A stretch of 50,367 nucleotides of DNA, from NCBI GenBank assembly GCA_003551425.1, contig PUMP01000049.1:1-50367 (forward strand), written 5' to 3'. The position numbers and the translations under genes are program-made. The notes under the pieces are model-generated. The model saw nothing but the letters and a program-made list of their open reading frames with translations, was not told the origin of the DNA and ran no database searches. Positions 1 to 50,367 of this stretch are shown in pieces. Every line of letters begins with the position of its first letter. Within the stretch, counting starts at the first letter, position 1. Origin of the DNA: Candidatus Nealsonbacteria bacterium. GTDB taxonomy: Bacteria; Patescibacteriota; Minisyncoccia; Minisyncoccales; PWPS01.

Positions 1-981
1 CATCTTTATTATCTTCAATACGAATATCGTAATCCGCAAACAGGAAACAGAATACAAACGATAAACCCTCATCTTTCGCTTGGATCGGCAGTGCATGAAA
101 CCATAGAAGGGCTGGTCAATATGCCGATAAAAAAACGAGCCTCTCTTTCCTTAGAAGAAAGGTTTGAAAAAATATTTGATAATTATCGCGGGATAAAGGG
201 TGGATTTATCTCAAAGAAGAAAGAAGAAAAATTCAAAAAGAGAGGACTTTCCATGATTAAAAGGGTGGAGAAATCTTCTCTTCTCCGCAATCCTTCTACA
301 AATATTGAAAATGATTTTCCGACCGTTGATCTTGAAAAAGACGGAAGCATTAAATTGGTGGGTTATCTTGACTGGGTTGAGATTTTGCCGAGCGGAAAGG
401 CCCATATAATTGATTTTAAGACGGGAAACAATAAAGAGAACGGAAATTCCTTGCAACTTCCCATTTACACTCTCCTATCAAAGAAGAACTTATCAAGAGA
501 AGTCGAAAAAGTTAGCTACTGGTATCTTGAGCATGACGATCATCCCGTTACGCACGATACAGGAGACCTTTCTTTGGCTATGGAAAAAATCAAAGAGAGA
601 GCCTATAATATAAAAAGTGCTGTATCAAAACAGGATTTTCCCTGCAATTATCCCGGGCGTTGTTTCGTGTGCAATGAATATGAAAAAATTTTTCAAGGAG
701 ATGCCGAGATGATAGAGACAGAAGGGCGAAGAAAAAAAGATACATTTTTTGTTTTTAAGAAAGAGGATGTAATAGAAAAAGTGTTGGAAGAAGATTTTCT
801 TGACGAAAGAGAAAAAAAGATATTTGAGATGAGAACCAACAGTTCTATGGAAATAATCAATAAAGAGCTCAGACTTTCTCCGGAAAAGAGTGAGAAAATA
901 GTAAAAACCATAAAGAAGAGGTTGAAGGACAATCTTTCACCAAAAGAACTTCGGGTGCTTATTAATTTTTTAGGCCAATGA
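1..981 (+). CDS. PD-(D/E)XK (RecB/AddB/Cas4-like) nuclease, 5'-truncated by the window edge, with a C-terminal sigma70-region-4-like HTH tail
   Basis: Frame 1 is open from nt 1, with no stop before the listed GTG at 91. 'HIIDFKTG' gives a D-x-K nuclease motif. The 'CNYPGRCFVCNEYE' Cys cluster resembles Fe-S nucleases of the AddB/Cas4 type. The tail 'EREKKIFEMR..SMEIINKELRLSPEKSEKIVKTIKKRLK' looks like a sigma70 r4/LuxR-type HTH. Confidence 0.6.
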   Translation, partial: HLYYLQYEYRNPQTGNRIQTINPHLSLGSAVHETIEGLVNMPIKKRASLSLEERFEKIFDNYRGIKGGFISKKKEEKFKKRGLSMIKRVEKSSLLRNPSTNIENDFPTVDLEKDGSIKLVGYLDWVEILPSGKAHIIDFKTGNNKENGNSLQLPIYTLLSKKNLSREVEKVSYWYLEHDDHPVTHDTGDLSLAMEKIKERAYNIKSAVSKQDFPCNYPGRCFVCNEYEKIFQGDAEMIETEGRRKKDTFFVFKKEDVIEKVLEEDFLDEREKKIFEMRTNSSMEIINKELRLSPEKSEKIVKTIKKRLKDNLSPKELRVLINFLGQ

Positions 982-1571
982 AGAAAACAGAGCTACTTCG
1001 GGAGATAAAAAAAGAGGTTGTTGAATTAAAAAGCTCTCCTCTTTATCAAGAGAGAATAAAAAATAATGTTTTTCCGGTTATCGGAGAAGGGAATCACGAC
1101 GCTGACATTATGTTTGTCGGTGAAGCCCCGGGAGCTAAAGAGGCGGCGACAGGGAGGCCTTTTTGCGGAAATGCCGGAAAGATTCTTGATAATTGCCTGC
1201 AAGAAAATGGGCTTAAAAGAGAAGAAACTTATATTACGAATATCGTAAAAGATCGTCCTCCCCGAAATCGTGATCCCTTGCCGGAAGAGATTGAAGCTTA
1301 TCGCTTATTTCTAGATAGGCAGATAGAGATTATACAGCCGAAGATAATTGTTTCTTTGGGAAGATTTTCTACGGAATATATTCTTACAAAATTTAAATTG
1401 GAAAAAGAATTAAAGCCGATTACCGCATTACATGGAAAAATATTTAACACTGAGACAAATTATGGTAAAGTGAAAATAATTCCTATTTTTCATCCTGCAG
1501 TGGCCGTACATGACCCGAGAAAAAAGGACACCCTGCGGGAAGGATTTAAAGTTTTAAAAAATAATTTATAA
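978..1571 (+). CDS. Uracil-DNA glycosylase, family 4
   Basis: 'IMFVGEAPGAKEAATGRPFCGNAGKILD' (GEAPG and F-x-G-x-AG motifs) plus a C-terminal 'FHPAV' motif. ATGA overlap with the upstream gene. Confidence 0.85.
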   Translation: MKKTELLREIKKEVVELKSSPLYQERIKNNVFPVIGEGNHDADIMFVGEAPGAKEAATGRPFCGNAGKILDNCLQENGLKREETYITNIVKDRPPRNRDPLPEEIEAYRLFLDRQIEIIQPKIIVSLGRFSTEYILTKFKLEKELKPITALHGKIFNTETNYGKVKIIPIFHPAVAVHDPRKKDTLREGFKVLKNNL

Positions 1572-1574
1572 AAA

Positions 1575-2645
1575 ATGAATAATATATTAACTTTTTTACC
1601 GGAAATATTGAGAAATGAATATTTCGGCAATACTCTCTTTGATTACATTGTCTTCTTTGTTTTATCTCTTGTTCTTACGACCGTATTCTTTGTTATAAGA
1701 AAATATCTTTTTAGAAGAATACAACGCTATACGGAAAAAGGGGGAATTGCCAGTCTTTTTGTGGATCTTTTAAACCAAGCCAGGTTCTCTTATTACGCCT
1801 TTGTTTCTTTTTATTTTGTTCACTTTATACTTGTAACGCCGCAATTTCTTACTCGATTTTTAACCATTATTTTTATCGTTTGGACTACGTATCGGGTGGT
1901 AATTGCCGGGCAACAGATAATTGATTATATAATTTATAAGTACCTTGAAAGAAGTGGTGATGAAAGCAGGGTGATGGCGCTTCGTCTTATCGGAAAAATT
2001 GTTAAGGGCTTGCTTTGGGTTTTTGCGGTAATTATTTTTCTTTCTGCGTTAGGAATAAATGTTACCGGGCTTGTCGCCGGACTTGGAATAGGTGGTGTTG
2101 CGGTGGCTTTTGCATTGCAAAATATTTTATCGGATCTTTTCAGCTCTTTTTCCATTTATTTTGATCGTCCTTTTGTAGAAGGAGACTTTATTATTGTTGG
2201 CGACAAAATGGGAGTAGTGGAGAAGGTAGGTATAAAAAGCACCAGAGTGCGAGCGCTACAAGGAGAAGAAATAGTTTTTTCCAACAAAGAGCTTACCTCG
2301 GCACAAATCCATAATCTCAAGAAGATGGACTATCGCAGGAATCAAATCACGATAGGGGTTGTTTATGAAACTTCAACAGAGATTTTAGAGAAGATACCGG
2401 AGATAATTAAAGGAATAATAGAAAAAGAAGAAATGGCTGAATTTGATAGAGCGCATTTTAGTTCTTTCGCCGATTTTTCTCTTAACTTTACTTTTGTTTA
2501 TTACACCAAGTCGCGAGATTATACTATTTTCATGGATGTGCAGCAGAAAATATTGTTAGAAATCAAAAGAGAATTTGAAAAAGAAAAGATAGAGTTTGCA
2601 TATCCGACAAAAACAATTCACTTATTTAAAGGAGATAAAAGCTAA
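1575..2645 (+). CDS. Small-conductance mechanosensitive channel (MscS family)
   Basis: N-terminal TM helices followed by 'GGVAVAFALQNILSDLFSSFSIYFDRPFVEGDFIIVGDKMGVVEKVGIKSTRVR', the typical MscS pore/beta-domain signature. Confidence 0.85.
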   Translation: MNNILTFLPEILRNEYFGNTLFDYIVFFVLSLVLTTVFFVIRKYLFRRIQRYTEKGGIASLFVDLLNQARFSYYAFVSFYFVHFILVTPQFLTRFLTIIFIVWTTYRVVIAGQQIIDYIIYKYLERSGDESRVMALRLIGKIVKGLLWVFAVIIFLSALGINVTGLVAGLGIGGVAVAFALQNILSDLFSSFSIYFDRPFVEGDFIIVGDKMGVVEKVGIKSTRVRALQGEEIVFSNKELTSAQIHNLKKMDYRRNQITIGVVYETSTEILEKIPEIIKGIIEKEEMAEFDRAHFSSFADFSLNFTFVYYTKSRDYTIFMDVQQKILLEIKREFEKEKIEFAYPTKTIHLFKGDKS

Positions 2646-2647
2646 TA

Positions 2648-4351
2648 ATGGAGATTTTTAGTTTTATAGAGGAGATTGAGCTAACAATCATGGGAGAGCT
2701 TGCGATTATGCTTGTTCTAGCGGCTTTTTTGGGAATTTTACTGCGCATCTTAAAGCAACCACTATTACTTGCTTATATTGCTACCGGAATTATTATCGGT
2801 TCTTTTAGCTATCTAAACTTGGGAGAAACTGAAGCCATTGAAACTTTTTCCACCTTAGGAGTGATGTTCTTGCTTTTTCTTGTCGGGCTGGAGATGGATT
2901 ATAATGCGTTAAAAAAAATAGGAAAACTTTCGCTTGCCATCGGACTTGGGCAAGTTATCTTTACCTCTTTGGGAGGATTTTTAATTGGTTATTATCTTTT
3001 TGGGTTTTCTCTTCTTCCGGCGATATATGTTGCGATAGCACTTACTTTTTCCAGTACGGTTATCATTATAAAGCTTCTTTCCGACAAGGGAAATTTAACC
3101 AGTTTACACGGCAGGGCCGCAATAGGACTTCTGTTGGTTCAAGATTTGGTTGTAATTTTAATTTTGATCGGTCTTAACGCAATTGCGATTGAGGGAGCGA
3201 TTGATACTTGGTCTTTAGTACAAACCGCACTAGGAGGAATAGCCCTTTTTATTTTAATGCTTTTTCTCGGAAGAAGCATTTTCCCGTTTCTTTTTAGCAG
3301 AGTTGCCCGTTCTCAAGAACTTTTATTTTTGGTCACTTTGGCGTGGTTATTGTTTTTTAGCGTTATTGTGGAGCAATTCGGTTTTTCAATTGAAATAGCG
3401 GGATTTCTAGGCGGCGTGGCTCTTGCCAACTCTTCAGAAAAGTATCACATAGCAAGCAAAGTAAGGCCTTTGCGTGATTTTTTTGTTTTGGTGTTTTTTG
3501 TCTTTCTCGGATCCTTAATGGCCGTTTCCGATTTTGAGGGATTAACAATTCCTATAATATTATTTTCTTTATTTGTGCTTATCGGGAATCCGTTGATTGT
3601 AATAACAATCATGGGAATTATGCGGTACAAGAAACGTACAGGATTTTTGACCGGAGTTACCGTTGCTCAAATATCGGAATTTAGTTTGATTTTTGCCACT
3701 CTCGGACTTGCTTTGGGCCATATTACCGATCAAATATTTGCTCTTATTGCGGCGGTAGGAGTGGTTACCATTACTCTTTCCACTTATTTAATTATATATG
3801 CCGAAAGTATCTTTCCCTATATTTCCCGCTTATTGTCTATATTTGAAAGGAAAAACACTCACGAAGAAGAAGATGATTTCAATATCTCCAAGCCGATTAT
3901 CTTAATTGGAGCGCACAGAACGGGAAGGGGAGTATTAAATAATTTAAATAAAGACGATCTTTTGGTTGTTGAATTTGATCCAATTATAATAGATGAGCTT
4001 AAGAGAAAGGGAGTTGATTGTTTGTTTGCCGACATCAAGGACCCGCATTTCTCTGAAGACTCAAATCTGAAGAAAACAAAACTTATAATTTCTACGAGCC
4101 CCACCTTGGAAGACAACTTAACTTTGGTTAAAAAAATAAAAGCGATTAACAGAAATATAAAAATTATTTCTCGAGCAGAAAATGAGAACGAGGCCCTTAC
4201 TCTTTACGGCGAAGGGGTAGACTATATTCTTTTACCTCATTTCTTATCCGGCAAATATTTGGGAAGAATTATTGATCCTGAATTAAAACTTGATAATATT
4301 GCGGATCTAAGAAAGAAAGAGATAAAAATGTTGCTAAATAATAATTCATGA
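2648..4351 (+). CDS. Cation:proton antiporter (CPA2/Kef-like) with a C-terminal RCK/TrkA-N domain
   Basis: About 380 aa of polytopic membrane domain with CPA2-like helices, then 'KPIILIGAHRTGRGVL' (Rossmann-like GxxxxG) and an RCK-like tail. Confidence 0.8.
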   Translation: MEIFSFIEEIELTIMGELAIMLVLAAFLGILLRILKQPLLLAYIATGIIIGSFSYLNLGETEAIETFSTLGVMFLLFLVGLEMDYNALKKIGKLSLAIGLGQVIFTSLGGFLIGYYLFGFSLLPAIYVAIALTFSSTVIIIKLLSDKGNLTSLHGRAAIGLLLVQDLVVILILIGLNAIAIEGAIDTWSLVQTALGGIALFILMLFLGRSIFPFLFSRVARSQELLFLVTLAWLLFFSVIVEQFGFSIEIAGFLGGVALANSSEKYHIASKVRPLRDFFVLVFFVFLGSLMAVSDFEGLTIPIILFSLFVLIGNPLIVITIMGIMRYKKRTGFLTGVTVAQISEFSLIFATLGLALGHITDQIFALIAAVGVVTITLSTYLIIYAESIFPYISRLLSIFERKNTHEEEDDFNISKPIILIGAHRTGRGVLNNLNKDDLLVVEFDPIIIDELKRKGVDCLFADIKDPHFSEDSNLKKTKLIISTSPTLEDNLTLVKKIKAINRNIKIISRAENENEALTLYGEGVDYILLPHFLSGKYLGRIIDPELKLDNIADLRKKEIKMLLNNNS

Positions 4352-4932
4352 GAAACATAGATACAATATTAAAGGTTATTAGAAAATATGGAGGTTTTTC
4401 TTTCTTTATTTTTTCTATCTCTTTTGTTCTCGGAATTTTAATTACTGTAATTTATCCCTCTCAAGCTGAAGATATATTTAGTGAAGTGTTAAAGGGGTTT
4501 GCTCCCTTTCTTGAGCTTGGTCCGCTTGAAATGATTATTTTTATCTTCTTGAATAATACTATAAAAGTTTTTTTAGCGATGTTGCTTGGAGTTTTTATTG
4601 CCCTGCCTACTTTATTCTTTCTTTTTATTAATGGAATGACGCTCGGTGTTATCTCTTCCCTTTTTTATTCAGAAATAGGCTTTTTAACGATTCTTTTCAT
4701 GCTTCTTCCTCACGGTATTTTTGAGTTACCGGCACTTTTTATTGGTAGCGGTTTTGGAATTTGGCTTGGCACTCTTTTTTGGCAAAAGATTAGAAAGAAA
4801 AGATTCAGAGACTTCCTGTATGGAGAAGACTTTAAAGAACCTTTAAAAATTTGCATGGATGTCTTCTTTTTAATTATAGTCCCTCTTCTTGGAATTGCGG
4901 CTATAATAGAAACGGCGCTGATCTTTTTATGA
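4348..4932 (+). CDS. SpoIIM-like integral membrane protein
   Basis: Polytopic membrane protein with 'LLPHGIFELPALFIGSGFG', which resembles the stage II sporulation protein M family motif. ATGA overlap with the upstream gene. Confidence 0.55.
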   Translation: MRNIDTILKVIRKYGGFSFFIFSISFVLGILITVIYPSQAEDIFSEVLKGFAPFLELGPLEMIIFIFLNNTIKVFLAMLLGVFIALPTLFFLFINGMTLGVISSLFYSEIGFLTILFMLLPHGIFELPALFIGSGFGIWLGTLFWQKIRKKRFRDFLYGEDFKEPLKICMDVFFLIIVPLLGIAAIIETALIFL

Positions 4933-5558
4933 AAATCATAATTTCCAAAAAGAAAGACGGAGCAATGAATCTTTCTGAAAACAGAAATGTTTTTTTTCAA
5001 AAAAATAACCTTGACTTAAGCTCGGCAATCTTTGCGGATCTTTCGCACGGAAAAGAGGTAAAGATAGTAAATAAGGAAGACAGGGGCAATGTAATGGAAG
5101 ATACGGACGGACTTATTACATCTTCAAGAGAAATTATTCTCGGAGTTACCGTGGCGGATTGTCTTCCTTTGTTTTTGTTTTCAAGAAAGATAATCGGAGT
5201 ATTGCATGCCGGCTGGAAAGGAATCGAGAGAGGAATCATAGAGGAAGCCTTTAAGAAAGTTGAGGAGATAGGGGAGAGCAAAGAAAATTTACGATTTTAC
5301 GTTGGTCCGGGGATAGACTCTTGCCACTACGAGGTTAAAAAAGATGTTTTAAAAAAGTTTGAAGATTTTAACTCTTTTTTTCAAGAAAAGAACGGAAAAT
5401 TTTTTCTTCCCCTTAAAGAAATTGCAAGAGAAAAGATAAGAAAAAATGGAGTAAAAAACATAAAGATTTCTCCGATTTGCACATACTGCGATAAGGATTA
5501 TTTTTCTTTTCGCAGAGATAAAAAGGTTAATAAAATGCTTGCGTTAATTACAAAGTAA
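4929..5558 (+). CDS. pgeF: Peptidoglycan editing factor PgeF / YfiH (DUF152, laccase-domain) protein
   Basis: 'VTVADCLPLFLF..IGVLHAGWKG..GPGIDSCHYEV', the conserved His/Cys/His motifs of YfiH. I chose the ATG at 4929, which overlaps the upstream stop (ATGA), over the listed 4851 start. Confidence 0.8.
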   Translation: MKIIISKKKDGAMNLSENRNVFFQKNNLDLSSAIFADLSHGKEVKIVNKEDRGNVMEDTDGLITSSREIILGVTVADCLPLFLFSRKIIGVLHAGWKGIERGIIEEAFKKVEEIGESKENLRFYVGPGIDSCHYEVKKDVLKKFEDFNSFFQEKNGKFFLPLKEIAREKIRKNGVKNIKISPICTYCDKDYFSFRRDKKVNKMLALITK

Positions 5559-5571
5559 ATTTTAATAATAT

Positions 5572-6459
5572 ATGACTAAAATCACAAAAGCTGTTATTGC
5601 GGCCGCCGGTTACGGCACCAGATTCTTGCCTGCAACCAAGAATCAACCAAAAGAAATGCTTCCCATTATCGATAAGCCTATCGTTCATTATTTGGTAGAA
5701 GAAGCCATAAAATCGGGAATTAAGGATATTATTTTGGTTACGAGAACCGGACAAACCGCCCTGGAAGATTATTTTGATTCTCATATAGAGTTAGAGCAAA
5801 AGTTGGAAAAAAGTGGAAAGATAGAACGGTTAAAAGAAATTAAAAAAATTCCAAAATTAGCGAATTTTATTTATACAAGACAAAGATCCGACATTCCCCC
5901 CGGAAATGCCGCTCCGTTGTTTTCCGTTATGCCAATTATTAACTCCGATGAGCCGTTTGTTTATATGTTTGGGGACGATATGACACTTTCTCAAAATCCG
6001 GTTACAAAACAAATTATGGATATTTATGAAAAAGAAGAACCGGCGGCTGTGTTTGGGGTACAAGAGGTTAAAGAAGAAGAGGTTCATAAATACGGAACCG
6101 TTCGTTATAAGAAAAACGCAAAGAACAGATATGAAATAGAAGGGTTTAGTGAAAAGGCTTCTGCCAAAGAAGCTCCTTCAAGAATGGCTCTTTTTGGCAG
6201 GTTTGTTTTTTCTCCCAAAGTATTAAAAGAAGTGACAACCACTTTACCGGGGAAAGACGGTGAGCTTGGAGTTGCTGATATTTTTAATGCGCTTTGCGGT
6301 AAAGGAGAAAGAGTCATAGCGCAACCGATAGAAGGAGAGTGGCACACTACCGGAGACCCACTTAGCTATTTAAAAACTTCTTTTAAATTTGCGCTCGAAA
6401 GAGAAGAGATGAGCAAGGAATTAAAAGATTATTTAAAAAAGCACCTAAGAGAAAGTTGA
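5572..6459 (+). CDS. galU: UTP--glucose-1-phosphate uridylyltransferase
   Basis: 'KAVIAAAGYGTRFLPATKNQPKEMLPIIDKPIVHYLVEEA', the canonical GalU N-terminus. Confidence 0.9.
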   Translation: MTKITKAVIAAAGYGTRFLPATKNQPKEMLPIIDKPIVHYLVEEAIKSGIKDIILVTRTGQTALEDYFDSHIELEQKLEKSGKIERLKEIKKIPKLANFIYTRQRSDIPPGNAAPLFSVMPIINSDEPFVYMFGDDMTLSQNPVTKQIMDIYEKEEPAAVFGVQEVKEEEVHKYGTVRYKKNAKNRYEIEGFSEKASAKEAPSRMALFGRFVFSPKVLKEVTTTLPGKDGELGVADIFNALCGKGERVIAQPIEGEWHTTGDPLSYLKTSFKFALEREEMSKELKDYLKKHLRES

Positions 6460-7365
6460 CCCTATAAAGCCGATATTACCTTGGAGAAAATCTTTTGAAG
6501 ATACGGGGTTTTTATTTTCTATTTGCAGCTTTTTTATCAAAAGAAAATCCTTTTTTGTTTGCACGGCAAGAGTGTGATTTGTCCCGAGATAAATTTTTCC
6601 CGGATTTCCAAACGGACCGCTTTCCGTTTGCTCTTGTACATCTGCCTCTAATATCTTAAATCTTTTTCCGTTGGCGCTAGTATATGTTCCGGGCCAAGGA
6701 TTAAAGGCCCTTATTTTTCTTTCAATTATCTTTGCCGATTCATTCCAATTTATCGCTCCGTCTTTCTTGGTAATTTTTTGCGTGTATGTCGCTTCTTCTT
6801 CATTTTGAGGGATAGCATTAACTCCGTTGAAAGGTAGTTTTTCTATAAAAAAACTTCCACCTTCTCTTCCCAGTATTTCTTCGGCTTCTTTGTAATTTAT
6901 TTTTGAATGAAAAGGGACTTTTTTCTGGTCAATAATGGGTCCGTGATCAATTTTTTCATCTATAAAAAATAGTGTTATTCCGCTGCTTTGGTTTCCATTA
7001 ATAATGCTCGTTTGAATTGGTGTTGGCCCGCGATATTTGGGAAGAAGAGAGGGGTGGATGTTGATGAGTTTACTGTTAAGCTTTAATGTTTTTGGAGAGA
7101 TAATTAACCCGAAACCGGCAACTACAACTATATCTGGATTTTCTTTTTCAATTATAAAATGAAAGTCTGAGGTGTTATCAGCCTCCTTTACGGGGATATT
7201 ATTTTTTCTTGCAAGTTCTTTTAGGGGAAGAGGTTTTTCTTTTTGACCTCTTCCTATTTTTTTATCGGAAGAAGTGATTATTGCAGATAAATTTACTTCT
7301 CTTTCAAGTAGTAAGCGACAAGCCGCTAGTCCGAAATTTGAATTACTTGCGAATATTATTTTCAT
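6445..7365 (-). CDS. fmt: Methionyl-tRNA formyltransferase
   Basis: 'NIHPSLLPKYRGPTPIQ' formyltransferase motif and a typical Fmt C-terminal domain. The 3' end overlaps galU convergently by 15 nt. Confidence 0.9.
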   Translation of the reverse strand: MKIIFASNSNFGLAACRLLLEREVNLSAIITSSDKKIGRGQKEKPLPLKELARKNNIPVKEADNTSDFHFIIEKENPDIVVVAGFGLIISPKTLKLNSKLINIHPSLLPKYRGPTPIQTSIINGNQSSGITLFFIDEKIDHGPIIDQKKVPFHSKINYKEAEEILGREGGSFFIEKLPFNGVNAIPQNEEEATYTQKITKKDGAINWNESAKIIERKIRAFNPWPGTYTSANGKRFKILEADVQEQTESGPFGNPGKIYLGTNHTLAVQTKKDFLLIKKLQIENKNPVSSKDFLQGNIGFIGSTFS

Positions 7366-7367
7366 AT

Positions 7368-8057
7368 TTAATAATCTTCAATTTTCCACTCGATTTCTTC
7401 CTCTTTTCCGGCGAATTCAAGCCAATCCCCGGATTTATTTATGACGTACCATTTTTGTTTTGCGCTTGACCAAACCATAGGATCTCCGCGGAAATAAGGT
7501 CTATTTTTCTTTTCTTTGGGTTTCAGCTTGTTAATCTCCGGCCATTTTTTAAAAACGGTTTCAATTGCATAATCAAGATTCCTTGAATTTGCCCATTCTG
7601 CCACTTTGTCTATTGCTTTCTTCGCTTTTTCCACGGAACCGGCAAGCTCTAAAAGATCTTTTGAAGGCTTTGTATAGCGAGAATAGATTATTTTTTTCTT
7701 TCTTGCATCTTCTTTAATTTCTTCTAAAGAGTATCCTTTTGTTTTAAAATAATGGTTTATTATTTTTTGAATATCACTTTCTTCTTCAAAGGATATTTTT
7801 TTGTTTCCCGAGTACTCTAATAAAGATATTATAGTTTTTAGATGATCTTTGTTTGTTTTTCCTTTTAGGGATTTTTCATATCTCTTGATATGTTTTTGCT
7901 CTATCTTGTTTGCCGGGAAATTTTCAAGTTTTTCCGCATAGATCCAATTTTTAAAAGAAGAAAGGTGGCCTTCCTTTCTTTTAATAGTAGAGTCGGCGTA
8001 TCCTTTTTTCTTTAACTCTTTTAAGAAAGATGAAAAGTTGTTAATTAGTGATTCCAT
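7368..8057 (-). CDS. Hypothetical protein (N-terminus resembles the integrase SAM-like/core-binding domain; no catalytic domain)
   Basis: 229-aa ORF packed tightly between fmt and the next ORF. 'FLKELKKKGYADSTIKRKEGHLSSFKNWI' is similar in style to Xer/integrase N-terminal domains. The rest is unrecognised. Confidence 0.5.
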   Translation of the reverse strand: MESLINNFSSFLKELKKKGYADSTIKRKEGHLSSFKNWIYAEKLENFPANKIEQKHIKRYEKSLKGKTNKDHLKTIISLLEYSGNKKISFEEESDIQKIINHYFKTKGYSLEEIKEDARKKKIIYSRYTKPSKDLLELAGSVEKAKKAIDKVAEWANSRNLDYAIETVFKKWPEINKLKPKEKKNRPYFRGDPMVWSSAKQKWYVINKSGDWLEFAGKEEEIEWKIEDY

Positions 8058-8061
8058 ACTT

Positions 8062-8340
8062 TTACAAGAGAGACTTAATTCTTTCCGCTTCTTCTTCTAC
8101 CAATTTGCCGTTGTATTCGGCTCCGTGATCGGGAGCTCCTTTATATTGTGGAGCTTTTTGATCCAAATGAAGGTTTAATTCTTTTTTTTCTTCAATATAA
8201 TAAATATGAAAACGAGGATACCTTGATCCGCGCAAAGTACGTGAAAAAGATGTTCCTCGATTTGTCCTTTCCGGATGATATCCCGCTCTTCTCATTGCGT
8301 TTAGAATACTGCCCTGTAAATCGTTAATTTTAATCTTCAT
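8062..8340 (-). CDS. Hypothetical 92-aa protein
   Basis: ORF with an extended -10 (TGTTATAAT) 6 nt upstream of its ATG and a 4-nt gap to the downstream ORF. No family recognised. Confidence 0.5.
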   Translation of the reverse strand: MKIKINDLQGSILNAMRRAGYHPERTNRGTSFSRTLRGSRYPRFHIYYIEEKKELNLHLDQKAPQYKGAPDHGAEYNGKLVEEEAERIKSLL

Positions 8341-8346
8341 TTTTTA

Positions 8347-8355
8347 ATTATAACA
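8347..8355 (-). promoter_or_regulatory. Extended -10 (TGTTATAAT) placed 6 nt upstream of the ATG at 8340; candidate leaderless promoter
   Basis: The reverse complement of 8347-8355 reads TGTTATAAT. Only TAAAAA separates it from the start codon. Confidence 0.45.
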
Positions 8356-8381
8356 TATTGGATGTGTTTATAAAACGATTC

Positions 8382-8409
8382 TTGAAGATAAAAATATTTT
8401 TGTCATAAT
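8382..8409 (+). promoter_or_regulatory. Candidate sigma70 promoter of thpR (TTGAAG-16-CATAAT with upstream TG); start codon 8 nt after the -10
   Basis: Sequence read directly: cTTGAAGataaaaatatttttgtCATAATataaacatATG. Confidence 0.4.
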
Positions 8410-8417
8410 ATAAACAT

Positions 8418-8981
8418 ATGAGAGTTTTTATTGCTTTAAATATTCCTCCGGAAATAAAGAAAAAGCTTTTAAAGTGCCAAGAAGAAATAAAAGGTTTGTT
8501 TGACTATGATCCGGTAAAATGGGTAAAAGGGGATTGCATACACATCACTTTGGCATTTTTAGGTACACTGCGAGAAAGGGATGTTGAATCTCTTAAAGAA
8601 GATTTAAGAAAAATAAGAAAGGAGCCTTTTGAGGTTTTCTTGAATAAAATAACTTATGTTCCTCCGGAAAGAAGAAAGGCAAAGATGATATGGGTGAAAG
8701 GGGAGAGCAAAGAGCTGGAGACATTACAAAAAGAGATAGAAAAAGTTTTGATTGCATCAAACTACTTGAACTATCTTCCCGACGAGAGAGGCTTCACTCC
8801 TCATATTACTTTAGGCAGAGTTAGGAAGTGGGATTTGCAAAGACTTTCAACTTCTCAAATACCAATCCTTGAAGAAGAAATAAATTTAAGTTTCAAAGCG
8901 GAGTCTTTTGAGCTTATGGAGAGTAAGTTAAAAAAAGGGGGGCCGGAGTATAAAATAGTTTCTAGTTTTAGTTTAAAATGA
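8418..8981 (+). CDS. thpR: RNA 2',3'-cyclic phosphodiesterase (2H phosphoesterase, ThpR/LigT)
   Basis: Two H-x-T-x motifs, 'HITLAFLG' and 'HITLGRV', at the expected spacing. Confidence 0.85.
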   Translation: MRVFIALNIPPEIKKKLLKCQEEIKGLFDYDPVKWVKGDCIHITLAFLGTLRERDVESLKEDLRKIRKEPFEVFLNKITYVPPERRKAKMIWVKGESKELETLQKEIEKVLIASNYLNYLPDERGFTPHITLGRVRKWDLQRLSTSQIPILEEEINLSFKAESFELMESKLKKGGPEYKIVSSFSLK

Positions 8982-10270
8982 AAAAGAGTATTCACTTTGT
9001 AGGGATTGGAGGAATAGGCGTTTCTTCCATTGCAAGGCACTTTCTTGCCGAAGGGTACAAGGTTACCGGTTCTGATTTAAACCCTTGTCCGGAATTGAAA
9101 GAGATAGGAATAACGGTTTTTGAAGGGCATGCTCGAGAAAATGTAGATCCTAATATTGAACTTTTGGTTTACAGTAATGCTGTTTTGAAGAGTAATCCCG
9201 AGCTCAAAAGAGCAAGAGAGCTTGGCATTAATATAAAAAGCTCTCCCGAGGTGTTGGGAGAACTTACAAGAGAATATTATACGATAGCGGTTTCCGGGAC
9301 TCACGGCAAAAGCACTACTACTTCTATGATTGCACTTCTTATGATCGCCGCCGATCTTGACCCAACGGTAATTATCGGTACTAAGCTAAAAGAATTTGGA
9401 GGAACAAATTACCGCGAAGGAAAATCGAAATATTTACTCATTGAAGCCGATGAATGGAAGGCTTCTTTCTTGAATTATAATCCCGATATAGCGGTAATTA
9501 CCAATATTGAGGAGGATCATCTTGATTTTTATCCGAGCCTGGAGAGTATAATTGAGATATTTTCCAAATACATTAAAGAAAATTTAAAAGAAGGGGTTCT
9601 TATTTTAAACGAAGACGATGAAAACAGCTTAACACTTTTAGAGCAAGACATTGATGCTCGGGTTATAAAATACGGGCTTAAAAAAGATAAAGCAGAGAAG
9701 ATAAAGCTTTCCGTACCGGGGAAACACAATGTCTATAACGCTCTTGCAGCTTTTCATGTAGGGCGCGTTTTGGGAATTGAAGAAACGTTAATCTATGATT
9801 CTCTCAAGAAGTTTAAGGGTTCTTGGAGGAGATTTGAAGAGCAGGAAATAAAGATGAAGAATGGCCGCCTTGTAAAGTTAATAAATGATTATGCGCATCA
9901 CCCTACAGAAGTAAAAGCCACTTTAGAAGCGGCAAGAGAGAAGTATCCTGAGAAAAAAATTACCGCTCTTTTCCAGCCACATCAATACGAGAGAACTTAT
10001 CGTCTTTTTCCTTCTTTTATTTCAAAGCTTTCCAATACTCCGGCGGATCGGCTCCTTATCTCTGATATTTATACTGTTGCCGGAAGAGAGTCGGAAGAAA
10101 TAAAAGAGAAAGTAAGTGCAGAGATGCTTGCCGATAACATAAAAGATGCAACTTATGTCGGAAATTTGGAAGAAGCGGGTGACTATTTGCTTGAAGTGTT
10201 GCAAGAAAATGAAATTCTTATTATAATGGGAGCAGGAGATGTTAGTCGTTTAATTGACTATATCTCTTAA
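8978..10270 (+). CDS. murC: UDP-N-acetylmuramate--L-alanine ligase
   Basis: 'HFVGIGGIGVSSIARHFLAEGYKVTGSD', 'GTHGKSTTTSM', and a Mur ligase C-terminal domain. Confidence 0.9.
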   Translation: MKKSIHFVGIGGIGVSSIARHFLAEGYKVTGSDLNPCPELKEIGITVFEGHARENVDPNIELLVYSNAVLKSNPELKRARELGINIKSSPEVLGELTREYYTIAVSGTHGKSTTTSMIALLMIAADLDPTVIIGTKLKEFGGTNYREGKSKYLLIEADEWKASFLNYNPDIAVITNIEEDHLDFYPSLESIIEIFSKYIKENLKEGVLILNEDDENSLTLLEQDIDARVIKYGLKKDKAEKIKLSVPGKHNVYNALAAFHVGRVLGIEETLIYDSLKKFKGSWRRFEEQEIKMKNGRLVKLINDYAHHPTEVKATLEAAREKYPEKKITALFQPHQYERTYRLFPSFISKLSNTPADRLLISDIYTVAGRESEEIKEKVSAEMLADNIKDATYVGNLEEAGDYLLEVLQENEILIIMGAGDVSRLIDYIS

Positions 10271-10310
10271 ATCAAGACAAGGTCGATTTAAATCAATTTA
10301 TAATATTATT

Positions 10311-10520
10311 ATGGGAATTTGGTTAATTTTGGGACTTATTTTAGTAGTAGTTTTGGTGGTATGGTATATGATGAGTAGACAAGAGTTGTCCGAAGAAGAA
10401 GCGGTAACAACGGAAGAAGAAACAAAAGAAGAACCGTTAATGGAAGAGAGCGTAGAAGAGCCCAGAGAAGAAGAGGGAGAGGAAGAAGAAGGTCATGATA
10501 CGGAAAAGTGGGAAGGATAA
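10311..10520 (+). CDS. Small membrane protein with an acidic (Glu-rich) tail
   Basis: I chose the internal ATG at 10311 ('MGIWLILGLILVVVLVVWYMM', one TM helix) followed by an E-rich tail. A terminator follows directly. Confidence 0.4.
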   Translation: MGIWLILGLILVVVLVVWYMMSRQELSEEEAVTTEEETKEEPLMEESVEEPREEEGEEEEGHDTEKWEG

Positions 10521-10532
10521 ACAATGAAAGAA

Positions 10533-10568
10533 AACCGTCGTCCTGTTTTTTACGGCGGTTTTTGTTTA
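10533..10568 (+). terminator. Rho-independent terminator
   Basis: Hairpin aaCCGTCGTcctgttttttACGGCGGtttttgttt (one G.U pair) followed by a T-run. Confidence 0.6.
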
Positions 10569-10625
10569 CATTTTTAAAAATTATGATAATATCATGAACC
10601 ATGATTATAAGAATAAAAAATATTT

Positions 10626-11921
10626 ATGGATGTTAAAATCAATAAAAAGTCAGAAACCAAAAGAGAGCTAGAGGTCGTTATTTCCGTAGCGGAGATGGAG
10701 GATTATTTAAATAAGGCTGCAAAAGAGCTTTCCGATCAGATGGATATAAAAGGATTTCGCCCGGGGAACGCTCCGCGAGAGATAGTGGAGAACTCCGTGG
10801 GAAAGGAGAAGCTCTGGGAAGAAGCGGCGAAAGGAGCCATTCAAGAAACCTATCCAAAAATTGTTGAAGAAAAGGATCTTTTTACAATTTCACAGCCCAA
10901 GGTAGAGCTAATGAAGTGTGTTCCCGGCAATGATGTTGTTTATAAGGCAGAGGTTTATATTATGCCGGAGATAAAGCTTCCCGATTATAAGAAAATCGCT
11001 AAAGACGTCACGGAAAAAGAGAGTAAAGACATAGAAGTCACGGAAAAAGAACTTGAAGATACGCTGGGAAGAATTAGAGAATCAAGAGCAAAAATAAGAA
11101 GAGTGGAAAGGGAAGCGCAAGAAGGAGACACGGTTACTATTAATTTTGTTGGGTCTTTTGAGGACGATAGCGACAAAAAGATTGAAGAGAAAGATTTTAA
11201 ACTGAATTTAGGAAAAGGAGAGCTTGGCGCTCTGAAGGGTTTTGAGGAAGAGATTTATGGCATGAAGGAAGGTGAAAAAAAGAACTTTTCCTTAGAAATG
11301 CCGCCAATGCAAGAAGAGAAAGATGCCGCAGGAAAAAAAGTAAATATTGAAGTGGAGATGTTGTCTGTTATGGAGCGCGAGCTACCGGAGATTAATGATG
11401 AATTTGCAAGCTCTTTGCCGAACATAGAAAATGTTAAAGAATTAAAGGAAAAGGTAAAAGAAGGAATAAAGGCAGAGAAAAAAAATAAAGAGAAGGAAAG
11501 AAAAAAGATGATGATCATGGAAAACATTAAGAAAGAAACTGATTTTGAAGTTCCGGAAGTTCTGATAGAAAAAGAACTTGATAATATTATAAATAATCTC
11601 AAACACCAAGTTGCAAATAGCGGTGCTTCTTTTGAAGATTACTTAAAGCAAATCGGGAAAACAGAGGAAGATTTAAGGAAAGAATCCAGAAGGAAGGCTG
11701 AAGAAAACGTTTCTTATGCTTTGATATTGCATGCCATAAGTAATGAAGAAAATATTGAAGTGTCAAATGAAGAGATAGAAAAAGAGATTGAAAAACACTT
11801 TCAAGCGACGGGAAGAAAAAAGGAAGAAGAAAAGGAAGAGAATATGGAAAAAATGCGTGCTTACGTTTATGACGTTATAAAAAACCAGAAAGTGTTTCAG
11901 ATTTTATCGGTTGAAAGTTAA
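10626..11921 (+). CDS. tig: Trigger factor
   Basis: 'KRELEVVISVAEMEDYLNKAAKELSDQMDIKGFRPGNAPREIVE', the canonical trigger factor N-domain, then a PPIase-like middle domain and a C-domain. Confidence 0.9.
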   Translation: MDVKINKKSETKRELEVVISVAEMEDYLNKAAKELSDQMDIKGFRPGNAPREIVENSVGKEKLWEEAAKGAIQETYPKIVEEKDLFTISQPKVELMKCVPGNDVVYKAEVYIMPEIKLPDYKKIAKDVTEKESKDIEVTEKELEDTLGRIRESRAKIRRVEREAQEGDTVTINFVGSFEDDSDKKIEEKDFKLNLGKGELGALKGFEEEIYGMKEGEKKNFSLEMPPMQEEKDAAGKKVNIEVEMLSVMERELPEINDEFASSLPNIENVKELKEKVKEGIKAEKKNKEKERKKMMIMENIKKETDFEVPEVLIEKELDNIINNLKHQVANSGASFEDYLKQIGKTEEDLRKESRRKAEENVSYALILHAISNEENIEVSNEEIEKEIEKHFQATGRKKEEEKEENMEKMRAYVYDVIKNQKVFQILSVES

Positions 11922-11941
11922 AAGAACAAAGAAAAAACATG

Positions 11942-11967
11942 AAAAAGAGCGCTTTGCGCTCTTTTTT
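11942..11967 (+). terminator. Rho-independent terminator after tig
   Basis: AAAAAGAGCGCtttGCGCTCTTTTTT, a perfect GC stem plus a T-run. Confidence 0.75.
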
Positions 11968-12029
11968 AATTTATTGTATAATCAAAAAATTGCATATTGA
12001 AAGAATTTGGGTTAAAATAAGAAAAAATT

Positions 12030-12401
12030 ATGAAAAACAAAATTTTAATCATTGAAGACGAAAAAATGGTTGCAGACTTGTATAAAAGCAAACTAATGGA
12101 AGAGGGTTTTGATGTTTATTATACTGTTAGTGCGGAGGAGGGGATAAGATTATCTAAAAAAATAAGGCCGGATTTGATTATTTTTGATATTTTGCTTGCT
12201 CATGAAGAAGGAGCCGATTTTTTAGAAGAGTTAAAGAAAGAAAAAGAAACATCTTCAATACCGGTTATAGTCCTTTCTAGCTCTGATGCTGCGGAAATAA
12301 AAGAACAAGCAACAAGCCTTGGAGCGAAAGAGTGCCTGGTTAAAACAAACCTTTCTCCGGAGGAAATTTTAGAAAAGATAAATGGTTATCTAAAAAAATA
12401 A
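12030..12401 (+). CDS. Stand-alone response regulator receiver domain (CheY-like)
   Basis: 'ILIIEDEKMV', 'PDLIIFDILL' (phospho-acceptor Asp context), 'IPVIVLSS' and 'LVK'. No output domain is present and no kinase lies in the window. Confidence 0.8.
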   Translation: MKNKILIIEDEKMVADLYKSKLMEEGFDVYYTVSAEEGIRLSKKIRPDLIIFDILLAHEEGADFLEELKKEKETSSIPVIVLSSSDAAEIKEQATSLGAKECLVKTNLSPEEILEKINGYLKK

Positions 12402-12405
12402 AGCT

Positions 12406-13821
12406 TTGAACATGAAAAGAACACTGATCAAAGATACAAGCCTTTGTGCCGGAAAGGAGGTTAAGATTTTTGGTTTTATAAACACCATAAGAACACACGG
12501 CAGCCTCCTTTTTTTTGATGTTCGAGATCACTCGGGAATAGTGCAAGTAGTTGTTACCTCTGATAATAATAATTACGAGACCGCTCAAAAAATTAAACCC
12601 GAATGGATTGTGGAAATTGTCGGAGAAGTAAAAGAGCGTCCCGATAAAATGAAAAATCCTGAAATTGAAACAGGAGGAGTAGAGATAGAAATCAAAAATA
12701 TTGTTGTATTGTCCGAGGCAGAAACTGTTCCATTTTCTGTAAGTAGCGATGGAAGAGAGTTAAGTGAAGAGATGAGGATGAAGTATAGATATCTCGATCT
12801 TCGACGAAAAAGAATGCAAGAAAATTTAAGGATGCGCCACGAAGTAATACATTATTTAAGAAATTATTTATATAAGAAAGGATTCATTGAGATTGAGACT
12901 CCCGTCTTGACAAAATCGACGCCTGAAGGGGCAAGAGATTATTTAGTTCCTTCGAGAATTTATCCCGGAAGTTTTTATGCTCTTCCGCAGAGCCCGCAAC
13001 AATATAAGCAACTTTTGATGGTAGGTGGAATAGAAAAATATTTCCAGTTTGCCAAATGTTTTCGTGACGAAGACTTAAGGGGAGACAGACAACCAGAATT
13101 TACTCAGCTTGACATGGAGCTCTCTTTTATAGAGGAAAGTGAGATATTAGAGCTCGTAGAAGAGATGGTGATTGAAATGGTAACAAGCCTTTTCCCTGAT
13201 AAAAAAATTAAAGAAACTCCTTTTCCAAGGATCACTTATCATGAAGTAATGGAAAAATGGGGCACTGATTCTCCCGACCTTAGAGAGAACAAAAAAGATG
13301 ACAATGAGCTCGCTTTTGCTTTTATTACGGGCTTTCCTATGTTTGAAAAAAACGAAGAAAATAAATGGAGCTCTGTCCATCATCCATTTACCAGGCCGTT
13401 AGAGGATGATCCGGTCGAAATTAAGAAAAATCCTGAGCAAATTAAAGCACTTCAATACGATTTAGTATTGAATGGAAATGAGATAGCGGGAGGAAGCCTG
13501 AGGTCTCATAGGTTTGATGTTTTACAAGCGGTATTTGAGGTACTGGGACATTCAAAAAAGGACATTGATGAAAAGTTCGGCCATCTTTTTAGTGCCTTCA
13601 GTTACGGTGTCCCTCCTCATGGCGGAATTGCATTCGGCTTTGAACGTCTTTTAATGGTGTTAAGAGGAGAAAAGAATATAAGGGAAGTAATGGCATTTCC
13701 TAAAACCGGCGACGGAAGAGAGCTTATGATGGGATCACCATCTTCAAACGTAAGCAAAAAACAGTTAGAAGAATTGAAAATAGAGATCAAAGATGGAAAA
13801 AAGAAAAAAAATATTAATTAG
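12406..13821 (+). CDS. aspS: Aspartyl-tRNA synthetase, bacterial type but lacking the GAD insertion domain
   Basis: 'QSPQQYKQLLMVGGIEKYFQFAKCFRDEDLRGDRQPEFTQLDMELSF', 'HHPFTRP' and 'GGIAFGFERL'. It is only 471 aa. 'SPDLRENKKDDNELAFAFITGFPMFE' joins directly the two segments that flank the GAD domain in E. coli AspRS. Confidence 0.9.
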   Translation: MNMKRTLIKDTSLCAGKEVKIFGFINTIRTHGSLLFFDVRDHSGIVQVVVTSDNNNYETAQKIKPEWIVEIVGEVKERPDKMKNPEIETGGVEIEIKNIVVLSEAETVPFSVSSDGRELSEEMRMKYRYLDLRRKRMQENLRMRHEVIHYLRNYLYKKGFIEIETPVLTKSTPEGARDYLVPSRIYPGSFYALPQSPQQYKQLLMVGGIEKYFQFAKCFRDEDLRGDRQPEFTQLDMELSFIEESEILELVEEMVIEMVTSLFPDKKIKETPFPRITYHEVMEKWGTDSPDLRENKKDDNELAFAFITGFPMFEKNEENKWSSVHHPFTRPLEDDPVEIKKNPEQIKALQYDLVLNGNEIAGGSLRSHRFDVLQAVFEVLGHSKKDIDEKFGHLFSAFSYGVPPHGGIAFGFERLLMVLRGEKNIREVMAFPKTGDGRELMMGSPSSNVSKKQLEELKIEIKDGKKKKNIN

Positions 13822-14746
13822 TGTTCTGGCGGGAACAATTGCTTTAGCTCTTTTTATCGTTTTCTTTGCAGGAAACGAAGAAAATGAGACTGAAAAAGTG
13901 AAAAAAGAGTCGGTAATAAAGGAAATAATTTATCCTGAAAGAGTTGATTCCGAAATAGATTTAAACGTTAATGCCGCTGCCGCTTTTTCTCTTTATTTTG
14001 ACGAAGAAAACGAAAAAGTTCTTTATGAAAAAAACCCGGATATGATATTGCCTATCGCAAGTATTACCAAAGTTATGACCGCAATTATTGTTTTAGAGAA
14101 TTATAATTTGGAAGAACCGATAGGAATAAGAGAAGAAGATATTTTTTTTCAATCGGAGTTTCGTGATTTTCGAGCCTGGGAACAAACAAAAATAAAAGAA
14201 ATGTTATATCCTTTACTTATTGAGTCTAACAATAGTGCCGCATTTTCTTTTGCCGCGATAAGCAATCGTTTTCTTGAAAATGGAAGTGATCCGGTGGAAA
14301 ATTTTGTAAAAGAGATGAATGAAAAGGGAGAGGGGATAGGCCTTGAAAAAACCGAATTCATTAATCCGAGCGGTTTAGATAAAGACGGTAAAGCCAACTA
14401 TTCTACCGCACGGGATGTTGCCAGTTTAGCAAAATACGCACTTCTTGAGACGGATATCTTTGATATTTTATCAAAAAGAGATTATCAACTTCATTCTCCA
14501 AGCGGATCTATTTATTATAGCTTTATCAATACTAATGATTTTCTTTTCACGCGAAAGAATGGGTGGGAGGAGAGAGTTGTGGGGGGTAAAACGGGCTGGA
14601 CCTATAGAGCGCTTGGATGCCTTTTTCTTGTAGTAGAAAGCCCGGAGAGAGATGGTTATCTGGTAAATGTGATATTGGGAGCAGATGATCGTTTTTTAGA
14701 GATGGAAAAATTAATTAATTTTGCGCATGAAGCCTATCAATTTTAA
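13793..14746 (+). CDS. D-alanyl-D-alanine carboxypeptidase (peptidase S11, low-MW PBP)
   Basis: N-terminal TM/signal sequence. Motifs SxxK 'SITK', SxN 'SNN' and KTG 'KTGWT' occur in the correct order. Confidence 0.8.
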   Translation: MEKRKKILISVLAGTIALALFIVFFAGNEENETEKVKKESVIKEIIYPERVDSEIDLNVNAAAAFSLYFDEENEKVLYEKNPDMILPIASITKVMTAIIVLENYNLEEPIGIREEDIFFQSEFRDFRAWEQTKIKEMLYPLLIESNNSAAFSFAAISNRFLENGSDPVENFVKEMNEKGEGIGLEKTEFINPSGLDKDGKANYSTARDVASLAKYALLETDIFDILSKRDYQLHSPSGSIYYSFINTNDFLFTRKNGWEERVVGGKTGWTYRALGCLFLVVESPERDGYLVNVILGADDRFLEMEKLINFAHEAYQF

Positions 14747-14752
14747 AAAGAT

Positions 14753-15853
14753 ATGTACGGACCGGAAATAACAATAAGTGTAATGAAGATAGCGATTATC
14801 GGCGTTTTTTCTTTTCTAATTGCTTTTCTTGTTACGCCAACCCTTGCTTATTTTTTATATAAATATAAGTTATGGAAAAAAAGAGTAAAAGACAAAGCGA
14901 TTGATGGTAGTGACATATCTTACTTTAAAAAATTTCACTCTGATAGAGAAGTAAAAATTCCTCGTCTCGGAGGTTTGCTTATCTGGACTACGGTGTTTTT
15001 TCTTTCTTTCTTCTTCTATCTACTTTCTTTGTTTTCTGATGCGTTTTGGGTTGAAGAGCTTAATTTTTTAAGCAGAGAGCAAACCTGGCTGCCTCTTTTT
15101 ACGTTGGTTGCCGCTTCTTTAGTAGGGCTGGTTGATGATCTATTGCAGGTTTTAGATATTTCAAAAATATCTTTTTTCAGAAAATGGGAAAGATTTGCAT
15201 ATATAGCGGGGGGATTAAGTTTGCGCTATAGGCTTGCCATGGTTTTAATAATTGGTGCGGTAGGAGCATGGTGGTTTTTCTTCAAATTGGATCAAAGCGC
15301 AATATTTATACCCGGACTAGGAGACTTGGATCTTGGTCTTTTTTATATTCCCTTTTTTATTATTGTAATGATTGCTGTTTATAGCGGAGGAATCATTGAC
15401 GGAATCGACGGGCTTTCGGGAGGAGCTTTTGCCGCTATTTTTACAGCTTATGCAACGATCGCTATTTTCCAAGGACAGATTGATCTTGCCGCCTTTTGCC
15501 TGGCTATTGTAGGAAGTGTTCTTGCTTTTCTTTGGTTTAATATTCCTCCTGCAAGATTTTATATGTCTGAAACCGGAGTTTTGGGATTAACTACAACTTT
15601 GACGGTAGTTGCTTTTTTAACTAACGCGGTAGCGGTCCTTCCTATAATAGGGTTTCTTCTTGTCCTTGCTTCCGGCTCGGTAATACTTCAGCTTTTATCA
15701 AAAAAGATTAGAGGCAAAAAGCTTCTTTTGGCGGCTCCTCTTCATCATCACTTTGAAGCGAAGGGATGGCCTCAATATAAAGTAACAATGCGTTTTTGGA
15801 TTATTGGAGTAGTTGTTGCCATTATTGGCGTAATTGTTCATCTCTTGAGTTAA
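14753..15853 (+). CDS. mraY: Phospho-N-acetylmuramoyl-pentapeptide transferase
   Basis: Polytopic membrane protein with 'GLVDDLLQV', 'DGIDGLSGG' and 'APLHHHFEAKGWPQYKVTMRFW'. Confidence 0.9.
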   Translation: MYGPEITISVMKIAIIGVFSFLIAFLVTPTLAYFLYKYKLWKKRVKDKAIDGSDISYFKKFHSDREVKIPRLGGLLIWTTVFFLSFFFYLLSLFSDAFWVEELNFLSREQTWLPLFTLVAASLVGLVDDLLQVLDISKISFFRKWERFAYIAGGLSLRYRLAMVLIIGAVGAWWFFFKLDQSAIFIPGLGDLDLGLFYIPFFIIVMIAVYSGGIIDGIDGLSGGAFAAIFTAYATIAIFQGQIDLAAFCLAIVGSVLAFLWFNIPPARFYMSETGVLGLTTTLTVVAFLTNAVAVLPIIGFLLVLASGSVILQLLSKKIRGKKLLLAAPLHHHFEAKGWPQYKVTMRFWIIGVVVAIIGVIVHLLS

Positions 15854-15863
15854 AAATTATTCA

Positions 15864-17129
15864 ATGGCTTTGCTTTCTGAATTAAAAAATAAAAAAATAT
15901 TGGTTTTAGGAATAGGAAAAGAAGGAATAGACAACCTTGTTTTCTTAAAAGAAAAGATGCCTTATAAATCGCTTGGGGTAGGGGATATTCTCCCTTTTGA
16001 AAAGATTCCCGCAGAAAGCAGAAAAGAGATTGATAAAAATATAAACATTCACTTTGGTAAAAAATATCTTGATTCACTTTCCGATTACGATGTGATTATA
16101 AAATCTCCGGGAATTCCACTTCCTAAAAATAAGATAAAAGAAGATCAAGTCGTGACTTCTCAAAGTGATATTTTCCTTTCTAACTGTAAAGGAACAGTGA
16201 TAGGGGTAACGGGAACAAAGGGCAAAAGCACGATATCTTCTATTATTTATGAAACATTGAAAAGCTCCGGATTCTCGGTAAATTTAATCGGGAATATTGG
16301 GAATCCCGTTTTACGTTATCTTGGAAAGGAAGATAAAAACGATATTTTTGTCTACGAGTTGTCCAGCTTTCAGCTTGCTACAGTAAAAAAGAGTCCGCAT
16401 ATTGCTATTTTTCTTAATTTGTATATCGATCATCTGGATAAGCATGAAAATTTTGAAGAATATGTGTCTTCAAAAGAAAAAATTACTCTTTTCCAAAGCA
16501 AAGAGGATTATTTTATTTACAATAAAGAGGATCAAAGAATAAGAAAAATTGCCGAAAAAACCTTATCAAAAAAAATACCGTTTTCACCGACAAGGAAAAG
16601 AAAGAGCATTGCTACACCGCTTGATCCGGCCTTTAAGGTAGCAGAGATATTTGGCATAGATGAAAGCATTCTTTTAAAAACAATCGATAATTTTACTAAT
16701 TTGCCACACCGATTGGAGTTTGTGGGAAAGCATAGGGGTATATTGTTTTATAACGATTCAGCTGCAACAATACCTGAGGCCACTATTTATGCGATAGAAA
16801 ATATAAATAATGTAGAAACTTTGATTTTGGGAGGAACAAACAAGGGAGCGGATTACAGCAATCTTTTTGAAAAGATAAAAAATAACAATGACATTAAAAG
16901 CATAATTTTGTTTAAGAGAAGCGGGGAAGAAGTAGAGAGTGGATTAAGGAAAATGGGAAAAAATGTTTTTTACGCTTCCTCTATGGAAGAGGCCGTAAAA
17001 CTGTCCTTTTCTTATACCAGAACTGGAAAGGCTTGTCTTCTTTCTCCTGCGTTTTCCAGCTTTAATATGTTTACAAATTATAAAGAAAGAGGGGACTTGT
17101 TTAAACAAAATATAAAAAGATGGCAATAA
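15864..17129 (+). CDS. murD: UDP-N-acetylmuramoylalanine--D-glutamate ligase
   Basis: 'GVTGTKGKSTISSI' P-loop, 'PHRLEFV' and 'NDSAATIPEAT'. Context is mraY-murD-ftsW-murG. Confidence 0.9.
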   Translation: MALLSELKNKKILVLGIGKEGIDNLVFLKEKMPYKSLGVGDILPFEKIPAESRKEIDKNINIHFGKKYLDSLSDYDVIIKSPGIPLPKNKIKEDQVVTSQSDIFLSNCKGTVIGVTGTKGKSTISSIIYETLKSSGFSVNLIGNIGNPVLRYLGKEDKNDIFVYELSSFQLATVKKSPHIAIFLNLYIDHLDKHENFEEYVSSKEKITLFQSKEDYFIYNKEDQRIRKIAEKTLSKKIPFSPTRKRKSIATPLDPAFKVAEIFGIDESILLKTIDNFTNLPHRLEFVGKHRGILFYNDSAATIPEATIYAIENINNVETLILGGTNKGADYSNLFEKIKNNNDIKSIILFKRSGEEVESGLRKMGKNVFYASSMEEAVKLSFSYTRTGKACLLSPAFSSFNMFTNYKERGDLFKQNIKRWQ

Positions 17130-18250
17130 AAAAACAAGCACCGGATAAAATCTTATTTTTTATTATTTTAGCTATCATTATTTTAGGGCTTTTTGTGTTT
17201 GCCAGCGCTTCTTCCGTGCTTTCGAAAAGCTATACGGGCAGTTCTTATTATTTTTTTCTTCAACAACTTCTTGGGGGTTTTTTGCCGGGAATAATAATTG
17301 CTTTTTTTCTTTTTAAATTTCCTTTGCAAAAATTAAGAAAATGGGCTCCCATGCTTTTGATAATAAATCTTTTTCTTTTGGCTTTGATCTTTGTCCCTTT
17401 TTTAGGTGAAACCAGTGGTGGTGCAACCAGATGGTTGAGTCTTAGAAGTTTTGGCGTGGATTTTTCTTTCCAACCGGCAGAATTATTGAAATTAACTTTT
17501 ATTCTTTATTTGGCAAGCTGGCTTACAACAAGGACCGGTAAAAAAAGCAAAAAGAACACTCTTCTAAGCGGCACCTTTTTACCTTTTATTGTTGTTTCCG
17601 GTGTTATAAGTGTGATTCTTTATCTTCAGCCGGATATAAGTACTTTGGTCGTGATTCTTTTTACCGCTTTGACAATGTATTTTTTGGCGAGAACTCCTCT
17701 TTGGCACACCATAGCTTTCATTATGGGAGGACTAGCGACAATATGGGCCGTCATTAAACTTGCTCCTTACAGAATGGCAAGAATTGAAGGAATGCTTAAT
17801 CCCGACATGGATCCGCTGGGAACCACTTATCAAGCGAAGCAAATGCTCATTACTATAGGGTCGGGAGGAATTACCGGTCTTGGCCTTGGAATGAGTCGGC
17901 AAAAATACGGGTTTCTTCCTCAATCCATGGATGACTCCATATTTGCCATAATGGCCGAAGAAATGGGCTTAATCGGGGGCGTAATATTAATTTTGCTGTT
18001 TTTAGCTTTTCTCTGGCGCGGATTTTTGATAGCCCAAAACAATAAAGATCAGTTTATAAGGCTTGCTGTTATCGGCATAAGCACCTGGATATTTATTCAA
18101 GCATTTGTTAATATAGGGGCAATGATAGGTGTGATTCCTCTTACAGGCATACCTCTTCCTTTTATAAGTTACGGAAAATCACACATTATTGCAGAGATGG
18201 CCGCAATAGGCATTCTGTTTAATGCATCAAAACAATATGAAAAAAAATAG
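17120..18250 (+). CDS. ftsW: SEDS-family peptidoglycan glycosyltransferase FtsW
   Basis: About 10 TM helices. 'QPAELLKL', 'DMDPLGTTYQ', 'GLGLG.S.QK..FLP...DDSIFA' and 'GIPLPFISYG' are SEDS signatures. Confidence 0.85.
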   Translation: MAIKKQAPDKILFFIILAIIILGLFVFASASSVLSKSYTGSSYYFFLQQLLGGFLPGIIIAFFLFKFPLQKLRKWAPMLLIINLFLLALIFVPFLGETSGGATRWLSLRSFGVDFSFQPAELLKLTFILYLASWLTTRTGKKSKKNTLLSGTFLPFIVVSGVISVILYLQPDISTLVVILFTALTMYFLARTPLWHTIAFIMGGLATIWAVIKLAPYRMARIEGMLNPDMDPLGTTYQAKQMLITIGSGGITGLGLGMSRQKYGFLPQSMDDSIFAIMAEEMGLIGGVILILLFLAFLWRGFLIAQNNKDQFIRLAVIGISTWIFIQAFVNIGAMIGVIPLTGIPLPFISYGKSHIIAEMAAIGILFNASKQYEKK

Positions 18251-19373
18251 TTACAAAATAATATTTTCTGGCGGAGGAACCGGCGGGCACACGTTTCCTC
18301 TTATTGCAATAATTCGAGAGTTAAAAGAAATTTTTCCGGAAAACTTGGATATTTATTACATCGGACCAAAAGACAATATAACCAAGCCCTATATGGAAGA
18401 AGAGGGCGTAAAAGTAAAGCATGTTTTTACGGGAAAAGTAAGGAGATATTGGGATCTTAAGTCTTCTTTGCAAAATATAATTGATGTGCTTTTCAAAATT
18501 CCTATTGGAGTTATCCAGTCTATCTTTTATATCTTTTTTATCTCTCCCGACTTAGTGTTTAGTAAAGGGGGGTATGGATCGCTCCCTTGCGTTGTGGCAG
18601 GAAGAGTCTTTCAAGTGCCGGTTTTTTTGCATGAATCTGACAGCATCTTGGGAGCGGCTAACAATTTTCTGCAACGCTTTTCGGTGGAAGTATTTACTTC
18701 TTTTTCCGACACTAAAAAAGTTGATAACAACAAGATGGTTGTTGTAGGGAATCCGATAAGAAAAGAGATTTTAACAGGTGGCAGAGAAGAGGGAGAAAAG
18801 ATGTTCAATCTTCAAAAAGAAAAACCCTTACTTCTTATTATGGGTGGGTCACAGGGCAGTGAAAGGATAAATGACATTATCCTTCATGTATTAAATGAAA
18901 TGCTCGATTATTTTGAAATCATTCATCAGTGTGGCTCTCAGAACCATAAACACGTGTCTGCAGAATCTAACGCGATTATTACGGATAAAGAAATAAAAAA
19001 AGGATATCACCTTTATTCTTTACTAAATGAAGAGCAAATAAGACACGCCTACAAATTATCCGATCTTATTATAAGCAGAGCGGGGTCGGGGAGTATTTTT
19101 GAAATTGCAGCTGTCGGTAAGCCCAGTATCCTGCTTCCTCTTCCCGAATCCGCGCAAAATCATCAGGCAAGAAACGCTTATTTTTACAGCAGGACGGGGG
19201 CTGCAATTGTGCTGGAAGAAGAGAATCTAACACCACACTTCTTTTTAGACAGAGTAAAAGGCTTATTTTCTCCTCCCTTACAATTAAAGGCAATGAAAGA
19301 CAATACAGGCATATTTGCCAAGCCGAGAGCGGGAAAAGTTGTGGCTTCTTATATTAAAGAATACCTTATTTAA
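18237..19373 (+). CDS. murG: UDP-GlcNAc:lipid I N-acetylglucosaminyltransferase
   Basis: 'IIFSGGGTGGHTFPLIAI', 'GGSQGS' and 'SRAGSGSIFEIAAVGKPSILLPLP..A..HQ..NA'. I prefer the start at the internal ATG 18237 (MKKNSYK). Confidence 0.9.
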   Translation: MKKNSYKIIFSGGGTGGHTFPLIAIIRELKEIFPENLDIYYIGPKDNITKPYMEEEGVKVKHVFTGKVRRYWDLKSSLQNIIDVLFKIPIGVIQSIFYIFFISPDLVFSKGGYGSLPCVVAGRVFQVPVFLHESDSILGAANNFLQRFSVEVFTSFSDTKKVDNNKMVVVGNPIRKEILTGGREEGEKMFNLQKEKPLLLIMGGSQGSERINDIILHVLNEMLDYFEIIHQCGSQNHKHVSAESNAIITDKEIKKGYHLYSLLNEEQIRHAYKLSDLIISRAGSGSIFEIAAVGKPSILLPLPESAQNHQARNAYFYSRTGAAIVLEEENLTPHFFLDRVKGLFSPPLQLKAMKDNTGIFAKPRAGKVVASYIKEYLI

Positions 19374-19377
19374 AATA

Positions 19378-20931
19378 ATGAAGAAGAACAATAAAGTTCG
19401 AGTAAGATTTGCTCCGTCACCAACCGGTTACTTTCATATAGGGTCTGTAAGAACGGCGCTTTTTAATTATCTTTATGCAAGAAAAGAAAAAGGGATCTTT
19501 GTATTGCGTATTGAAGACACCGACACAGAAAGATCAAGGAGCGAGTACGAATCTGATATTATACGAAGTTTAAAATGGCTTGGGCTTCATTGGGATGAGG
19601 GAGTGACAGAAGAAGGAGAGGAGGGAGATTTTTCTCCTTATAGGCAAAGTGAAAGAGCCGACATTTATAAAAGATATGTTCATAAACTATTAGAAGAGGG
19701 AAAAGCTTATTACTGCTTTTGTGATAAAGAGAAGCTGGAAGAGAGCAGAACAAGACAAAAAGAAAAGGGCCTTCCTCCTCGTTACAACGGGGATTGTTCC
19801 GCTCTTTCCAAAGAAGAAAGAGAAAAACTGTTAAAGAAGAAAGATGATTACGTGATAAGAATGCGCATACCGAAAGAAGAAGAAATAGAGTTTGAAGATA
19901 TGATAAGGGGAAAGATAAAATTTGAAACAAAAGAAATCGGCGGAGATTTTGTAATAGCCCGTAAAGACTTTTCTCCTTTATATAATCTTGCTTGCGTGGT
20001 CGACGATCATGAAATGCAAATATCTCATATCATAAGAGGAGAAGACCACTTGTCCAACACCCCCAAGCAGATTCTAATACAAGAAGCGCTGGGCATTGAA
20101 GTTCCCAGATACGCACACCTTCCTCTTATTCTAGGCCCCGATAAGAGCAAACTAAGTAAGCGCCATGCCGCTGTCTCTGCTTATGAATATCGGGAGATGG
20201 GTTATCTTCCTGAGGCGTTACTTAATTTTATTGTTCTTTTGGGGTGGAATCCGGGAGATGATAGAGAGATTTACTCTCTCCGGGAAATGATTGAAGCTTT
20301 TAAGCTTGAACGTTGCCAGAAAAGCGGAGCAATCTTTAATATTGATAAGTTAAACTTTATAAACGGTCAGTATCTAAAAAATAAAACCGACGAAGAGTTT
20401 GCTGATCTTTGTATTCCTTATCTTATTAACTCCGGACTTATAGAGGCTCGTTTTAAAGAGGATCAATATCCACCGGCATATGGAGGAATGCAAGCAAAAA
20501 CAACTTATTTTATTCCCGAGAGGAAAGAGGACATAAGCTCTCAAAGAATTAAAGAGATTGTTGCACTTTACAAGGAAAAGGTTAAAATATTATCCGAAGT
20601 AAGCAAAGAGGTTGATTTCTTTTTTAAGAAGGAATTAAATTATGATAAAGACTTGCTTTTCTGGAAAAAGATGACAACGGAAGAAGTGATAGGTTCTCTT
20701 GACAGGTCTATAGAAATAATATCTAATTTAAAAAAATGGGAAAAACCGAATATAGAAAAGGGTTTAATGAAAGAAGCGGAGAAAGAAGGGGATAGAGGGA
20801 GGGTATTATGGCCTTTCCGTGCCGCTATTACCGGCAAAAAGGCTTCTGCAGGGCCGATTGACGTTGCCGTGGTACTTGGATCCAAAGAGACTTTAAAACG
20901 CCTTAAAATGGCTAAAAACAAGCTTTTATGA
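19378..20931 (+). CDS. gltX: Glutamyl-tRNA synthetase
   Basis: 'VRFAPSPTGYFHIGSVRTALFNYL' (HIGH motif) and 'KLSKRH' (KMSKS motif). Start chosen at 19378, just after the murG stop. Confidence 0.9.
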   Translation: MKKNNKVRVRFAPSPTGYFHIGSVRTALFNYLYARKEKGIFVLRIEDTDTERSRSEYESDIIRSLKWLGLHWDEGVTEEGEEGDFSPYRQSERADIYKRYVHKLLEEGKAYYCFCDKEKLEESRTRQKEKGLPPRYNGDCSALSKEEREKLLKKKDDYVIRMRIPKEEEIEFEDMIRGKIKFETKEIGGDFVIARKDFSPLYNLACVVDDHEMQISHIIRGEDHLSNTPKQILIQEALGIEVPRYAHLPLILGPDKSKLSKRHAAVSAYEYREMGYLPEALLNFIVLLGWNPGDDREIYSLREMIEAFKLERCQKSGAIFNIDKLNFINGQYLKNKTDEEFADLCIPYLINSGLIEARFKEDQYPPAYGGMQAKTTYFIPERKEDISSQRIKEIVALYKEKVKILSEVSKEVDFFFKKELNYDKDLLFWKKMTTEEVIGSLDRSIEIISNLKKWEKPNIEKGLMKEAEKEGDRGRVLWPFRAAITGKKASAGPIDVAVVLGSKETLKRLKMAKNKLL

Positions 20932-21215
20932 TAAAGACTTTTGTTATAGTAATATTAATTGTTTTTTGCATACACTTTGTAGCGGTATATACTGGATTAA
21001 TCGAGGAGCCGTCCGGGAGAGTCGGGGGATCGACTTATCACTTTATAAAAAGATATGTTGATATTCCGGTAGAGTGGGTAGAAAATTTTATAGATGAAAG
21101 GAAAAGAGCCCTTGAAGAAGAGGTGGAAAGAGAAAAGCGAGAGATAGAAGAAGGAGTCAGAGAGACCGGTAGAGGCTTATGGAACAGGATAGGCACATTT
21201 ATATTCGGGGAGTGA
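20928..21215 (+). CDS. Hypothetical small membrane protein
   Basis: ATGA overlap with gltX. It has an N-terminal TM helix and a charged coiled tail. Confidence 0.45.
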   Translation: MIKTFVIVILIVFCIHFVAVYTGLIEEPSGRVGGSTYHFIKRYVDIPVEWVENFIDERKRALEEEVEREKREIEEGVRETGRGLWNRIGTFIFGE

Positions 21216-21256
21216 TAAATGATACTTCGCATAAGATAACTTTACCGAAGTTTGAG

Positions 21257-22216
21257 ATGAAAAAAAGCAATCAAACAATAATCCAACACATGTCTCGTTT
21301 TTTTGAATACCTGGATATCGAGAAAGGTGTTTCTAATAAAACTCAAGAAACTTACTCACGTTTTTTGCAGAGCTTTGTCCGTTGGCTTGAAGAAAATAAT
21401 TTAAAAGAATTAAAACCGCATCAATTAACTGAAGATCATATTTGGAAGTATCGTGTCTCTCTTTCTCGTCGAGTTAACTCAAAGACCAAAGAACCAATCA
21501 AAAAGTCAACTCGTAACTATTATCTTATTGCCCTACGCGCACTACTAAGCTATTTTGCCGATCGTGATATCTTTTCTTTGCCCGCAGAGAAAGTAAAATT
21601 AACCAAGGAAGGAAAAGAGCGTAATGTAAAGTTTTTAGAGCTCGATCAGATTATAAAGCTTTTTAGTTCCATTGATACATCAACGCGCGTAGGATTGCGT
21701 GATCGCGCTATAATGGAAACCCTTTTCTCTACCGGTCTTCGTGTCGCTGAGCTTGTTTCCTTGGATCGTGAGCAGATTAAAATAAAGAAAGATACCGATA
21801 TTCTGGAGGTGGTTATTGTCGGTAAAGGAGATTATCCGCGTACGGTTTATTTTTCCAAGCGAGCCGTAAACGCTTTACGTAATTACCTTAATACAAGAAA
21901 AGATAAAGAAAAGCCTCTCTTTATCCGTTATAAAGGCCCTAAAACATCCTCTAAGAGGCTTACGCCCCGCTCTGTGGAAGGTATCGTAAAAAAGTATGCA
22001 AAAAAAGCCGGTATACCGATAACAACAACTCCGCATACATTGCGCCATACTTATGCTACGGATCTTTTAGCTCAAGGCGTTGATTTAAGAGTAATTCAGG
22101 AATTTTTGGGTCATCGAAATATCGCCACTACTCAGGTTTATACCCATATTACCAGCCAAAAATTACGTGATATTCATCGTGAATTTCATAGCGGGAAAAA
22201 TATGAAAGAAGAATAA
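21257..22216 (+). CDS. Tyrosine site-specific recombinase (XerC/XerD family)
   Basis: SAM-like N-domain ('YLDIEKGVSNKTQETYSRFLQSF'). Catalytic residues appear in 'ETLFSTGLRVAELVSL', 'HTLRHTYATDLL' and 'LGHRNIATTQVYTH'. Confidence 0.85.
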   Translation: MKKSNQTIIQHMSRFFEYLDIEKGVSNKTQETYSRFLQSFVRWLEENNLKELKPHQLTEDHIWKYRVSLSRRVNSKTKEPIKKSTRNYYLIALRALLSYFADRDIFSLPAEKVKLTKEGKERNVKFLELDQIIKLFSSIDTSTRVGLRDRAIMETLFSTGLRVAELVSLDREQIKIKKDTDILEVVIVGKGDYPRTVYFSKRAVNALRNYLNTRKDKEKPLFIRYKGPKTSSKRLTPRSVEGIVKKYAKKAGIPITTTPHTLRHTYATDLLAQGVDLRVIQEFLGHRNIATTQVYTHITSQKLRDIHREFHSGKNMKEE

Positions 22217-22263
22217 CTTCTCTCCCCTCCTTTAGTAGAGTCACTTTTCTTTCTTGACAAATA

Positions 22264-22476
22264 TTATATTAATTGTCTAACAAAAATATTCTCTTCCAGC
22301 GAAGACTCTTCGTATTTCGGGATTTCGTATTGAAGCGATTCTTTTTCTTCCATTTTAGCCGTTATATAGCCAAGCGAAAAGGAAAACATACAAGCCAAAA
22401 TTACTGCTATAAGAAGCAATATGTCTGCCTTATTAATTTTGACAAATTTTCTTAATTTTGGTAATATATCTTGCAT
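22264..22476 (-). CDS. Hypothetical small membrane protein
   Basis: 70-aa ORF from the internal ATG with one TM helix. Its 5' region coincides with the rpmA promoter on the other strand, so it may not be a real gene. Confidence 0.3.
   Translation of the reverse strand: MQDILPKLRKFVKINKADILLLIAVILACMFSFSLGYITAKMEEKESLQYEIPKYEESSLEENIFVRQLI
22439..22467 (+). promoter_or_regulatory. Candidate sigma70 promoter of rpmA (TTGACA-17-TAATAT)
   Basis: Read directly: TTGACAaattttcttaattttggTAATAT, about 32 nt upstream of the rpmA ATG. Confidence 0.5.
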
Positions 22477-22499
22477 AATAAATATTATTTTTAAAAAAT

Positions 22500-22772
22500 A
22501 TGGCAAAAACAAAATCAGCGGGTACAGTAAAAACTGGCAGAGATTCCAAGCCTAAGTATTTAGGGGTTAAGCTTTTTGGAGGACAGAAAGTAAAGATGAG
22601 TGATATTATCATACGCCAGAAAGGAACTAAATATATCCCCGGAAAAAACGTTAAAGTGGGCAGAGACAACACTATTTATGCCGCAAAAGACGGGGTTGTT
22701 AAGTTTTCTACAAAGCGGAAAACCTGTTTTAACGGGAAACAAAAAAGGGTTAGCGTGGTTAGCGTTGTATAG
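22500..22772 (+). CDS. rpmA: 50S ribosomal protein L27
   Basis: 'MAKTKSAGTVKTGRDSKPKYLGVKLFGGQKV..IIIRQKGTKYIPGKNVKVGRDNTIYA', the canonical L27 sequence. Confidence 0.95.
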   Translation: MAKTKSAGTVKTGRDSKPKYLGVKLFGGQKVKMSDIIIRQKGTKYIPGKNVKVGRDNTIYAAKDGVVKFSTKRKTCFNGKQKRVSVVSVV

Positions 22773-24381
22773 ACTTTTTAATAAACTCCGAAAATAAAGG
22801 ATGAGGAGAAAGAGGTCTTGATTTATATTCCGGATGAAACTGCACTCCTACAAAGAAGGGGTGTTTTTTAATTTCTACAATTTCTATAAGATTATGGTCC
22901 GGGTTTACTCCCGATATAATCAAGCCCTTCTTTTCCAGGTCTTCTCGGTATTCGTTATTTACTTCAAATCGATGGCGGTGACGTTCATCTATCTCTTTTC
23001 TTTTGTAAGCCTTAAAGCTTGTTGTTTTCGGCTTAATATTGCACTTATATGACCCAAGCCTCATGGTTCCTCCATAGCTTTTTCTTTTCAGTATGCTTTT
23101 TTGGTCAGGCATAACGTCTATTATTGGATGAGTGCAATTTTTTTCGAATTCAGACGAAGAAGCATCTTTTATTTTACAAACATTTCTTGCAAACTCGATT
23201 ACGGCAAGCTGCATCCCAAGACAAAGTCCCAAGAAAGGAATATTGTTTTTTCGGCAGTATTTTATTACATTAATCTTTCCCTCAACGCCTCTTGTGCCAA
23301 ATCCTCCGGGAATAATTATCCCGTCGTATTGTTTAAGCTCTTTAACGGCTTTCTCATCTTTTTCATATTTTTCGGCGGAAAGCCAAACGATCTCTTCTTT
23401 ATGGTTCAAATTCCAAGAAGCGTGTTTTATCGCCTCTATAACAGAAAGATAGGAATCGGTGAGAACGAAGTCCCCTGTTTCGAAATATTTTCCAACAATA
23501 GCGATTCTGACCTTCTTTTTCAAATTCTTCATTTGAGTAATGAAGTTTTTCCACTCAGAAAGATCTTTCTTTTTTTTCTTTAATTCAAGTTTTTTCAATA
23601 TCTTCTCCCCTGTCTTTTCTTTATCTAAAAGTAACGGTATCTCATAAATGGATTCTAAGTCCGGTGCTGAGATCACATCATCGGGCTCAATATTGCAAAA
23701 TGTTGATATTTTTTCTTTTCTTGTTTCATCAATGGGATGCGATGATCTTCCAACAATTATATCCGGTTGTATTCCTGCTTCATTTAAAATTCGATTTGCG
23801 TTTTGTGTTGGTTTTGTCTTCATCTCTCCGATGGTGCTTGGTATTGGTAAGTAACTGACCAAAACAAAAAGCACATCTTTTGGATTCTTAAGATGCATCA
23901 TTCTTGCAGCTTCCAAGAAAAGAAGATTCTGGTACTCTCCTACCGTTCCGCCTATTTCTATTAAAACAAAATCGGCATCCGCTTCTTTACCCGCTTTCTT
24001 AATTCGTGCAATAGTTTCGTTTGGAATGTGAGGAACAACCTCCACGCACTTTCCTTTATACTCCAGGTTTCGCTCTTTATTGATCACGCTTTGATATACT
24101 TTTCCCGTGGTAAGATAATTATTTTTATTTAAACTTTTTTCGGAAAATCTTTCGTAATTTCCTATATCTTGGTCACACTCTCCCCCATCATCGGTAACAA
24201 ATATCTCTCCATGCTCTACCGGGTTCATGGTTCCGGCATCGACGTTTACGTAAGGATCAATTTTCATCGCTGTTGCCTTATATCCTTTTGATTGGAGAAT
24301 GAGCAAGATAGATGCCGTGGTAACGCCCTTGCCGATACCCGACATTACTCCCCCCGTAACAAAGATATATTTTTGTTTCAT
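22759..24381 (-). CDS. pyrG: CTP synthase
   Basis: '[22 protein letters not shown]', '[23 protein letters not shown]', and the GATase domain '[12 protein letters not shown]' and 'HRHRFEVN'. Confidence 0.95.
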
Positions 24382-24824
24382 TTTTCTTCAACGATAATTA
24401 ATTTAATCTTTGCACTTACGTTTTTGGCAAAATCAAGTTTAATTACAAATTCTCCCAGCTCTTTAATCGGCTCTTCAAGATTAATATTTTCTTTTTCAAT
24501 ATTAAGGCCTTCATCTTTCATTTTTTCAGCTATTTTTATTGCGGTAATCGATTCAAATAATTGGCCCTTCTCCCCTATCTTCATTTTAATTTTAATCTCT
24601 TTTCCGTCTATTTTCTTTGCCATTTTTTCGACCTCCTTTAACTCTTCTTCTTTTTTCCTCGCCTCCTCTTCTTTCTTTCTGTTTGCCATTGCAACATCTT
24701 TTTCTGTTGCCACTTTAGCCAGTTTTTGTTTTAATAGAAAATTTCTTCCGTAACCGTCAGAAACTTCTTTTATCTCGTATTTCTTTCCTAGATTTTTTAT
24801 GTCTTTTAGAAGTATTATGCGCAT
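24378..24824 (-). CDS. rplI: 50S ribosomal protein L9
   Basis: '[36 protein letters not shown]', the canonical L9 N-domain. Confidence 0.9.
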
Positions 24825-24825
24825 A

Positions 24826-25989
24826 TTATAATTCTTTTATTATTGCTATAGCTTTCTTAAGTTGCGGATCTTTTTCTTTCTCAAAATCTTCTTCCGTAAT
24901 TTCAACTTCAAAATCAGGAACTATGCCTTTCTCTTCGATGGGCGTTCCGTCTGGCGTTAGCCAGTGACTTTTTGTTATTTTAAGAGAGGAGCCGTCTTTA
25001 AGGTTATACAGCGATTGAATTGATCCTTTTCCAAAAGAGGTTTGTCCTATTATTTTTACGCCCCTATTGTCTCTTAGTGCGCCTGCAAGTATCTCTGATC
25101 CCGAGGCCGATCCTTCGTTTATAAGTATCACTGTCGGATAATTTGAAAAAATTGCAGTTCTTGTCGCCTGTAACTTTTCTTGTTTTCCGTCTTGCTCGTT
25201 AATAACGATGGTCTCTCCTTTCTCTAAGAACCAGTCAGAGATGCTCAGTACTATACTTAAAGATCCTCCCGGATTTCCCCTTAAATCAATAATTATTCTT
25301 TCTGCGGGGCTCTTTATAATTTCTTGTGCTGCCTGAGAGAATTCTTGAGTCATTCCTGCATGAAAGTGGTAAAGCTGGATATATGCGATATTGTCTTCCT
25401 TAATTTCCCAGGAAATGGATGGGATTTGAATAACGTCTCTAATAATTGTTATGTCTTTTTCTTCTTCATTGCGTATAATGCCTAAAACTACCGGCTCTCC
25501 CTTTGGGCCTCTAATTTTACTTACCGCTATTCCAAGAGACATTCTTTCCGTACTTTCTCCGTCTATACTTTTGATGATGTCACCTGTTTGGATTCCCGCC
25601 CTTTTAGCCGGAGTTCCTTCAATGGGAGAAATTACCTTTATTTTCTCATCTCTTTTGCCTATCTCCATGCCTACTCCTTCAAATTCGCCCGACATTCTCT
25701 CCGAGAATGCTTCCGTCTCTTCTTCGTCTAAAAATGATGTATGAGGATCGTTAAGAGCTTCTATCATCCCCGAAATAGCGCCGTGAACAATCTCTTTGTT
25801 CTCTATCTCATTAAACATCAAAAAGTTGTCTTTTAGCTTGTAATAAGCGTCCCAAAAAAGAGAAAAGTCAATGTCTTCTTCCGGGTAAACAATGACTCTT
25901 TTCTCTTTCCCCAAATAAAAACCGGAGGCGAAAATAAGCACTCCAAGGATGGATATTATGGAAATTTTTAGTATTTTTTTTATCGACAT
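24826..25989 (-). CDS. Carboxy-terminal processing peptidase (S41, with PDZ domain)
   Basis: N-terminal TM helix, a PDZ-like segment ('[20 protein letters not shown]'), '[10 protein letters not shown]', '[12 protein letters not shown]' and 'TSFGKGS'. Confidence 0.85.
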
Positions 25990-25996
25990 CTTCCTT

Positions 25997-26005
25997 AATA
26001 TATCA
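25997..26005 (-). promoter_or_regulatory. Extended -10 (TGATATATT) 7 nt upstream of the ctpA-like ATG; candidate leaderless promoter
   Basis: The minus strand reads TTGCACttcatttattttgTGATATATTaaggaagATG. Confidence 0.4.
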
Positions 26006-26033
26006 CAAAATAAATGAAGTGCAAATCTTTATT

Positions 26034-26065
26034 AAAAAAGTAAGCCGGAACTTATAAGTCCGGCT
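26034..26065 (-). terminator. Rho-independent terminator
   Basis: The minus strand reads AAGCCGGActtataagtTCCGGCTTacTTTTTT. The 5' arm of the stem overlaps the last codons of the 87-aa ORF. Confidence 0.65.
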
Positions 26066-26315
26066 TGTCCTCAAAGAACATGTTAATTTTTTTTCTTAAT
26101 CCCGGGTTATCTTTTGCTGCCATAACAAGTGGTATATGACTGTAGTATTTTTTCTCATCTCTTAGCACCAAAAGATACCTTAGGGCGCTCATAATATTTT
26201 TTGGCGTTAATTCCGATTCCATCAAAAGATTATATTCTTTTTCTATCTCTCTAACAATCTTTTTTATAAGACCCCTTCTCCTTGACATTTTTGCCAGCAA
26301 AAAAGATTCCAACAA
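26052..26315 (-). CDS. Hypothetical 78-87 aa protein
   Basis: ORF in a small transcription unit bounded by a consensus promoter and a terminator. The start is uncertain (26315 or the internal ATG at 26288). Confidence 0.4.
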   Translation of the reverse strand: MLESFLLAKMSRRRGLIKKIVREIEKEYNLLMESELTPKNIMSALRYLLVLRDEKKYYSHIPLVMAAKDNPGLRKKINMFFEDKPDL

Positions 26316-26422
26316 TTTATTTTTTTTATATAAATTGAAAGAAGCTTTTTCAAAAAACCAAGGAAAAGGAAAAACCAGTAAAAAAACAAAAATAACGCCA
26401 AAAAAACGATGAAACTACCCAT
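26264..26422 (-). CDS. Hypothetical 52-aa hydrophobic peptide (not in the supplied ORF track)
   Basis: Hand translation gives MGSFIVFLALFLFFYWFFLFLGFLKKLLSIYIKKINCWNLFCWQKCQGEGVL*. A perfect SD (AAGGAGGTG) lies 5 nt upstream of the ATG, and a consensus promoter lies upstream of that. Confidence 0.45.
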   Translation of the reverse strand: MGSFIVFLALFLFFYWFFLFLGFLKKLLSIYIKKINCWNLFCWQKCQGEGVL

Positions 26423-26446
26423 TTCCACACCTCCTTAATGGTTTTT

Positions 26447-26475
26447 ATTATAATACAATAATTATATTAAGTCAA
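26447..26475 (-). promoter_or_regulatory. Near-consensus sigma70 promoter (TTGACT-17-TATAAT)
   Basis: The minus strand reads TTGACTtaatataattattgtatTATAATaaaaaccattAAGGAGGTGtggaaATG. Confidence 0.6.
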
Positions 26476-26476
26476 T

Positions 26477-26500
26477 AAAAAAACAGAGGCTTATCCCCTG
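26477..26500 (-). terminator. Rho-independent terminator after the 227-aa ORF
   Basis: The minus strand reads CAGGGGataagCCTCTGTTTTTTT (one G.U pair). Confidence 0.55.
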
Positions 26501-26522
26501 CTTTTGTAGCCACGAAAAAATA

Positions 26523-27206
26523 TCAACCAATAGTTTCCGGAAGAATTTCAATTAATTCTTTTTTTGCTTGTATTACATAAGGATCGTTCTCTAGTAAATC
26601 TTCAATATGTTTGTCAATATCATCAATGATACCTTTGTGTCTTTCTTCGTTAAAAAAATCTTTTAAAACCCTTTCTTTTTCTCTTACATATTTTTCGTGT
26701 CGTTTTATAACTCTTTCCAAATAACCCGGAGATTCTATTCTTTCTTTTTCTTCCGCCTTTATTTCTATATTTTCTTGCCCGTAAACTTCTTCAAAAGCCT
26801 CTTTAATGGCATTGAAGCGAGAATCTGTGGATTCAATATAGCTATATTGGTTACCTTCTTCCTGAAGAGTATAACATGTTAGCGGATTGGAATCTCTTTT
26901 TTCATAAACTTCCAGAATATTGTTATTTTCCGGGAGAGGTTCACACCCCAATCCCATGTCTTCGGTTATTTTCTTTACTTTTTCCAGTGCTTTCTGATTT
27001 TTCGGGGCTATGATTTCATAAACACTTCTGCCTTGCGTTTCTCTTCCCACTTTTACTGCACTTAAAAAATGCTCTATTTCTTTCTTTACTTCATCACCCC
27101 CCTGCTCTTCATAAAATTTTTGTTTTCTATGTTGTTTCTCTTCTTCATTCAAGTCCTCTGATTCTTCCTTATTTTGTTCGATATTGTTTTTGTCTTCTTC
27201 ACTCAT
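26523..27206 (-). CDS. Hypothetical acidic protein (227 aa)
   Basis: Long ORF with its own TGTTATAAT promoter element and its own terminator. No family recognised. Confidence 0.5.
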   Translation of the reverse strand: MSEEDKNNIEQNKEESEDLNEEEKQHRKQKFYEEQGGDEVKKEIEHFLSAVKVGRETQGRSVYEIIAPKNQKALEKVKKITEDMGLGCEPLPENNNILEVYEKRDSNPLTCYTLQEEGNQYSYIESTDSRFNAIKEAFEEVYGQENIEIKAEEKERIESPGYLERVIKRHEKYVREKERVLKDFFNEERHKGIIDDIDKHIEDLLENDPYVIQAKKELIEILPETIG

Positions 27207-27231
27207 AAATGATTTAAGTTATTATACTTTT

Positions 27232-27240
27232 ATTATAACA
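27232..27240 (-). promoter_or_regulatory. Extended -10 (TGTTATAAT) about 25 nt upstream of the 227-aa ORF
   Basis: The reverse complement of 27232-27240 is TGTTATAAT. Confidence 0.4.
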
Positions 27241-27252
27241 TTGTTTTATCAT

Positions 27253-27284
27253 AAAAAAAGAGCTCTTTTTTGAGCTCTTTTTTT
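27253..27284. terminator. Bidirectional rho-independent terminator
   Basis: AAAAAAAGAGCTCttttttGAGCTCTTTTTTT. The stem is flanked by an A-run and a T-run, and it follows the rubrerythrin stop on the minus strand. Confidence 0.7.
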
Positions 27285-27299
27285 GAATTAATGAAATTT

Positions 27300-27887
27300 T
27301 TAGAAATTTTCGCACTTAATTTGAAAGTGCTCTTTGGGATGATCGCAAGAAGGGCACATTTCAGGGGGAGTTTTCCCTACGTGTTCTCTTCCACATTCAA
27401 GGCAATACCAGACAACATCTGTTTCCTTTTCAAAAATTGTCCCATTTTCTATTTCTTTTAATAATTTTGCGTATCGCTCTTCGTGGTGTTTTTCAGAATC
27501 AGCGATTGCTCTTAACCTGTTAGCTATTTCTTGATGCCCCTCTTCTTCCGCTGTTTTCGCAAACTCCGGATACATCTGAGTATATTCATGGTGTTCTCCT
27601 TCAATCGCTGATTTTAGATTCTCCGTCGTACTGCCGAATGTTGTGGGACATCCTGTCTCAACTTCAATTTCTGATAGCTCATCAGCGCCTTTTTGGCTTT
27701 TTAACTGATTAATCATTCTCATTATCCATTTTGCATGTTGATGTTCGTGGTTGGCGGTTTCAATAAAAATATTTTGAATCTGAACAAAACCGTCTTTTTT
27801 TGCTTGTTTAGCGTAAAAATTATAACGGTTTCTTGCCTGGCTTTCACCAATAAATGCTTTAGCTAAATTTTTTAATGTTTTTTCCAT
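27300..27887 (-). CDS. rbr: Rubrerythrin
   Basis: Ferritin-like E..ExxH motifs ('ESQARNRY', '[12 protein letters not shown]', 'IEGEHHEY', 'EKHHEERY') plus a C-terminal rubredoxin-like 'CLECG...CPSCDHP'. Start chosen at MEKTLKNL. Confidence 0.9.
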
Positions 27888-27922
27888 AATTTTTTGTTTT
27901 TTAAGTTTAATAAAAGACCTTT

Positions 27923-29167
27923 TTACCATGGACAAATTTCTTCTTTAGGAATTTTTTCCGTAGCATAACCGCGCTGTTCAAGAAAATAAGCCTCACTTCC
28001 GGCCTGTATTATCACTTCCTCCATTGCCTGGCATGCTTCCATTAAGTTACCCGTTATATCATAGGTGTCTATAAGGACATGTGCGGCATCAATGTAGGGG
28101 TTGTTATGTTTGTGATATTTTTTAGTTATTTCTCCAAGCACAATCTTTGCCGGACCAATGTCAGGGGGTGTTCTTTCTAAGTATATCATCATAAGTTGAA
28201 TTCCCGTATATGCTAAAATTCGAGACTGATCTCTTTCACTTATTGTCTCGTTTACGCCAAAATCAGGGTTTTGAAGGGCTTTGGTAGTTAGCATTAGTGC
28301 ATCAATCATTTTTTCTTCAGCAATGTTTTCGTGAGCGTCAAGCATTAAGTAATAAATGTTAAAGGGTTCTTCTTTCTCTTTTTTAAGAAGATCATATTCT
28401 CCATCCCTATAAGCATAAATTTCGGTTCGGCTTCTTTGCATTCCGGCTCCCACGGACACTATTCCTCCCCCGGTCAAGATAATTTCTTCTTTGCCGTCAT
28501 TGCTGTAATCTTTAAATTCAACCTCGGAGGAAGGCATATACATATTCGGAGTTAAATTATGCCACTCTTCTTTGTGATACTGAATAACGTTTACAAAGCT
28601 CTGGCACGTATGAGCGCCACATTGGGAAGTTACCAGCACTACGTTTGGCGTTCCGTCATTATTAATATCTCTTATAAAGTAACTGAAATAATCGTCATGT
28701 AACCCGAGATCTTTTTCAAAAGAAATTTCATAAGATCCGTTTTCTTTGGAATAAACAGCAAAAGCGGAAGGAGTTCCCTGAAGCGTTTGATGATCGCTGA
28801 AAAAAACTATGGCTAATTCTTCTGAGTTATTACCGGTAAGATCAGCTTTTTTTATTGATTGAATTACTTTCTTGGTTTCATCTTCCGAGATCTCGAAAAA
28901 CAAGTTGCCAAGTATTTCTTCGGCTTTTTCGGGATATTTGTTTAAGTACTCAAGAATAGTTTCTGACACGGTGTCTTTTTCGATGTTTATCACGGTCTTT
29001 TCAAGATCATGTTCTTTTTCTATCTTTTCTTTTCTTGCGGTATCGTCACTTTGAATTTTCTCAATGAGAAAATAAGATGACGGAATTATTATTATTGTCG
29101 CAACAATAATAATCAAAGCCCCTTGCAATGTTGGTATTCTTTTCTTCATCATGAATAATATTATCAC
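27923..29167 (-). CDS. Hypothetical membrane-anchored protein with FG-GAP/VCBS-like Ca-binding loops and a helical-repeat C-terminus
   Basis: N-terminal TM helix. 'DINNDGTPN' and 'DYSNDGKEE' match DxNxDGxx(D/E) loops. Alternative starts are at 29152 and 29149. Confidence 0.55.
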
Positions 29168-29191
29168 AAAAAAGAGAGTTTTGCACTGCTG

Positions 29192-29629
29192 CTAGACGTC
29201 GATAATTAGAGTGACAGGTCCATCATTTATAATACTTACTTCCATCATTTCTCCGAAAGATCCTGTTTCTATGTGGATGTTTTTTTCTTTAAGTAGTGCA
29301 ACCGCTTTTTCGTAGTAAAGCTTAGCTTTTTGAGGGTCGGCTGAATTTATAAAGCTCGGCCTGTTACCCTTTTTACAATCTCCATATAAGGTAAATTGAG
29401 AGATTACAAGTATTGATCCTTTTATATCTTTTACAGAAAGATTCATTTTTTCTTTATCATCTTCAAAAACCCTTAGATTAACTGTTTTTTCTACTAATTT
29501 TTTTATTTTATCCGTATTATCTTTTTTGTGAATCGCTAAAAACACCAATAATCCATTTTCAATTTTTCCCACTTTTTTATTGCCCACCCTTACAGAGGAA
29601 CTCTTTACTCTTTGAATTACGGCACGCAT
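29192..29629 (-). CDS. dtd: D-aminoacyl-tRNA deacylase
   Basis: 'MRAVIQRV', 'LLVFLAI', 'SQFTLYGDCKKGNRPSF'. Confidence 0.9.
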   Translation of the reverse strand: MRAVIQRVKSSSVRVGNKKVGKIENGLLVFLAIHKKDNTDKIKKLVEKTVNLRVFEDDKEKMNLSVKDIKGSILVISQFTLYGDCKKGNRPSFINSADPQKAKLYYEKAVALLKEKNIHIETGSFGEMMEVSIINDGPVTLIIDV

Positions 29630-29632
29630 TTT

Positions 29633-30241
29633 TTATTCGTTCTTTTTTATCACGGAAACCTCTTTAATTATTACATCTTCGAGAGGCTTGTCATTTACAT
29701 CTTTCTCTACCAGAGATATTTCTTTGACTGTGTTTTGGCCAGAAACAACTTTACCAAAAATAGTATATTCCGGAGGAAGTGGATAATCCTCAACCATTAT
29801 AAAGAATTGGCTTCCTTGCGTGTTTGGTCCTGCATTTGCCATTGCCACGATTCCTCCTCGATAACCCTCCTTATATATCTCTAATGTCGGATCTATTTCA
29901 TCATTAAAAGTATAGCCCGGGCCCCCGGTACCTGTTCCAGTCGGATCCCCTCCTTGTATCATAAATCCCTCTATCACTCTGTGAAAAATAACTTCGTCAT
30001 AAAAGTTTTTGTTTGCAAGATCAACAAAATTATTAACGGTATTTGGCGCATATTCTGAATAAGTTTTGAACTGTATGTCTCCTTTGTTTGTTTTAATTGT
30101 AATTAAATAGTCCATATGCTGATTTATTGTGTTATTATCTTTATCACAAAAAAAGAAAGAAAAGCCAATAATAAGTACGAGCAAAATGAGAACACTAAAA
30201 ATTACTATTTTAACCCCCTGCATTATTGTTATATTAGGCAT
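29633..30241 (-). CDS. Peptidyl-prolyl cis-trans isomerase, cyclophilin type, with an N-terminal membrane anchor
   Basis: 'FHRVIEGFMIQGGDPTGTGTGGPGY' and 'GIVAMANAGPNTQGSQFFI'. Confidence 0.9.
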   Translation of the reverse strand: MPNITIMQGVKIVIFSVLILLVLIIGFSFFFCDKDNNTINQHMDYLITIKTNKGDIQFKTYSEYAPNTVNNFVDLANKNFYDEVIFHRVIEGFMIQGGDPTGTGTGGPGYTFNDEIDPTLEIYKEGYRGGIVAMANAGPNTQGSQFFIMVEDYPLPPEYTIFGKVVSGQNTVKEISLVEKDVNDKPLEDVIIKEVSVIKKNE

Positions 30242-30284
30242 AAATAAAGAATACTATAATTTATCTTTTAAATCAAAAATATTT

Positions 30285-30313
30285 AAAAAAAGTCGGCTAA
30301 AATGTAAGCCGAC
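30285..30313 (-). terminator. Rho-independent terminator
   Basis: The minus strand reads GTCGGCTtacattttAGCCGACTTTTTTT, starting 3 nt after the stop of the Cys-rich ORF. Confidence 0.7.
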
Positions 30314-30315
30314 AG

Positions 30316-30549
30316 TCAAGGAAAGAACGATAAAAGCTTTACGCATTTGCAGTAATAACTATGACACTTAGGGCAAATAAAGGGCTCGATTACTTCCGTG
30401 CAATGAATGCATCCATTGCTGTAGGGATCTCCATTGCACTTACAATCTTTCTTTCTAATTTCGGTGATAACGGTGACTCTCTCCTCCATAATTTCCCCAT
30501 TTACTTGCAGCTCTTTTAAAGAAACCACTCTTCTCTCCCTGTAGCTCAT
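30316..30549 (-). CDS. Hypothetical 77-aa protein with 8 Cys in the C-terminal half
   Basis: A strong SD (AAGGAGGG) lies 6 nt upstream of the ATG and a terminator follows directly. Cys pattern: CxC-x8-CxxC-x8-CxxC-x4-CxC. Confidence 0.55.
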   Translation of the reverse strand: MSYRERRVVSLKELQVNGEIMEERVTVITEIRKKDCKCNGDPYSNGCIHCTEVIEPFICPKCHSYYCKCVKLLSFFP

Positions 30550-30622
30550 TATTAACCCTCCTTTTTTATTGTTTCACTTATAATCTATAATTTTTATTTG
30601 TCAATGTTCTTAAAAATAACCT

Positions 30623-31399
30623 CTACTCAAGGTCTGGCTGATATTTTTTTGTTAGTACTTTATCTTTAGTCCCCACAGAAACCATCACGCTTTCACCAAT
30701 TAAATTCTTTTTATCGTCATAGTGGAAAAATACTGATTTTTGAACTTTTTCATTATTTTTATTCTTATAATTCTTTGTCTTCATTATCAAATTTCCTTCA
30801 TTGTCAAAGTCTTCAGAATAGAAAATATTAATTTCCTTCTTCTTTCCGGCAAGCCTACCCTCTTTATATTTTTGAATAATCTTTTGTTCTCGACAAACCA
30901 AATTTTCCTCCGGATAATATTTATACTTATTTATCTCCTCTCCTCGATATAATGGCGTATTAATTTTTCCAATTCTTTCTGCGAGGTTACCGTTATTATT
31001 AAATTTATTTTCAAAAACTTTTTGCCCGCGATTATTGGTTGGTTTTCCATCTACTCTTTCTTCCCACTCTTCCCCCATTAGATTGCCATCCTTGTCATAG
31101 TGTCTTTCAATAACACGAAAAGCATCACCTTCACGATACTTTATAATCTTATGAAAAAGATTTCCTTTTTCTCCATAAGTATTTCTAACGAGATAATCGG
31201 GCTCATCTTTTTCTTCTATTTCCCCTGTTTTACTGTTAGCTCTTACAAAAGACTCTTCGGTTACTTGTCCTTCTTGATTATACTTAAAGCTGCGAGAACC
31301 AACAGTCTTTCCGTTTATCTCTTCTATTCTTCTTTCCGTTTCCCCGGCCTTTTTTTCGTTTAAAAAGGAATCTTCTGGTTCCATTCTTCTTTCATTCAT
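30623..31399 (-). CDS. Hypothetical 258-aa protein built of YD/RHS-like repeats
   Basis: Recurring (Y/F)-(D/N)-x-x-G-N-L units: 'YGEKGNL', 'YDKDGNL', 'FNNNGNL', 'FDNEGNL', 'YDDKKNL'. No signal peptide or TM helix is visible. Confidence 0.55.
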   Translation of the reverse strand: MNERRMEPEDSFLNEKKAGETERRIEEINGKTVGSRSFKYNQEGQVTEESFVRANSKTGEIEEKDEPDYLVRNTYGEKGNLFHKIIKYREGDAFRVIERHYDKDGNLMGEEWEERVDGKPTNNRGQKVFENKFNNNGNLAERIGKINTPLYRGEEINKYKYYPEENLVCREQKIIQKYKEGRLAGKKKEINIFYSEDFDNEGNLIMKTKNYKNKNNEKVQKSVFFHYDDKKNLIGESVMVSVGTKDKVLTKKYQPDLE

Positions 31400-31431
31400 A
31401 TTATTAAGTTTATTTAAACTAATGCCTTTAT

Positions 31432-31458
31432 ATTATAACACAATATTTCAAAAGTCAA
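31432..31458 (-). promoter_or_regulatory. Candidate promoter (TTGACT-15-TATAAT with extended TG) for the YD-repeat-like gene
   Basis: The minus strand reads TTGACTtttgaaatattgTGTTATAAT, about 32 nt upstream of the ATG at 31399. Confidence 0.45.
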
Positions 31459-31484
31459 AAGAGAGGGCCCTTGTTTAAGGGCCT
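31450..31484 (-). terminator. Rho-independent terminator after the 58-aa ORF
   Basis: The minus strand reads GGCCCTTaaacAAGGGCC followed by a CTCTCTTTTGACTTTTG U-rich tail. Confidence 0.55.
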
Positions 31485-31496
31485 TAAAGAGCATTT

Positions 31497-31673
31497 TTAT
31501 TTTCCACCTTTTTCCTTCAGTTTTTTAATCTCTGTTTTGTTCGAACCTATATCTCTTAGAGTGATATCGTTTTTAAAAAGTTCGTGATACAACTCTTTGA
31601 ACATATTATGATCAGCAGGATCTTCCCTTACAAGGCGGAGGCATCTCATTGCGCTTTCTTTTCTTTTTTCCAT
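31497..31673 (-). CDS. Hypothetical 58-aa protein (not in the supplied ORF track)
   Basis: Hand translation gives MEKRKESAMRCLRLVREDPADHNMFKELYHELFKNDITLRDIGSNKTEIKKLKEKGGK*. An SD (AAGGAGGG) lies 7 nt upstream of the ATG, and terminators flank both sides. Confidence 0.5.
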   Translation of the reverse strand: MEKRKESAMRCLRLVREDPADHNMFKELYHELFKNDITLRDIGSNKTEIKKLKEKGGK

Positions 31674-31719
31674 TTTTTCTCCCTCCTTTGATTATGGCAT
31701 CATAGCATATTTATAAATT

Positions 31720-31743
31720 AAAAAAAACTCCACAATCGTGGAG
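31720..31743 (-). terminator. Rho-independent terminator after the 106-aa ORF
   Basis: The minus strand reads CTCCACgattGTGGAGTTTTTTTT. Confidence 0.7.
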
Positions 31744-31750
31744 CTTAAGG

Positions 31751-32071
31751 TCAAAAAAAAGGAGTAAGTATTGGAGCGTTTTTTATACGCTTGCAGTTAG
31801 CACAAGCACGAAATGAAGCGACAAAATGATAACCGTTAATGGACACTTCTTCCTCTATTTCTTCTATTTCCTCACTATTGCAATTTGAGCATAGATAGCT
31901 CTCTTCTTGGTCAAGATTTTCTTTGAGAAGAGTGACTGATTGCATGTTGGCTGACATTAACTTAAAACCGTTTTTGTTTTCGTGCAAAAATTCCTTTATC
32001 ACAACAGCATTACCGTTCCCTTTGTCACAAATGAAAGCGTTTATAATCTTCCTTTCGAGAAGGTAAAACAA
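31751..32071 (-). CDS. Hypothetical 106-aa protein with a 4-Cys (CxxC...CxxC) zinc-ribbon-like C-terminus
   Basis: TTG start with a G-rich SD (AAGGGGG) about 10 nt upstream. Contains 'CSNC' and 'CANC' pairs. A terminator lies downstream. Confidence 0.45.
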   Translation of the reverse strand: MFYLLERKIINAFICDKGNGNAVVIKEFLHENKNGFKLMSANMQSVTLLKENLDQEESYLCSNCNSEEIEEIEEEVSINGYHFVASFRACANCKRIKNAPILTPFF

Positions 32072-32120
32072 CTCTCATCAACCCCCTTTTTTCTTAAAAT
32101 GTACAAACTTTATTTCTCGG

Positions 32121-32194
32121 TGCCCCCGGTAGGATTCGAACCTACGACACTCGGCTTAAAAGGCCGCTGCTCTGCCAGGCTGAGCTACAGGGGC
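32121..32194 (-). tRNA. tRNA-Lys (anticodon UUU)
   Basis: Hand-folded cloverleaf: GCCCCTG TA GCTC AGCCTGGCA GAGC A GCGGC CTTTTAA GCCGA GTGTC GTAGG TTCGAAT CCTAC CGGGGGC A. The 7-bp acceptor stem has one G.U pair. The T-loop is TTCGAAT and the anticodon loop is C-U-UUU-A-A. CCA is not fully encoded. Confidence 0.9.
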
Positions 32195-32237
32195 AAAACA
32201 CTACTACATTTTACTTAATTTATTTTTTTTGTAAAGA

Positions 32238-33278
32238 TTACATCCCTTCTTTTCGCAGTTCTTCTAAGAGCTCTTTTTGTTTCTTGTTAAGTTTTTTAGG
32301 AACAATAACATCAATAGTGACATAAAGATCTCCTTGACCGTATCCAGAAAGACGAGGCAATCCTTTCCCGGATATGCGAAAAACTTTTCCGGGAACAGTT
32401 CCGGAAGGAATCTTAAGAGAGACTTTTTTTCCGGAAAGTAAGGGGATTTCTATTTTATCCCCGAGAGCCGCTTTGGTATAACTTATTGATGCTAAATAAT
32501 AAAGATCTTCTCCTCTTCGCTTAAAGGATGTATTGTTTTTTACCAGTATCTCTACGAGCAAATCTCCGGGCGGACTCCCCTTCCTGCCGGCATTTCCTTT
32601 TTGAGGAACTCTAAGAGTTTGCCCGGAATCAATTCCGGCAGGAATATTGAATTTGATTTCTTCGTTTTTTTGCACCCTCCCTTCACCGTCACAAGTGGAA
32701 CATTTTTTTTCCGGTATTTCTCCTTCGCCCGCACAATCAGAGCAAGTGACTATTTGAGCAAAAGCTCCCCAGAACCCTCCTGCCTCTTTTTTTACTTTCC
32801 CCTTTCCACCACACGTAGAGCAGGTTTTTTTCTTTGTTCCGGAAGGGCTTCCTTCTCCGTCACAAGAACTGCAGGCAACCATTTTTTTTAATGTTACTAC
32901 TCTCTCTTCGTTTTCCAATACCTTCTCTAGGGTTGTAGTAATATTAACCTTAATGTCTTCTCCCCTTCTCTTTTTTCTGCCAGAACCTCTTCCAAAACCA
33001 AAGAAATCTTCAAAAATATCCCCAAAATCAAAGTCTTCCGCGGAAAAACCGCCGGCACCGGCGCCACCCATTCCCGGGCCGCTTTTACCAAAATTATCGT
33101 ATTGCCTTCTTTTCTCATCATTCGAGAGAGTATGATAAGCCTCACTTATCTTTTTGAAAGTGCCCTCATCTCCGCCTTTATCAGGATGATGTTTGTGGGC
33201 AAGCTTTCGATAAGCTTTTTTTATCTCGTCTTTAGTTGCATCTCGAGAGACACCAAGAATTTTGTAATAATCCTCCAT
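32238..33278 (-). CDS. dnaJ: Chaperone DnaJ
   Basis: J-domain 'YRKLAHKHHPDKGGDE', a G/F-rich linker, and four CxxCxGxG repeats (CSSCDGEG, CSTCGGKG, CSDCAGEG, CSTCDGEG). Confidence 0.95.
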   Translation of the reverse strand: MEDYYKILGVSRDATKDEIKKAYRKLAHKHHPDKGGDEGTFKKISEAYHTLSNDEKRRQYDNFGKSGPGMGGAGAGGFSAEDFDFGDIFEDFFGFGRGSGRKKRRGEDIKVNITTTLEKVLENEERVVTLKKMVACSSCDGEGSPSGTKKKTCSTCGGKGKVKKEAGGFWGAFAQIVTCSDCAGEGEIPEKKCSTCDGEGRVQKNEEIKFNIPAGIDSGQTLRVPQKGNAGRKGSPPGDLLVEILVKNNTSFKRRGEDLYYLASISYTKAALGDKIEIPLLSGKKVSLKIPSGTVPGKVFRISGKGLPRLSGYGQGDLYVTIDVIVPKKLNKKQKELLEELRKEGM

Positions 33279-33292
33279 AAACTATATTCCCG

Positions 33293-35185
33293 TCAATTAT
33301 TTTCTTGGTTATCGTTTCTTTCTTCGTACTCCCCTTCTTGGGGCTCTTTATCTTCTTTTTGTTCTTCTTGGCTTGTTTGGCTTTGCTCATAAAGATTTTT
33401 CCCAATTTCTTGTGTTTTTTGGCTCAACGCTTCCATTTTTTCCTTTATCTTTTCCGCGTCATCTCCTTCTTTAATGTCCCGAAGCTCTTTTGCCATGCTC
33501 TCTAAACTCTCTTTTTCATCGGCAGAAATCTTATCTGCATTATCTTTTAGCATCTTGTCTGTAGCGTAAAGAACTTGATCGGTTTGATTACGAAGATCAA
33601 TCAATTCTTCTTTTTTCTTATCCTCTTCGGAATGTTTTTCCGCTTCACTTTTCATTCTCTTGACTTCTTCGTCGGAAATTCCGCAAGAACCCTCAATACG
33701 AATAGATTGGGACTTTCCGGTACTCTTATCCTTTGCAGAAACATTCAAGATGCCGTTTGCGTCAATATCAAAAGCTACTTCAATCTGTGGAACTCCTCGC
33801 GGAGCAGGATTAATTCCGTCTAAAATGAATTGACCGAGAGACTTGTTGTCATTTGCCATTGGACGTTCTCCTTGCAAGACATGAATCTGGACAGATGTTT
33901 GATTGTCCGTAGCGGTCGAAAAGACTTCTGTTTTTTGAGTCGGGATAGTGGTATTTTTTTCAATAAGAGTAGTGTTTTTACCTCCCAAAGTTTCTATTCC
34001 CAAAGAGAGAGGAATGACATCTAAAAGAAGAACGTCTTTTACGTCTCCTCCCATTATTCCTCCTTGAATTGCTGCTCCGATTGCTACCACTTCATCGGGG
34101 TTAATTTCCTTGCTTGGATCTTTTCCGAAAATCTCCTTAACTTTTTCTTGGATTTTGGGCATTCTGGTTTGTCCGCCAACAAGAACCACTTCTTCAATAT
34201 CTTCTATTTTAATGCCTGAACTTTCTACCGTCTCTTTGGTCAATTTAATCGCTTTTTCAACGAGATCTTCTACCAGGGATTCAAATTTTGATCTGCTTAA
34301 ATTGTAGTTAAGATGCCTTGGACCCGTCTCATCGGAAGTAATGAAAGGGATGTTTATGTCTGTTTGCATTGTCGCAGAAAGCTCTTTCTTTGCTTTTTCC
34401 GCCTCTTCTTTGAGTCTTTGAAGAGCAAGAGGATCCTTGGAAAGATCAATTCCATTATCATTCTTAAATTCTTCAATAAGCCATTTAACGATTCTGTTGT
34501 CAAAATCCTCTCCTCCGAGATGACTGTCTCCGTTAGTTCCCTTAACTTCAATCGTGTCTTCTCCGACATCAAGAATAGAAATATCAAAAGTTCCTCCTCC
34601 AAAATCAAAAACTACAATCTGATGATCCTTTTTCTTATTTAGTCCATAAGCAAGCGCAGCGGCAGTAGGTTCGTTTATCACACGACGAACATTAAACCCG
34701 GCAATTTCTCCGGCAACTTTTGTTTCTTTTCTTTGCGCATCATCAAAATAAGCGGGACAAGTGATTATTGCCTCCTTAATCTCTTCTCCGACTTTTGCTT
34801 CTGCGTCTTTCTTTAATTTTTGTAATATCATTGCCGATATTTCTGCCGGCTTGTGCCATTTTTCTCCAAGCTTAATTTCTACTCCCTCGCCTCCTTCCTC
34901 TTTTCTTAATTCATAAGGAAGACCGTCCTTTTCATTTTGTACTTCCGGATCAGAAAATCTTCTTCCTATAAGGCGCTTTGTTGCAAAAATAGTGTTCTCA
35001 GGGTTGGTTACCTGTTGTCTTCTGGCAATTGTCCCCACTAAACGCTCTCCTTTCTTGCTGAGAGCTACCACGGAAGGAGTTGTTCTTGCTCCCTCTTTAT
35101 TCTCAATGATCTTTGACTCTCCCCCTTCCACAACGGCCATTGCAGAAAAAGTTGTTCCCAGATCAATTCCTAATATTTTACTCAT
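33293..35185 (-). CDS. dnaK: Chaperone DnaK (Hsp70)
   Basis: '[15 protein letters not shown]', '[14 protein letters not shown]' and '[14 protein letters not shown]' are Hsp70 signatures. Confidence 0.97.
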
Positions 35186-35233
35186 GATAAATGAAGCTTC
35201 AGACTTCGTTTTTCTTCACCTGAAGCTTTGTTA

Positions 35234-35704
35234 TTACTTTATAACTTTTACTTTTGCTGGACGAATAATTATATTGTTAATCTTATATCCCCTTTCAATC
35301 TCTTCAATTATTTGACCGCTTTCTCCTTTTTCCGTTTCTACCATCTCTATCGCTTCGTGAAAATTGGGATCAAATTCCTCTCCTACAGAGGAAATTTCCT
35401 CTAACCCTTCTTTTTTTAAGAACTCTTCTAACTGTTCTTTTATTTTTAAAAATCCCTCTATAACGTTGTCTTTTTCTCCGCTTTTTTTCGCTTCTTTTTC
35501 AGCTCTTTTAAAATTATCCAAAACGGGAAGAAGTTTTAAAAAGAAATTCTGCTTTTCTATCTCTAAAAAGTCTTTCATTCTTTGTCCTTCTTTCTTTTTC
35601 TGATTTTCAAATTCTGCTCTAGCTCTTTTCCATCCTTCAAGATATTCTTCTCTTTCCTTCTTGCACCTTTTATAGGCTTTAATTAGCTTATCTCTTTCTT
35701 TCAT
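35234..35704 (-). CDS. grpE: Nucleotide exchange factor GrpE
   Basis: Coiled N-terminus, 'FDPNFHEAI', 'GYKINNIIIRPAKVKV', and its position between hrcA and dnaK. Confidence 0.9.
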   Translation of the reverse strand: MKERDKLIKAYKRCKKEREEYLEGWKRARAEFENQKKKEGQRMKDFLEIEKQNFFLKLLPVLDNFKRAEKEAKKSGEKDNVIEGFLKIKEQLEEFLKKEGLEEISSVGEEFDPNFHEAIEMVETEKGESGQIIEEIERGYKINNIIIRPAKVKVIK

Positions 35705-35706
35705 AT

Positions 35707-36426
35707 TTATTCCTCTAATATTTTTATAATCGACTCCACTAGATAAATATTTTTATCATAGGGCATTCTTTTCGGCCCCATAATAGCTAAAATTCCTTTT
35801 TTCTTTGACATTTTACAAGGAGAAAGTAAGACGCTAAAATCATGTTTCTCAGATAGAGGACACTCTTTTCCTATATAAACACGGGTGGAATCCATTTTTT
35901 CAGCCAATAAAAAGGCGTCAATATGGTCTTCAAAGTCACTTATCATCCCCATAAAATCATGTATCTTCTCTATATCCGTAAATTCAGGATCTCGAAACGC
36001 TTCAGCCCACCCTTCTTTTAAAAGAATATTTTCTTTGGGAAAATAAGAGATGGTAAGTGCCGAAGAGGTATGAGCTAAGAAACGAGTAAACTCTCTGATA
36101 AAATGAATACTTTCTCCAATCTCTCTTTGCATCTGGCGAATTTTTCTCTCCAGTTGTTTTTCCAGATGTTTTGCTTCTGAATAAGATAAAAGATCAACAA
36201 AAAAACGATATCCTTTGTCTGTCGGCATTCTTCCGGCAGAAGTGTGAGGCTGAAAAAGATAACCTTTTTCTATCAGTTCATGCATCTCTCCCCTTATTGT
36301 TGCCGGAGAAATGCCAAGGTCGTATTCTTTTTCAATAAACTTAGAGCTTATTGGAGAGGCTGATTGGATGTATTCTCTAATAATAAGCTCTAAGACGACT
36401 CTTTGCCGATCAGTTAAATCGTTCAT
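35707..36426 (-). CDS. hrcA: Heat-inducible transcription repressor HrcA (short form, 239 aa)
   Basis: 'LTDRQRVVLELIIREYIQSASPISSKFIEKEYDLGISPATIRGEMHELIEKGYLFQPHTSAGRMPTDKGYRFFVD' and C-terminal 'ILAIMGPKRMPYDKNI'. A CIRCE element lies upstream. Confidence 0.85.
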   Translation of the reverse strand: MNDLTDRQRVVLELIIREYIQSASPISSKFIEKEYDLGISPATIRGEMHELIEKGYLFQPHTSAGRMPTDKGYRFFVDLLSYSEAKHLEKQLERKIRQMQREIGESIHFIREFTRFLAHTSSALTISYFPKENILLKEGWAEAFRDPEFTDIEKIHDFMGMISDFEDHIDAFLLAEKMDSTRVYIGKECPLSEKHDFSVLLSPCKMSKKKGILAIMGPKRMPYDKNIYLVESIIKILEE

Positions 36427-36446
36427 AAATTTAAATTACTTGTACC

Positions 36447-36475
36447 ATAATAGAAAATTAGCAAACCTTTGTCAA
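36447..36475 (-). promoter_or_regulatory. Candidate sigma70 promoter of the hrcA operon (TTGACA-17-TATTAT)
   Basis: The minus strand reads TTGACAaaggtttgctaattttcTATTAT. The -35 lies inside the CIRCE spacer and right arm. The ATG is 20 nt downstream of the -10 with no SD. Confidence 0.55.
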
Positions 36476-36484
36476 GAGTGCTAA
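36458..36484. promoter_or_regulatory. CIRCE-like HrcA operator (imperfect inverted repeat)
   Basis: TTAGCAAAC-ctttgtcaa-GAGTGCTAA compared with the consensus TTAGCACTC-N9-GAGTGCTAA. One arm is perfect and the other has 2 mismatches. Confidence 0.7.
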
Positions 36485-37032
36485 CATTGATAGGATGATA
36501 AGAGGAAACGCAACTTTCTTTTTTTCCAATATTCCCGAGAAGAGTTGATACCTATACGTTTTGTTTTAATAATCTTTTCTTTATCAATGCCCCTGTCCTC
36601 TACCCATAATCTTTTGCTTTCAGTGATATCCTCCATGTAAAAAGAATCGTTTATTTCAAAATGCTTACATATCTTTCCCGGGCCATCGGTTTTCGCAAAA
36701 GGAAAAACATAAGTATCAATCCCGCGAATAAGAATACAATCGGGAATCCCCTTTCTGGAAACCGAAATATTAAGCATCCAATACATGCCATAGATAAAAT
36801 AAACATATAAAAAACCGCCGTCGGCCCACATTGCTTTGTTGCGAGAAGTAACTCTTCCTCCGTAGGCGTGTGAAGCACTGTCACTGACTCCTTTGTATAG
36901 CTCTATCTCCGTTATCTTTCCCTCTCTCTTTTTATTGCCAATTTTTCTTATGAGATATTTTCCGAGAAGATCCGGTGCCACTTCCTCCCCCGCCCTACAG
37001 TAAAACTCTCTTAATAGTCTCTTTCCTTTCAT
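36481..37032 (-). CDS. DNA-3-methyladenine glycosylase (MPG/AAG family)
   Basis: 'FYCRAGEEVAPDLLGKYLI', 'ITEIELYKG..DSASHAYGGRVTSRNKAMW..GGFLYVYFIYGMYWMLNI'. Confidence 0.85.
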   Translation of the reverse strand: MKGKRLLREFYCRAGEEVAPDLLGKYLIRKIGNKKREGKITEIELYKGVSDSASHAYGGRVTSRNKAMWADGGFLYVYFIYGMYWMLNISVSRKGIPDCILIRGIDTYVFPFAKTDGPGKICKHFEINDSFYMEDITESKRLWVEDRGIDKEKIIKTKRIGINSSREYWKKRKLRFLLSSYQC

Positions 37033-37778
37033 TGAATAAAAATTCGATTATAACGTAAATCAATATATTCCAAATCACCTTCTTTTATTTGCTCTTTTCT
37101 TTCTCTTGTAAGGGTCTTCAAATTATCAAGCTGCTTTTCTATATCGTAAAAAGAGAGATAAATTCTCCAGCTATCATTTGTTAGAATTTTTATCTCTTCA
37201 TCACCCAAAAGGACAAAGTGATTAATGCCAATGCTCATTTTTGCCATTTTTTGCACTATATCAAATAACTTACCAAGATTTTCTTTGTATATGACCCGAT
37301 CTCCTTTAGAAAATTTTTCGTTTATAAAAATAAAATTTACAGCTTTTTCCGCTTCTTCATAAGCTATCCCGCTTTTATCTACATAATAACATTCCTCTCT
37401 TTTCTCTGTTTTGCACCAGATAGCAATCGGAAGTTTTTTTTCAGTTCTTATTCGTAGTGTTGCGGGGAAAACTCTTTTTACTGTTATATTTTCTATATTA
37501 AGATTTTCTTTTAAAATTATCTTCTCTATTTTTGAAACGGGAATAAAAAAGATACTTCCATCCAAAAGAACTTCTTCTACGTCTTTTAATATTTCACTGT
37601 TCTCTATATCAATATCTTTTACCTGAAAGAAGGGATAATAAAAAAAATATAAAAAAAGCCCTAAAAAGACAAGAAAGGAAAAGATAATATTACAAAAAAG
37701 GACATTAGACCAAATGCCTTTTTTCTTTCTTGTTTGGTGTTTTTTACGAAAGGATCTTTTTTTCATTGCCGTTTCCAT
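37029..37778 (-). CDS. ftsQ: Cell division protein FtsQ-like (POTRA domain)
   Basis: Basic N-terminus, a single TM helix, a POTRA-like 'VKDIDIENSEIL' segment, and its position beside murF. Confidence 0.65.
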   Translation of the reverse strand: METAMKKRSFRKKHQTRKKKGIWSNVLFCNIIFSFLVFLGLFLYFFYYPFFQVKDIDIENSEILKDVEEVLLDGSIFFIPVSKIEKIILKENLNIENITVKRVFPATLRIRTEKKLPIAIWCKTEKREECYYVDKSGIAYEEAEKAVNFIFINEKFSKGDRVIYKENLGKLFDIVQKMAKMSIGINHFVLLGDEEIKILTNDSWRIYLSFYDIEKQLDNLKTLTRERKEQIKEGDLEYIDLRYNRIFIQ

Positions 37779-39022
37779 TTTAATGTTTGACGAACAAGAA
37801 GATCTTCTGCATCTTCCGGATTATGCATAACAGAGAAAATGGCTTTTTCCAGCCTTATTCGCTGTGATCCTTTAACTAAAACAAGGCTTTGAGAAGAGAT
37901 TATATTTTCTAATTTCGGAATCATTTCTTCTACATTAGAAAAGGAAAAGGCTCGCTCTTCGCTCATTCCGGCAAGAAGCGCTGCTTTCTTCATTTCATTG
38001 GCCCACTCTCCTACAAAAAAAGCATAATCACAAATAGAGGCGGCTTTTTTTCCTATTTTACGATGTTCTTCTGCCGAATAATTTCCAATTTCCAGCATAT
38101 CGCCCAATACCGCAATCTTTTTTTTCGCCGATATGTCTTTTAACGTATCAAGGCTCGACATCATGGAATGGGGAGCGGCATTATAGCTGCCATCCAAAAT
38201 AGTGCTATCATTAATTCCTTTTATAGGGTAAAATCTTCCTTTAACAGGGCGTATTCTTTTCATCATTTTCGGTATTTTTTCTGCAGGTATCTCCAAACAA
38301 ACACCTACAAGGAAAACAGAGGCTGCAAGATAAGCGAAATGATTTCCAATACATTTTGGTAAAGATATTTCATATTCTTTGTTATTATATTCAATCAAAG
38401 TCAATATTCCATTCAAGTTATTTCCTTGAAAACGCTTAATAACCGCATCACTTTCTTCTGAGAACCCAAAAGTGATTTTCTCTGCTTTTGTTTTCATCTT
38501 TGAAACATACCGATCATCTTTATTCAAAATCACTTTTTTGTTGGGCGAAAGAGAATAAATTAATTTTTCTTTTTCTTGAGCTACCTCTTCCGGGCTTTTA
38601 TAGAACTCAACATGAACAGGGATATTTCCTATCGCAGTAATAATTGCAATGTCCGGCTTAATGAACTCGGAGAGATACCCAATATCCCCGGGCTTATCGG
38701 CTGCAAGTTCAGTGATTATGATGTCGGGATAATTTTTGTCTTTTTTTAAAAGAAGAGATATTCCTCTAAGGAGAATAATAAACCAACTCCAAGCACTTTC
38801 TCCGGGCCTTTCAACTCCCAAAAAAACGAGAGGAGCTCCTATCTCCGTATTCAAATTGCCAGCGCTTTTTCTTATTTTTCTAAACCCTGAAAAGGCGTCG
38901 TAAATAGCATCTTTGGTTGATGTTTTCCCTACACTGCCCGTTACCGCAATAATATATGGATCATATCTACCAATTACTCGAGAAACAATGCTTTTGAGCA
39001 AAAATTTCAGAATATTTTTCAT
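37763..39022 (-). CDS. murF: UDP-N-acetylmuramoyl-tripeptide--D-alanyl-D-alanine ligase
   Basis: 'AVTGSVGKTSTKDAI', 'DGSYNAAPHSMMSSLDTL', 'IAVLGDMLEIGNYSAEEHRKIG'. Confidence 0.85.
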   Translation of the reverse strand: MKNILKFLLKSIVSRVIGRYDPYIIAVTGSVGKTSTKDAIYDAFSGFRKIRKSAGNLNTEIGAPLVFLGVERPGESAWSWFIILLRGISLLLKKDKNYPDIIITELAADKPGDIGYLSEFIKPDIAIITAIGNIPVHVEFYKSPEEVAQEKEKLIYSLSPNKKVILNKDDRYVSKMKTKAEKITFGFSEESDAVIKRFQGNNLNGILTLIEYNNKEYEISLPKCIGNHFAYLAASVFLVGVCLEIPAEKIPKMMKRIRPVKGRFYPIKGINDSTILDGSYNAAPHSMMSSLDTLKDISAKKKIAVLGDMLEIGNYSAEEHRKIGKKAASICDYAFFVGEWANEMKKAALLAGMSEERAFSFSNVEEMIPKLENIISSQSLVLVKGSQRIRLEKAIFSVMHNPEDAEDLLVRQTLKWKRQ

Positions 39023-39945
39023 TTTTTAATTATTTTAGAAGCCATATGGTAAGCCGCATACCTTGCTTTCTTCAGGGGGATGTCCCTGGTGGGAGGATAT
39101 AAAATTTCCTCTCCTCCAAATCCTTTTTTAAAAAGAGTGACTCCCGGGTATTTCTTCTCGTCTATTCCCCAAAAGTCATATTTTGTGCATCCCTCTCTTC
39201 GAGCGTAATCTATCGATTTAAAAATAATGAGACTGACTGCGTTAAGTTGCTTCTTTTTATGGTCTGATGCAGCATGTAAGAAAGTTACCGTATTACCGAA
39301 AAAATAAATGATTGATGTCGCTACGGGATCGCCTTCATGCGTAGCAATGAAAAGCTTGCAATTGGTTTTGTTTAATAAATTTTGGAAATAGTCTTTCGGG
39401 TAACTGTCAAATCCTTGCCTTTCCTTTGTATTTTCAAGCAATTGATAAAACGTATCAATGTCGCTACTTATTTCCACCTTCACTCCCTTCTTTATCGCCG
39501 TGCGCACACTGTATCTGGTGCTTTTTCGAAAATCTGCCAGTATTTCTTCCTCTTTTTCCTTTATATCCGATACTAATGTTTTTTGCGGTTGAATACGATG
39601 CGGACTCTTTGTTCCTAAAAGTATTTCGGTAGTTGGCTCTATTTTGATGAAAGCAAAACCTTTCCCGAGCTTACTTCCTGTCTCCTTTATCAACTCTTCT
39701 CCTGCCTTCTTTTCAAGATAAACGGGACCGTAAGGAATATACAAATAATTACCGAGAGGGTTTTTCTCTTCAAAAATCTGGCAAACGCCCAATATCTTAC
39801 CCGTATTATCTATAGCTCTGAGTCTCCAAACTTTTTGATAATCTTTTTTGAATTCCCCCCAATCAAAGGACTGTAAGAAACTACCACTATTACTTTTTAA
39901 AAAATCATCCCACCTTTCTTTTGACTGGCAAAAGTCGATTTTCAT
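39019..39945 (-). CDS. FemAB-family aminoacyl-tRNA-dependent peptidoglycan peptidyltransferase (FemX-like)
   Basis: 'SFLQSFDWGEFK', 'LYIPYGP', 'FKKGFGG' and a GNAT-duplication size of about 300 aa. Confidence 0.8.
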   Translation of the reverse strand: MKIDFCQSKERWDDFLKSNSGSFLQSFDWGEFKKDYQKVWRLRAIDNTGKILGVCQIFEEKNPLGNYLYIPYGPVYLEKKAGEELIKETGSKLGKGFAFIKIEPTTEILLGTKSPHRIQPQKTLVSDIKEKEEEILADFRKSTRYSVRTAIKKGVKVEISSDIDTFYQLLENTKERQGFDSYPKDYFQNLLNKTNCKLFIATHEGDPVATSIIYFFGNTVTFLHAASDHKKKQLNAVSLIIFKSIDYARREGCTKYDFWGIDEKKYPGVTLFKKGFGGEEILYPPTRDIPLKKARYAAYHMASKIIKK

Positions 39946-39946
39946 C

Positions 39947-41200
39947 TCATTTTATTTCCTTAAAGGGGAGATATTTGCGCAGTGCCGAAGGAATAACAAT
40001 ACTTCCATCTGCTTGTTGGTGGTTTTCCATAATAGAGATAATAATCCTTCCGATCGCAAGAGCAGTGCCGTTTAACATGTGGGTAAACCGAACTCCTTCT
40101 TTGCCTTTATAACGAATATTGAGTCTTCTTGATTGAAAATCGGTGCAATTGGAGGTAGAGTGAGTCTCTCTGTATTGGTTTTGCCCGGGCATCCAGGCTT
40201 CTATGTCATATTTTTTTGCCGCGGGGTCACCAAGATCAGCAGTGCATATGTCTACCACCTGGTACGGTATCTCAAGAGCCTGCATAAGCTCTTCTTCTAT
40301 GCTTAGCAAAAGCTCGTGTTCTTCTTTGGACTTTTCCGGGGTTGTAAAAGAAAACATCTCCACTTTTTCAAATTGATGAACACGCAAAATCCCTTTCGTG
40401 TCTTTTCCGTGCGACCCGGCTTCTCTTCTAAAACAAGAAGAATAGCCCACATATCTTCTGGGGAGTTCTTTTTCATTGAAGATTTCTCCGGAGTGCATAG
40501 GTCCAATTATCTGCTCCGATGTTCCTATAAGATAAAGGTTATCTTTCTCCAGATGATATATCTCGTCACCACCACGCTCTACATAACCCATACCCTCCAT
40601 CATCTCCGGCCTGATCATGACCGGGGGAAGTAAAGGAACAAATCCATATTTTTGAGTAATTTCCAAAGCAAGACTTATCAAAGCAAAATGCAAATAAGCG
40701 GCTTCTTTTTTGATAATCCCGAAGCGTGTCCCAGAAACCTTGGCCGCTCGTTTTATGTCAATGAGATCCATTTTTTCGGCCAACTCCAGATAATCTTTTA
40801 CAGGAAAATCAAACTCCCTAATCTGCCCCTCCCTGCGCAAGACTTTGTTATCTTTTTCGCTTTGCCCGAGAGGTACCTCTTCAAGGGGAAGGTTAGGTAT
40901 CTTTCTGAGCTCTTTATTTAATTCTTTTTCAATTTCCTTTAATTTTTCCTCGAACTTCTCGCTTTCTTTACCGATGTCTCTCATCTTCTTAATTATACTT
41001 TCTTTTTCTTCTTTATTTGCCTTCTTGATATCTTCGTTAGCTTTATTCTTCTGTGCTCGAAACTCCTCAATTTTCTGCAAAAACTCTCTTTTTTGCTTGT
41101 CTAGAGAGAGAAGGAGTTCGATGTCAATCTCTACCCCCTTTTTTCTAGATCCCTCCTCTACAACTTTTGGGTTTTCACGAATAAATTTAATATCCAGCAT
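39947..41200 (-). CDS. serS: Seryl-tRNA synthetase
   Basis: 'MLDIKFIRENP', a coiled-coil arm, 'SSCFRREAGSHGKDTKGILRVHQFEKVE' and 'GTALAIGRIIISIMENHQ'. I chose the start at 41200 because the longer listed ORF overlaps the upstream gene. Confidence 0.95.
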   Translation of the reverse strand: MLDIKFIRENPKVVEEGSRKKGVEIDIELLLSLDKQKREFLQKIEEFRAQKNKANEDIKKANKEEKESIIKKMRDIGKESEKFEEKLKEIEKELNKELRKIPNLPLEEVPLGQSEKDNKVLRREGQIREFDFPVKDYLELAEKMDLIDIKRAAKVSGTRFGIIKKEAAYLHFALISLALEITQKYGFVPLLPPVMIRPEMMEGMGYVERGGDEIYHLEKDNLYLIGTSEQIIGPMHSGEIFNEKELPRRYVGYSSCFRREAGSHGKDTKGILRVHQFEKVEMFSFTTPEKSKEEHELLLSIEEELMQALEIPYQVVDICTADLGDPAAKKYDIEAWMPGQNQYRETHSTSNCTDFQSRRLNIRYKGKEGVRFTHMLNGTALAIGRIIISIMENHQQADGSIVIPSALRKYLPFKEIK

Positions 41201-41210
41201 GTTTTTTTTA

Positions 41211-41768
41211 TTATAAATCAAGATCTTTGCTAATATCTTGCATTGCATTAAGGCCAATTCCCAGGAAGTCATTAAGGTCGATTCCAATCTCACTACACGA
41301 CGCTATGGCCTCTCTGTTTGCGCCTTTTGCAAAAGCTTTTTCTTTAAATCTTTTTTGTATGGAAGTCACGTTAATGTCATTTATCTTCTTGCTGGGCAAA
41401 ACCAATACAGAAGCAACAATAAGTCCTGTTAATGGATCAGCCGCATAAATTGCCTTTTCCAGTAAGCTTTTTCTTTCTTTGCCGGTTTCTTCGTTGTGAG
41501 CAAGCGCAGCATCAATAATTTCTTGTTCTGCTCCTCTCTCTTTAAGTATCTGAGCACCAACGACACCGTGTTCTTGGGGCTTGTTTCGATAATCAACAAT
41601 CTCCATGTCAATATCATGAACCAACCCTGCAATCCCCCACTTTTCCTCGTCTTCATTAAGTCTTTTCGCTAAAGATCGCATCACCGCCTCTAGAGCAAGC
41701 ATATGCTTGATGCTGTTCTTATTGTTTACGTGTTTTTTTATTAACAGTAACGCCTCTTCTCTTTTCAT
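41211..41768 (-). CDS. HD/HDIG-domain metal-dependent phosphohydrolase
   Basis: 'IKHMLALEAVMRSLA' and 'GLVHDIDME' (HD motif), at the typical ~185-aa HDIG size. Confidence 0.8.
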   Translation of the reverse strand: MKREEALLLIKKHVNNKNSIKHMLALEAVMRSLAKRLNEDEEKWGIAGLVHDIDMEIVDYRNKPQEHGVVGAQILKERGAEQEIIDAALAHNEETGKERKSLLEKAIYAADPLTGLIVASVLVLPSKKINDINVTSIQKRFKEKAFAKGANREAIASCSEIGIDLNDFLGIGLNAMQDISKDLDL

Positions 41769-41769
41769 G

Positions 41770-43236
41770 TTATTTTTTTTCTTTTTTCATCGCAGGAAAA
41801 AGTATAGTTTCCCGCAAACTGTAAAAATCTGTAAGAAGAGCACAAAGACGATCAATCCCCATTCCAAATCCTGCGGTTGGCGGCATACCATGCTCTAACG
41901 CTTCAATAAAATCACTATCCATTCTTTGAGCCTCTTCAAAGCCTTCTTTGAACATTTCTTCCTGTTTTTTAAATACACGCAACTGCTCTACAGGGTCATT
42001 CAATTCAGAAAAAGCATTAATAATCTCCCATCCGCCAACATAAAGCTGAAAATTAGCAAGCTTATCACCGTTTCCCGGAAGGGGCTTGGCAAGAGGCTGA
42101 AAGCCTTTGGGGTGGTGAATTAAAAAGGTTGGCTGGCGAAGCTTGTGCCTGCTTTTGTGCTTAAAGATTTCATCACTAATATTTGCCTTATCCGCTCCCC
42201 TATCTATTTCAATGCCCATTTTCCCCGCTTCTTTTTTAAGCTCTTCTAAATCAGCCTTCTCTAAATCTATCCCTGTTTCTTCTTGAAAAAGCTGATAAAA
42301 CTCTTTTCGTGGCCAGGGCGTAGAAAAATCAATTTTTTCTCCTTGGTACCAAATATCTGTTCTTCCAAAAACAGAAAGCAATACCTCGCAAAACATTTTC
42401 TCAGTAAATTTCATCAAATCTTTGTAGTCAGCATAAGCCCAGTAAAATTCAAGTAAAGTAAATTCTGGATTATGGCTTCTATCGATGCCTTCGTTACGAA
42501 AACAACGGGCAAACTCATATATCTTTTCCCATCCTCCGATAATAAGTCTTTTTAAATAAAGCTCGGGAGCGATACGCAAATAAAACTCCGAGTCCAGTGC
42601 TTTGTAGTGAGTCTTAAATGGTTTTGCCGCGGTACCTCCGTATATGGGATGAAGTACGGGCGTTTCTACTTCCATAAAGTCGTTGTCCTCTAAAAACCTT
42701 CTAATTTCTTTTATAATTTTAAAGCGTTTTTCGAATTTGTCTTTTACTTCAGAATTAAAGATAAGGTCAAGATAGCGCTTCCTGTACCTCTCTTCGGCGT
42801 TTTGAAGCCCATGCCATTTTTCAGGAAGAGGGAAAAGGCTTTTCGCTAATACCTTATAATCGTCCACTTTCAGTGTTTTCTCTCCTTTTTTTGTAAGAAA
42901 GAGAGTCCCTTTTGCTTCTATAAAATCACCTATATCAAAATTATCTAACAAAAAATTATACGACTTTGCTCCCACAATTTCGCTAGAAACGAAAATTTGT
43001 AACTCCCCTTTTCCGTCTTCAATATTAAGAAAAGCTATTTTACCATGTTGGCGAAATGACTTTATTCTTCCCGCTAAAACTATTTCTTTTTCTTCTTTTA
43101 GATCGTCAAATTTTTCTTGTGCCTCTATAATAAAATGCGTTCTCTCTGTGTTTATTGGATAAGGAGAGACTCCTGCGTCTTGTATCTTTTTTAACTTTGA
43201 GAGACGATTATTGCGAAGTTCTTCTTTTCTACTCAT
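41770..43236 (-). CDS. lysS: Lysyl-tRNA synthetase, class II
   Basis: OB-fold N-domain, 'FMEVETPVLHPIYGGTAAKPF', 'LRIAPELYLKRLIIGG..KIYEFARCFRNEGID..HNPEFT' and 'GFGMGIDRL'. Confidence 0.95.
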   Translation of the reverse strand: MSRKEELRNNRLSKLKKIQDAGVSPYPINTERTHFIIEAQEKFDDLKEEKEIVLAGRIKSFRQHGKIAFLNIEDGKGELQIFVSSEIVGAKSYNFLLDNFDIGDFIEAKGTLFLTKKGEKTLKVDDYKVLAKSLFPLPEKWHGLQNAEERYRKRYLDLIFNSEVKDKFEKRFKIIKEIRRFLEDNDFMEVETPVLHPIYGGTAAKPFKTHYKALDSEFYLRIAPELYLKRLIIGGWEKIYEFARCFRNEGIDRSHNPEFTLLEFYWAYADYKDLMKFTEKMFCEVLLSVFGRTDIWYQGEKIDFSTPWPRKEFYQLFQEETGIDLEKADLEELKKEAGKMGIEIDRGADKANISDEIFKHKSRHKLRQPTFLIHHPKGFQPLAKPLPGNGDKLANFQLYVGGWEIINAFSELNDPVEQLRVFKKQEEMFKEGFEEAQRMDSDFIEALEHGMPPTAGFGMGIDRLCALLTDFYSLRETILFPAMKKEKK

Positions 43237-43252
43237 TGTTTAAAACAATTAA

Positions 43253-43708
43253 TTAATTTATATCCAAGATTTCAAACTTTTTTTCCTTGGAAGGAGTTTG
43301 TACCGTACACACATCCCCCTTCTTTTTGTTCAAAAAAGCTTTACCCAGGGGAGATTCACAGGATATTTTTCCTTGAGAGGGATCCGACTCTGTCCCGCCC
43401 ACAATCTCCATTTTTTTTTCGTCTCCGTTTTCTTTTACCAATATTTTTGAGCCAATTTGAACGGTTCCACTTCCGGACTTTTTTTCAACAACTTTTGCTT
43501 CCTTTAAGGTTTCTCGCAATTTTAATATTTGAGACTCCAACATGCTTTGCTCGGTTTTCGCATCATCGTAGGCAGAGTTTTCGCTTAAATCCCCAAAAGA
43601 AGCGGCGTGTTTCAACTTATTGGCCACCTCTCTTCTTTTTTCTTTCTCTAAATAAGAAAGCTCATCTTTTAATTTTTTAATCTCTGATGGTGTAAAGCAT
43701 TTTTCCAT
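43253..43708 (-). CDS. greA: Transcription elongation factor GreA
   Basis: 'FGDLSENSAYDDAKTEQ', a coiled-coil N-domain, and C-terminal 'ISCESPLGKAFLNKKKGD'. Confidence 0.9.
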   Translation of the reverse strand: MEKCFTPSEIKKLKDELSYLEKEKRREVANKLKHAASFGDLSENSAYDDAKTEQSMLESQILKLRETLKEAKVVEKKSGSGTVQIGSKILVKENGDEKKMEIVGGTESDPSQGKISCESPLGKAFLNKKKGDVCTVQTPSKEKKFEILDIN

Positions 43709-43723
43709 ATGTTTTTTTGTATA

Positions 43724-45631
43724 TTACTCTTCATTAAAGTACCATTTAAGTATCTCAAACGCAAGTGGACCGGTAACAGGTTGTATTCCTTCAACTTCCT
43801 CAATAACTATTGTAATCACTATCTCCGGATCTTCATAAGGTGCAAAAGCGGTTATCCAGTTATGATAATGACCGGGCTTTGATATTTGTGTCGTTCCCGT
43901 TTTAGCGCCTGAATCAACAGAAAGATTCCCAAGGGTTCTGGCCGTTCCGATGGTTGTTGTCTTTTTCATGCCTTCTTTTATTATTTCCAGATTTTCCGGA
44001 GAAACAAAGCCTTCTTTGATTACTTTACTTTCTGTTCTTTCGATTACTTCTCCTTTGTCATCAACTATTTCTTTTAGCAGATAAGGGGATAAAAGCCTTC
44101 CCCCGTTTATCAATGCTCCATACGATGCCGCTACTTGCAAAGGAGTGGTGGAAAGATATCCTTGCCCGATAGAGGTATTATAAGTGTCTCCGATGCGCCA
44201 CATGTCTTCGATTGTCTCCAGCTTCCACTCCGGAGAAGGAATAAACCCTTCTTTTTCATTTGGAAGATCAACTCCTGTTCTTTGCCCCCATCCGAAAAGC
44301 TCAAGGTAATCCTTAATTCTGTTTATTCCCAGTCCTTCTTGATCGTCATAGCCCCCTCCAATACTGTAAAAATACACGTTGCTGGAAACAGCAATCGCTT
44401 CTTTTATGTTTGTCCAGCCATGCGCTTGATAATCCCTAAAAATAATAGGATTTTCTGAGTCCCAAGGATTTTCAATTAAGATATATCCAGGACTATGAAT
44501 CTTTTTAGTAGGAGTAATAATTTCTTCTTCCAGTGCTGCTACAGCGAGAAAAGGCTTTATAATGGATCCGGGAGAATAGGCGGAAGAAGTTACTCTGTTT
44601 ATAAAAGCGCCGCCTCTGTCTTCAAAAAGAGAAGAAAAGTCTTCTCTGCTACCTCCTTTCTGAAAAAGGTTATTGTCAAAACTTGGGATGCTTACCATAG
44701 AAAGGATTTCTCCCGTTTGTGGATTAAGTACCACGATTGAGGCTTTTTCGGCATTTATTTCTTTTAATTTTTCTTTGGTTCTCTCTGTGATAAACCTTTG
44801 AAGATCACTGTCAATTGTTAAAACTAAGCTTACTCCCTCCTCTTTTTCGTCAAGAACCTCTTCCGACTTAATATTTCTACTGGTATCATATTCCGTTTTA
44901 ATTCGGACACCCTCTCTTGTTAGTTGTTCTTCATAAAATTTTTCTATGCCGGTTTTCCCCGCATAATCGTGTATATTATATTTATCCGGATTTTTACGCA
45001 TCGTTTCTCTGTCCACTTTTCCGATATATCCTAAAACATGAGAGAATATATCTCCGTCTTTATACTCTCTTCCTATCTTACTGGAAATAGAAAAACCGGG
45101 AAGATTGACTATCTCTGCCTGTAAAAGGACCATCTCTTCGTGGTCCAACGATTCTTTTATTAAGGCTTGCTCACTGTCGGCAACCTCTATCTTTTCCAGA
45201 ATATCGCTCTTTTCTACATCTATTATTTCGGAAACTCTTTTCAAATGGCCTCTCTCTTTCAGAAAAAGTTCATTTCTTTGAAAATATAGGTCAAATCGAG
45301 GAGAGTTATGAACAAGCTGATTCATGTTACGATCATAAATAACTCCTCTTAAAAGCTGCATTGAAGAAATAGTTGTTCTGTTTCTTTCTGCAATAGCAGC
45401 AAAACTCTCTCCTTGGATAATTTGAAGCTGGCCACTTCTTATTAGCAAGAAAAAGAACATTATAAAAAAGCAACTCATGAAAACTATTGCCGATCTTTTT
45501 GAAAGAGGCACTTCCATTCGTTTTTTAGATATTCCAAATTCTTCCTCTTTCTTTTTGGCAAAATCATCCAACAAGATCTCTTGCGGCTCTATATCTTTAC
45601 TCTTAGATTTAAGAAACAGTGAATTCAACAT
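43724..45631 (-). CDS. mrdA: Penicillin-binding protein 2-type transpeptidase (class B PBP)
   Basis: N-terminal TM helix and dimerisation domain. Motifs SxxK 'SIIK', SxN 'SSN' and KTG 'KTGT' are present. Its position after mreC-mreD favours PBP2 over FtsI. Confidence 0.8.
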   Translation of the reverse strand: MLNSLFLKSKSKDIEPQEILLDDFAKKKEEEFGISKKRMEVPLSKRSAIVFMSCFFIMFFFLLIRSGQLQIIQGESFAAIAERNRTTISSMQLLRGVIYDRNMNQLVHNSPRFDLYFQRNELFLKERGHLKRVSEIIDVEKSDILEKIEVADSEQALIKESLDHEEMVLLQAEIVNLPGFSISSKIGREYKDGDIFSHVLGYIGKVDRETMRKNPDKYNIHDYAGKTGIEKFYEEQLTREGVRIKTEYDTSRNIKSEEVLDEKEEGVSLVLTIDSDLQRFITERTKEKLKEINAEKASIVVLNPQTGEILSMVSIPSFDNNLFQKGGSREDFSSLFEDRGGAFINRVTSSAYSPGSIIKPFLAVAALEEEIITPTKKIHSPGYILIENPWDSENPIIFRDYQAHGWTNIKEAIAVSSNVYFYSIGGGYDDQEGLGINRIKDYLELFGWGQRTGVDLPNEKEGFIPSPEWKLETIEDMWRIGDTYNTSIGQGYLSTTPLQVAASYGALINGGRLLSPYLLKEIVDDKGEVIERTESKVIKEGFVSPENLEIIKEGMKKTTTIGTARTLGNLSVDSGAKTGTTQISKPGHYHNWITAFAPYEDPEIVITIVIEEVEGIQPVTGPLAFEILKWYFNEE

Positions 45632-45905
45632 ATCTTCTTAATATTCTTTTTAGCAAATAAGCTAAGAAAAGAAATGATACTACATAGGTTCCAATTGGCA
45701 TGGTAGAAAAAACATCAACCCAAAATCCGGCAAAAACAGCGATATAGAACCCCTCAACTCTTTTGAAATCTTCTAATAAATTATAAATCAGAACAAGCGC
45801 TAAGAGAAGATTGGGAACCAGTCCGTATATTGGAAAATGAATAAAAAAACTACTCTGTAAAATTGCAAACATTGTTACGATAAAAAAAAGAAGAAATATT
45901 TTCAT
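45609..45905 (-). CDS. mreD: Rod shape-determining protein MreD-like (short, 98 aa)
   Basis: Small polytopic membrane protein between mreC and the PBP2 gene, overlapping both. Assigned mainly by context. Confidence 0.55.
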   Translation of the reverse strand: MKIFLLFFIVTMFAILQSSFFIHFPIYGLVPNLLLALVLIYNLLEDFKRVEGFYIAVFAGFWVDVFSTMPIGTYVVSFLFLAYLLKRILRRYVEFTVS

Positions 45906-46696
45906 TTTCTTAATACAAAAAGAAAGTTAGCGTATCGAGCATCAAATCCGGGTTCTACTTTTGCCTGAACAAAAGCTTCAGCATCACTTTGAATTATCTC
46001 TTGTATTGATCCTATATAAATTCCTTTTACACCTACACTACCGTGCGGTAATGTTACTACAGCGTCTCCTTTTTCTATTTTTTTATCCTTGGGCAAAAGA
46101 TCAAGAAAAAGATTTTTTCCGCTCTCCCCTTTTAACATACCTATCGGACTGTCTTCATTTTGTACTTTTGCTTCAAAAGAAGATTTCTTGCTGGTAATAA
46201 GCTTTACATTGGAGAAGTCTTCATAGGTCTTGGAAATTACGCCCACAAAAGCTCCTTCCGGGCTTATTGCCAGATCACCCTCCTTTATCTCTTTTTCGTG
46301 TCTTATAACCAAATGATGACGAGAAATATCTTTTCCTATTACCTCAACAAAAACTTTTTCTTTTTCTTCTCCAAGATCTAAGTCCAGAGCGTCTCTTAGC
46401 GCTTTATTTTCCTCTTTTACTTCTCCTTGCATCGCCAAACGGGAAGAAAGGCGAATGTTTTCTCTCCTTAACTTACTTATCTCTTCTTCTACTTTTTCTG
46501 CCTCCCGAAACATCTCAATTGTTCTTTGAAGTCTTCCTCCCCTTTCAAATAAAATACGTTGTACGGGAGAAGTTATAAGCAAAAAAGTATTTTTTGTAAT
46601 ATTTGAAAAAGGAGTAAAAATATTTAAAGCAATAAAAAGGAATAAAATCAAAGAGATTATCCAAAGATTTTTCACTCTCGTTTTTTTTCTGTACAT
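45902..46696 (-). CDS. mreC: Rod shape-determining protein MreC
   Basis: N-terminal TM helix, a coiled coil ('EEEISKLRRENIRLSSRL') and two beta-barrel-like segments ('LITSKKSSFEAKV', 'GIYIGSI'). Confidence 0.8.
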   Translation of the reverse strand: MYRKKTRVKNLWIISLILFLFIALNIFTPFSNITKNTFLLITSPVQRILFERGGRLQRTIEMFREAEKVEEEISKLRRENIRLSSRLAMQGEVKEENKALRDALDLDLGEEKEKVFVEVIGKDISRHHLVIRHEKEIKEGDLAISPEGAFVGVISKTYEDFSNVKLITSKKSSFEAKVQNEDSPIGMLKGESGKNLFLDLLPKDKKIEKGDAVVTLPHGSVGVKGIYIGSIQEIIQSDAEAFVQAKVEPGFDARYANFLFVLRK

Positions 46697-46703
46697 TGTC
46701 TAT

Positions 46704-46712
46704 ATTATAACA
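46704..46712 (-). promoter_or_regulatory. Extended -10 (TGTTATAAT) 7 nt upstream of the mreC ATG; candidate leaderless promoter
   Basis: The minus strand reads TGTTATAATatagacaATG. Confidence 0.45.
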
Positions 46713-46769
46713 AATTCCCGTATCTCTACAATAAAAACGGGACAAACAAAAAAATCGTATCCAAATAAC

Positions 46770-46873
46770 GGGGGCTACCTACTTTCGCAGGAAAACCTAC
46801 TATCATCGGCCTTGACGCATTTCACTTCTGTGTTCGGAATGGGAACAGGTGGGACAACGTCAGTATAGCCCCC
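46770..46873 (-). rRNA. rrf: 5S rRNA (compact, about 104-108 nt)
   Basis: The reverse complement is GGGGGCTATACTGACGTTGTCCCACCTGTTCCCATTCCGAACACAGAAGTGAAATGCGTCAAGGCCGATGATAGTAGGTTTTCCTGCGAAAGTAGGTAGCCCCC. It has the conserved CCGAACACAGAAGTGAAA loop C/helix III region and a terminal helix GGGGGCTA/TAGCCCCC. Confidence 0.85.
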
Positions 46874-47026
46874 ATTAACTGAATGCGATTTGAAATAATA
46901 ATCATTAACTACTAGCCAAAATGCACGACCGATTAGTACTGCTCAGCTAAAAACGTTACCGCTCTTACACTTGCAGCCTATCAACCTCGTCATCTTCGAG
47001 GGGTCTATGAGTCCTAATCTTGGAGT

Positions 47027-47060
<34 letters not shown>

Positions 47061-47201
47061 CTTCCCAACTTAGCTACCCGGCGGTGCCGCTGGCGCGACA
47101 ACCGGTACACCAGAGGTTGGTTCAGTGAGGTCCTCTCGTACTATCACCAAATCTCCTCAAGACTCAACGCCTGTGGCAGATAGGGACCAACCTGTCTCAC
47201 G

Positions 47202-47954
47202 CATATTCTTTTCTTCCGTTACCGGAAGGATCGGACTATACCATCCCCGCACAAAAGCCATGCTCTTTACGGGGCCGACGTATTATGGAAATTTTGTTTC
47301 CATCCTTCTATAATAGAAGAGTCTCTACGGGGTCAATAAATCCTCTTTTACAAGATATCTTTTTACCATTTGTGAATTATTTTTCCGTTTTTTAGAGTAA
47401 TTCAGATCTTGAAATTGGTCTATTTTTTTACATAAATGGTAAAAATCACTTGCACTCTTTATTGACTTTTTACGGTTCAAAACTTCTCGAAAAAGCATTG
47501 CTTGTCTTTTTTTAAATCTTAGATAGGGAATGATAATATCAAGAAGATATAACATACTCTTACTATCACCCAGGATATATTCCACTATTCCATCTTTTCT
47601 TTTTCTAATATATCCGCACTTTAAAAGATCTCTTATGCACCTAAGGGCATTGATCTCTTTAACGGATTGATAAAAGACAATAGATGGAGCAATTTGAAAA
47701 CCAAACCTATAGCTCTTATTTGGTTTCAATCTAATGTGAATACTCCCATCCCCGTCCAAAAATCCAGCAATATAAGCTTTCTCGGTTGCTCGCATAAGTC
47801 AAAACAGATTTATGACTTCCCTCGGTATTATCCTAACATAAGACAGGTTATATGGCAATATATTGTTAGGATTCCACCGATATGAGTCGGTTTTTCATCT
47901 ACGATTACTCGTAGAAGCCGCCGTGATGTTCTCGATGTTCAGTGGTTATTATTG
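47202..47954 (-). mobile_element. Group I intron in 23S rRNA at the E. coli U2593|C2594 equivalent (the I-CreI site), with a LAGLIDADG ORF
   Basis: Joining the flanks restores GACCGU|CGUGAGACAG. The 5' exon ends in U and the intron ends in G. Group I core-like elements are CCCCGTAGAGACTC (R-like) and GATGGTATAGTCC (S-like). There is a terminal hairpin CTTCCG-GTAA-CGGAAG. Confidence 0.85.
47325..47795 (-). CDS. Single-motif LAGLIDADG homing endonuclease, I-CreI-like
   Basis: 'YIAGFLDGDGSIHIRLKPNKSYRFGFQ' is close to I-CreI 'YLAGFVDGDGSIIAQIKPNQSYKFKHQ' (recalled from memory). At 156 aa it is of homodimeric-type size. The stop codon lies inside the intron R-like element. Confidence 0.9.
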   Translation of the reverse strand: MRATEKAYIAGFLDGDGSIHIRLKPNKSYRFGFQIAPSIVFYQSVKEINALRCIRDLLKCGYIRKRKDGIVEYILGDSKSMLYLLDIIIPYLRFKKRQAMLFREVLNRKKSIKSASDFYHLCKKIDQFQDLNYSKKRKNNSQMVKRYLVKEDLLTP

Positions 47955-48021
47955 ACGGTCTGAACCCAGCTCACGTACCACTTTAATTGGCGAACAGCCA
48001 AACCCTTGGGAGCTGCTCCAC

Positions 48022-48054
<33 letters not shown>

Positions 48055-48239
48055 GAACAGGGCCGTTGATGTGAACTCTCGGGCCCTACTAGCCTGTTCA
48101 ATCTTTTTAAGATTAGACTATATCTTCATCCTATCGCCCGCCGTAGGTTTAAAACCATAGCGTGGCTTTGTATAATAGGAGACGGCGTATTGCCTGGTGT
48201 TTCAAACCAAGCCTCCCCTTTCGGGTCAGTCGTTACGGG

Positions 48240-48270
48240 GTCAAGCATATTTTTGGTAGCTGGGATAAGG
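48240..48270. repeat. Left arm of the ~28-31 nt imperfect inverted repeat enclosing the intron ORF
   Basis: GTCAAGCATATTTTTGGTAGCTGGGATAAGG compared with the reverse complement of 48653-48680, GTCAGCATATTTGGTAGCTGAGATAAGG. There are 27 matching positions, two small bulges and one mismatch. Confidence 0.75.
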
Positions 48271-48272
48271 GG

Positions 48273-48290
48273 GGGGGATTCTCATCCCCC
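48273..48290 (-). other. GNRA-tetraloop hairpin inside the intron, within a 9-nt C-run (rRNA sense)
   Basis: In the sense strand this reads GGGGGAU-GAGA-AUCCCCC, a 7-bp stem located between the ORF stop and the 3' arm of the long stem. Confidence 0.6.
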
Positions 48291-48328
48291 TTAAAGAAAG
48301 TTGAGTGAAAATCTTCTATTTAAGCCCT

Positions 48329-48613
48329 CTAATCAACTGCCCGGGCATCACTCCTTACTAAATATTTCGTCTGCTCTAAGGCTATGATCTTTCTCCCAGA
48401 AAGTTCGCACAGAATCCAACCGATCCACCTCGAAGCTCTTGCGTAGTCATCCATCTTTTTCACTTCTTCAATCATATATAACAAATGTTCTGGGCAATGG
48501 AAGCTGTCTTCTTCATCCAAACCTACCATCCCTCCTCGGTATTTTGGCTCTACGTCGGGAAAATAAGTTTTAATACGACGTTCTAATTCTGCAAGAGTTT
48601 TTGGAAAATACAT
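48329..48613 (-). CDS. Intron-encoded hypothetical protein, 94 aa (97 aa from the GTG at 48622), no recognised nuclease family
   Basis: ORF in the looped-out part of the intron. An SD (AGAGGTG) lies 6 nt upstream of the ATG at 48613. Sequence: MYFPKTLAELERRIKTYFPDVEPKYRGGMVGLDEEDSFHCPEHLLYMIEEVKKMDDYARASRWIGWILCELSGRKIIALEQTKYLVRSDARAVD. Confidence 0.55.
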   Translation of the reverse strand: MYFPKTLAELERRIKTYFPDVEPKYRGGMVGLDEEDSFHCPEHLLYMIEEVKKMDDYARASRWIGWILCELSGRKIIALEQTKYLVRSDARAVD

Positions 48614-48652
48614 TCTCTTCACCTCTTTTCTTAGATAAAGTTATAAACCCCT

Positions 48653-48680
48653 CCTTATCTCAGCTACCAAATATGCTGAC
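48653..48680. repeat. Right arm of the inverted repeat enclosing the intron ORF
   Basis: CCTTATCTCAGCTACCAAATATGCTGAC, which pairs with 48240-48270. Confidence 0.75.
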
Positions 48681-49375
48681 TTCCCACGGTATTTTAATGG
48701 ATCAAAACCTTCCGCTGTTAACGGATAGGAAGACCAACCATTAATTCACCGTTATAAGCCGTATCTCTACCTGTTATTACTAACAGGCGGGACAACAGAG
48801 CTTTCTTCCCACTTTACCGAAAAAGTAAAGCGAGTCAAGCTTCATCCCCGGGGTAGCTTTTAGCTGATGATCTCCGCATTTTCTATAAAAATACGTCGGT
48901 TCACTAAGCCCTACTTTCGTATCTGCGCGGCTTATCCGCCTTGCAGTCAAGCCAGCTTATGCCTTTATACTATCACTCCGATTTCCATCCGGAGTTAGCT
49001 GACCTTTGGACTTCTCCGTTACTCTTTAGGAGAAAAGCGCCCCACTCAAACTGACCACCTGACAATGTTCCTCCACTACTAATGGAAGTTAGAATCAAGA
49101 CCGTAAAAGGGTGGTGTCTCATTGACGACTCCACTGTAACCGAAATTACAGCATCAAAGTCTCCCACCTACGCTTCGCATTTACGGTCAAGACCCAATAT
49201 CAGGATACAGTAAAGCTCCCGGGGTCTTTCCGTCTAGCCACAGGTAACCGGCATCTTCACCGGTATTGCATTTTCACCGAGCGCCTCGTTGAGACAGCCC
49301 CCCAGTCGTTAAGCCTTTCGTGCGGGCCGGAACTTACCCGGCAAGGGATTACGCTACTTTAAGACGGTTATAGTT

Positions 49376-50097
49376 CTTTAACTTCCCCATGTCGCCATGA
49401 GGCATGGACTATATCTTCACCCTGTGAAATATTTACAGGGGCTCGGCGTATAGTCTCTGAGGATTCTTCTAGTATTTTTGAAGAATTTCTTCTTCGGTAT
49501 ATTTTCTGCTTCTCCCTACCTTCATTTTTCCTCTCAACTTAAGAAGGGTTTTCATTCCTTCGCGTCTTAGGTGTCTCTTTTTCCTGACAATTTCCGACAT
49601 CTGGCAGAAAATTTCAAAGTTTTTTCTCTGTTTTTCTCCTTTTAAGGGAAATGATCTAAAAAATGGAATTACGTTCTCAACAATTTCTTGTATGTCTCTC
49701 ACCTCATAATAACAAATTCCATCTTTACGATACCTGATCTTTCCACAACAAAGAACTTTTTTAAAAAGAAATGGCATTGTCTCGTCTTTTTGTGAAATAT
49801 TGAACGACAATCCAACTTTCCATCCCTTTTTATAGTCCTTCCTCTTTATCACAGAAAGATTAAAGCTTCCTTCTCCGTCAGCAAAGCCACTCAAGTAGCA
49901 TCCAGTGTCTATTGGAATTTTGCCTATAGGATTACTAGAAGTCTTTCCTGCTGATTGACCGCTTCGATTGAACATTTTTACTTCCATTGAGCAATATTAT
50001 CACTTAACGGAGAGTAGTTCAATATACCCGGTGTTTCCAGCATATAGCCGAGTTTTTTTCCTGAAAGTTACCTTTCAGGGGCGGCAACTATTACCTT
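49376..50097 (-). mobile_element. Group I intron in the 23S rRNA helix 69 loop (E. coli ~1911-1917 region by hand alignment), with a LAGLIDADG ORF
   Basis: Joining the flanks restores GGCGGU|AACUAUAACCGUC (the H69 stem-loop). The 5' exon ends in U and the intron ends in G. A candidate internal guide GCCGCC 13 nt into the intron can pair with exon GGCGGU (P1 with a U.G pair). The R element is TCAGAGACTATA, the P8-like hairpin is CCCTGTaaatatttcACAGGG, and the S element is GAAGATATAGTCC. Confidence 0.85.
49469..49987 (-). CDS. Single-motif LAGLIDADG homing endonuclease, I-CeuI-like
   Basis: 'YLSGFADGEGSFNLSV', 'FNISQ', 'GKIRYRKDG' and 'VIPFF' parallel the I-CeuI layout. The start may be the ATG at 49975. 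Confidence 0.9.
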   Translation of the reverse strand: MEVKMFNRSGQSAGKTSSNPIGKIPIDTGCYLSGFADGEGSFNLSVIKRKDYKKGWKVGLSFNISQKDETMPFLFKKVLCCGKIRYRKDGICYYEVRDIQEIVENVIPFFRSFPLKGEKQRKNFEIFCQMSEIVRKKRHLRREGMKTLLKLRGKMKVGRSRKYTEEEILQKY

Positions 50098-50367
50098 ACC
50101 GCCGACGTTTACTGGCGCTTCGGCCGCTCAGCTGCTCTCCGCCAAAAGCGGAGAGCAACCGGCGACGTTAACGTTCCAGCACTGGTCAGGCCTCAGCCCC
50201 TATACATCCTCTCGCGAGTTAAGCAGGGACCTGTGTTTTTGATAAACAGTCGCCAGGGGAACTTTCGCTGCGACCCAGCCACACCTCGCTGTGCTCAGTG
50301 GAATTTTAAATTTGAAATTCGAAATTCCATGCTAAACGCAGTGAGGTATGGCCAGGTAGGTCTTATC

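Follow-up and report, generated by a model that had tools for sequence, protein, structure and literature searches.

What occupies an insertion at the peptidyl-transferase centre of a bacterial 23S rRNA gene, when the protein encoded within it is not a recognizable homing endonuclease? The question is raised by a 50,367-nt contig of Candidatus Nealsonbacteria, a CPR bacterium (PUMP01000049.1 of assembly GCA_003551425.1), the whole of which is here termed the window. Its 23S rRNA gene, identified by a match to the Rfam LSU_rRNA_bacteria model, lies on the minus strand and is interrupted between U2449 and A2450 (E. coli numbering), as is evident from direct reading. A first interpretation made from the letters of the window (hereafter the sequence-only reading) had reported this 745-nt insertion, its group I-like boundaries and core element, and a 94-aa ORF within it, for which two possibilities were offered: a new class of mobility or maturase factor, or a hitch-hiking gene, unrelated to the rRNA intron that carries it as cargo.

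Read on the minus strand, the 5' exon ends in CUACCCCGGGGAU with its last base at 48844, 48843 (g) and 48099 (g) are the first and last bases of the insert, and AACAGGCUAGUAGG opens the 3' exon at 48098. The junction can be placed in one way only, with a U before the 5' splice site and a G (omega-G, 48099) as the final intron base. In five syntenic relatives (L039, L041, L042, L043 and L044) the intron-less GGGGAU/AACAGG is uninterrupted (CCCGGGGATAACAGGCT) between near-identical flanks, and a sixth, L040, bears a homologous intron at exactly the site seen in the window. Because five relatives are contiguous at this site and L040 has the homologous intron there, the insertion is, judged by these alleles, genuine, being neither a chance occurrence nor a chimera. 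Thus, the earlier concern about an assembly chimera did not materialize, and the insertion point, the boundary bases (U at -1 and terminal G) and the core element (AAGATATAGTC) of the sequence-only reading all stood up to direct reading, the first also to comparison with the relatives. The same 23S gene contains two sister introns, at L1917 and about L2593, which likewise are as first described: both carry LAGLIDADG ORFs, matching PF00961 of Pfam with E 9e-15 and 4e-21, and no Shine-Dalgarno sequence was found upstream of either ORF.

A complete P1-P10 fold, IA-like with P7.1 and P7.2 and a P3/P7 pseudoknot, can be drawn for the insert (Table 1), and its helices are fully paired in the window intron and in the L040 intron alike. 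The 10-nt guide sequence, which is identical in the two introns, is complementary to the ligated exons: its GUCCC part (48793-48789) pairs with GGGAU of the 5' exon as P1, in which the splice-site pair is a U.G wobble, and its CUGUU part (48798-48794), contiguous with the P1 strand, pairs with AACAG of the 3' exon to form P10. Every helix is kept in L040 through compensatory changes, which are seen in P1a, P1b, P5, P8 and P9 in this comparison of two sequences; in P5, both sides have changed in five of the seven pairs, and a sixth has gone from G-C to G.U. Unconstrained RNAfold prediction on the core from which the ORF had been deleted recovers P1, P2, P3, P4, P5, P6, P7.1, P7.2 and P8. The scan of 48099-48843 with the Rfam group I model, advocated by the sequence-only reading, gave a weak match in the 3' part (Intron_gpI, RF00028; 48097-48180, 17.4 bits, E 0.33), which falls short of the gathering score of 50 bits. 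As the LAGLIDADG-bearing intron of L040 has no match to RF00028 at E<=1, this model is insensitive to such ORF-split introns. By its sequence and pairing, the insertion is a true group I intron, placed at the omega site (L2449) of a CPR (Patescibacteria) 23S rRNA, and is predicted to be self-splicing.

Table 1. Coordinates of the intron, its helices and the features of the inserted cassette, in window positions.
Feature	Position	Strand	Basis or remark
Group I intron, IA-like, site L2449	48099..48843	(-)	745 nt; direct reading, relatives, helix pairing
Internal guide sequence 5'-CUGUU/GUCCC-3'	48789..48798	(-)	pairing table; identical in L040
P2 hairpin CUGUUA-GUAA-UAACAG	48771..48786	(-)	RNAfold minimum-free-energy structure, pairing table
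P3 5' strand, P4, A-rich J4/5 and J5/4, P5, P5a	48686..48762	(-)	fold, pairing table
P3 5' strand	48762-48758	(-)	fold, pairing table
P4	48752-48748 / 48690-48686	(-)	fold, pairing table
P5	48744-48738 / 48700-48694	(-)	fold, pairing table
P6 base, 5' strand GGG(aa)GUCAG	48676..48685	(-)	pairs with UUGAC-CCC 48244-48237; also in L040
Hairpin cassette on P6, 431 nt	48245..48675	(-)	L040 alignment diverges exactly at borders
Shine-Dalgarno AGAGGTG	48620..48626	(-)	6 nt upstream of ATG; predicted pairing with UUUUCACU
94-aa ORF, divergent phrog_7775-like four-helix family member	48329..48613 (stop included)	(-)	ATG start
Small GC hairpin GGGGGAU-GAGA-AUCCCCC	48273..48290	(-)	between stop codon and 3' arm; direct reading
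P7 5' strand GACU, P7.1, P7.2	48192..48231	(-)	fold, pairing table
P7 5' strand GACU	48231-48228	(-)	fold, pairing table
P7.1 CCC-GAAA-GGG	48225-48216	(-)	fold, pairing table
P7.2 GCUUGGU/ACCAGGC	48212-48192	(-)	fold, pairing table
P3 3' strand to P9 block	48100..48186	(-)	Rfam match, fold, pairing table
P3 3' strand	48186-48182	(-)	fold, pairing table
Extended P8	48180-48129	(-)	fold, pairing table
J8/7 and P7 3' strand AAGAUAUAGUC, core element AAGATATAGTC	48126-48116	(-)	reading, fold, pairing table
P9	48114-48100	(-)	fold, pairing table

The L040 intron also indicates what this intron ordinarily carries. Its P6 loop holds a 202-aa LAGLIDADG_2 ORF, whose best match in the PDB, over its full length, is I-SceI (E 6e-10); given that a close relative bears such a gene in the homologous P6 loop, the I-SceI-like gene is, by this comparison of alleles, the native mobility gene of the intron. 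In the window, a hairpin cassette with the 94-aa ORF occupies the corresponding position. The alignment of the two introns is about 85% identical up to GGGAAGUCAG, breaks off, and restarts at YUGACCCCGUA, and the cassette is therefore exactly bracketed in P6. By tblastn, no trace of a former LAGLIDADG_2 gene was recovered from the window intron, nor was the 94-aa gene from the rRNA loci of the relatives. The direction of the exchange, whether replacement of the endonuclease gene by the cassette or independent invasion of an empty P6, would have to be read from a single intron-bearing relative. The window intron has probably lost autonomous homing.

The cassette is made up, in order, of a 5' arm, the Shine-Dalgarno sequence, the 94-aa ORF, a small hairpin and a 3' arm. 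Its arms form an inverted repeat (48648-48674 and 48249-48275), and the extended arm duplex has a predicted energy of -57.7 kcal/mol (z = -7.0). The predicted pairing partner of the Shine-Dalgarno sequence lies 16-25 nt beyond the stop codon. The sequence-only reading had correctly recognized a strong ribosome-binding site, but had missed its predicted base-pairing inside a long stem. No T run follows the small GC hairpin, at which the terminator scan gave no flag, and promoter-like and terminator-like sites in the intron are in no excess over shuffled sequence. A stem joining the 5' and 3' UTRs over the Shine-Dalgarno sequence is significant in all four of the loci compared, namely the window, P0002, P0003 and L028 (z -7.0, -5.1, -3.4 and -4.5), with compensatory differences between loci, such as GGUAGCUG/CAGCUACC versus GGUAACUG/CAGUUACU. 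A flanking stem is absent from each of the 10 more distant free-standing family members that were tested, and the stem is therefore specific to the P0001-P0003 clade. Like the intervening sequences (IVS) of rRNA, the insert is closed by a long near-perfect stem (27-nt arms, 89% complementary); however, an IVS is situated at the tip of an rRNA helix and removed without religation, whereas the window cassette is mounted on the P6 of an intron.

The ATG start of the ORF is supported by its homologues, which begin with MYYP or MYNK, over an alternative GTG start at 48622 that would yield 97 aa. Its sequence has no match in Pfam (E<=10), NCBIfam, PADLOC or PDB sequences, and 25-30 relatives searched against Pfam, NCBIfam, PADLOC and PDB sequences matched nothing beyond phrog_7775. 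Profiles of the LAGLIDADG, GIY-YIG, HNH, His-Cys box and PD-(D/E)xK nucleases had no match among 25 relatives at E<=1, with the two LAGLIDADG ORFs of the window serving as positive controls (4e-21 and 9e-15). The phrog_7775 family is matched by residues 35-87 of the window protein (E 2e-4) and by 28 of the 30 members tested (best E 6e-15). An alignment-based AlphaFold2 model, used in place of a discarded single-sequence model of pLDDT 56, consists of four helices with a pLDDT of 88. In Foldseek searches this model retrieved uncharacterized phage proteins from BFVD (TM 0.65-0.74, probability about 1), and no match at E<1 or nuclease fold from the PDB. Accordingly, profile and structure searches agree with the original description of the ORF as no recognizable homing endonuclease. 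The top-ranked PDB entries, 2rld and 2gsc, lie at chance level (E 1.3-3, TM 0.26-0.33); the former was deposited as a member of the S23 ribosomal protein family and the latter is presumably another. This likeness to S23p was dropped as evidence, its TM of about 0.3 being non-significant, and the PF05635 profile matches neither the window ORF (E<=10) nor 25 relatives (E<=1). Two further candidates were rejected: 1) a HEPN-like (Rx4-6H) interpretation of the C-terminus, which runs RxDxxxGH in some members but whose His is not conserved, and 2) a MazG-like NTP-pyrophosphatase, for which both the ExxE/ExxD pattern and a fold match are absent.

The family shares the conserved motifs YYPxT, HLLWM, KAxRWxGW and RxD, and has a median pI of 6.2, with many members at 4.3-5. 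The window protein retains the invariant M47 and W63 and the near-invariant A60, R62, G65, R87 and D89, and departs from strongly conserved positions at Y3F, W46Y, E72S, N79L and R83K; hence, it could be a decaying copy. With about 35 relatives, phrog_7775 matches in 28 of 30, a four-helix model at pLDDT 88 and a dN/dS of 0.23 between the orthologues L028 and L008, the 94-aa protein is, by these comparative and modeling criteria, real. The outcome of a spurious ORF, entertained in the sequence-only reading, was not encountered, as homologues exist and a close orthologous pair shows purifying selection.

The relatives emerged from an exhaustive search, which alone gave 25, after a word-indexed single-sequence search had returned the query only; the loci were collected by a profile search with a 5-sequence alignment. 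About 90% of the relatives stand as genes of their own, away from introns; most are from CPR, DPANN and large phages. The window copy is the one member found inside an intron. The closest relatives are P0002 (48% identity) and P0003 (45%). The former (locus L005) lies within an insertion in domain I of a 23S rRNA gene, on the rRNA strand, in a contig that ends before the rRNA resumes; this insertion may be of the RNase III-excised IVS kind. The latter and its L028 orthologue are located between smpB and tmRNA. L008 was rejected as an rRNA insertion, being an smpB-tmRNA locus with an extra GIY-YIG insertion. Elsewhere, the gene abuts RNase P RNA (four DPANN loci) or tRNA genes (L012, L029, L032 and L034), and a T5-like phage has one copy in its tRNA region. 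In all, about 8 of 27 independent loci are inside or within 150 nt of a stable-RNA gene, against the 7-10% roughly expected, by our own estimate from the window, of genes taken at random from a small genome; about 19 of the 27 are more than 1 kb from any RNA gene. Both partners retain the gene in the syntenic pairs L028/L008 and L014/L029, and it is likewise retained in the four DPANN loci. In L010/L011 the gene immediately downstream encodes a LigT-like RNA 2',3'-cyclic phosphodiesterase, and Erwinia phage pEa_SNUABM_5 has such a gene at a distance of 2 kb. Fusions to other domains (L029 with 274 aa, P0014, P0006, P0011 and Moabite gp282) gave no clue from Pfam.

We consider it fairly probable that the window harbors a group I intron from which the native LAGLIDADG_2 gene has gone, and whose P6 loop now holds a self-contained cassette with a four-helix cargo gene. 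In this scenario, the LAGLIDADG_2 gene would have been lost in the window lineage and the P6 loop then occupied by the cassette, with a stem of at least 27 bp, in which the 5' arm takes in the ribosome-binding region and the 3' arm lies beyond the stop codon. The cassette, apparently devoid of a promoter of its own, would be transcribed within the pre-rRNA; the stem would join the two ends of the insert, allowing P6 and the ribozyme core to fold and the intron to splice out, which should be obligatory because the site lies in the peptidyl-transferase centre. The same stem would mask the Shine-Dalgarno sequence, which would confine translation of the ORF to the time before transcription reaches the 3' arm, or to RNA in which the stem has been opened or cleaved; RNase III, which cuts rRNA intervening sequences, could be one such agent. 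The 94-aa protein would then be a cargo exploiting rRNA-level transcription, rather than the endonuclease or maturase of the intron. Of the two possibilities raised at the outset, the hitch-hiking cargo is supported by the discreteness of the hairpin cassette and by related copies in another 23S insertion and beside tmRNA. The new mobility or maturase factor found no support, given the native LAGLIDADG_2 gene in the P6 of L040, the largely free-standing relatives, an all-helical bundle lacking any nuclease-like match, and a median pI that argues against a general RNA-binding maturase. The label 'cargo' states what the gene is not. As a counterpoint, the ORF sits exactly where homing endonuclease genes do, and several relatives abut very conserved RNA genes, the kind of neighborhood favored by free-standing homing endonucleases.

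Several other readings have to be weighed. That the window copy is a silent, decaying passenger, of which just the RNA hairpin is still maintained, appears rather unlikely. It would account for the sequestered Shine-Dalgarno sequence and the substitutions at conserved positions, and homology searches found no close orthologue from which dN/dS of the window copy could be computed; a precedent is the S23p ORF in the Coxiella IVS, which is degenerating and has no detectable expression (PMC4990558). However, the 94 codons are intact behind their own ATG and well-spaced Shine-Dalgarno sequence, all seven of the invariant and near-invariant residues (M47, W63, A60, R62, G65, R87 and D89) are retained, and the alignment-based model (pLDDT 88) places the sequence in the family fold.

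We regard as unlikely a further proposal, in which the gene and its ribosome-binding-site-masking stem would constitute an unrecognized mobile module colonizing stable-RNA genes and introns, moved either by the protein as a new mobility or nuclease factor or at the RNA level, with a function tied to stable-RNA metabolism. Such a module would be housed in a group I intron of 23S rRNA, in an insertion in 23S domain I and in the smpB-tmRNA spacer, and perhaps also at RNase P RNA and tRNA loci of DPANN, CPR and phages.

It is quite improbable that the protein is a tiny homing endonuclease of a new kind, or some other mobility factor acting on DNA, that spreads the cassette into conserved stable-RNA genes. 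The P6 position shared with the I-SceI-like gene of L040, the closest relatives in another 23S insertion and beside tmRNA, further copies next to RNase P RNA (the four DPANN loci), tRNA genes and in the T5-like phage tRNA region, and a few conserved polar residues (H43, E50, K59, R62, R87 and D89) are all in keeping with it. Yet the protein is an all-helical bundle of 80-95 residues with no match to a nuclease family or fold, and about 19 of the 27 loci lack a nearby RNA gene. Moreover, the gene is kept in syntenic pairs under purifying selection, whereas a homing gene is expected to be sporadic, and the flanking arms form a base-paired stem with compensatory changes, indicative of constraint at the RNA level and not of a DNA recognition sequence. 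An RNA-folding helper, that is, a maturase or chaperone for the intron or for structured RNAs (rRNA, RNase P RNA, tmRNA and tRNA), is comparably doubtful: despite the excess of loci near stable-RNA genes over rough expectation and the occasional LigT-like neighbor, the family is neutral to acidic by pI, shows no known RNA-binding motif or fold and has a single member inside an intron, and the homologous L040 intron and the two sister introns manage without the protein.

Under the favored cargo reading, the locus offers a natural experiment, in which one group I intron site in the peptidyl-transferase centre is found in three states among syntenic genomes: without the intron, with an intron carrying an I-SceI-like endonuclease gene, and with an intron carrying an unrelated gene. 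It shows that the P6 loop of CPR rRNA introns serves as a landing pad for non-endonuclease genes, and the gene swap permits testing of how a translated ORF is insulated from the ribozyme fold. The uncharacterized family itself, conserved across CPR, DPANN and phages, merits structural and functional studies, as its genes are unusually often placed within or next to stable-RNA genes.

Among known systems, the omega intron of yeast mitochondria (Sc.LSU L2449), also of group I, shares the insertion site with the window (GGGAU/AACAG, U2449/A2450), and its I-SceI is homologous to the ORF of the L040 intron (E 6e-10); by contrast, the window intron has the unrelated 94-aa gene in a hairpin cassette in place of the endonuclease gene, and resides in a CPR bacterium rather than an organelle. 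The phage T4 td intron is of IA type with P7.1 and P7.2, and has the ORF of I-TevI, the GIY-YIG endonuclease that mobilizes it, looped out of P6, with the ribosome-binding site sequestered in RNA structure so that translation spares ribozyme folding. By analogy, the window intron would resemble it in type, in the placement of the ORF in P6 and in the sequestered ribosome-binding site; unlike I-TevI, the window protein lacks the features of an endonuclease, and most of its relatives are encoded outside introns.

The S23p or 23S_rRNA_IVP ORF (PF05635), found in 23S intervening sequences of Coxiella and Leptospira and in CPR rRNA insertions, a few of them group I introns (PMC4990558, PMC11270868), is likewise a small, helical, non-endonuclease protein encoded in a long-stemmed rRNA insertion and co-transcribed with rRNA, and its family also occurs as free-standing genes. 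The two differ in length (80-95 aa in the window family against about 115-130 aa), in family (phrog_7775, not PF05635) and in context, the window copy being in a predicted spliced intron and not in an IVS that RNase III removes. Tsurumaki et al. 2024 (PMC11270868) described group I introns of CPR rRNA that encode single-domain LAGLIDADG endonucleases; these introns share host group and gene with the window, where the sister introns at L1917 and about L2593 are textbook examples. In that survey, which does not describe a family like that of the window ORF, intron ORFs were annotated by Pfam only, and an ORF of the window type would therefore be scored as 'ORF-less'. Surveys relying on Pfam alone thus miss such passengers, and the 23S rRNA group I introns scored as 'ORF-less' in this one number 222 (PMC11270868).

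On its minus strand the window carries the 3' half of a bacterial 23S rRNA gene followed by the 5S rRNA gene (Rfam), and from the landmarks m2G2445, D2449, A2451 and Psi2457 we take the insert to lie between U2449 and A2450 in E. coli numbering. Its boundary cannot be shifted, because one g follows GGGGAU and another precedes AACAGG. The factual statements of the sequence-only reading on site, boundaries, core element, ORF, SD (AGAGGTG, 6 nt upstream of the ATG) and LAGLIDADG sister introns were all correct on direct reading and in Pfam searches.

Features of the interrupted 23S rRNA gene in the window
Feature	Position	Strand	Basis
5' exon end, ...GCUACCCCGGGGAU	stops at 48844	-	direct reading
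Insert, 745 nt	48843 to 48099	-	direct reading
3' exon resumption, AACAGGCUAGUAGG	from 48098	-	direct reading
Core element, AAGATATAGTC	48126-48116	-	direct reading
94-aa ORF	48613-48329	-	ORF reading
Cassette, 431 nt	48675-48245	-	bounded by complementary arms
Intron L1917, 172-aa LAGLIDADG_1 ORF	50097-49376	-	Pfam; authors' placement
Intron ~L2593, 156-aa LAGLIDADG_1 ORF	~47953-47202	-	Pfam; authors' placement

A complete intron fold can be drawn from the P1/P10 guide onward to the terminal G. Apart from one change, which makes a U.G wobble, the guide 5'-CUGUUGUCCC-3' (48798-48789) matches the reverse complement of the joined exons GGGAU-AACAG; it therefore supplies P1 and P10 side by side, as is canonical. 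The fold proceeds through P2 with a GUAA loop; P3, P4, P5 and P5a with A-rich J4/5 and J5/4; P6, J6/7 and the P7 pseudoknot (GACU/AGUC); two additional hairpins, P7.1 and P7.2, between P7 and P3', such hairpins being typical of subgroup IA; and, in the 3' part, an extended P8, J8/7, P9 and the terminal G. RNAfold regained all nested helices without constraints from a core in which a tetraloop replaced the ORF region. Rfam Intron_gpI scored 17.4 bits over the 3' part of the intron only, which says little because the model also misses a LAGLIDADG-bearing homologue, the L040 intron described below. By its sequence, the insert is a genuine group I intron.

Loci of close relatives, reached via homologues of the neighbouring LAGLIDADG protein, share with the window the gene order 23S-5S-MreC-PBP2-GreA-LysRS. 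In five (L039, L041, L042, L043, L044) CCCGGGGATAACAGGCT is uninterrupted, with flanks 96-100% identical to those of the window, and L040 (GCA_036681025.1) is interrupted at exactly the same site by a 923-nt intron with an identical guide and ~85% identity to the window intron across the first ~185 nt. All positions of the modelled helices are paired in the window intron and in that of L040, and the pairs show compensatory changes: two in P1a; two with both bases replaced, plus one G.U-to-G-C change, in P1b; five of the seven P5 pairs with both bases replaced and another going from G-C to G.U; and nearly all P8 and P9 pairs exchanged. Similarity between the two introns ends exactly after GGGAAGUCAG and returns at YUGACCCCGUA; these sequences form the P6 base, one strand each. 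The P6 loop of L040 holds a 202-aa LAGLIDADG_2 ORF. The best solved relative of this ORF is I-SceI (full length, E 6e-10), and an omega-like intron and endonuclease pair therefore occupies the omega site in a CPR lineage. At the level of these alignments, the window intron is the same intron as that of L040 with a different passenger. By tblastn, the window had no remnant of the LAGLIDADG gene, and the rRNA loci of the relatives had no copy of the gene for the 94-aa protein.

The arms of the cassette (48674-48648 and 48275-48249) are 27 nt each and 89% complementary; their pairing extends inward, the functional SD GAGGUG being predicted to pair with UUUUCACU just past the stop codon, and compared with shuffled sequence the entire 5'UTR-3'UTR duplex scores z = -7.0. 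This architecture is shared by the two nearest protein relatives, P0002 and P0003. The P0002 gene (48% identity) lies on the rRNA strand inside a 23S rRNA domain I insertion, after ~model position 270, a location backed by three independent assemblies, whereas P0003 and its L028 orthologue (~85% identical mutually) lie between smpB and the tmRNA gene. At the P0002, P0003 and L028 loci pairing of the arms is likewise significant (z -5.1, -3.4 and -4.5) and covers GGAGG, and the arms differ between loci by compensatory changes (window GGUAGCUG/CAGCUACC; L005, the P0002 locus, GGUAACUG/CAGUUACU; L028 GCUGUUUGG/CUAAACAAC). A 3' pyrimidine-rich motif, TATTT(T)CTTCTCTCTTTTTT, is nearly identical in L005, L008 and L028, with proteins only ~50% identical. 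The flanking stem was absent from all ten more distant free-standing members tested, and is therefore a conserved RNA-level feature of the window/P0002/P0003 clade; it is more than the intron's own P6.

An exhaustive search recovered 25 protein relatives at E<=1e-3, and profile and locus searches added more. Members occur among CPR bacteria (Minisyncoccales, Paceibacterota, Nomurabacteria, Saccharibacteria, Berkelbacteria), DPANN archaea (Micrarchaeota, Iainarchaeum) and viral contigs; 28 of 30 match phrog_7775, and hypothetical proteins of jumbo and T5-like phages give weak tblastn and structural matches. The alignment shows an N-terminal YYPxT, then HLLWM, KAxRWxGW and RxD, with M47 and W63 invariant, and the median pI is 6.2. 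The family is real and under selection (dN/dS 0.23 between the L028 and L008 orthologues). Longer proteins (183-274 aa) carry the domain C-terminally (L029:2434-3258; Serratia phage Moabite gp282, L013:2731-3282; P0014; P0011); their N-terminal parts have no Pfam match, that of P0014 containing a zinc-ribbon-like CxxC...CxxC.

Readings of the 94-aa gene were ranked with cargo first, a silent or decaying copy second, and a mobility factor and an RNA-folding helper equal last. We think it probable that the gene is cargo in an rRNA intron, as the sequence-only reading had suggested as one of two options; the P6 swap, the discrete cassette and the relatives, which mostly stand alone as ordinary genes and share no constant neighbour, bear this out. 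That the window copy is silent or decaying appears unlikely. It retains the invariant and near-invariant residues and departs from consensus at Y3F, W46Y, E72S, N79L and R83K, some of these common to its two nearest relatives. The other original option, a new homing or maturase factor, is improbable, no nuclease or maturase family or PDB structure having been matched: Pfam, NCBIfam and PADLOC gave no family, and a PDB search with the confident AlphaFold2 alignment-based model (four helices, pLDDT 88, pTM 0.79) returned nothing significant. The protein is no recognisable nuclease, maturase or nucleic-acid binder, and a helper in RNA folding is just as improbable. The family shows a suggestive association with stable-RNA genes: 8 of ~27 independent loci lie inside or <=150 nt from one, against 7-10% for random genes by our rough estimate.

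Such loci comprise the window (23S intron), L005 (23S insertion), smpB-ORF-tmRNA (L028/L008), 23S-RNase P RNA-ORF in four DPANN loci, and members adjoining tRNA genes (L012, L029, L032, L034); additionally, the Salmonella phage SB13 homologue lies in a phage tRNA gene region. In the DPANN contigs (Micrarchaeota and Iainarchaeum; L017, L018, L030, L031) RNase P RNA directly follows the 23S 3' end, and the ORF (~450-710) lies ~40 nt downstream on the same strand, in conserved order. Between ORF and tmRNA, L008 (466-1120) has an extra insertion missing in L028 (910-1016), containing a 75-aa ORF, an 81-aa GIY-YIG ORF and long GC-rich inverted repeats (CCCGCCCGCATCGCTACG...); in L032 a small GIY-YIG gene directly follows the neighbouring tRNA. 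On a 121-kb metagenome contig that may be a large phage genome, a tRNA-Leu array (six genes, five different anticodons: aag, cag, tag, taa twice, caa; L023:1262-2144) lies ~860 nt upstream of a member. A gene for a LigT-like 2',3'-cyclic phosphodiesterase / 2'-5' RNA ligase is directly downstream of the family member in one CPR lineage (L010:2729-3283, L011:313-867); in the jumbo phage Erwinia phage pEa_SNUABM_5 (L038) a similar gene is ~2 kb from the member, which itself adjoins a metallophosphoesterase gene; these neighbours may hint at RNA repair.

With intron anatomy, P6 cargo swap, SD-masking stem and family membership established, a mechanism for the cargo may be proposed. The cassette, presumably without its own promoter, would be transcribed along with the rRNA; its stem would close the insert, so that the ribozyme with its P6 can fold and the peptidyl-transferase centre can be freed of the intron, and would bar ribosomes unless loading precedes 3' arm synthesis or the stem is opened or cut. 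The window intron would have lost its own endonuclease and, probably, autonomous mobility.

Non-endonuclease ORFs in rRNA insertions have a precedent in the Coxiella IVS, an insertion removed by RNase III, whose S23p / 23S_rRNA_IVP ORF is not detectably expressed (PMC4990558). Members of that family are also reported from rRNA insertions of CPR bacteria, two of them 23S group I introns (PMC11270868, main text and Table S3). The 94-aa protein works like such a passenger, yet lies outside the family: Pfam placed neither it nor any of the 25 relatives in PF05635, and likeness of the model to S23p / 23S_rRNA_IVP structures is at chance level only. The CPR survey relied solely on Pfam for ORFs in insertions and would have listed the window intron with the 222 group I introns of 23S rRNA that it classed as 'ORF-less' (PMC11270868); the protein family merits characterisation.

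Neither LAGLIDADG_1 ORF of the two sister group I introns (L1917, ~L2593) has an upstream SD, and that of ~L2593 is preceded by GGGAAGUCA, the P6-base sequence of the L2449 intron. In the 23S fragment bearing P0002, a palindrome of 77 nt expands the helix 9 position (L005:62-140), which is a classical IVS site, and another 25 nt are inserted near model position 225. Within the window's 23S gene, upstream of GGGUCGCAGCGAAAG, lies an AT-rich palindromic hairpin (GGAATTTCGAATTTCAAATTTAAAATTCC; 50273-50357, minus strand) that draws spurious miRNA-family matches in Rfam; L044 has a different AT-rich sequence there, which suggests that the hairpin is a variable expansion segment or a short IVS.
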